Virus record (IMG/VR): IMGVR_UViG_3300050821_002228
Length of the DNA: 26,875 nt
Source of the DNA: a virus
Strand: one strand, 5' to 3'
This document shows positions 1 to 26,875 of the stretch, in pieces. The position numbers and the translations under genes are program-made. Positions within the stretch are counted from its first letter, which is position 1. Every line of letters starts with the position of its first letter. The notes beneath the pieces were generated by a model, which saw only the letters and a list, made by a program, of their open reading frames with translations, was not told the origin of the DNA and did no database searches.

Positions 1-719
1 GTCGCAAACAGGTCAGCCGCCGTATCCCCGGCGTCCGCGCCCTCCGCCAACAACACAGACCGCCGGTCACGGTCAGGGACGCCGCCAGACCAGCACAGCC
101 CGCCGTCGGGGCCGCCGAACGGGCAGCCCTGACACCACGCGCTGTCGGGTTCGTAGTCACGCGGGACCAGGTCGAACGGCACTGACCGGACGTCGTCCAG
201 CCACTCCAGCGCGTCCTTGATGTCGCGCATGCTGAAGTACTGCTCGTACTGCCATTCCTCGCCGGTGTCCCGGCACAGGTAGTCGATCCGGAACGTCTCC
301 ACCGGTACCGGCGGGTCCTGCGTCAGCAGGGCCGCGCAGTAGCCGGAGCATTGCCACAGGTGCGCGAACGGCGGACCGTGCAGCTTAATCGACTCCAGCC
401 ACCGGGACGTGGTGGTTTTGGTGTCCACGACCCGGCGGTGTTCCGGTTCGTACCGGTCGAAGTGGCCTTTGATCCCGGCGTACTCGACTTCCCATTCGGC
501 GGGCATGCCCAGTGCGTCAAGGACGATCTTCAACTGTTCGTGGACGGCGGTCCCGATCATGGCGGTAACCGACGACATGCGGTTGACAGGCTCGTACCCG
601 TCGATCTTGTAGCGGGTGCGGCGGCGGCAGCCGCCGATGTCGGACCAGCCAATCTCACGCTGCGCGGAGCGTGCGCGGAGCTGGTCCGCCAGCAGCAGCA
701 GGGCGGATGTAGAGGTCAC
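1..719 (-). CDS. Cas4-like / PD-(D/E)XK exonuclease (runs off the left edge)
   Basis: Absent from the ORF track; translated by hand from a GTG overlapping the HNH stop (GTGA): MTSTSALLL...IGWSDIGGCRRR...IGTAVH...GHFD...VVDTKT...WQCSGY...WCQGCPF...LCW. One N-terminal plus three C-terminal Cys and D-x-K / QxxxY motifs are typical of Cas4-family phage exonucleases; it lies in the same operon as RecT. Confidence 0.85.
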   Translation of the reverse strand, partial: MTSTSALLLLADQLRARSAQREIGWSDIGGCRRRTRYKIDGYEPVNRMSSVTAMIGTAVHEQLKIVLDALGMPAEWEVEYAGIKGHFDRYEPEHRRVVDTKTTTSRWLESIKLHGPPFAHLWQCSGYCAALLTQDPPVPVETFRIDYLCRDTGEEWQYEQYFSMRDIKDALEWLDDVRSVPFDLVPRDYEPDSAWCQGCPFGGPDGGLCWSGGVPDRDRRSVLLAEGADAGDTAADLFA

Positions 720-1159
720 GCAGCCACCTGATTCCGCAGCTCTTTGACTCGTTTCTGGTACGCACGTTGATACGCGTTGTAACACGTGCGGCAACGCCGT
801 TCACCGTTCAACAGGTGACCTTCTTTGCACGTTGTGCGGTCACCGAACTTACGGCGGATATTCTCTGCGTGGGTCACGGCCTCTAGGTGGTCAGGGTTGA
901 CACAATTGCGAACCCGGCAGAGATGATCAATTTCCAACCCGTCAGGAATTAACCCTTTGGATCGCTCGTAAGACCACCGGTGCGCGTATACCGACCGGTA
1001 GCTACCATCCGTCATGCGCTGGTTAAACCTGCCGTACCCAAGGTCTTGGATCTCACCATTCCACGCATGGCATGGTGTTGAGAACCCGTTATCTTCCGGC
1101 AGCCACTTGGCGTCAAACCGTTGATCGTTTAGCGCGGCCCGTTTAGGACGCTCAATCAC
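716..1159 (-). CDS. HNH (HNH_3-type) homing endonuclease
   Basis: CHAWNG...GYGRF...AHRWSY...IPDGLEIDHLCRVRNCVNPDHLEAVTHAEN plus C-terminal CKEGH/CRTC; visibly more AT-rich than its neighbours. Confidence 0.92.
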   Translation of the reverse strand: MIERPKRAALNDQRFDAKWLPEDNGFSTPCHAWNGEIQDLGYGRFNQRMTDGSYRSVYAHRWSYERSKGLIPDGLEIDHLCRVRNCVNPDHLEAVTHAENIRRKFGDRTTCKEGHLLNGERRCRTCYNAYQRAYQKRVKELRNQVAA

Positions 1160-1487
1160 AAGCGTTCACCAGCTTCACGGCACGGTCGTGCCGGGTTTCG
1201 GCGTATTTCTGAAGCGCGGCCTCAGCGCTGTCACCGGCCACCGACTGCAAAGCCACCATGGCGGCGAGGATCACGTCACACAACTCGTCGCGGACGTCGT
1301 TCCACGTGTGCGTCACGCCCTTACGCGGGTTCTGGCCGGTCACGCCGATGATAGCGGCCGTGACCTCACCCAGTTCCTCGGCGACCTTGAAACAGCGGAG
1401 AACGCGGTAGTCCCCGGGATGCGGGGCGGATGACCGGTCTAGCCACGCGGTCAGGTAGCGGATGTGTGCCCAGATGTCATCCATCAC
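1152..1487 (-). CDS. MazG-like nucleotide pyrophosphohydrolase
   Basis: 3' part of track ORF 1152..2291: KVAEELGEV...GQNPRKGVTH...DELCDV (EExxE...ExxD MazG motif). Start is GTG 1487 or ATG 1484, overlapping the RecT stop. Confidence 0.88.
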   Translation of the reverse strand: MMDDIWAHIRYLTAWLDRSSAPHPGDYRVLRCFKVAEELGEVTAAIIGVTGQNPRKGVTHTWNDVRDELCDVILAAMVALQSVAGDSAEAALQKYAETRHDRAVKLVNACD

Positions 1488-2509
1488 TCGGGCTCCACAA
1501 TCCATACCGGCTCGTGGTCGTAGTCGGCGCCGGTGTGTTCGAACGGCAGCATGCGGGTTCCGCAGATCTCGCACGTCTTCTCGCCGTCGTGTTCCCGCAC
1601 CGCCGTGCCGGGTTCCGTGACCTTCTCGCGCGGCGACACCCGGTTGTGGATCTTCCGCAGCGCGGCCTTCGCCGATTCCGGATCGCCCTCCCGAACCTCC
1701 TCGAACGCGTCCGCGATGGTGGGGCTGTTCCCGGTCATGCGACCGGCCAGCGCCAGCAACTCGCCCGCCAACTGTTCCTGTTCCTGTGCGGTGCCCTGCA
1801 CGGTGTTGGCGGCGACGAACCGGGACCGTTCCTCGCCGAACCCGTCCTCGGCGGCGTCGTCGTATTCCTCGCCCTCGATACCCATGGTGCCGTAAATAAC
1901 CTCTGGGCAGGCGTAGCGGGAGCAGTGGGAGATGGCGCGGTACCGCAGCATCGTGGCCGTGTACTGTTCCCACGGCAGTTTCTCCCCGGACCGGGAGTTG
2001 CGGGCCATCACGGCGCCGTCGTCGTTGACCTGTGCCAGCCCGGCATTGCGGGCGTCCCAGACGGAGAACGTCAGCTCGTGAACGGTTTTGTCGTCGCCCC
2101 GGACGATCGTGGCCTTCGCCGACAGCGGGCGCTTCGACGTCGGGTGGTATTCCATGTCCACGGTCAGGCGGTGTCCGGCCTGACGGACGCGGGTGGCCCA
2201 CACCTGCCCGGACAGCATCGGGCGGCCCTTGACCACGTAGATGCCGTTGATGGCCTGCATCGGGGACATGCCCAATTCGGTGCCCATGCACAGGATCAGG
2301 ACGACGTCCGCGACTTTGATCTGTCCGGATTGGCGGTCACGCAGGGAATCGGGGAGGAGACCGGCCATCGCGAGGGAACGTCCGTACAGGACGGCTTCCT
2401 CTAGGGTCTCAAGGGGTTTGCCCAACGGGACGCGGGCGAGTTCGGCCATGGCCGGGGCGGCGTTGCGGGCCAGTTCGGCGGCAGGCTGACGCAGAGCAAG
2501 ATCGTTCAA
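1484..2509 (-). CDS. RecT-like single-strand annealing recombinase
   Basis: GTELGMSPMQAINGIYVVKGRPMLSG...TFSVWDARNAGLA...WEQYTATMLRYRAISHCSRYACPEV, with an acidic C-terminal tail; operonic with the exonuclease. Confidence 0.85.
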   Translation of the reverse strand: MNDLALRQPAAELARNAAPAMAELARVPLGKPLETLEEAVLYGRSLAMAGLLPDSLRDRQSGQIKVADVVLILCMGTELGMSPMQAINGIYVVKGRPMLSGQVWATRVRQAGHRLTVDMEYHPTSKRPLSAKATIVRGDDKTVHELTFSVWDARNAGLAQVNDDGAVMARNSRSGEKLPWEQYTATMLRYRAISHCSRYACPEVIYGTMGIEGEEYDDAAEDGFGEERSRFVAANTVQGTAQEQEQLAGELLALAGRMTGNSPTIADAFEEVREGDPESAKAALRKIHNRVSPREKVTEPGTAVREHDGEKTCEICGTRMLPFEHTGADYDHEPVWIVEPE

Positions 2510-2578
2510 TTGTGGGTTCCTCTGAAGCTGGGAGTGCTGTTTGATTGCCTCCCATCTTAGAAGAACCCACCGACAGTT

Positions 2579-2788
2579 TCAGTGCTTCCGGCCGCCCCGC
2601 CTCGTGATCTTGTCGTGGTAGTAGGCGACGGCGGCGCCGTTGACCACGGACATGGGGGCGAAGAAGTACAGCCACGGCCACGCCTTGGCGTACACGACCG
2701 TCACGGACATGGTGACGGCGGTGAACACTGCCAGGATCATCAGCACGCGCATCATGTAGTCGTTCACGTGCTGCCGTTCAGTCGTCAC
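2579..2788 (-). CDS. small two-TM membrane protein
   Basis: Two hydrophobic segments; GTGA overlap with the upstream gene. Confidence 0.7.
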   Translation of the reverse strand: MTTERQHVNDYMMRVLMILAVFTAVTMSVTVVYAKAWPWLYFFAPMSVVNGAAVAYYHDKITRRGGRKH

Positions 2789-2931
2789 GAAGCGGTTTCC
2801 TTAACAATACGGGGGTTGACACCGTTGTTATACATGCTGCGCCACTTCACAACGACTTGTTCCGGCGTCAAGCCTTCGAGGACGACTTTCCATGCGTGGT
2901 CACGGATAGACCACACCTCTATCTTGTACAC
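2785..2931 (-). CDS. hypothetical protein (48 aa)
   Basis: CCGGAGGAATC-GTG start; MYKIEVWSIRDHAWKVVLEGLTPEQVVVKWRSMYNNGVNPRIVKETAS; stop overlaps the next start. Confidence 0.7.
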   Translation of the reverse strand: MYKIEVWSIRDHAWKVVLEGLTPEQVVVKWRSMYNNGVNPRIVKETAS

Positions 2932-2960
2932 GATTCCTCCGGGTGTCGTGGACGGTTGAA

Positions 2961-2989
2961 CCCCGGCCGCCGGGGGGCAGCGGCCGGGG
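2961..2989 (-). terminator. intergenic GC hairpin
   Basis: CCCCGGCCGC-N9-GCGGCCGGGG just after the stop at 3001. Confidence 0.55.
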
Positions 2990-3000
2990 CGTCTGTGGTG

Positions 3001-3156
3001 TTACCGGCGGCGGATGATGTGCAGTTGGTACAGGCACAACCCGAAGGCCACACCACACCACACGGCAGGGATCACCCATCCGTTGATTACTGATACGAGC
3101 CAGACCGGGCCGGTGACCACCGCGATACCGATCAGGTGTGCGCGTTCGCGGTTCAC
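3001..3156 (-). CDS. small membrane protein (51 aa)
   Basis: MNRERAHLIGIAVVTGPVWLVSVINGWVIPAVWCGVAFGLCLYQLHIIRRR; GTGA coupling. Confidence 0.65.
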   Translation of the reverse strand: MNRERAHLIGIAVVTGPVWLVSVINGWVIPAVWCGVAFGLCLYQLHIIRRR

Positions 3157-3311
3157 GGACGTGCCATCCACGCCATGGCCGCGTTCGCGCCGAACAGTGC
3201 GGCGTTGATGAGCGCCAGCACCATCAGGTGCGCCAGTACCCCGGCGGTGGTCAACACGGCCGCACCACCGGCGCAGTACATGTGCGCACGGAACTGCCAC
3301 TTGCGGGTCAT
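3153..3311 (-). CDS. small membrane protein (52 aa)
   Basis: MTRKWQFRAHMYCAGGAAVLTTAGVLAHLMVLALINAALFGANAAMAWMARP; 4-bp start/stop overlaps on both sides. Confidence 0.65.
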   Translation of the reverse strand: MTRKWQFRAHMYCAGGAAVLTTAGVLAHLMVLALINAALFGANAAMAWMARP

Positions 3312-4711
3312 TCGGCACCGACCGGGATCATGATCGACTGCGGGACGGCGCGGTTCTGCCCGAGGATGATTCCCCGCATCGAGTGGGTGATGATCGCCGA
3401 TGCCTCAGCGGCCGTGTACTGCCCGGCCTGCGACGGGTGCGTGACGTAGCCACTGCGGTTTGGGCCCCAGTACAGCTGATGCTTGTTCGACCAGATGTAG
3501 AACATCAGGTTGGGGTCAAACTCGGCGTCGTCCTCGTCGTCGTCGGTCCACAGCGAGTCTTCGATGTTCGAACACTCGATGATCTTGAGGGTGTCCGGGG
3601 ACGTCACGGTCTCCCCGGCGGTGCCGTCGGCAACCGCCGCGTCCAACGTGGCGATCACCGACGCCCCGTCGTCCAAATCGTCGTCCAGTGCGGCGGCGTA
3701 CTCGGCGCGCATCACCGCCGCGTAGTCGTCGTTGCCGACAATGTCGGACGTGCCGATCCGGTGTCCTTCCATCGGGTGCGGGTTGGTGGGGCGCCGGAAA
3801 CGCGGATAGTCGCCGGATGCGATCTGACGTCCGATCTCGCGTGCCGTCGCCTCCGTCATGGGCGCGTTGACCTTGTCGGCGTACGACGGCGACTCGTCCA
3901 TGTCGCCGTTGTTCAACGCGGCGTAGAACTCGTCCCGGGCGGCCTCGTTGACGAACAGGATGCCGCCGGATTCCACGGCGCCGCCCTCGATCATCTCCCG
4001 CGCCTCGTCGGTGGAGAGCCGGTACTTCCCGGCCACGGCCTCCACGTCGGCCTGGTCCAACGCGGCGATCGTCGCCGGGTCGTCGCCCATGTCGGTGTAC
4101 GCCGCGCCGTCGCCGACGTTCACCGTCACGTTGACGTTGACGCCGCCAGCCGTGTCTTCGATGAGGTCCAGGTATGACCTGGTGACGGTGGCTGCGGACC
4201 GCAGCATCTCGGCGACGGTGTGGACCTCCACCACGTTGTCCTTGACCAACAGCCACCAGTGGTCGGACGTCTCCTCGCCCTGCGCCTCGATCACACCGTT
4301 CAGGACGTGATCGAACGTGAACGCCTCGAACTCGTCGGGGTAGAACCGGTCCGGGTCCATCCCGGACGCCATCTCCCGCATCAGGGTGCAGCCGTCCGAC
4401 AGGAACGTGTCAATCAGGTACGTCATCCACGCGGCGCTGTCGTAGAACTTCTCACCCCCGTCCCACTCGATCGCGGTCCCGTCGTCGGTGGAGACCCAGT
4501 CGCACCACAGCCCCGGCTGCCCCTTCGGCGGGGTGTTCTGCGCGCCGGGGACCTCGCCGCCGGTCAGGTGAACAAAGTCGGTGACGACGTACGGGCCGCC
4601 CACGTATCCCTGATGCCGGGTCTTGCTGAACTCCTTGATGAAGGAGATCTCGAACTCGTTCAGCGGCGGTACCACATTGATCTTGCCGCTGAAATCGGTG
4701 TTGTATCCCAC
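3308..4711 (-). CDS. multi-domain phage hypothetical protein (467 aa)
   Basis: RBS CCGGAGGG with GTG at 4711. N-terminal MGYNTDFSG...PGLWCDW...WDGGEKFY domain, acidic middle, C-terminal WSNKH..YWGPNRSGY..AGQY module. Confidence 0.8.
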   Translation of the reverse strand: MGYNTDFSGKINVVPPLNEFEISFIKEFSKTRHQGYVGGPYVVTDFVHLTGGEVPGAQNTPPKGQPGLWCDWVSTDDGTAIEWDGGEKFYDSAAWMTYLIDTFLSDGCTLMREMASGMDPDRFYPDEFEAFTFDHVLNGVIEAQGEETSDHWWLLVKDNVVEVHTVAEMLRSAATVTRSYLDLIEDTAGGVNVNVTVNVGDGAAYTDMGDDPATIAALDQADVEAVAGKYRLSTDEAREMIEGGAVESGGILFVNEAARDEFYAALNNGDMDESPSYADKVNAPMTEATAREIGRQIASGDYPRFRRPTNPHPMEGHRIGTSDIVGNDDYAAVMRAEYAAALDDDLDDGASVIATLDAAVADGTAGETVTSPDTLKIIECSNIEDSLWTDDDEDDAEFDPNLMFYIWSNKHQLYWGPNRSGYVTHPSQAGQYTAAEASAIITHSMRGIILGQNRAVPQSIMIPVGAE

Positions 4712-4731
4712 TAGCATTCCCTCCGGACAGG

Positions 4732-4763
4732 CCAGCGGCCGGGGGTACGGTCCCGGCCGCTGG
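4732..4763 (-). terminator. intergenic GC hairpin
   Basis: CCAGCGGCCGGG-N8-CCCGGCCGCTGG, 12-bp perfect arms after the stop at 4768. Confidence 0.6.
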
Positions 4764-4767
4764 TGGT

Positions 4768-5028
4768 CTAGTTGATGGGCTCGACGTAGTCCGGGTCCAC
4801 GCGGGTGGTGTACGCGGCGGACACGTCGTTGTGGCGCCCCTCGTACACGCCGGTGACCCAAAACTCGGCGGTGCCGGTCATCCCGGCGCCGGTCCATGTC
4901 TGTTGCGCGTCGTTCCGCGCCATGTCCTCAGCGCCACGCGCCGTGATCGCCTGGTAGGTGCTGTTCCACCGCTCCTTGGTGGTGGGCCACACGCCGTTGA
5001 CGGTCCACCAGGGGGTCAGCTCGTCCAT
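4768..5028 (-). CDS. hypothetical protein
   Basis: 86-aa ORF with natural composition, coupled to the upstream stop. Confidence 0.75.
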   Translation of the reverse strand: MDELTPWWTVNGVWPTTKERWNSTYQAITARGAEDMARNDAQQTWTGAGMTGTAEFWVTGVYEGRHNDVSAAYTTRVDPDYVEPIN

Positions 5029-5159
5029 CAGTGTCCCTTCCGGAACATCGTCTTGCGGATCAGGAACGTGGCGATCACCAGGAACATGATCGGCTGGGAT
5101 CCGCCGGTCAGGCAGTCCCGTCCCGCCTTGTTTTCGCCCCGGTCCTCACGGACGGCCAT
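5028..5159 (-). CDS. small hypothetical protein (43 aa)
   Basis: MAVREDRGENKAGRDCLTGGSQPIMFLVIATFLIRKTMFRKGH fills the gap exactly, with TGATG couplings. Confidence 0.55.
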   Translation of the reverse strand: MAVREDRGENKAGRDCLTGGSQPIMFLVIATFLIRKTMFRKGH

Positions 5160-5833
5160 CAGCGCGGCACCACCGGGGCGGGCTTCGGCGCCGGGTTCGG
5201 CCGGGCGTTGCCGCCGCCGAACCCACCCGCCTTGGGCGCGGACGGGGCCGGGTTGTTGACCTTCGGCGCCGACGGGGCGGGGTTCCGCATGTTGCCGCCG
5301 CCGAGGGTGGGGGCGGTGCGGGCGTTGCCGCCGCCGAAGACGCTGCCGGGTGCGGTGGTACCGGACTTGGGGAGGCCGGTGACCTTGGCGCCGGTGCTGG
5401 ACTTGTACGTCCCGGTGGTGCGGTCCTTGACGATGGTGACGTTGTACGTCTTGTAGAACGTGGAGCCGGTGCCCCACTGGTTGCCCCAGCCGGACCGGTA
5501 CGACGTGGGCACGTAGGTGAGGTACGCGTCCGACAGGTAGTAGTCGTAGTAGGTCTCGTGCCACGCCAGCGGCATGACGGTGGGGATGGATCCGGCGGGG
5601 CAGAGCCCGGCGGCGACCATGTTCGTGACCTCGGCGGGGCTGTCCAGGTAGTAGCAGTCGAACGCGTTGCCGACCTGGACGCCCATGGCGGCGGGCGCGT
5701 AGGACGCGGCGGCGGGCTGGGTGGTGACGACGGCCACGGTGTGGTGGTGGGCGCACCCGGCCACGAGGGTTGTGGTGAGGGCGGCGGCGAAGGCCGCGAT
5801 GGGGGCCGCCAGGCGGCGGCGGTTGGTGGGCAT
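5159..5833 (-). CDS. lipoprotein with Tyr-rich core and Gly/Pro-rich repeat tail
   Basis: RBS CCGGAGGAAAACAC-ATG; MPTNRRR plus hydrophobic stretch plus lipobox VAGC; GGGN and NPAPSAPK repeats. Confidence 0.8.
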   Translation of the reverse strand: MPTNRRRLAAPIAAFAAALTTTLVAGCAHHHTVAVVTTQPAAASYAPAAMGVQVGNAFDCYYLDSPAEVTNMVAAGLCPAGSIPTVMPLAWHETYYDYYLSDAYLTYVPTSYRSGWGNQWGTGSTFYKTYNVTIVKDRTTGTYKSSTGAKVTGLPKSGTTAPGSVFGGGNARTAPTLGGGNMRNPAPSAPKVNNPAPSAPKAGGFGGGNARPNPAPKPAPVVPR

Positions 5834-5903
5834 GTGTTTTCCTCCGGTTGTGGATGGTGCTGTCACGGTACCGTCGTGGGGCGGTCCCTGATTCCGTGTC
5901 GGT

Positions 5904-5934
5904 ATCGTACCCCATGGACCCTGACGCCGTATAC
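5904..5934 (-). promoter_or_regulatory. promoter (TATACG-N18-TACGAT) with palindromic box
   Basis: Lies in the divergent intergenic region; box CCTGACGCCGTATAC at 5920-5934. Confidence 0.6.
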
Positions 5935-5956
5935 CCCCCAGACGGAGGAAACCAGA

Positions 5957-6496
5957 ATGACCACAGACGCATTCGTTGACGACAACCAGTTCGTTTCACA
6001 CGCGGGCCCAGCCGCCCACGCATTGACACTGCTCGCATACGGATCCCGTGGCCACTGGCCCGACACCATCGAAACCATCCACGCCATCCACAACGAGAAC
6101 GGCGAATCACTGGCCCGCGCGTTCGCCGTGTTCTACCAGATGATCAAGTACCAGCAGGGCGCCAGAAACTCCACCGACCGGATTGCCCGGTCCCTGTCCC
6201 TGCTCGGACGCGAGGAGTACGCTGCTATCCGCGTCGCTGACGTTTTGCTTCACCGCCTCGCCGTGGACGACACCCCCGGGTTCGCTGACGCATGGGATGG
6301 GGTCCGGTTCGCCTTCGGCGGCCGGAACGTCGTCCCCGTCGCCGCCGCCGTACTGATGATCACGTTGGGTGCGTTGGAACCGGAGGACAAGGATGCGGTT
6401 GTGTTGCTGGACCGGCTCACCACGGACGGCGCGTTCACGGCATTGCTCCAATCGTTCGGCATGGGCAACCAGCCCGTCACGACCGACAACGCCTGA
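5957..6496 (+). CDS. hypothetical alpha-helical protein
   Basis: RBS CGGAGGAAACCAGA-ATG; MTTDAFVDDNQF...; 179 aa. Confidence 0.8.
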   Translation: MTTDAFVDDNQFVSHAGPAAHALTLLAYGSRGHWPDTIETIHAIHNENGESLARAFAVFYQMIKYQQGARNSTDRIARSLSLLGREEYAAIRVADVLLHRLAVDDTPGFADAWDGVRFAFGGRNVVPVAAAVLMITLGALEPEDKDAVVLLDRLTTDGAFTALLQSFGMGNQPVTTDNA

Positions 6497-6518
6497 CCCC
6501 CAGATTGTTCACGAAGAC

Positions 6519-6953
6519 GTGGACCGTACAGCCGTTGTCATGGCCTTGGGCCGTGACCTCCTCAACTGCTACGACGACGGAGACATGGACACGTTCTCCG
6601 ACGTCGCATACGGCGCGTGGATAGACCACGCCGACATCCTCCTCGACACCATGTACCTGTGGTTCCAATACACAATCCAGGAACGCGGCGAGGACTATGT
6701 GCGATGGGTTGTCAACCAGATCACCTCCGACGTGCCGACACTGGATGTGGACGAACCGGGGTCGCGGGTCGTGTTCTGCGACGTGATGTACGGCATGTTG
6801 GACCGGTCACACCACCGGGCCGTCGGCGCATGGCAGCCGGTACGGGATCGGGAGGACTGGCCGGTGGCGTCGGAGGTGATTTCGATGGTCCTCGCCTACA
6901 TGGGTCATTTCATCGGCGCGCCGCGCGGCATGCAGACCGAGGACACGGCATGA
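6519..6953 (+). CDS. hypothetical protein, probable paralog of the upstream gene (start uncertain)
   Basis: Natural composition from VDRTAVVMALG; shares a DV..AWxxVR..PVAxxV pattern with 5957-6496. Confidence 0.7.
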   Translation: MDRTAVVMALGRDLLNCYDDGDMDTFSDVAYGAWIDHADILLDTMYLWFQYTIQERGEDYVRWVVNQITSDVPTLDVDEPGSRVVFCDVMYGMLDRSHHRAVGAWQPVRDREDWPVASEVISMVLAYMGHFIGAPRGMQTEDTA

Positions 6954-7090
6954 GGGCGGTATGCCCGGTGTGCGGCCGGTCGATTATTGTGACCGCAGCC
7001 GGGCGTTTCCGTGTCCATGGTGATGGGCTGCCCGGGAATCTGCCGTTTCAGGCACGGTGTAAGGGCAGCGGCGAGGAGGCCCCGGCGTAG
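6950..7090 (+). CDS. small Zn-binding protein (46 aa)
   Basis: MRAVCPVCGR...RFRVH...RCKGSG (CxxC-H-C); ATGA overlap. Confidence 0.7.
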   Translation: MRAVCPVCGRSIIVTAAGRFRVHGDGLPGNLPFQARCKGSGEEAPA

Positions 7091-7392
7091 TGTCTGGTCG
7101 GACGTTCGGGTATTACACGCCGTCTGGCTACTGGGTGTCGTTGACCGATGAGCGGTACGCGCCGACGTACGGCACGGCGGTCACGCCGGTGTGGTCGTGG
7201 ACGCCTGATAAGTATGAGTTGACGTACGGCACTGTGGTGGCGCCGACAGCGTGGTTGCCGATGACCGGCGGCACGGCGTCCCACAGCGCCGTGTGGCGCA
7301 CCGTGTTCGATGCCGGGTGGTTGGACCGCGTGGCCTGCGGAACGCGCCGCAGCGTGGCGGCTACGGCGGTGGGTCCGTCGGTGGTGCCGTGA
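7090..7392 (+). CDS. hypothetical protein
   Basis: Fills the gap with coupled start and stop; internal repeat YAPTYGTAVTP / YELTYGTVVAP. Confidence 0.55.
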   Translation: MSGRTFGYYTPSGYWVSLTDERYAPTYGTAVTPVWSWTPDKYELTYGTVVAPTAWLPMTGGTASHSAVWRTVFDAGWLDRVACGTRRSVAATAVGPSVVP

Positions 7393-7679
7393 CTGAGGCT
7401 GAGTTTCAGACGGTTGTCATGGGTGTGGCAAAGATGTACGGGTGGGTGGTGTACCACGTGTATGACTCCCGCCGGACGTCTGCCCGGGGCTGCCCGGATT
7501 TGATCATGTTGCATGAGGGTCAGCGTCGGCTGGTTTTTGCGGAGTTGAAAACGGCTCGGGGTAAGCTGACTCCGGAGCAGGATTGGTGGATCCGGGTGCT
7601 TGTCACCTGTGGTGTTGAGGCCGTGGTGTGGCGCCCGTCGGATCTTCCTATTATCCCAAAGTTTTTATCACCCGCCTGA
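7389..7679 (+). CDS. VRR-NUC domain nuclease (Holliday junction resolvase-like)
   Basis: MTEAEFQ...GCPDLIML...FAELKTARGKLTPEQDWW...VWRPSD. Confidence 0.9.
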   Translation: MTEAEFQTVVMGVAKMYGWVVYHVYDSRRTSARGCPDLIMLHEGQRRLVFAELKTARGKLTPEQDWWIRVLVTCGVEAVVWRPSDLPIIPKFLSPA

Positions 7680-7683
7680 CTGA

Positions 7684-7712
7684 TCGACAAACGGTGGGGG
7701 ACCGCGTAATGT
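7684..7712 (+). promoter_or_regulatory. promoter TCGACA-N17-TAATGT
   Basis: Sigma-70-like spacing; near-identical architecture at 21804-21832. Confidence 0.55.
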
Positions 7713-7733
7713 AGTGGATCACCAGATGGCGGG

Positions 7734-7771
7734 GTGATCCCCCCGGGTCCTTTAGGGATTTGGGGGGATCA
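7734..7771 (+). other. strong hairpin in the rep leader region
   Basis: GTGATCCCCCC...GGGGGGATCAC 11-bp perfect arms, extendable inward with G-U pairs. Confidence 0.6.
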
Positions 7772-7830
7772 CGACGCCCACGTAAGACAAGACACGCTGT
7801 GCACCGGCCTAAGTTTTGGCGACGAATCCG

Positions 7831-7876
7831 GTATACGGCGTCTAGCTGAACGGCGTCAAACGTTGGGAATTACGAT
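7831..7876 (+). promoter_or_regulatory. promoter TGAACG-N18-TACGAT with two abutting palindromic boxes; leaderless start
   Basis: GTATACGGCGTCTAG (7831-7845) plus CTGAACGGCGTCAAA (7846-7860); TACGAT at 7871-7876; ATG follows 7 nt later. Confidence 0.65.
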
Positions 7877-7883
7877 ACACATA

Positions 7884-8933
7884 ATGGGTGGCCCGGACAA
7901 CCCGCCACCTGTTATTACCGCGTTCCCGCACGTCAAACCGTGGTCCAGTGTGACACGGAATGTGCGTCTTGGCCACAACCGCTCCACCGACACATGGGTT
8001 CAGGCGGTCAGCCAAACACTTCTCACCCCCTCCGAAACCGCTGTCCTGTCGGTGATCGCCAGCAACACCGAGCATCGGACGTGGGACGGGTTCCGCTGGT
8101 CCATCGATCATCTGCGCAAGTGGGCGGGTGTCAGCCGGGCCACGGTCGAGAAGGCGTTGCGGCGTCTGCGGGCGCTGCTGCTGATCCGTCAGGACGGGTC
8201 GATCAAGACCAACCATCAGGCAGATGACCAACGGCGTGATGTTGTCGTTTACCGGCTGGCCGGGATCCCGGACCACCCGTTGCCGGTCCATGTGGAACGT
8301 GCACGGGACCCGGAATCGGCTGTCTGGACCGACGACGATCAAAACGCTGTGACCTGCAAATTTACGTATACTCCAGAACAACACCCCGCGTCCCCCCGGA
8401 CACATCAAACCCCTGATACCTGTACTCCAGATCTCTCCCGTCCCGACGTAGTCGAAGATCGTTACGTAGGTCAACGCGCTGACGCGGAACGGGAAACGAT
8501 CATCCCCGCCGACATCACCACCCGCCTCACCCGCACCCAACGCCGCCGACTAGCCGCCATCGCCGCCGAAACCCTCACCCGCGACGGCATCAGCCCGGCC
8601 CGGCTGGCTGCCCGCGTCCGCCGCTGGTGGACCGCGACCGGCGGCCGGATCCGGTCCGCGTTCGGCTGGTGCTGGCATGCGATCGAGCGGCGTCACTACG
8701 GCTGCGCTGATCCCCGCTGCGAGGACGGCGACCTGTGGGACGGCGACCGGATCACCGGCCGCTGTGCCGGGTGTACCGAACGCCGCCGGGACCGCGCGGC
8801 CGTGGTGCGCGCCGGACAGGTCCCCACGGCGCCGTACACGGCCCCGTGGACCCCGGCGTGGGTGTCGGACCGCACGGACGCCCACCGGGCGCTGACGGCG
8901 TTCCTGGCGGCCCCTGTGGTGTACGCCACGTAA
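7884..8933 (+). CDS. HTH replication initiator (RepA / lambda-O-like); start uncertain
   Basis: Winged HTH LTPSETAVLSVIA...SIDHLRKWAGVSRATVEKALRRLRALLLI, a Pro/Thr linker, and C-terminal CADPRC...CAGC. Confidence 0.72.
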   Translation: MGGPDNPPPVITAFPHVKPWSSVTRNVRLGHNRSTDTWVQAVSQTLLTPSETAVLSVIASNTEHRTWDGFRWSIDHLRKWAGVSRATVEKALRRLRALLLIRQDGSIKTNHQADDQRRDVVVYRLAGIPDHPLPVHVERARDPESAVWTDDDQNAVTCKFTYTPEQHPASPRTHQTPDTCTPDLSRPDVVEDRYVGQRADAERETIIPADITTRLTRTQRRRLAAIAAETLTRDGISPARLAARVRRWWTATGGRIRSAFGWCWHAIERRHYGCADPRCEDGDLWDGDRITGRCAGCTERRRDRAAVVRAGQVPTAPYTAPWTPAWVSDRTDAHRALTAFLAAPVVYAT

Positions 8934-8966
8934 ACGATTGTCGTATTGTTCCGCCAGTACGATTCG

Positions 8967-8996
8967 TTGCCGCGTGAAACGGGTATCCGATACTCT
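8967..8996 (+). promoter_or_regulatory. candidate promoter TTGCCG-N18-TACTCT
   Basis: Intergenic, upstream of 9038. Confidence 0.4.
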
Positions 8997-9037
8997 AGGG
9001 ATCAAGTGGGGGAGACCACAGAAACACGGGATACCTC

Positions 9038-9466
9038 ATGACCGCTGAAACCATTACCACCGCCACAGGGATTTCCCCGGGAACCCAAGTCTGCAAGCGC
9101 TGCCAGAAGGAAAAACTCCTTACCGAGTTCCACTTCCAACGGGACCGCCCCAAGCCCGGACAGGCAGCCTCCGACGCCCCACGCATCCGCTATCGCCGCG
9201 AATGCAAGGAGTGCCACAAGGAGAACATGCGGCAGCGCCGGGTAGAGAAAGTCAAGTCCGGCGGCATTGAATACCTTGACAACGAGACAAGCCGTATCCG
9301 AGAGTTCTACCGTAATAATCCGGACCGGTTGGAAATGCGACGGGCAGCCGACCGCGCCAAATACGCGGCACTAGCCGAGTTGAAAGCGCGGCACATGAAT
9401 GAGTTCAACCAGCTCATTCAGTACTACCGCCGCCACGAAGGGATCCCCGATGACTACCCTCACTGA
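9038..9466 (+). CDS. Zn-finger protein (CxxC...CxxC)
   Basis: VCKRCQKEKLLTEF...RECKEC, resembling the N-terminal finger of many phage endonucleases but with no nuclease motif. Confidence 0.78.
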   Translation: MTAETITTATGISPGTQVCKRCQKEKLLTEFHFQRDRPKPGQAASDAPRIRYRRECKECHKENMRQRRVEKVKSGGIEYLDNETSRIREFYRNNPDRLEMRRAADRAKYAALAELKARHMNEFNQLIQYYRRHEGIPDDYPH

Positions 9467-9767
9467 GGAAGCGCGATGGGCTAACCTGCGCAACGACCTC
9501 GTGGCGCAGTTCGAGACGTGGTCCATTCCCGCAGCTGACTACCGCGCCGCCACCATCGTCCGCGAACTCCGCCGCAAGGGCTGGCGCACCCCCATCCCCG
9601 CATGGCAGCGGCTACCGCTGGCAGCCGATGACGACGTGATCCTGAAAGACAACGACGACGTCAACCGCTACGCCGACGACGTCCGGGCCCGCTCCCTCAG
9701 CCCCGAACGCATCCAGCAGCACATAGACGCCTGCCGCGCAGCCCTGCGCTCCGGACCAGGCGACTAG
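9450..9767 (+). CDS. hypothetical protein
   Basis: MTTLTEEARWANLRNDL...; GAAGGGA RBS; GC3-rich codons. Confidence 0.72.
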   Translation: MTTLTEEARWANLRNDLVAQFETWSIPAADYRAATIVRELRRKGWRTPIPAWQRLPLAADDDVILKDNDDVNRYADDVRARSLSPERIQQHIDACRAALRSGPGD

Positions 9768-9976
9768 TGGCCGCGCGACTGACCCCCGGCGAGTCCCGGG
9801 CGATTGGTCGCGCGGCCGGGTACCTGATCCGCATGCTCATCCACATGGGCATGTGGTGGACCCTGCTCATCGTCGGCGCCTGCACCGGATTCACATACGC
9901 CATATACACACTCCCCCGCTGGTGGCGTGTAGTCGAGGACGGCTGGGACGCGGTCATGGATTGGATGGAACGGTGA
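9767..9976 (+). CDS. small membrane protein
   Basis: Hydrophobic segment; coupled on both sides. Confidence 0.65.
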   Translation: MAARLTPGESRAIGRAAGYLIRMLIHMGMWWTLLIVGACTGFTYAIYTLPRWWRVVEDGWDAVMDWMER

Positions 9977-10443
9977 AACGCACCCCACTGACCCGTAAGA
10001 CACCGCTAGTAGCTAATCGCGGCATGTCGGAGGTCAGGTCGCTGAAACGCGGCCAGCCGACCAAACGGGCACCCCGCAACACCGGCCCCACGACCGCAGT
10101 CCGGAAAGGGGTCGTAGAACGGGCCCACGGCGTCTGTGAACGCTGCGGACAGGCCATCCGGGGTGACTACAGCATCCACCACCGGAAACCCCGTGGAATG
10201 GGTGGTACGACCGACCCGGCGGCGAACAGCCCCAGTAACCTAGTGCTGTTGTGCGGATCAGCGACCACCCCCGGCGGCTGCCACACGTCGGTGGAGAAGT
10301 TCCGGGACGCTGCCGTGGCAACCGGCTGGATCGTGCCCCGCAGCGGCAACCCGGCCACCGTGCCGATCAAACGCCACAACGGCTGGTTCATCCTCAACGC
10401 CGACTACACGATGACCCGAACTGTACGACCGGAGGAACAATGA
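9973..10443 (+). CDS. HNH endonuclease
   Basis: MKRTPLTRKTPL...CERCG...IHHRKPRGMGG...SPSNLVLLCGS...GCH...GWIV. Confidence 0.88.
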   Translation: MKRTPLTRKTPLVANRGMSEVRSLKRGQPTKRAPRNTGPTTAVRKGVVERAHGVCERCGQAIRGDYSIHHRKPRGMGGTTDPAANSPSNLVLLCGSATTPGGCHTSVEKFRDAAVATGWIVPRSGNPATVPIKRHNGWFILNADYTMTRTVRPEEQ

Positions 10444-10853
10444 CCGAACACTACGGACTCACCGACCGCGAGCATGCCCTGTACGCGCTGGCGGTGCTGC
10501 GTGCGTTCTCCGACGCCGACTGCCACGAGGGTGTGATCTGGCACGTCCGCGACGGCCGCGTGTTCTTCTCCGCGATGTGTTCCGACACGTTCGCGTGGGG
10601 CACCGCCGACGCCGAACCCATCGACCCGGCAGACATTCCCGCGCTGGATCAGTGCCTCAAAGACTTGGCCGACATCGGCAACGGTGTTCTGTACTTCCTG
10701 CCGGAACTGTTCGCGTCCCGGAAACGCGGGACCCGGCCGATGAACCGCTGGATGACGAAGATCATCGGCGATGACAAGCCGGAAGACGCAGCGGTCCGCG
10801 CCCTGTTCGAGGCTGCCGGGCCGCCCCGGGAATCCGTTTTCGGCGCCCCGTAG
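10440..10853 (+). CDS. phage hypothetical protein
   Basis: CCGGAGGAACA-ATG; CSDTFAWGTADAEPI motif. Confidence 0.8.
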   Translation: MTEHYGLTDREHALYALAVLRAFSDADCHEGVIWHVRDGRVFFSAMCSDTFAWGTADAEPIDPADIPALDQCLKDLADIGNGVLYFLPELFASRKRGTRPMNRWMTKIIGDDKPEDAAVRALFEAAGPPRESVFGAP

Positions 10854-10888
10854 AATCACAACCCCTGTCCCAACTGAAAGGCACACAA

Positions 10889-11236
10889 ATGGCCCACCGG
10901 CACAGCGTCACCATCCTCGACGACCTCGACGGCAGCGAGGGCGCGTCCAGCATCCGCTTTGGCCTCGACGACCGCTGGTATTCCGTTGACCTGTCCCCGG
11001 AGAACGAGAAAGAGTTCCGGGAACTGCTGCGGAAGTACGTGGACGCGGCCGTGGACGGCCCCGAAACGCCGGGCCCGCTGTCGCCGGGGGTGCGGGTGGC
11101 CCGCAACACCCACGACGTCCGGAAGTGGCTGTGGGCCAACAACATCCAGATCGGCAGCCGGGGCCGTATCCCCAACGTGTACCTGGACATGTACGACCGG
11201 CGGCAGGTGGACGAGGCGTACGTCGGCAAGGTGTAG
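10889..11236 (+). CDS. lsr2: Lsr2-like nucleoid-associated protein
   Basis: DDLDG...IRFGLD..YSVDLS.EN dimerisation domain and VRKW...IGSRGRIP AT-hook domain. Confidence 0.93.
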   Translation: MAHRHSVTILDDLDGSEGASSIRFGLDDRWYSVDLSPENEKEFRELLRKYVDAAVDGPETPGPLSPGVRVARNTHDVRKWLWANNIQIGSRGRIPNVYLDMYDRRQVDEAYVGKV

Positions 11237-11245
11237 AAGACACAG

Positions 11246-11275
11246 CGAACCCCCGGCATCGTCGCCGGGGGTTCG
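11246..11275. terminator. terminator between convergent blocks
   Basis: CGAACCCCCGGC-N6-GCCGGGGGTTCG. Confidence 0.75.
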
Positions 11276-11302
11276 TGTCGTTAGCAGCGGATGCCGGGCA
11301 GC

Positions 11303-11707
11303 CTACGCCCAAGCCTTCACCGCCGCCGGGAACTCCGCCGCCAGGTTGTACACCTGGTCCCCGGCCGGGCCCCCGACCTCGTAAAACACCTTCTCGATTG
11401 CCCGATCCGGCGAGTACGTCAACTTGTAGATACGGCATTTCTCCGGCTGCCGGTCGGCCGACAGGTACCGGGAGTGAACGAACACCGCGTCCAGCCGCAC
11501 CCGGTCCCACGGGAACGACTCCGATTCGCGCTGCTGCTGCAACCCGACGCGCAGGTTCCCGATCTCGTCCCGGACCGACCCGATGTCGTCGCGGCCAGCC
11601 AGCAGGTACCGGAACTCGTCCAGGGAACGCCGCTGCAAATCCCGAATAGCCTCGTCGATCAGGTCATAGGCGGCTTCCCGCGCCGACCCCTCACCCCACG
11701 CGCTCAT
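11303..11707 (-). CDS. hypothetical protein
   Basis: 134-aa ORF with natural composition that ends at the terminator. Confidence 0.65.
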   Translation of the reverse strand: MSAWGEGSAREAAYDLIDEAIRDLQRRSLDEFRYLLAGRDDIGSVRDEIGNLRVGLQQQRESESFPWDRVRLDAVFVHSRYLSADRQPEKCRIYKLTYSPDRAIEKVFYEVGGPAGDQVYNLAAEFPAAVKAWA

Positions 11708-11755
11708 GGATACACCCCACCGTCCTCGCGTCGATGTTGATCCCGTCCACGGCCG

Positions 11756-12223
11756 TCACCCCACCGGCTGCGGCGACGTCGCCCCGATGGGGTCACCGCC
11801 CCTGTAGAACGATGCTGTGCACGCTACCGACGCGACCCCTGACACGTTGACGTCCGCCGACGGACGGACCGTCACAGCGTCGCCTGCGGCCATGTCGGGG
11901 ATGTCGGTGACACGGGTCCACGCGACCGGCGCGCCGTCGCTGATGAACTGCACCTGAACGCCGTAGCCATTGGCCTGGTCACGGTTGGTGTTGTGGAACG
12001 TCATGGTTGCCGTCCACAGGGTTCCGGACTTGCCAGGTGCGGCCGTGCAGTCCGTCAGCGTGTACTTGATTCCGTGGCCCTGGTGCAACAGTTTCGTGTG
12101 GTCCGCGTGGACGGCGCACATGATCCCGGCGTACACGCCCCACGCCGCCAACGGCAACCCGACGACCGTTCCCACCGCGATCCACGCGGCCGGACGGTTC
12201 ATGATCTGGATTTCGGCAGTCAC
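11756..12223 (-). CDS. membrane-anchored extracellular beta-rich protein
   Basis: N-terminal TM helix, then a beta-strand-like domain with paired Cys; GGAGG RBS. Confidence 0.75.
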   Translation of the reverse strand: MTAEIQIMNRPAAWIAVGTVVGLPLAAWGVYAGIMCAVHADHTKLLHQGHGIKYTLTDCTAAPGKSGTLWTATMTFHNTNRDQANGYGVQVQFISDGAPVAWTRVTDIPDMAAGDAVTVRPSADVNVSGVASVACTASFYRGGDPIGATSPQPVG

Positions 12224-12480
12224 TTATCCTCCTCCCCTGCGACGACGATCTTCACGGTGTCGATGTCGATGGTGTGGGGGAACGTCAGACGGCCAGCGAT
12301 GCCGTTCAACCAGTGGTCGTAATGCCGGTGGACGATGGAGCGGATGTCACCCCGGTTCACGGACCAGTCCCAGCACGCGCCCAGCACCGTCAACACGGTG
12401 AGGATCAGTTCCTTGCTGTCACGCGCCTTCAGCTCGACCGGTTCCTTAAACGGCGGCGACGTAACGGTGATGCTGTACAC
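12220..12480 (-). CDS. hypothetical protein (86 aa)
   Basis: CCGGAGGAAGCT-GTG; MYSITVTSPPFKEP... Confidence 0.72.
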   Translation of the reverse strand: MYSITVTSPPFKEPVELKARDSKELILTVLTVLGACWDWSVNRGDIRSIVHRHYDHWLNGIAGRLTFPHTIDIDTVKIVVAGEEDK

Positions 12481-12533
12481 AGCTTCCTCCGGATAGTGGG
12501 CCGCCCCGGGTGCGACCGGGGCGGCGTGCGGTG

Positions 12534-12656
12534 TTACTTCTTGCTGCCGATCAGGACACCCAACACCTTGATCACAGCGGCGCCGACGGGGGCCGCGATA
12601 GCGCCGCGCACAGCACCCCCGGCAATACCGATCGGCTTCTTCTCCTTCTTGCCCAT
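12534..12656 (-). CDS. small basic/hydrophobic peptide (40 aa)
   Basis: AGGAGGG RBS; MGKKEKKPIGIAGGAVRGAIAAPVGAAVIKVLGVLIGSKK; flanked by hairpins at 12500-12525 and 12694-12718. Confidence 0.65.
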   Translation of the reverse strand: MGKKEKKPIGIAGGAVRGAIAAPVGAAVIKVLGVLIGSKK

Positions 12657-12731
12657 GCCATTCCCTCCTGCCGGGTCTTTCCCGGTCCCCACAGCCCCCG
12701 GAACAGCGTCCCGGGGGCCACGGGCACCCGG

Positions 12732-13088
12732 CTACGCGTACAGGGCGGCGATGGACGTGGCGCGGTCCACGAGGCCCCGGATGACGGCCGTGAACGCCTC
12801 CGTCGGCTCCGGGTGGGTCCGCGTCGGCTCGGCGCCGACGACGACCTCCATCCACACCGACTCGGGCGCCACGAAGTTGATGTCCGTCATCTTCGCGGTG
12901 TCGTCGTCGATGAACGTGGCCATGGCGTGGGACGCGTACTCGTCGTTCCGGTTGTACCGAACCGACACCTGCAACAGCACGCCGTCCTTGGGGTGGCCGT
13001 TGTCCTCGACGATCCACCAGTACTGGTCGATCATGTACGACCCGTACGCGTTGAACCCGTACACGTTGTCGATCAGGTCTGCCTTCAT
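12732..13088 (-). CDS. hypothetical protein (118 aa)
   Basis: CGGAGGAAAC-ATG; MKADLIDNVYGF... Confidence 0.78.
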   Translation of the reverse strand: MKADLIDNVYGFNAYGSYMIDQYWWIVEDNGHPKDGVLLQVSVRYNRNDEYASHAMATFIDDDTAKMTDINFVAPESVWMEVVVGAEPTRTHPEPTEAFTAVIRGLVDRATSIAALYA

Positions 13089-13108
13089 GTTTCCTCCGTA
13101 GTCCCGGG

Positions 13109-13417
13109 TCACAGCCCGGCGTCGGTTTCCATTTTCTTGAGTTGCGCGGCCAGCCGGTCCCGTTCGGCCTCGATCTCCTTCGGGGTTTTCGGCGGGTTGA
13201 CGAACATCCCGCAGAGGACCAGCGCGACGGGCCACACCAGGAACGACAACAGGGTTGCCACCCCGACGATCCAGAACGCGTCGTCGTCAGCCTCGACCCA
13301 GTTCAGGCCGAAGTCACGGATGGCCATGGCACGCAGGCGGCCGTACACGTAGCGGCCGGTCAACGTGCCCATGATTACGTCCGCGACGACCGCCGACGCG
13401 ATGATGGCAGCTTCCAC
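13109..13417 (-). CDS. two-TM membrane protein (start uncertain)
   Basis: Two hydrophobic segments, LVWPVAL motif, charged C-terminal tail. Confidence 0.7.
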   Translation of the reverse strand: MEAAIIASAVVADVIMGTLTGRYVYGRLRAMAIRDFGLNWVEADDDAFWIVGVATLLSFLVWPVALVLCGMFVNPPKTPKEIEAERDRLAAQLKKMETDAGL

Positions 13418-13424
13418 GGGCGTT

Positions 13425-13550
13425 CTACTCGTCGCCCTTGGTAGCCAGCCGCCAATACGCGTAGGCACCGAAACCGATCACGGACCCGATGAACGCGGAC
13501 ACGCCGACCACGCAGGCGTCCACGTACCACGTCCATAGGCGATGGATCAT
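13425..13550 (-). CDS. small membrane protein (41 aa)
   Basis: GAAGGGAG RBS; MIHRLWTWYVDACVVGVSAFIGSVIGFGAYAYWRLATKGDE. Confidence 0.65.
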   Translation of the reverse strand: MIHRLWTWYVDACVVGVSAFIGSVIGFGAYAYWRLATKGDE

Positions 13551-13639
13551 GTGTGCTCCCTTCTGTTGGGGTTCGGTAGCCGGTTGACCACCTACGGGGG
13601 GCCCCGGGACCCGCAGGTCCCGGCTCCCGCCGGGGGTGT

Positions 13640-13756
13640 TCAGTCGCCCCAGAAAAGCAACACGATGATGAATGCGATGATGATGTACAGGACGAACAGC
13701 GCCCCGATTACGGCGAGGACCCACACCGGTGTCATCCACGTCAGGTGGATGATCAC
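13640..13756 (-). CDS. small membrane protein (38 aa)
   Basis: Almost entirely hydrophobic; GTGA overlap. Confidence 0.6.
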   Translation of the reverse strand: MIIHLTWMTPVWVLAVIGALFVLYIIIAFIIVLLFWGD

Positions 13757-14070
13757 CGGTCGGTCCACTTCGGCCACAGCGCGGCGATCTCCGCCACGGC
13801 GGTGTTGCGGGTAGCGGCCTTGTACTCGTCGCGGTCCACCGTCGTGAACTGCTCGTCGTACATGTCGTAGCCGCCGTGGTCGAGGCTGAACAGGAGGTCC
13901 AGGCGGTCCAGCGCGCGGGCCGCGTTGTGGTCGTAGATGGCGCGGACATATGACGTCCACACCTTGTCCCGCATCCTGCGGTGTTCGGTGCTGAGCGCCC
14001 ACGTGGGCGGGTTCAACACGGCGTCGGTGGTGATGGACAGGTTGGGGTCCCGGGCCGGTCGTGCGGTCAT
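13753..14070 (-). CDS. hypothetical protein
   Basis: GAAAGGA RBS; 105 aa. Confidence 0.75.
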   Translation of the reverse strand: MTARPARDPNLSITTDAVLNPPTWALSTEHRRMRDKVWTSYVRAIYDHNAARALDRLDLLFSLDHGGYDMYDEQFTTVDRDEYKAATRNTAVAEIAALWPKWTDR

Positions 14071-14111
14071 GGTCGTGGTTCCTTTCCGGTTGGGGTGTCC
14101 GTGATCGGACT

Positions 14112-14145
14112 TAGGGCGTCCCGGCCCCGTTTCCGGGACGCCCTA
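14112..14145 (-). terminator. intergenic GC hairpin
   Basis: TAGGGCGTCCCGG-N8-CCGGGACGCCCTA, 13-bp perfect arms. Confidence 0.65.
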
Positions 14146-14152
14146 GGCTCGG

Positions 14153-14821
14153 TCAGAACTCGCCGTCGTTCATCTCCGCCATGTACGCGGCCCGCTCCTG
14201 CTCGGCCTCACGCCGGGCGAACGCGATCTTCCACGCCGCGTCCTCGGCGCCGTCACCGAAGTACTTCTTCAGGCACACCGGGCCGATGCCCAGCGTCCGC
14301 GACGTCTCATCGGTCAGGCCCCGGTGGCAGACGCTGCACACGCCCTTCTCGTGGCCGTAGCGGACCGCAGCCTCCAGCGGGTTCCGGGCGATACCTGCCA
14401 GGATCTGCCGGGACTCGGCGCGGTCCACCCGCAGCTCGTTGTCGCCGCTGATCCGCTTGACGAACGTGTATCCGGCCCAGCGGCCCTCGGTCGGCCGGTC
14501 CACCTTGAAGAAGTAGGTCTTGCCGTCGTTGCTGTTCACCAGCGCGTAGTGACCGGCGGGGACGTCGGGGGTGGCGGCGGGGCGGACGATGCGGGCGGTG
14601 TCGGTGCCGGTGCGCTGCTTCTTGACCAGTTCGATGGTGGCGCTGATGAGGTCGCTGACCACGCGGCGGCTGGTCTGCTGGTCCTGTTCGGCGATTCCGG
14701 CCCAGATCTTCTTGATGAAGTCGGCCTTGTCCTCCGGCTTGTGCCAGCCCATCTGGACGGCGAGGTTGAAGAGGGTGTTGATCTGCTTGTCCGTGGCGGG
14801 GGTGTAGTCGGTGGTGGTCAT
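14153..14821 (-). CDS. DUF6011-domain protein
   Basis: CSVCHRGLTDETSRTLGIGPVC motif; ATDKQI N-terminal module; CCGGAGGA RBS. Confidence 0.85.
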   Translation of the reverse strand: MTTTDYTPATDKQINTLFNLAVQMGWHKPEDKADFIKKIWAGIAEQDQQTSRRVVSDLISATIELVKKQRTGTDTARIVRPAATPDVPAGHYALVNSNDGKTYFFKVDRPTEGRWAGYTFVKRISGDNELRVDRAESRQILAGIARNPLEAAVRYGHEKGVCSVCHRGLTDETSRTLGIGPVCLKKYFGDGAEDAAWKIAFARREAEQERAAYMAEMNDGEF

Positions 14822-14856
14822 GGTGTCCTCCGGTTCGTCGCGGTTCCGATAGGAAC

Positions 14857-14895
14857 ATCGTAAGCCCATACCCTAAACGGTGTCTAGGGTATGGG
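14857..14895 (-). promoter_or_regulatory. promoter TAGACA-N18-TACGAT embedded in a 31-bp palindrome
   Basis: CCCATACCCTAAAC-GGT-GTCTAGGGTATGGG (14865-14895); -10 at 14857-14862. Confidence 0.75.
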
Positions 14896-14915
14896 GACGG
14901 TCCGACCAACATTCC

Positions 14916-15209
14916 CTACGGCAACGCCAGCTCATCCGTCAGCCGTTTCACCATGGCCTCCGACGGATACAACGCCCGGATGACCGCCGCCGACGTCGGC
15001 ATGAAGTCACCGGCCATCAACGACCCAACCACGAACCGCACCGCCTCCAACGTCGCCTCAGCACGCTCCGCCCGGTCCGTCAGCCCCTCGATGATCTGGT
15101 TGGTGGTCCACTGCACGTCACGCGCCGACTGCTCGTACAGCTTGGCCATGAAGATCCCGAAGTCCTTGCGGATCGTGATGGTCTCGCCGCCGTCGGCGTC
15201 CCCGCTCAT
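14916..15209 (-). CDS. hypothetical protein (97 aa)
   Basis: ATGA overlap; LTDRAERAEATL coiled-coil motif. Confidence 0.72.
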   Translation of the reverse strand: MSGDADGGETITIRKDFGIFMAKLYEQSARDVQWTTNQIIEGLTDRAERAEATLEAVRFVVGSLMAGDFMPTSAAVIRALYPSEAMVKRLTDELALP

Positions 15210-15649
15210 CCGTTCGGCCACGGGGCGTCGTTGACGATGGCCATGACCATCGCCTCCAGATCCTCCATGGTGTTGCTGGAGTTGAACATGTCGTTCGCCT
15301 GCCACGACGTAATCCCGAACAGCGCCGCCGCCGCGTACTCGATACCGACCGCGTTCACAGCCTTGCCGTTGTTGCCGCTGGTCTCGAACGTGTGGTCGAT
15401 CACCATCGCCTCCCGGCGGATGGCCTCCGGCAGCGACGACACCACGACGTCGTCCGCGATGATGCTCTGTTGCGCCGTCAGGTTGTAGATGAGGTCACCC
15501 CCGGCGAGGAGAACCCCGTGCCCGGCGATGCAGGCCGTAGTCCGGCACACGCTCTTCCGCCCCCACGTCCGCTGGTCCCACATCGACGGGTTGGCCTTGA
15601 TCAGGTAGAACGTGCCGAGCAGGTGCCACTTCTTCTGTTGCGCGTCCAT
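15206..15649 (-). CDS. phage hypothetical protein
   Basis: CCGGAGGAAACAC-ATG; WDQRTW...CRTTACIAGH motif. Confidence 0.8.
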   Translation of the reverse strand: MDAQQKKWHLLGTFYLIKANPSMWDQRTWGRKSVCRTTACIAGHGVLLAGGDLIYNLTAQQSIIADDVVVSSLPEAIRREAMVIDHTFETSGNNGKAVNAVGIEYAAAALFGITSWQANDMFNSSNTMEDLEAMVMAIVNDAPWPNG

Positions 15650-15676
15650 GTGTTTCCTCCGGTCGTTGATGTGTGG

Positions 15677-15759
15677 GACACGCGCGGCAGCCACCTACGC
15701 TGCTGGAACAGCGGAACCCGTGGGACAAGCAGAACCCCGGGATCACTGCCGCGCGTGCC
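15677..15759 (-). ncRNA. unassigned structured RNA (three-way junction)
   Basis: A 14-bp closing helix GGCACGCGCGGCAG/CTGCCGCGCGTGTC (one G-U) encloses two hairpins. Confidence 0.5.
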
Positions 15760-15760
15760 G

Positions 15761-15833
15761 TGCCCCCAGCCGGATTCGAACCGGCATCTCGACGGTTTTA
15801 AGCCGTCAGCCTCTACCGTTGGGCTATGGGGGC
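15761..15833 (-). tRNA. tRNA-Leu(UAA), short variable loop, CCA not encoded
   Basis: GCCCCCA/TGGGGGC-A acceptor, GACGG-CTTAAAA-CCGTC anticodon arm, GCCGG-TTCGAAT-CCGGC T arm. Confidence 0.9.
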
Positions 15834-15861
15834 CCTACCCCGGCCGTAGCCGGGGGCTGTG

Positions 15862-16182
15862 CTAGTCGTCCATGTCCAGCCCGTAGGCCAAACACACCTG
15901 CCGCACGTACCACGCCTCCTGCGTGTCGCTGTCCCATCCGGCCTGCGGGCCGCATTCCACCGACCGTTCCCCGTAGGCACGCATGGCGGCGCACACGGCG
16001 CCACGGACCTCCCGGGGGTTGTAGTCGTTACCGGAACCCAACCGGCAGTGTTCGAAGCTGTTGGCCGGGCGCTGACGGGTGGCGGCCTCGTCGAAGTAGA
16101 TCTCGCCGCCGTCCCGCATCAGCGCCGCCAACTGGTGCCGGTTGAACGTGGTGCGGACACGGATGGTCGCTTGGGTGGCCAT
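15862..16182 (-). CDS. hypothetical protein (106 aa)
   Basis: GGAGG RBS, TGATG coupling; MATQATIRVRTTF... Confidence 0.75.
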   Translation of the reverse strand: MATQATIRVRTTFNRHQLAALMRDGGEIYFDEAATRQRPANSFEHCRLGSGNDYNPREVRGAVCAAMRAYGERSVECGPQAGWDSDTQEAWYVRQVCLAYGLDMDD

Positions 16183-16478
16183 CAGTCCGCCTCCAGCACA
16201 CCGGCGATCAGGTCCCGCAGCGCAATCACGATGGCCTTCTGCATCTTCGTGATCTGGTCGCCGTCGGGTTCCGTCCGCGACTCGTCGAACCCGAGGGAGT
16301 AGCCGTTGATGCTGTGTTCCACCTGCCACCCGGTGATGGGCGTGGACGCGTCGTCCGTCGTCTCATGCTCCGGCCACACGTCCGCCGTCAACACCAGCGG
16401 CGTACGCACCTGGAACCCGCCGCTGCGGGCGTCCGGCGCCGTCACCGGCGCGTAGGGCTTCGTCTGGTTGTCGGTCAT
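16182..16478 (-). CDS. hypothetical protein (98 aa)
   Basis: CCGGAGGACGAC-ATG; MTDNQTKPY... Confidence 0.78.
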   Translation of the reverse strand: MTDNQTKPYAPVTAPDARSGGFQVRTPLVLTADVWPEHETTDDASTPITGWQVEHSINGYSLGFDESRTEPDGDQITKMQKAIVIALRDLIAGVLEAD

Positions 16479-16515
16479 GTCGTCCTCCGGTCTCGGCCCC
16501 CGGTTAGGGCCGCTG

Positions 16516-16588
16516 TGCTTCCGACGGGATTCGAACCCGCGTCTTCCCGGTAGGTAACCCGGTCCTCTGTCCACTGAGGTACGGAAGC
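16516..16588 (-). tRNA. atypical tRNA: Arg-like body, nominal anticodon ACC
   Basis: GCTTCCG/CGGAAGC-A, D arm CCTC-AGTGGACA-GAGG, T arm GCGGG-TTCGAAT-CCCGT; the anticodon arm CCGGG-TTACCTA-CCGGG has a G-G mismatch and U37. Confidence 0.75.
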
Positions 16589-16622
16589 GGTGCCCCGGCG
16601 TCGGCGCGCCGGGGCGGTGACG

Positions 16623-17084
16623 CTAGTTGTTGGTGCAGCCGGACCCGGCCGGGGGCGGCGTGACCACAGCCTCCACCTGGAGGATGTTCGGCCACATGGA
16701 CAGTAGCCCGTTGCGGTAGCCGCGCACCTTCAGCTTGTACACGCCGCCGGGGCACAGGGAGCCGGTGACGTCGGAGCTGTTGAACTTCCCGGCCAACAGG
16801 GAGTCCGAGTTTTTGAACGTGCCGCCGGACGTGTACACCAGGTTGGTGCAGGACGAGCCGTTGGTGCAGGTCTGGCCGGTCTTGTTGATCTTGACGGTGA
16901 CCTCGCGGGTGGAGTTCATGTACATGGTCCACACCAGCGCGATCACAACAGCGATCGCGACCACGACGGCAGCCGCGCCGCCCCACAACTTGATCATCCG
17001 GTTGCGGTCGCGCCGTGCCTGCAACTGACGCGCCTGCAACCGCCGGGCCTCGTACCCGCTGCGGTCTTCACCTGCGTAGTTCAT
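16623..17084 (-). CDS. single-TM secreted-domain protein (DUF1523-like)
   Basis: TM helix, then VTVKINKT...LVYT..GTFKNSDSLLAGKFNSSD...YKLKVRGYR....WPNI. Confidence 0.78.
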   Translation of the reverse strand: MNYAGEDRSGYEARRLQARQLQARRDRNRMIKLWGGAAAVVVAIAVVIALVWTMYMNSTREVTVKINKTGQTCTNGSSCTNLVYTSGGTFKNSDSLLAGKFNSSDVTGSLCPGGVYKLKVRGYRNGLLSMWPNILQVEAVVTPPPAGSGCTNN

Positions 17085-17126
17085 ATCTCCTCCGGTTCAC
17101 GACGGGTCACGGTGACCCGTCGTCGG

Positions 17127-17200
17127 TACCGCTAGCAGGGCTCGAACCCGCGACCTAGCCATTTATAAAGTGGCTGCTCTACCAACTGAGCTATAGCGGC
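17127..17200 (-). tRNA. atypical tRNA: nominal anticodon UAU (Ile), Thr-like acceptor stem
   Basis: GCCGCTA/TAGCGGT-A, GCTC-AGTTGGTA-GAGC, GCCAC-TTTATAA-ATGGC (C31-A39 mismatch), 6-nt variable region, GCGGG-TTCGAGC-CCTGC. Confidence 0.8.
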
Positions 17201-17227
17201 ATGTCCCCGGCGGACCGGGGGTTGGTG

Positions 17228-17545
17228 CTAGTTCTTGCGGGCGTACTGGGCTAGGGCGCCGTCGAGGGCCTCCCCGAACGGGGTGACCCACTCGGCGGGG
17301 AAGTCCCGGAGGATGTTCTGGAGGAGTTCGGTGAACCCCCACTCGTCGCGGCTGTGCGGCGCCGACATGGCGTCGGCGAACGGCTCCAGCTTGTCCTCCA
17401 GGAACGCGAGTGCGGCGCGGCCGGTGGTGGCGTAGTCGGCGTTGCTGGCGATGCGCCGCCAGAAGTCCTCGCTGTCGAACGCCCACGGGTCTTCGGTGAA
17501 GAAACCCACGATGGCGTCCATGACGGGGTTGGTGATGCTACTCAT
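17228..17545 (-). CDS. hypothetical protein
   Basis: GGAGGAG RBS, ATGA overlap, 105 aa. Confidence 0.78.
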   Translation of the reverse strand: MSSITNPVMDAIVGFFTEDPWAFDSEDFWRRIASNADYATTGRAALAFLEDKLEPFADAMSAPHSRDEWGFTELLQNILRDFPAEWVTPFGEALDGALAQYARKN

Positions 17546-17730
17546 TTGTTGATCTCCTCCACGATCATTCGGCGGGTGTTGCGCTGCTCCCGGCGTTTAA
17601 CGACCCGCTTTGATGTCTGCTTGGTGGACGGGCCGCCAAACCAGAAACACCGGCAGCCCCGGGCCGCGTCCTGACACGCCGGGCCACGGTTTGGTGCGTG
17701 ACGTCCCATCATGGGCGCGCCGTTCCGCAT
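17542..17730 (-). CDS. small basic protein (62 aa)
   Basis: GAGGAGG RBS; MRNGAPMMGRH...GCRC...KRVVKRREQRN. Confidence 0.65.
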   Translation of the reverse strand: MRNGAPMMGRHAPNRGPACQDAARGCRCFWFGGPSTKQTSKRVVKRREQRNTRRMIVEEINK

Positions 17731-17761
17731 ATATCGCCTCCTCACATCGGGTGGTGCTGCG

Positions 17762-17829
17762 CTGTGCCGCCGGGATTCGAACCCGGGTCGCCCCCGTCGG
17801 GGCCGTGTAGCCGTCACACGCTCGGCACA
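17762..17829 (-). ncRNA. tRNA-like RNA lacking an anticodon loop
   Basis: TGTGCCG/CGGCACA acceptor, CGTGT-GACGGCT-ACACG D-like arm, GCCCC-GACG-GGGGC tetraloop arm, CCGGG-TTCGAAT-CCCGG T arm. Confidence 0.75.
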
Positions 17830-17855
17830 TCAAGCCGGTTGCCCGGCCGATGGTT

Positions 17856-18083
17856 CTAGCTGGTCCACGCGCCGTCGTATCCGAACAGCTTCGCGACCCG
17901 GTCCGCCTGCGCCTGCATCAGGTCGTGTATCTCGTTGACGTCGGCGACGCTCAACAGTTCCCGTTCCGCGTCGGACATGTTTTCCTGCCAGTATCCGAGG
18001 ACTTTGGAAATGCCGTCCAACAGCATGTCCTGTGCCCACTCCTTCTTGTCGGTGCGGGTCTTGAGGTCTTTGATCTCCTGCAT
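17856..18083 (-). CDS. hypothetical protein (75 aa)
   Basis: CCGGAGG RBS; first gene after the promoter at 18122-18152. Confidence 0.8.
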   Translation of the reverse strand: MQEIKDLKTRTDKKEWAQDMLLDGISKVLGYWQENMSDAERELLSVADVNEIHDLMQAQADRVAKLFGYDGAWTS

Positions 18084-18121
18084 GTCGGGCGCCTCCGGGT
18101 TCGTGTTGTTCCGATGCGGGG

Positions 18122-18152
18122 ATCGTATCGCAGGGCCCTAAACGGTGTCTAG
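18122..18152 (-). promoter_or_regulatory. promoter TAGACA-N18-TACGAT with palindromic box
   Basis: Box CTAAACGGTGTCTAG (18138-18152) is identical to that at 14873-14887. Confidence 0.75.
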
Positions 18153-18169
18153 TGGTTCGGGGGATGTGG

Positions 18170-18397
18170 CTACAGAACGTTCCGACCATGACGCCGGGTC
18201 AAATGCAACCAACCACAATCACACGGATACACATAGAACGGCACACCCCGTCGCGACTCCAACCACGCAGCCTTGGCCTTCGCAGCCTCCACCGTCGCGA
18301 ACTGATTCCGCTTACCCGGTGACCGGCATGTGGTCGCGCGGGGCGTGTTCTCCCGATCCAACAACGCCTTGAACCGACGACGCCTGAACCTACTCAC
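18170..18397 (-). CDS. small Cys/His Zn-binding phage protein
   Basis: C..GK..F.T...A...YVYPCDCGWLHLT motif. Confidence 0.72.
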   Translation of the reverse strand: MSRFRRRRFKALLDRENTPRATTCRSPGKRNQFATVEAAKAKAAWLESRRGVPFYVYPCDCGWLHLTRRHGRNVL

Positions 18398-18590
18398 CCT
18401 CGGCCCCCGCCGGTTCGTCCGACCCGAACACGATCAGATCCGCCCGGTAGCACTCGTCATGCATCGGCGGCCCGAACGGCAACTCGCCGGGACGCACGAT
18501 CGTGGCCTCGGCCACGTCCACGGGAAACGTGCACACGAAACAATTACCCACTGGAAACTGTTTGGCGCGCCCGTGCCTGCCAGCCATCAT
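18390..18590 (-). CDS. small Zn-binding hypothetical protein
   Basis: CFVC...HDEC; GAGGAG RBS. Confidence 0.65.
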   Translation of the reverse strand: MMAGRHGRAKQFPVGNCFVCTFPVDVAEATIVRPGELPFGPPMHDECYRADLIVFGSDEPAGAEGE

Positions 18591-18612
18591 CTGCTCCTCT
18601 CCACGAAACGAT

Positions 18613-18640
18613 GGTGCGCCGCCCAGACAGGCGGCGCACC
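18613..18640 (-). terminator. intergenic GC hairpin
   Basis: GGTGCGCCGCC-N6-GGCGGCGCACC. Confidence 0.6.
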
Positions 18641-18650
18641 GGGGTTGCGG

Positions 18651-19022
18651 TCAAACAGTGGTCGGCTGGGGCACGGACTGCCGGAGCATCGCGATCTGGG
18701 CGCGCCACGCGGCGTTGAGGGTGCGGACGTTCGTCGTCCACTCGTCGCTGCCCCCGGGGCGGTACTTCACCGAGAAACCCAGCTCGTACGCTGTTTCCCA
18801 CGCGATGATCCGGCTGGACACGGCGTAGTGCCACCCGTCCACGTATCCGGCGGCCTTGGCCTCGTGGGCGTATGCCTGACCGAAGAAGCAGGAGTGACCG
18901 TCGCCGATGTTGAGCTTTGCGGGGTCGATCTTCCACACCCACTCGGGACCGAACTTGGTGTTGGCCCACTGGATGCCCGCCTTGACGAGGTTGGTGGCGT
19001 GCAGGTTGCTGTAGACGATCAT
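18651..19022 (-). CDS. phage hypothetical protein (123 aa)
   Basis: CCGGAGGAACGC-ATG; W..KID..KLNI....SCFFGQ...LGF...LNAAW motif. Confidence 0.8.
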   Translation of the reverse strand: MIVYSNLHATNLVKAGIQWANTKFGPEWVWKIDPAKLNIGDGHSCFFGQAYAHEAKAAGYVDGWHYAVSSRIIAWETAYELGFSVKYRPGGSDEWTTNVRTLNAAWRAQIAMLRQSVPQPTTV

Positions 19023-19061
19023 GCGTTCCTCCGGGGTGTCGTTCCTACATCTACCAGCGGC

Positions 19062-19091
19062 ATCGTATCGCAAACCCTAAACGCCGTACAG
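19062..19091 (-). promoter_or_regulatory. promoter TGTACG-N17-TACGAT with palindromic box
   Basis: Box CTAAACGCCGTACAG at 19077-19091. Confidence 0.65.
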
Positions 19092-19213
19092 TCCCCTGCC
19101 GTCAGTATCGTAAATGCTGTACCATCATGCCCAGTACCCGCAGCACAGCGGGAACCACCCCGCAGCCCTGTCACCCTCCCCCCGACAGGGCTGCACCTAT
19201 TACCGGAGGACCA

Positions 19214-19720
19214 ATGAGCAACCAACGCGGACCCCGCACATACCCCAACGGGTCCGAGATCACCGTCACCATGCCCAACCCCGACGCCAGCCCCACCGTC
19301 GTCACCCCTCTCCCCGCCCTCCGTGACGCCATGCGGACCAGCAACCGTCCCGAGAACGTCCACGACCTCCCCCTCTGGCGCCCCGGCATCTCCGCACCCC
19401 CCGCCGCCGCCGCACCCCCGACCCCGGCCGAACAGACCGAGATCGGGACCGTCGCCGCACAGGTGGTCGGCCACGCGTACAAGCGGCAGTTCGACGTGCT
19501 CCGAAACGAGATGCGCGCCGAACCCCGCAAGGTCATCGACGACCTCAACGACATCGTGGCCGCGTCCCTCATGGACATGCACGCGTTCATGGCCGAACTG
19601 GACGGCGTGGCCGAGGCCATGGGGTTCCGGTCGGCGGCCGTCCGCCGACTGGGCAAGGGCCTGGTCACCGGCGACATGACCGCCGCCGCTGTGCTGGAGG
19701 AGCTGCACGCCATAGGATGA
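19214..19720 (+). CDS. hypothetical protein (168 aa)
   Basis: CCGGAGGACCA-ATG; GC3-rich codons; the only rightward gene in this stretch. Confidence 0.78.
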   Translation: MSNQRGPRTYPNGSEITVTMPNPDASPTVVTPLPALRDAMRTSNRPENVHDLPLWRPGISAPPAAAAPPTPAEQTEIGTVAAQVVGHAYKRQFDVLRNEMRAEPRKVIDDLNDIVAASLMDMHAFMAELDGVAEAMGFRSAAVRRLGKGLVTGDMTAAAVLEELHAIG

Positions 19721-19747
19721 TCCCGGGAAGAGGGATGTAACCGAGGT

Positions 19748-19855
19748 TCTGCCCCCGTTTCGGCGAACGGGGGCAGAGAGACGCGCTATGTGGTTCTCCT
19801 CCGGGTCACGGGCGCGCACGAACCCCCCGGCACCATCGGTGTCCGGGGGGTTCGT
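19748..19855. terminator. two hairpins between convergent genes
   Basis: TCTGCCCCCGTT..AACGGGGGCAGA (19748-19777) and ACGAACCCCCCGG..CCGGGGGGTTCGT (19818-19855). Confidence 0.7.
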
Positions 19856-19865
19856 TTATGCGCTG

Positions 19866-20060
19866 TCAGGCGGCTGTGCGGGCCGGAAACCGGCGCGCGG
19901 CCCACGGCACCAGCCCCCCGGCCGTCAGCCACACCATGCCGTCCCCTAGGCAGGTTTCACACGGCCGGGTCGCGGTCTCGTCCACCACCCCGTTGATCTC
20001 TATCATGACGGCGCGTACACGGCTGCCGTTGCAGATCGGGCAGTTGATCAGGGTGTCCAT
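19866..20060 (-). CDS. small DnaJ-type zinc-finger protein
   Basis: CPICNGS...CETCLGDG; CCGGAGGAATC-ATG. Confidence 0.75.
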   Translation of the reverse strand: MDTLINCPICNGSRVRAVMIEINGVVDETATRPCETCLGDGMVWLTAGGLVPWAARRFPARTAA

Positions 20061-20090
20061 GATTCCTCCGGGATTTACACGGGACCTCGG

Positions 20091-20354
20091 CTAGTCCTCG
20101 TAGTAGTCGTGCCCGTCCTCGTCGTCTTCCCCGAGCACGTCATCGGTATGCAGCGAACACCGGTCCGTTCCCGGTTCGGCGTCCTCGTCGCAGCCCTCCG
20201 GCGGCTCGTCGAACCGGCCGAGGTTGTACACGTAGGTGCAGGTGCCCGTGTCCGGGCCGTTGTGGGCCGCGCAGCGGTCGTCGTACGCCTCAGCCACGTC
20301 GTCGCATTCGGGGGCCGTACAGACCGTTGTGGGGATGGTGGGGGCGGGCATCAT
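20091..20354 (-). CDS. acidic Cys/His-repeat protein (87 aa)
   Basis: Two C..C..RCxxH units; ATGA overlap. Confidence 0.72.
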   Translation of the reverse strand: MMPAPTIPTTVCTAPECDDVAEAYDDRCAAHNGPDTGTCTYVYNLGRFDEPPEGCDEDAEPGTDRCSLHTDDVLGEDDEDGHDYYED

Positions 20355-20638
20355 GGCGTTTCCTCCGGGGCGTTGTCGGCGGCAGCGAATTCGGTGGGCG
20401 GGCGGTGGCGTTCCATCTCGGTGCGGTGTGCCGTCCATGCGGCCACAACCACCGGGTACGACCACACGCGGCCCGACTGGAGCGTGTCCACCGGCGGGGG
20501 GAACCACGCGGCGTCGGCGTACTGGGACACCCGGCCCTTGGACACGCCCATCAGTTGCGCGATCTCGAAGACGGAGCAGAGCTTCCCCTGCCATACCGTC
20601 TTCGGCTTTGGCGGGCGGGGCTTGCGGGTGGTCGGCAT
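20351..20638 (-). CDS. AlpA/excisionase-like HTH DNA-binding protein
   Basis: EIAQLMGVSKGRVSQY....FPPPV..L.SGRVW. Confidence 0.85.
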   Translation of the reverse strand: MPTTRKPRPPKPKTVWQGKLCSVFEIAQLMGVSKGRVSQYADAAWFPPPVDTLQSGRVWSYPVVVAAWTAHRTEMERHRPPTEFAAADNAPEETP

Positions 20639-20668
20639 ACTGCCTCCTGTGGCGTTGGTGATGTTGGT

Positions 20669-20698
20669 ATCGTACCCGACACCCTGAACACCGTAAAC
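20669..20698 (-). promoter_or_regulatory. promoter TTTACG-N17-TACGAT with palindromic box
   Basis: Box CTGAACACCGTAAAC at 20684-20698, directly upstream of the HTH gene. Confidence 0.65.
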
Positions 20699-20726
20699 CC
20701 CCCGGACGTGATGTCCGGGGGGTTTA
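20694..20726 (-). terminator. terminator after the DUF932 gene
   Basis: TAAACCCCCCGGAC-N5-GTCCGGGGGGTTTA. Confidence 0.7.
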
Positions 20727-20742
20727 ACGTGCGGCTCAGGGA

Positions 20743-21747
20743 TCAGATACCGACGAGGATGTTGTACGCCTTCGTCGTGGCGTCCGCCCCGTTGTCGTCC
20801 AGGTTGTTCCGGATCGCGCGCCGGATCGTCTTGTCCGCCTCGCTACCGTTCGCCGGGGACGCCCAGTCCTTCCACTCGGTGTAACCCTGCCACGCGCCGT
20901 AGGCGGTGTTCCGCAGCTCCGCCGGGATGTTCGGGGAGAACTGGATCAGGGCCCGGACCTCGTCCCGCTTGTTCTCGGCCCGCGTGATCACCTGCTGCGC
21001 CACACCCGGCTCGTCCTTGATCGGGAACAGCGCCGCCAGGAAGTCCTCGACGTCCGCCGACGCCAGCTTCTTCGCCGCCAGCCGGTCACACGCGGACACG
21101 AACGCGGCCTCGTACTCGCCGACGGCGCCCAGCACCCGCGCGGCCTCGGCCAGACGCTCGTTGACCTTGGCGGTGTGGCGGACCTTCACCCGGCGCACGT
21201 GGTTCCGCAGGGCCATGTTCAGCGTGTTCTGGCAGACGACCCGGACCGGCGTGATCAGGGCCTCGACCGGCGCGGTGCCGTCGTGGCTGGTCGTGATCAG
21301 CGTGTACATCTGGATCCGGTCGCCACCGGCCACCAGCGTCTCGCTCGGCATCTCCATGGTGACGAACACCCGGCGGCCGTTGTTGATCGAACCGGCGGTT
21401 TCGAACTTGGCGCCGCCGAGGTCCTTGAACGCGTCCAGGAATGCGAACGCCTGCTCGTTGGACACCAGGCCGTAGTTGCTGGACACGTGGCCGAGGACGT
21501 CGATCTTGCCCTCGGTCCAGGGGTTGTCGCGGACGACGCGGGCGAAGCCCTCGACGGGGACGAAGTTTTCCTCGACCAGCGCGACGTCCGGGACCATGCG
21601 CAGGTTCCAGGAGGCGAGGTGGGCGACCTTCAGGGCGTCCTCGGCGGTCAGGGCGCCGTCGGTGACGGTTCCGAGTCCGTGCCATGCGGGCTGGCGGGCG
21701 GTGAAGAAGGCGGCGGCGTCGGCGAAGACTTCGATCTCGTGGCTCAT
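20743..21747 (-). CDS. DUF932 / TIGR03299-family phage-plasmid protein
   Basis: MSHEIE...PAWHGLG...FETAGSINNGRRVF...TSHDG...TPVRVVCQNTL...RHT...TAYGAWQGYTEW.D. Confidence 0.9.
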   Translation of the reverse strand: MSHEIEVFADAAAFFTARQPAWHGLGTVTDGALTAEDALKVAHLASWNLRMVPDVALVEENFVPVEGFARVVRDNPWTEGKIDVLGHVSSNYGLVSNEQAFAFLDAFKDLGGAKFETAGSINNGRRVFVTMEMPSETLVAGGDRIQMYTLITTSHDGTAPVEALITPVRVVCQNTLNMALRNHVRRVKVRHTAKVNERLAEAARVLGAVGEYEAAFVSACDRLAAKKLASADVEDFLAALFPIKDEPGVAQQVITRAENKRDEVRALIQFSPNIPAELRNTAYGAWQGYTEWKDWASPANGSEADKTIRRAIRNNLDDNGADATTKAYNILVGI

Positions 21748-21803
21748 GATTTCCTCCGGGTTGTGAGCCTTGGTGTTCGGTACGGCGTGTACCGACAGGA
21801 CAT

Positions 21804-21832
21804 ACGTTACGCGGGGCGTGGGGGGTTGTCGA
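21804..21832 (-). promoter_or_regulatory. promoter TCGACA-N17-TAACGT
   Basis: Same pattern as 7684-7712. Confidence 0.55.
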
Positions 21833-21851
21833 GCCGGTACAGGAATCAATT

Positions 21852-21911
21852 AGAAAATGTCCCCGACGCCCGTACAGCCACGCTGACGGGCCCACGGACC
21901 GGCCGGGGACA
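21852..21911 (-). terminator. long bulged hairpin with U-rich tail
   Basis: TGTCCCCGGC..GCCCGT-CAGC-GTG-GCTG-T-ACGGGC-GTCGGGGACA-TTTTCT. Confidence 0.55.
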
Positions 21912-21928
21912 ACTACACCCACACACGT

Positions 21929-21965
21929 GCGCAGGGCCCCTAGACGGTGCCTAGGGGCCCTGCGC
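21929..21965. repeat. 37-bp palindrome centred on an operator-like box
   Basis: GCGCAGGGCCCCTAG-ACGGTGC-CTAGGGGCCCTGCGC. Confidence 0.7.
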
Positions 21966-21979
21966 GGTGCGGTCCGGTG

Positions 21980-23107
21980 TTACTCAGCGGCCGGGGCGGC
22001 GACCGGGGCAACCGGGTTGTACACGAACTTCTTGCGGTTGCCGTGGTTCACGCGGGTCACACCGGTGGACGGGTCGGCAGCCAGGCGCTCGTGCGCAGCG
22101 GACGGGTAGTCCGGCAGCCCCAGCGCGTTCTGCGTCTCGCGGACGGTGAACTCGACACCGGGGTTCGCCATCAGGTGCTCCAGGATCGGGCCCATCTGCT
22201 TGCCCTTGCCGCCACCGGCGGACGGGGCCGGGTCGTTGCGGTACGCCGCCAGCAGACGCACTCGCCGGGGCTTCGCCGTCTCGACCACCGGGGCGTCCAC
22301 GGTCGCGGCCGGGGTGTCGTCCTCGTCGTCGTCCGCCGGGGCGTTGTCGCTGTCGTCGTCGGTCGGCTGCGGGTCCTCGTTGTCGTCGTTCATGCTGTTC
22401 CAACCGGCCTCCGGCTCGTCGTTGCCGGGCAGGTGACCGGTGGACTCAACGGCCTCGTCGATCTCGGCACCGGCCGCCGCGTCGGCGTCCTGCGCGGCGA
22501 TCTCGTCCATGGCCTGCTCGATCTGGTCGGCGACCATGGCGGCGTTGATCCCGGCGAACCACACCACGGCCTGACCCGGCTTGCCCTGCTCGGTGCCGGT
22601 GACCAGACCGGCCGCCTTCAGGGTGTTTAGCGCGACCCTGACCTTGGGGAGGATGATCCCGGTCGCGTCCACGATGTCCTTCGCGGTGCCGGACCCGGCG
22701 TTCAGGATGGCGGCGTACACGGGGCGCAGCGCCGGGGTCTCGGTGATGCCCTCGGGCAGGACCACGGTCTCGGCGGTCACGGCCTGCGGGTCGGTGTCGG
22801 CGTGGATCTCGTCCAGGATGGCCTTGGCGAACTCCTCGGGGCTGATCGCCATGGTCGGGAACTCCGGCTCGGTGGTGGTGGTCTCGGTCTCGGCCAGCTT
22901 GTTCAGCTTGCGGAGGACGGCGTGGAGGGAGCCGCGCGGGTGGGCGTTTCCGCCGCCGAGCTGGCCGATGGTCTGCTCGACGAGGGCGATGGCCTCGGCG
23001 ACGGTCCCGGTGAAGGTGGCGGTGGTGGCGGTGGTGGTGACGCCGGTCAGCATGGTCTCGTTGATGGCGGCGACGTTCAGGGCGGAGAGCTTCTTGATGG
23101 TGGTCAT
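21980..23107 (-). CDS. acidic protein with winged-HTH domain(s)
   Basis: VYAAILNAGSGTAKDIVDATGIILPKVRVALNTLKAAGLV (TrmB/MarR-like); possible second wHTH ILEHLMANPGVEFTVRETQNALG. Confidence 0.78.
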   Translation of the reverse strand: MTTIKKLSALNVAAINETMLTGVTTTATTATFTGTVAEAIALVEQTIGQLGGGNAHPRGSLHAVLRKLNKLAETETTTTEPEFPTMAISPEEFAKAILDEIHADTDPQAVTAETVVLPEGITETPALRPVYAAILNAGSGTAKDIVDATGIILPKVRVALNTLKAAGLVTGTEQGKPGQAVVWFAGINAAMVADQIEQAMDEIAAQDADAAAGAEIDEAVESTGHLPGNDEPEAGWNSMNDDNEDPQPTDDDSDNAPADDDEDDTPAATVDAPVVETAKPRRVRLLAAYRNDPAPSAGGGKGKQMGPILEHLMANPGVEFTVRETQNALGLPDYPSAAHERLAADPSTGVTRVNHGNRKKFVYNPVAPVAAPAAE

Positions 23108-23151
23108 TTCGGGTTCCTCCGGTTTTGTTGGTGTGTTCTTGCGATGTGACC

Positions 23152-23182
23152 ATCGTATGGCACGAACCTAAACGCTGTCTAC
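23152..23182 (-). promoter_or_regulatory. promoter TAGACA-N18-TACGAT with palindromic box
   Basis: Box CTAAACGCTGTCTAC at 23168-23182. Confidence 0.72.
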
Positions 23183-23275
23183 CTGCTTGCGAGGAGAAAC
23201 CCAAGATTCTTTACCGAGACCACGAAGCCCCTGGTCTAGACTGTGCCCACCTAGAAAAACCACCCGGAGGGGCCC

Positions 23276-24652
23276 GTGGAACTGGACCAGATCAAGATCG
23301 TCCCCGTGGAATCGATTACCCCCCACCCCGACAACCCCCGACGCGGCAACACCGACGTCATCGCCTCATCCCTGAAGGCATTCGGCCAGTACAAACCCGT
23401 CGTGGTCCAGGCATCCACCGGCCACATCCTCGCCGGAAACCACACGTGGCAGGCACACAAGAGCAACGGCAACGACACCATTGCCGCCGTCATGCTCGAC
23501 GTAGACGACGTCACCGCCAAACAAATCCTCCTCGGCGACAACCGCACATCAGATCTGGGCGACTACGACAACGAGACCCTGCGCCTGGTCCTCGCCCAAC
23601 TCGCCGCCGACAACGTAGACCTGTCGATCATCGGCTACGACCCGCAAGACCTAGACGAGCTGTTGAAAGACCTGGAAGACGAACCCACCCCCGACGGCGA
23701 CGGCCCGGACGGCGACTACACCGGCAGCAAAGGCAGCCTGTCTAAGCGGTTCCTGATCCCGCCGTTCAGCGTCATCGACACCCGCACTGGCTGGTGGGGC
23801 GACCGGAAACGCGCATGGCTGGAACGGGGCATCGAACCCGAGGCCGGACGCGACGGCGGGTTAGCGTTCCACACCAACGAGGACTACTTCCGCAAGGTCA
23901 AGAACAACACGTCGTCGTTTGACCCGGTGTTGGCTGAGCTGGCGTACTCCTGGTTCACCCCACCCGGCGGCCGGGTACTGGACCCGTTCGCAGGCGGCCC
24001 GCCACGCGGCCTCGTCGCATCCCACCTCGGCCTGTTCTACTACGGCTGCGACCTGTCGGCACGGCAGGTCGAGGCCAACCGGATCGTCGGCGCCGACTAC
24101 ACCCGCCGATGGGGCGGTGTCGAACCAGACTGGACCCACGGCGATTCCCGAAAGTGGGTGTCCACGTTGGAGACGGGGTCGTTCGACATGATCCTCACCT
24201 GCCCCCCGTACTACGACCTCGAACGCTACAGCGACGACCCCGCCGACCTATCGGCCATGTCAACGGCCGGATTCGATGAGGCGTACGCCGAGATCATCGC
24301 CGGATGCGGCCGGGCACTGGCCAACGACCGGTTCGCCGTGTTCGTGGTGGGGTCTGCCCGCGACAGCAACGGCGAACTACGGGACCTGCGGGCCGCGACA
24401 CACCGTGCGGCCAACGCTGCCGGGCTGTGGCTGCATTCGGAGGCGGTTCTGCTGAACCACGTGGGGAACGCCGCTATGCGGGCCGCACACGGGTTCCCGC
24501 GTACCCGCGTGCTGACGCGGTGTCATCAGGAGGTGTTGGTGTTCGTGAAGGGCGACGCGTCCCGGGCGGCGTCCGGCTGTTCCCTGGTGGATGTCGAGGA
24601 CGCGTTGACGGACGCGAAGAAGGCACCGGCGGGCGAGGACGACGACGAGTAG
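23276..24652 (+). CDS. ParB-like nuclease domain fused to an amino-DNA methyltransferase
   Basis: HPDNPR...SLKAFGQYKPVVV...ILAGNH...DNR (ParB-N); VLDPFAGG (motif I) precedes TCPPY (motif IV). Confidence 0.9.
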   Translation: MELDQIKIVPVESITPHPDNPRRGNTDVIASSLKAFGQYKPVVVQASTGHILAGNHTWQAHKSNGNDTIAAVMLDVDDVTAKQILLGDNRTSDLGDYDNETLRLVLAQLAADNVDLSIIGYDPQDLDELLKDLEDEPTPDGDGPDGDYTGSKGSLSKRFLIPPFSVIDTRTGWWGDRKRAWLERGIEPEAGRDGGLAFHTNEDYFRKVKNNTSSFDPVLAELAYSWFTPPGGRVLDPFAGGPPRGLVASHLGLFYYGCDLSARQVEANRIVGADYTRRWGGVEPDWTHGDSRKWVSTLETGSFDMILTCPPYYDLERYSDDPADLSAMSTAGFDEAYAEIIAGCGRALANDRFAVFVVGSARDSNGELRDLRAATHRAANAAGLWLHSEAVLLNHVGNAAMRAAHGFPRTRVLTRCHQEVLVFVKGDASRAASGCSLVDVEDALTDAKKAPAGEDDDE

Positions 24653-24666
24653 CGGGTAACAGCAGT

Positions 24667-24697
24667 GCCCGCCCCGGTGGTCCGGACCAGGGCGGGC
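24667..24697. terminator. hairpin between convergent genes
   Basis: GCCCGCCC...GGGCGGGC enclosing TGGTCCGGACCA. Confidence 0.55.
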
Positions 24698-24771
24698 GGT
24701 GCACGGCTGCCCGGACGGGGGAGCCCTTAACCAGTGTGGTTGGGCAGCCGTGCACGTCTTCTAATGATCGG

Positions 24772-26307
24772 CTAGAACAGCTTCGCGCCGCGCGGGTCCC
24801 GCTTGTCGTACCGCAGCTCACCGCCGATGATCTTCATGCCGTCCTGCCACACCGGCCACACCGGCAGGTTGTCCGGTGCCGTGGACTGGTCCCGCTCCAG
24901 GCCGAGGTTCCAGTCGGCGTACCGACGCAGCGCGTGCACCAGGTGCACCAACCCCACCTGCTTGCCCTTCTCCTTCGCCGTCCCGCGCATGCAGTACCGC
25001 ATCAGGGACAGACGCGGGTCACGCGGGTTCAGCTCGGTGGACCCGCACACACCGTCGAAGAAGTCGGCGTTCGAACCGTGGGGGCCGCCGTCGGGGTTGT
25101 CGCGGTCGAGCAGGTACGCCAGCACCATCCCGGTCGTCCGGGTGACCTTGGCGCGGGAGTACAGGCGGGACGCGATCGGCCCGAACGAGGTGAGGTTGGC
25201 GTACCGGCCGGTCTCCGCGTCCGCCGCCTCCGTCAGCTCCGTGTTCGTCCACTGGACGTGGCGCCAGTGCAGCCAGTTGCGCTCGCCGATGTAGTTCCCG
25301 TGGTCGTCGCGCTGGAACGACTGGTCGAAGTTCATGGCCATCCGCAGCGCCGCCGACTCCATCGTTCCCCACCCGGCCAGACCGCCGACGGTCAGGGCGT
25401 CGGATGCGTTCCGGGCCTTGCCGGTGTCGAAGATGTGCGCCAGCGCCGACGGGAACCCGTAGGTGACGCGGAACGGCACACCGTGCGGGTAGTGGTGGGC
25501 GATGGCATCCTGGTTGCCTTCGACGCGGGCCCACACGCGGTGTTGCCCGTTGATGAGGCAGCCGGGCAGCGGGGCGGAGCAGGTGGCGAGTGTGGCCTCA
25601 CCGGTGCGCTTGATCGCGGCCTTACACGGGATGCACTCGCCGCACGCCTCCTCGTGTTCGTCGAACACCAGGGAGTCCGCCGGGTTGTTGCGCCACTCGC
25701 CCCGGTTCATGGCCTGCGCCAGCTTGCCCGCGTGCTTCTCGTACAGGTGCCGCTGGCGGCACTGTCCGCGACCGGCGATCTCGCACGCCATGTCGTACGT
25801 GAGGTACACCGTTTCCTGCCGGTAGTCGGACAGGTCGATGTCGTCTTCGGTCACCGGCGCGGACTTCGCGGCCAGTGATGCCGTGGACACGAACGGCGTG
25901 GTGATGGTGGACGGTGTCGGTGGGATGAAAACCAACCCCTTCGTGGTGTCGGCCTTCGCCGGTTCGGCGTCGGCGATTGTTGCTGTTTCCCGGGCGGCGT
26001 TTTCACGCTTAGCTCGGGCCAAGACCTGCTTGGTCTTGCGGTCGTTCGCCTCGCGGTCGGCGACGAGTGCGGCCACGGCCCGCTCGTCGCTGGCGACCTC
26101 GGCGGCGTCCTCGGTCCAGCCCAGTCGCTTGAGGTCCAAGCGGAGGTCGGTCAGGGGGCGACTGCCGCGCGGGGTGACGGATGCGGTGATGAATTCACCG
26201 TTCGGCGCGGTGATTTTGTGGTGGTTGCGGCCGGTGAGGCCGGTGGTCCAACCGGGGGTTTTGCCCACCCGCGCGACGAGATCGGCGATTTCCTGTTTAG
26301 CGGACAC
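24772..26307 (-). CDS. HicA-like N-terminal domain fused to a ParB/Srx-like domain protein
   Basis: AGGAGG RBS plus GTG. GWT..TGRNHHKITAPNG..IT..TP..R..LRLDLKRLGW (HicA-like), then QRHL..LAQAM.RGEW..LVFD..LINGQHR..FDTGKARN (ParB-like). Confidence 0.75.
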   Translation of the reverse strand: MSAKQEIADLVARVGKTPGWTTGLTGRNHHKITAPNGEFITASVTPRGSRPLTDLRLDLKRLGWTEDAAEVASDERAVAALVADREANDRKTKQVLARAKRENAARETATIADAEPAKADTTKGLVFIPPTPSTITTPFVSTASLAAKSAPVTEDDIDLSDYRQETVYLTYDMACEIAGRGQCRQRHLYEKHAGKLAQAMNRGEWRNNPADSLVFDEHEEACGECIPCKAAIKRTGEATLATCSAPLPGCLINGQHRVWARVEGNQDAIAHHYPHGVPFRVTYGFPSALAHIFDTGKARNASDALTVGGLAGWGTMESAALRMAMNFDQSFQRDDHGNYIGERNWLHWRHVQWTNTELTEAADAETGRYANLTSFGPIASRLYSRAKVTRTTGMVLAYLLDRDNPDGGPHGSNADFFDGVCGSTELNPRDPRLSLMRYCMRGTAKEKGKQVGLVHLVHALRRYADWNLGLERDQSTAPDNLPVWPVWQDGMKIIGGELRYDKRDPRGAKLF

Positions 26308-26385
26308 ACATCCTCCTGTGTTTTCGCTGGTCCGGCGGGGGGATCCGCCGGTTTTTCGTCCCCTGATCGGGACGCCATGCGTTGC

Positions 26386-26415
26386 ATCGTACACGAATCC
26401 ATGAACGCCGTATAC
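26386..26415 (-). promoter_or_regulatory. promoter TATACG-N17-TACGAT with palindromic box
   Basis: Box ATGAACGCCGTATAC at 26401-26415. Confidence 0.65.
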
Positions 26416-26427
26416 CCCCTACCGGGG

Positions 26428-26456
26428 TTTGTATCGCGCTACACGTCCGGTACTAT
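26428..26456 (+). promoter_or_regulatory. divergent promoter TTTGTA-N17-TACTAT
   Basis: Followed after 7 nt by ATG and a leader hairpin. Confidence 0.45.
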
Positions 26457-26537
26457 ACGCAGCATGGGTTGGTGCGCCAGACACAACGAGCTGCCGCACC
26501 AACCCCGTCCAGAACTGCATGAACCGGAGGCCATGCG

Positions 26538-26875
26538 TTGAACGACACCAAAGTGTTCACAATGGGCGACTGGGAGGAACCACCCCCACCCACCCCACCG
26601 AAACACCGGACATGGATGATCGGCGCAACCGCCGCCATGCTCACATCCGCCGGTGTCCTCGGCGTCATACTCACCACCCACCCCCACCAAAACACCGCAA
26701 CCCCCCCGGCCACGAGCACCACCCCCACGACGGCACCAACAACCCCAACCATCGTGATCACGAAAAAAGTGGTCCAGTACGTCACCATCCCATCAACACC
26801 CCCGTCCACCACACCCACCCACCAGTACACCCACCCCGCACCGGCCCCCACCAGCACCTACACCCCGGTTCGACC
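26538..26875 (+). CDS. single-TM Pro/Thr-rich membrane protein (runs off the right edge)
   Basis: CCGGAGG RBS plus TTG; hand translation MNDTKVFTMGDWEEPPPP...WMIGATAAMLTSAGVLGVILTT...TPPATSTTPTT, open to the edge. Confidence 0.7.
   Translation, partial: MNDTKVFTMGDWEEPPPPTPPKHRTWMIGATAAMLTSAGVLGVILTTHPHQNTATPPATSTTPTTAPTTPTIVITKKVVQYVTIPSTPPSTTPTHQYTHPAPAPTSTYTPVR

Follow-up and report, generated by a model that had tools for sequence, protein, structure and literature searches.

Mitochondrial tRNAs reportedly lie between the cistrons of a polycistronic transcript, where their excision releases the mRNAs (the Ojala model of tRNA punctuation). In animal mitochondria hardly any spacer separates them from the cistrons, and the mRNAs carry poly(A) at their ends. 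In the eukaryotic nucleus, the mascRNA of MALAT1 and MEN-beta (RF01684) folds like a tRNA but has a poor anticodon arm; RNase P cuts it, which generates the 3' end of the RNA upstream, and a triple helix just ahead of the cut protects that RNA. Plant mitochondrial t-elements, as described in the part of Forner et al. 2007 that deals with them (PMC1920247), are non-translational tRNA-like structures at mRNA 5' or 3' termini, proposed to act as RNase P and RNase Z signals. For the Escherichia coli secG-leuU operon, the portion of PMC2241853 on its processing reports that RNase P cuts between mRNA and tRNA in such a way that the mRNA retains an unstructured tail of 14 nt, and that the released secG mRNA has a half-life below 30 s, decaying mainly through PNPase and poly(A) polymerase.

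Here we analysed a 26,875-nt window (the whole stretch of DNA under study) from an uncultured high-GC soil phage (IMG/VR record IMGVR_UViG_3300050821_002228), in which tRNAs and tRNA-shaped elements alternate with small genes. We put at about 0.5 the probability that this is a co-transcribed mRNA-tRNA operon which RNase P and RNase Z cut, the new mRNA ends being capped by hairpins. Like the mitochondrial tRNAs, those of the phage are interspersed between cistrons; unlike them, they stand at every first or second gene boundary only, and the spacers contain ribosome-binding sites (RBS) and putative protective hairpins. The first divider, element 1, resembles mascRNA in its tRNA-like shape, its poor anticodon arm and the structure just upstream; homology was rejected, as RF01684 scored 19.6 bits, below its gathering score of 42.5. 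The likeness to t-elements, as far as the cited description goes, lies in tRNA-like, apparently non-decoding folds between cistrons. Whereas t-elements are organellar and have mapped transcript ends, the phage operon is known from sequence alone, and it mixes true tRNAs with tRNA-like ones and dedicated flanking hairpins. With secG-leuU, as that account presents it, the phage shares a tRNA directly behind an ORF and without its own promoter, where a single RNase P cut would create the 3' end of the mRNA together with the 5' end of the tRNA; in place of 14 unstructured nt, however, it has a stable hairpin 3–4 nt from the predicted cut, one operon contains four such units, and two of its 'tRNAs' do not look able to decode. 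Because secG-leuU mRNA decays fast after RNase P release, a 3' hairpin here has a reason.

A minus-strand gene block divided by tRNA folds

The locus is a ~3.2-kb minus-strand block between two promoter-like copies (18151–18122 and 14886–14857), with eight small genes and four dividers. The dividers are three Rfam-scored tRNAs and one truncated tRNA, separating gene blocks of one or two, and their 5' ends (17829, 17200, 16588 and 15833) are spaced by 629, 612 and 755 nt. In the direction of transcription, the promoter-like sites and genes are:

18122..18151, minus strand, promoter-like site P2: TAGACA and TACGAT, 18 nt apart; two further, near-identical copies lie in the window
17856..18083, minus strand, gene 1: 75 aa, TAG stop, no family match
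17542..17730, minus strand, gene 2: 62 aa, basic; TGA overlaps the gene 3 ATG
17228..17545, minus strand, gene 3: 105 aa, TAG stop; missing in one strain-level relative (X2)
16623..17084, minus strand, gene 4: 153 aa, phrog_301 'secreted protein', TAG stop
16182..16478, minus strand, gene 5: 98 aa; TGA overlaps the gene 6 ATG
15862..16182, minus strand, gene 6: 106 aa, TAG stop
15206..15649, minus strand, gene 7: 147 aa, phrog_889; TGA overlaps the gene 8 ATG
14916..15209, minus strand, gene 8: 97 aa, TAG stop; last gene before P3
14857..14895, minus strand, promoter-like site P3: inside a 14-bp inverted repeat

A first-pass annotation of this DNA had described tRNAs and genes alternating downstream of one promoter. 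Rechecking of the tRNA 5' ends, stops and hairpins bore out its coordinates to the base, and a single promoter-like motif does stand ahead of the whole block, with none found at the tRNAs. The motif has three exact copies on the minus strand (23181–23152, 18151–18122 and 14886–14857), a number of matches reached by 0 of 100 shuffles. The window scan placed none near any of the four tRNA elements, where a promoter has no room because only 3–4 nt separate the GC hairpin from the tRNA. All four upstream hairpins lack a T run behind them, and scanning for terminators gave none at these sites; the lack of U-tracts rules these hairpins out as canonical (intrinsic) terminators. From the single promoter-like motif and the absence of terminators we infer that the block is co-transcribed. 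Internal promoters of another type may exist, and P3 likely marks the end of the transcription unit. Elsewhere in IMG/VR, 118 loci with the promoter motif were dismissed as chance matches: none has a window protein and none has a GC content above 0.6.

As first noted, the ORFs upstream of all four elements stop in TAG (17856, 17228, 16623 and 15862). This is partly expected: TAG closes 4 of the other 19 minus-strand ORFs, and the majority of TGA stops share bases with the start codon that follows. Suppressor tRNAs for these stops were considered and rejected, the anticodon CUA being absent from all three tRNAs called by ARAGORN.

Two decoding-competent tRNAs and two aberrant folds

The four dividers, none of which encodes CCA, are:

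17762..17829, minus strand, element 1, a truncated tRNA: Rfam tRNA 31.3 bits (gathering score 29)
17127..17200, minus strand, tRNA-Ile(UAU): ARAGORN, Rfam 57.3 bits; canonical except for a C31-A39 mismatch
16516..16588, minus strand, 'Gly(ACC)' tRNA-shaped element: ARAGORN, Rfam 55.0 bits; canonical body
15761..15833, minus strand, tRNA(UAA), 'Leu' by anticodon only: ARAGORN, Rfam 60.9 bits; canonical

Three of them exceed the RF00005 threshold of 29 bits outright (60.9, 57.3 and 55.0); element 1 does so, at 31.3 bits, in a search of that element by itself but not in wider Rfam scans, and ARAGORN also misses it. Exact matches to the T-loop motif occur in the window only at these four sites, and this search found no further tRNA-like elements there. 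In element 1 the 7-bp acceptor stem is perfect, the T arm is canonical and the D loop contains GG; the anticodon arm is 5 bp with a 4-nt loop, where the Rfam model has 9 positions.

Decoding competence was scored as an anticodon stem of 5 bp and a loop of 7 nt that carries U33 and has a purine as residue 37. The tRNA(UAA) has all of these, as does tRNA-Ile(UAU) with one C-A mismatch. Element 1 fails by its 4-nt loop, and 'Gly(ACC)' by a G29-G41 mismatch (or, drawn otherwise, a 4-bp stem with an 8-nt loop), U37 and A34. These two likely cannot decode, which argues that at least some of the elements are kept for their shape. The earlier count of three damaged anticodon arms in four was thus overstated; only element 1 and 'Gly(ACC)' are truly aberrant.

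All of this could instead describe ordinary scattered phage tRNAs, serving rare A/U-ending codons or making good host tRNAs lost to anticodon nucleases, with two decaying pseudogenes among them and with the usual gene-end hairpins, here weak terminators or attenuators, brought close by compaction. We regard this alternative as unlikely, though one to be taken seriously. In its favour, both decoding-competent tRNAs have mycobacteriophage homologues: tRNA-Ile(UAU), common among phage contigs, is 79% identical to tRNA-Lys(UUU) of cluster L mycobacteriophages, and tRNA(UAA), of class I size and without a long variable arm, is homologous to tRNA-Leu(UAA) of mycobacteriophage Kykar. Both are ordinary members of actinophage tRNA families, and so their presence needs no processing role; decoding, or resistance to tRNA nucleases of the host (PMC10264068), may be all that they serve. 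A single 3–5-nt deletion would suffice to make element 1, and anticodon-loop changes have been proposed, in the part of PMC10264068 concerned with them, to confer nuclease resistance. However, all four helices of element 1 are perfect in the fold, contrary to decay, and rare-codon decoding finds little demand: TTA and ATA each account for 2 of 4,931 codons in the 25 window ORFs, a set that does not include the late genes. Even under this alternative, tRNAs that lack their own promoter would still be expected to be processed out of an mRNA.

Hairpins at fixed distances from the predicted cuts

What ordinary tRNAs explain less readily is the structure on either side of them:

17834..17847, minus strand, upstream hairpin 1: 5-bp GC stem, GCAA tetraloop, ending 4 nt before element 1
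17205..17220, minus strand, upstream hairpin 2: 6 bp, CCCCGG / CCGGGG, UCCG loop, 4 nt before tRNA-Ile(UAU)
17099..17123, minus strand, downstream hairpin 2: 11 bp, 3 nt past the discriminator, then RBS; -21.7 kcal/mol, z -3.1
16592..16615, minus strand, upstream hairpin 3: 9 bp, 6-nt loop, 3 nt before 'Gly(ACC)'; unchanged in relative X3
16494..16512, minus strand, downstream hairpin 3: 7 bp, 3 nt past the discriminator, then RBS; unchanged in X3
15838..15855, minus strand, upstream hairpin 4: 7 bp, UACG loop, 4 nt before tRNA(UAA); identical in relative X5
15678..15758, minus strand, downstream structure 4: multibranch, 14–15-bp closing helix, 2 nt past the discriminator; -51.5 kcal/mol, z -3.0; none of 200 shuffles folds as well

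The upstream hairpins begin 6–8 nt past TAG and end 4, 4, 3 and 4 nt before the tRNA, and the downstream helices of three of the four cassettes begin 3, 3 and 2 nt past the discriminator, the former as in the first-pass annotation and the latter within the 1–3 nt given there; no downstream helix follows element 1. In a census of the minus strand, simple hairpins with a stability of -10 kcal/mol or better ending 3–4 nt upstream were available at 0.61% of positions, so that adjacency at four of four elements has a chance probability of ~1.4e-9. The same census flags two of the four downstream positions (P ~5e-4); the third downstream structure, which is multibranched, was detected by RNAfold only. 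Minimum-energy folds of 108–143-nt contexts retain hairpins and cloverleaves together, with flanking helices of -10.9 to -51.5 kcal/mol lying 2–4 nt from the predicted cuts. The leaders behind tRNAs 2–4 are structured from nt 0–3 (-21.7, -14.7 and -51.5 kcal/mol). Promoter-proximal leaders, which would bear a 5'-triphosphate, are unstructured in three of three cases (z 0.0, 0.0 and -0.7).

The CCGG-core hairpin that had been seen as part of the repeated cassette is indeed present there, but it is not specific to it: CCCCGG-core hairpins also stand behind at least five other genes without a tRNA, making this a general gene-end hairpin of the phage, as ordinary tRNAs inserted between ordinary genes would have it. 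The spacing is another matter, since 3–4 nt at four of four elements and 2–3 nt at three of four are too regular for compaction alone.

Constraint and change in strain-level relatives

Comparison material consisted of short DNA contigs from strain-level relatives (single contigs, depth 2.5–4), which leave many parts of the stretch uncovered. In relative X3 (~95% identical), 26 of 498 coding bases differ, compared with 0 of 236 in the cassette outside one loop (Fisher P 5e-5). That loop is the anticodon loop of the 'Gly' element, where 3 of 8 bases differ (P 2e-5 versus the rest of the cassette), changing ACC to ACA; the body of the element has 0 of 65 changes. The first-pass annotation had proposed looking among relatives for cassette conservation with anticodon-arm drift, and this is the pattern in X3, the sole relative covering a cassette. 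Pseudogene decay, by contrast, should strike all arms.

The first-pass annotation had also suggested released decoy RNAs, an idea for which we found no specific support. On such a reading the aberrant elements are baits or sponges for host anticodon nucleases or tRNA-binding defences, and the loop change records an arms race. A loop that varies between ~95% identical strains over an invariant body would fit, and tRNA-targeting defences are known in actinobacteria, according to the part of PMC10264068 that treats them. Yet three changes in eight bases are not significantly above a rough neutral expectation of ~1, estimated from synonymous changes; element 1 has no anticodon loop to serve as bait; and neither a nuclease nor a partner gene was identified in the window. 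We consider decoys quite improbable.

Relative X2 (one contig, depth 2.5) bears on a further possibility, that the hairpin-tRNA units are recombination boundaries, joints for swapping small accessory genes, with RNA processing a side effect. X2 lacks gene 3, which is present in the window, and the joint falls exactly at the hairpin; the region also contains only small genes of unknown function. This is a single polymorphism, however, and not a simple deletion between repeats, because 22 unlike letters lie between the two sides: in X2 the replacement letters restore a TAG in frame, 5 nt of spacer and, unaltered, the 6-base 5' arm of the stem, while the loop has another sequence. Swapping would also leave the 2–4-nt spacings and the downstream helices unexplained, and we think it very improbable that the units exist for this purpose.

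A proposed processing model for the phage operon

Under the reading that we prefer, a cut mRNA-tRNA operon, host RNase P and RNase Z would cut one early transcript at each of the four tRNA-shaped elements. RNase P cutting at the tRNA 5' end would leave the upstream mRNA ending in a hairpin plus 3–4 nt, an overhang presumably too short as a landing pad for PNPase or RNase R. RNase Z cutting past the discriminator would yield a 5'-monophosphate mRNA with a helix 2–3 nt in, and such 5' ends should be poor substrates for RNase J and for 5'-end-dependent RNase E. GC hairpins 3–4 nt before and 2–3 nt after the tRNAs would in this way cap the new mRNA ends against exonucleases. The tRNAs may be there to punctuate, or the hairpins may have been added to shield mRNAs that excision of the tRNAs would leave exposed. 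The bolder proposal, that the tRNA-shaped RNAs, among them one that lacks an anticodon loop and one with a freely drifting loop, are kept specifically to mark where RNase P and RNase Z cut, each paired with end-capping hairpins that stabilize individual mRNAs, we advance tentatively and with some doubt.

Against cutting stand the missing downstream hairpin of element 1 and the general occurrence of the hairpin type in the phage. A helix 3–4 nt from the cut could also hinder contact of the RNase P protein with the leader.

On the bolder proposal, the operon would represent, in a bacterial virus, the equivalent of tRNA punctuation in mitochondria and of t-elements in plants. Should the cuts occur, phages would be using host tRNA-processing enzymes as a built-in mRNA-processing system, in which the lifetime of an mRNA is tuned by where its hairpin lies with respect to the cut; many odd phage 'tRNAs' unable to decode would have a purpose, and rapid decay of the secG-leuU type would be the selective pressure explaining the hairpins. 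Such a design could be reused for setting expression ratios in synthetic actinobacterial operons.

Distribution beyond the window

Megablast of the window against the phage collection gave no match, and blastn gave tRNA-level matches only. Among protein queries against the same collection, the window's DUF932 protein had no tblastn match above 60% identity, the gene 7 product (phrog_889) had no match, and the gene 4 product (153 aa) had distant matches only. In IMG/VR, the gene 4 product found no match, DUF932 proteins reached at most 45% identity and shared no operon genes, and pattern searches with element 1 and with the 'Gly' tRNA body returned nothing. JGI metagenomes contained no match to the protein query or to a 30-nt tRNA pattern, and the best match in GTDB genomes had at most 39% identity.

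Adjacency of hairpin and tRNA is not a general phage rule: for 82 isolated tRNAs (108 other phage or genome loci), only six had a hairpin within 8 nt upstream, no excess over the 6.0% at random positions. A generic hairpin–4 nt–tRNA pattern occurs in ~140 IMG/VR stretches, and the 120 retrieved all come from low-GC families. At locus L229, the one match examined, no ORF of at least 40 aa ends before the hairpin.

As a separate observation, a cultured phage offers an analogue: tRNA-Lys(UUU) of mycobacteriophage LeBron lies 2 nt behind a GC stem whose loop contains the upstream TAG stop.

Genomic context and the four tRNA folds

The window (26.9 kb, GC 62-71%) carries most of its genes on the minus strand and encodes a RecT-like protein, a PD-(D/E)XK exonuclease, a DUF932 protein and a ParB-methyltransferase fusion, while many of its small proteins match phage families only. 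All of its sampled words were contained in a single run, a soil metagenome. We interpret this stretch as the early or accessory arm of an actinophage that has not been cultured. Four tRNA folds were recovered:

15760-15833, minus strand, tRNA-Leu(UAA), ARAGORN (Rfam 60.9 bits)
16515-16588, minus strand, tRNA-Gly(ACC), ARAGORN (Rfam 55.0 bits)
17125-17200, minus strand, tRNA-Ile(UAU), ARAGORN (Rfam 57.3 bits)
17762-17829, minus strand, element 1, a truncated tRNA matching the tRNA model end to end when searched alone (31.3 bits, gathering score 29)

Element 1 was missed by ARAGORN and by wide Rfam scans of the window. In its RNAfold structure the 7-bp acceptor stem is perfect, the T arm is canonical, the D loop contains GG, and the anticodon arm has a 5-bp stem and a 4-nt loop; in the alignment, 4 nt replace the model's 9 anticodon-loop positions. 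The exact T-loop motif occurs in the window at the four tRNA sites only, and none of the tRNAs encodes CCA. The first-pass annotation had described three of the four anticodon arms as damaged. This holds for element 1 and for the 'Gly(ACC)' element, whose arm contains A34, U37 and either a G29-G41 mismatch or an 8-nt loop on a 4-bp stem. By contrast, tRNA-Ile(UAU) shows a single departure, a C31-A39 mismatch, and tRNA(UAA) is canonical; decoding looks impossible only for element 1 and 'Gly(ACC)'. The presence of tRNA-Ile(UAU) and tRNA(UAA) could be explained by codon supply or by resistance to nucleases (PMC10264068), with no processing role needed, although TTA and ATA account for only 2 and 2 of the 4,931 codons in the window.

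Mycobacteriophages carry homologues of both, a tRNA-Lys(UUU) in cluster L for tRNA-Ile(UAU) and the Kykar tRNA-Leu(UAA) for tRNA(UAA). At 73-75 nt and without a long variable arm, the anticodon-UAA tRNAs of the window (15761-15833) and Kykar (L228 3001-3075) have class I size, unlike bacterial tRNA-Leu, so the amino acid that they carry is uncertain.

Hairpins abut the tRNA folds

Sequence and folds bore out every coordinate proposed at first pass. The upstream ORFs end in TAG (17856, 17228, 16623, 15862), and hairpins start 6-8 nt past these stops and end 4, 4, 3 and 4 nt 5' of the tRNAs. Helices had also been noted just past the discriminator in three of four cassettes, and start 3, 3 and 2 nt past it for tRNAs 2-4; the folds gave none after element 1. 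All 4-nt loops (3/3) belong to the extra-stable GNRA or UNCG type. On the minus strand of the window, non-overlapping simple hairpins of -9 kcal/mol or below number 108. Of its positions, 0.61% have a hairpin of -10 kcal/mol or below that ends 3-4 nt before them, a rate at which upstream adjacency in 4/4 has P of about 1.4e-9. Downstream, the same census flagged 2/4 (P about 5e-4); the third structure is multibranched.

Two components of the cassette are less specific than first described. The CCGG-core hairpin is present at all four sites, but longer versions also stand behind at least five other genes without a tRNA; it is the phage's general gene-end hairpin. TAG does precede all four tRNAs, but this is partly expected, as the other 19 minus-strand ORFs end in TAG (4), TAA (1) or TGA (14), with many TGA stops overlapping the next start codon. 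Long hairpins behind genes without a tRNA lie at:

21929-21965, minus strand
20694-20726, minus strand
19748-19777, minus strand
18613-18640, minus strand
14112-14145, minus strand
11246-11275, minus strand
4732-4763, minus strand
2960-2990, minus strand

These eight have 12-17 bp and -23 to -37 kcal/mol. Several contain a CCCCGG core, which the stems of 21929-21965 and 18613-18640 do not show; some, with short A/U flanks, are possible terminators.

The tRNA block as a probable single transcription unit

Three near-identical minus-strand sites (23181-23152, 18151-18122 and 14886-14857), each TAGACAnCGTTTAGG, 9 nt and TACGAT, appear promoter- or operator-like. The second and third copies exactly bracket the tRNA block, whose eight genes are grouped 1, 2, 1, 2, 2. 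One promoter-like motif (18151-18122) precedes the block and none was found near any of its tRNAs, where a GC hairpin only 3-4 nt ahead leaves no room for one. Since the four upstream hairpins also lack U-tracts (0/4), the block is likely co-transcribed. The third motif copy sits within a 14-bp inverted repeat (14865-14895) that may double as the end of the upstream unit.

In the leaders that follow tRNAs 2-4, strong folding begins at nt 0-3 (-21.7, -14.7 and -51.5 kcal/mol), whereas the three promoter-proximal leaders are not strongly folded (z 0.0, 0.0 and -0.7). Processed 5'-monophosphate ends would need a cap and primary triphosphate ends would not, and this difference between the leaders fits that need.

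Proposed processing of the transcript

Under the processing interpretation of the first-pass annotation, RNase P would cut at the 5' end of each tRNA and RNase Z, given that CCA is not encoded, after each discriminator, leaving mRNA pieces capped by the flanking hairpins. The sequence evidence partly supports this. Counting against it, element 1 has a bare 3' side, and a helix this near the cut site could slow RNase P.

The layout would be a variant of known mRNA-tRNA co-transcripts and t-elements. In E. coli secG-leuU, the secG mRNA that RNase P releases carries a 14-nt tail and decays in <30 s, chiefly through PNPase and poly(A) polymerase (PMC2241853); this is the mRNA outcome without a cap, whereas hairpin caps are predicted in the window. 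The t-elements of plant mitochondria are the closest described case in which non-decoding tRNA-like folds act as RNase P/RNase Z marks (PMC1920247). Among the papers listed in literature searches, none deals with tRNA punctuation in a phage.

Variation among relatives

Phage, IMG/VR, GTDB and JGI collections yielded no relatives of the window. Another six runs, five from soil and one from freshwater, contain 5-16% of its words, and their contigs, short and of depth 2-4 each, were aligned to it. In the soil relative X3, two coding pieces differ at 12/244 and 13/204 bases, and a third has one substitution and a 9-nt in-frame insertion at window position 17063, close to where the phrog_301 gene begins; 8 of the 22 listed coding differences alter an amino acid. 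The 3 differences in a 152-nt piece (16469-16620) all fall within the 'Gly' element's anticodon loop, at tRNA positions 31, 36 and 37, and turn ACC into ACA; the non-coding part of piece 17085-17186 has none. In total, X3 differs at 0/236 cassette positions outside the loop, 26/498 coding positions (Fisher P 5e-5 against the cassette) and 3/8 loop positions (Fisher P 2e-5 against the remaining cassette). The predicted cassette conservation with anticodon-arm drift is thus the pattern seen in X3, in single low-depth contigs of near-identical strains.

The soil relative X2 lacks gene 3 (105 aa, 17228-17545): in one of its contigs, of 207 nt, 22 unlike letters connect 17550 with 17211. On the minus strand, the replacement supplies an in-frame TAG, a 5-nt spacer and the same six-base 5' stem arm; upstream hairpin 2 has a different 4-nt loop but keeps its 3' arm, and both the gap of 4 nt and the start of the tRNA are unchanged. 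Pieces from X4 and X5 over element 1 and tRNA(UAA), hairpins included, are identical to the window.

Occurrence in other phages

Among 108 other IMG/VR and GTDB loci retrieved via DUF932, 121 tRNAs were called, 82 of them isolated. A hairpin lies within 8 nt upstream of 6/82 isolated tRNAs and of 6.0% of 2,460 random positions, which is no excess. In many low-GC IMG/VR contigs of this set (L119-L198, for example L179 7600-9200), single dispersed tRNAs flank the DUF932 gene, and many have a conserved motif upstream, CCTGGGCATG ... AAACTGCCC, and no hairpin; the motif resembles a phage promoter placed ahead of each tRNA.

The generic pattern of hairpin, 4 nt and tRNA matched about 140 IMG/VR stretches; the 120 of these that were retrieved all belong to low-GC families, in a different setting. 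About 100 low-GC IMG/VR contigs (L229-L348, for example L229 2976-3091) share TTGCTAA, a CCCGG/CCGGG hairpin, 4 nt and tRNA(CAU), and in L323 the TTGCTAA-hairpin leader precedes a tRNA-Ile(UAU). L229 has no ORF of at least 40 aa ending before the hairpin, so its layout differs from that of the window. A cultured, testable analogue is found in Mycobacterium phage LeBron (L227 3976-4078). Its tRNA-Lys(UUU), which shares 79% identity with tRNA-Ile(UAU) of the window, begins, in this one case, 2 nt after an interrupted GC stem of 9 bp whose loop contains the gp115 TAG stop.
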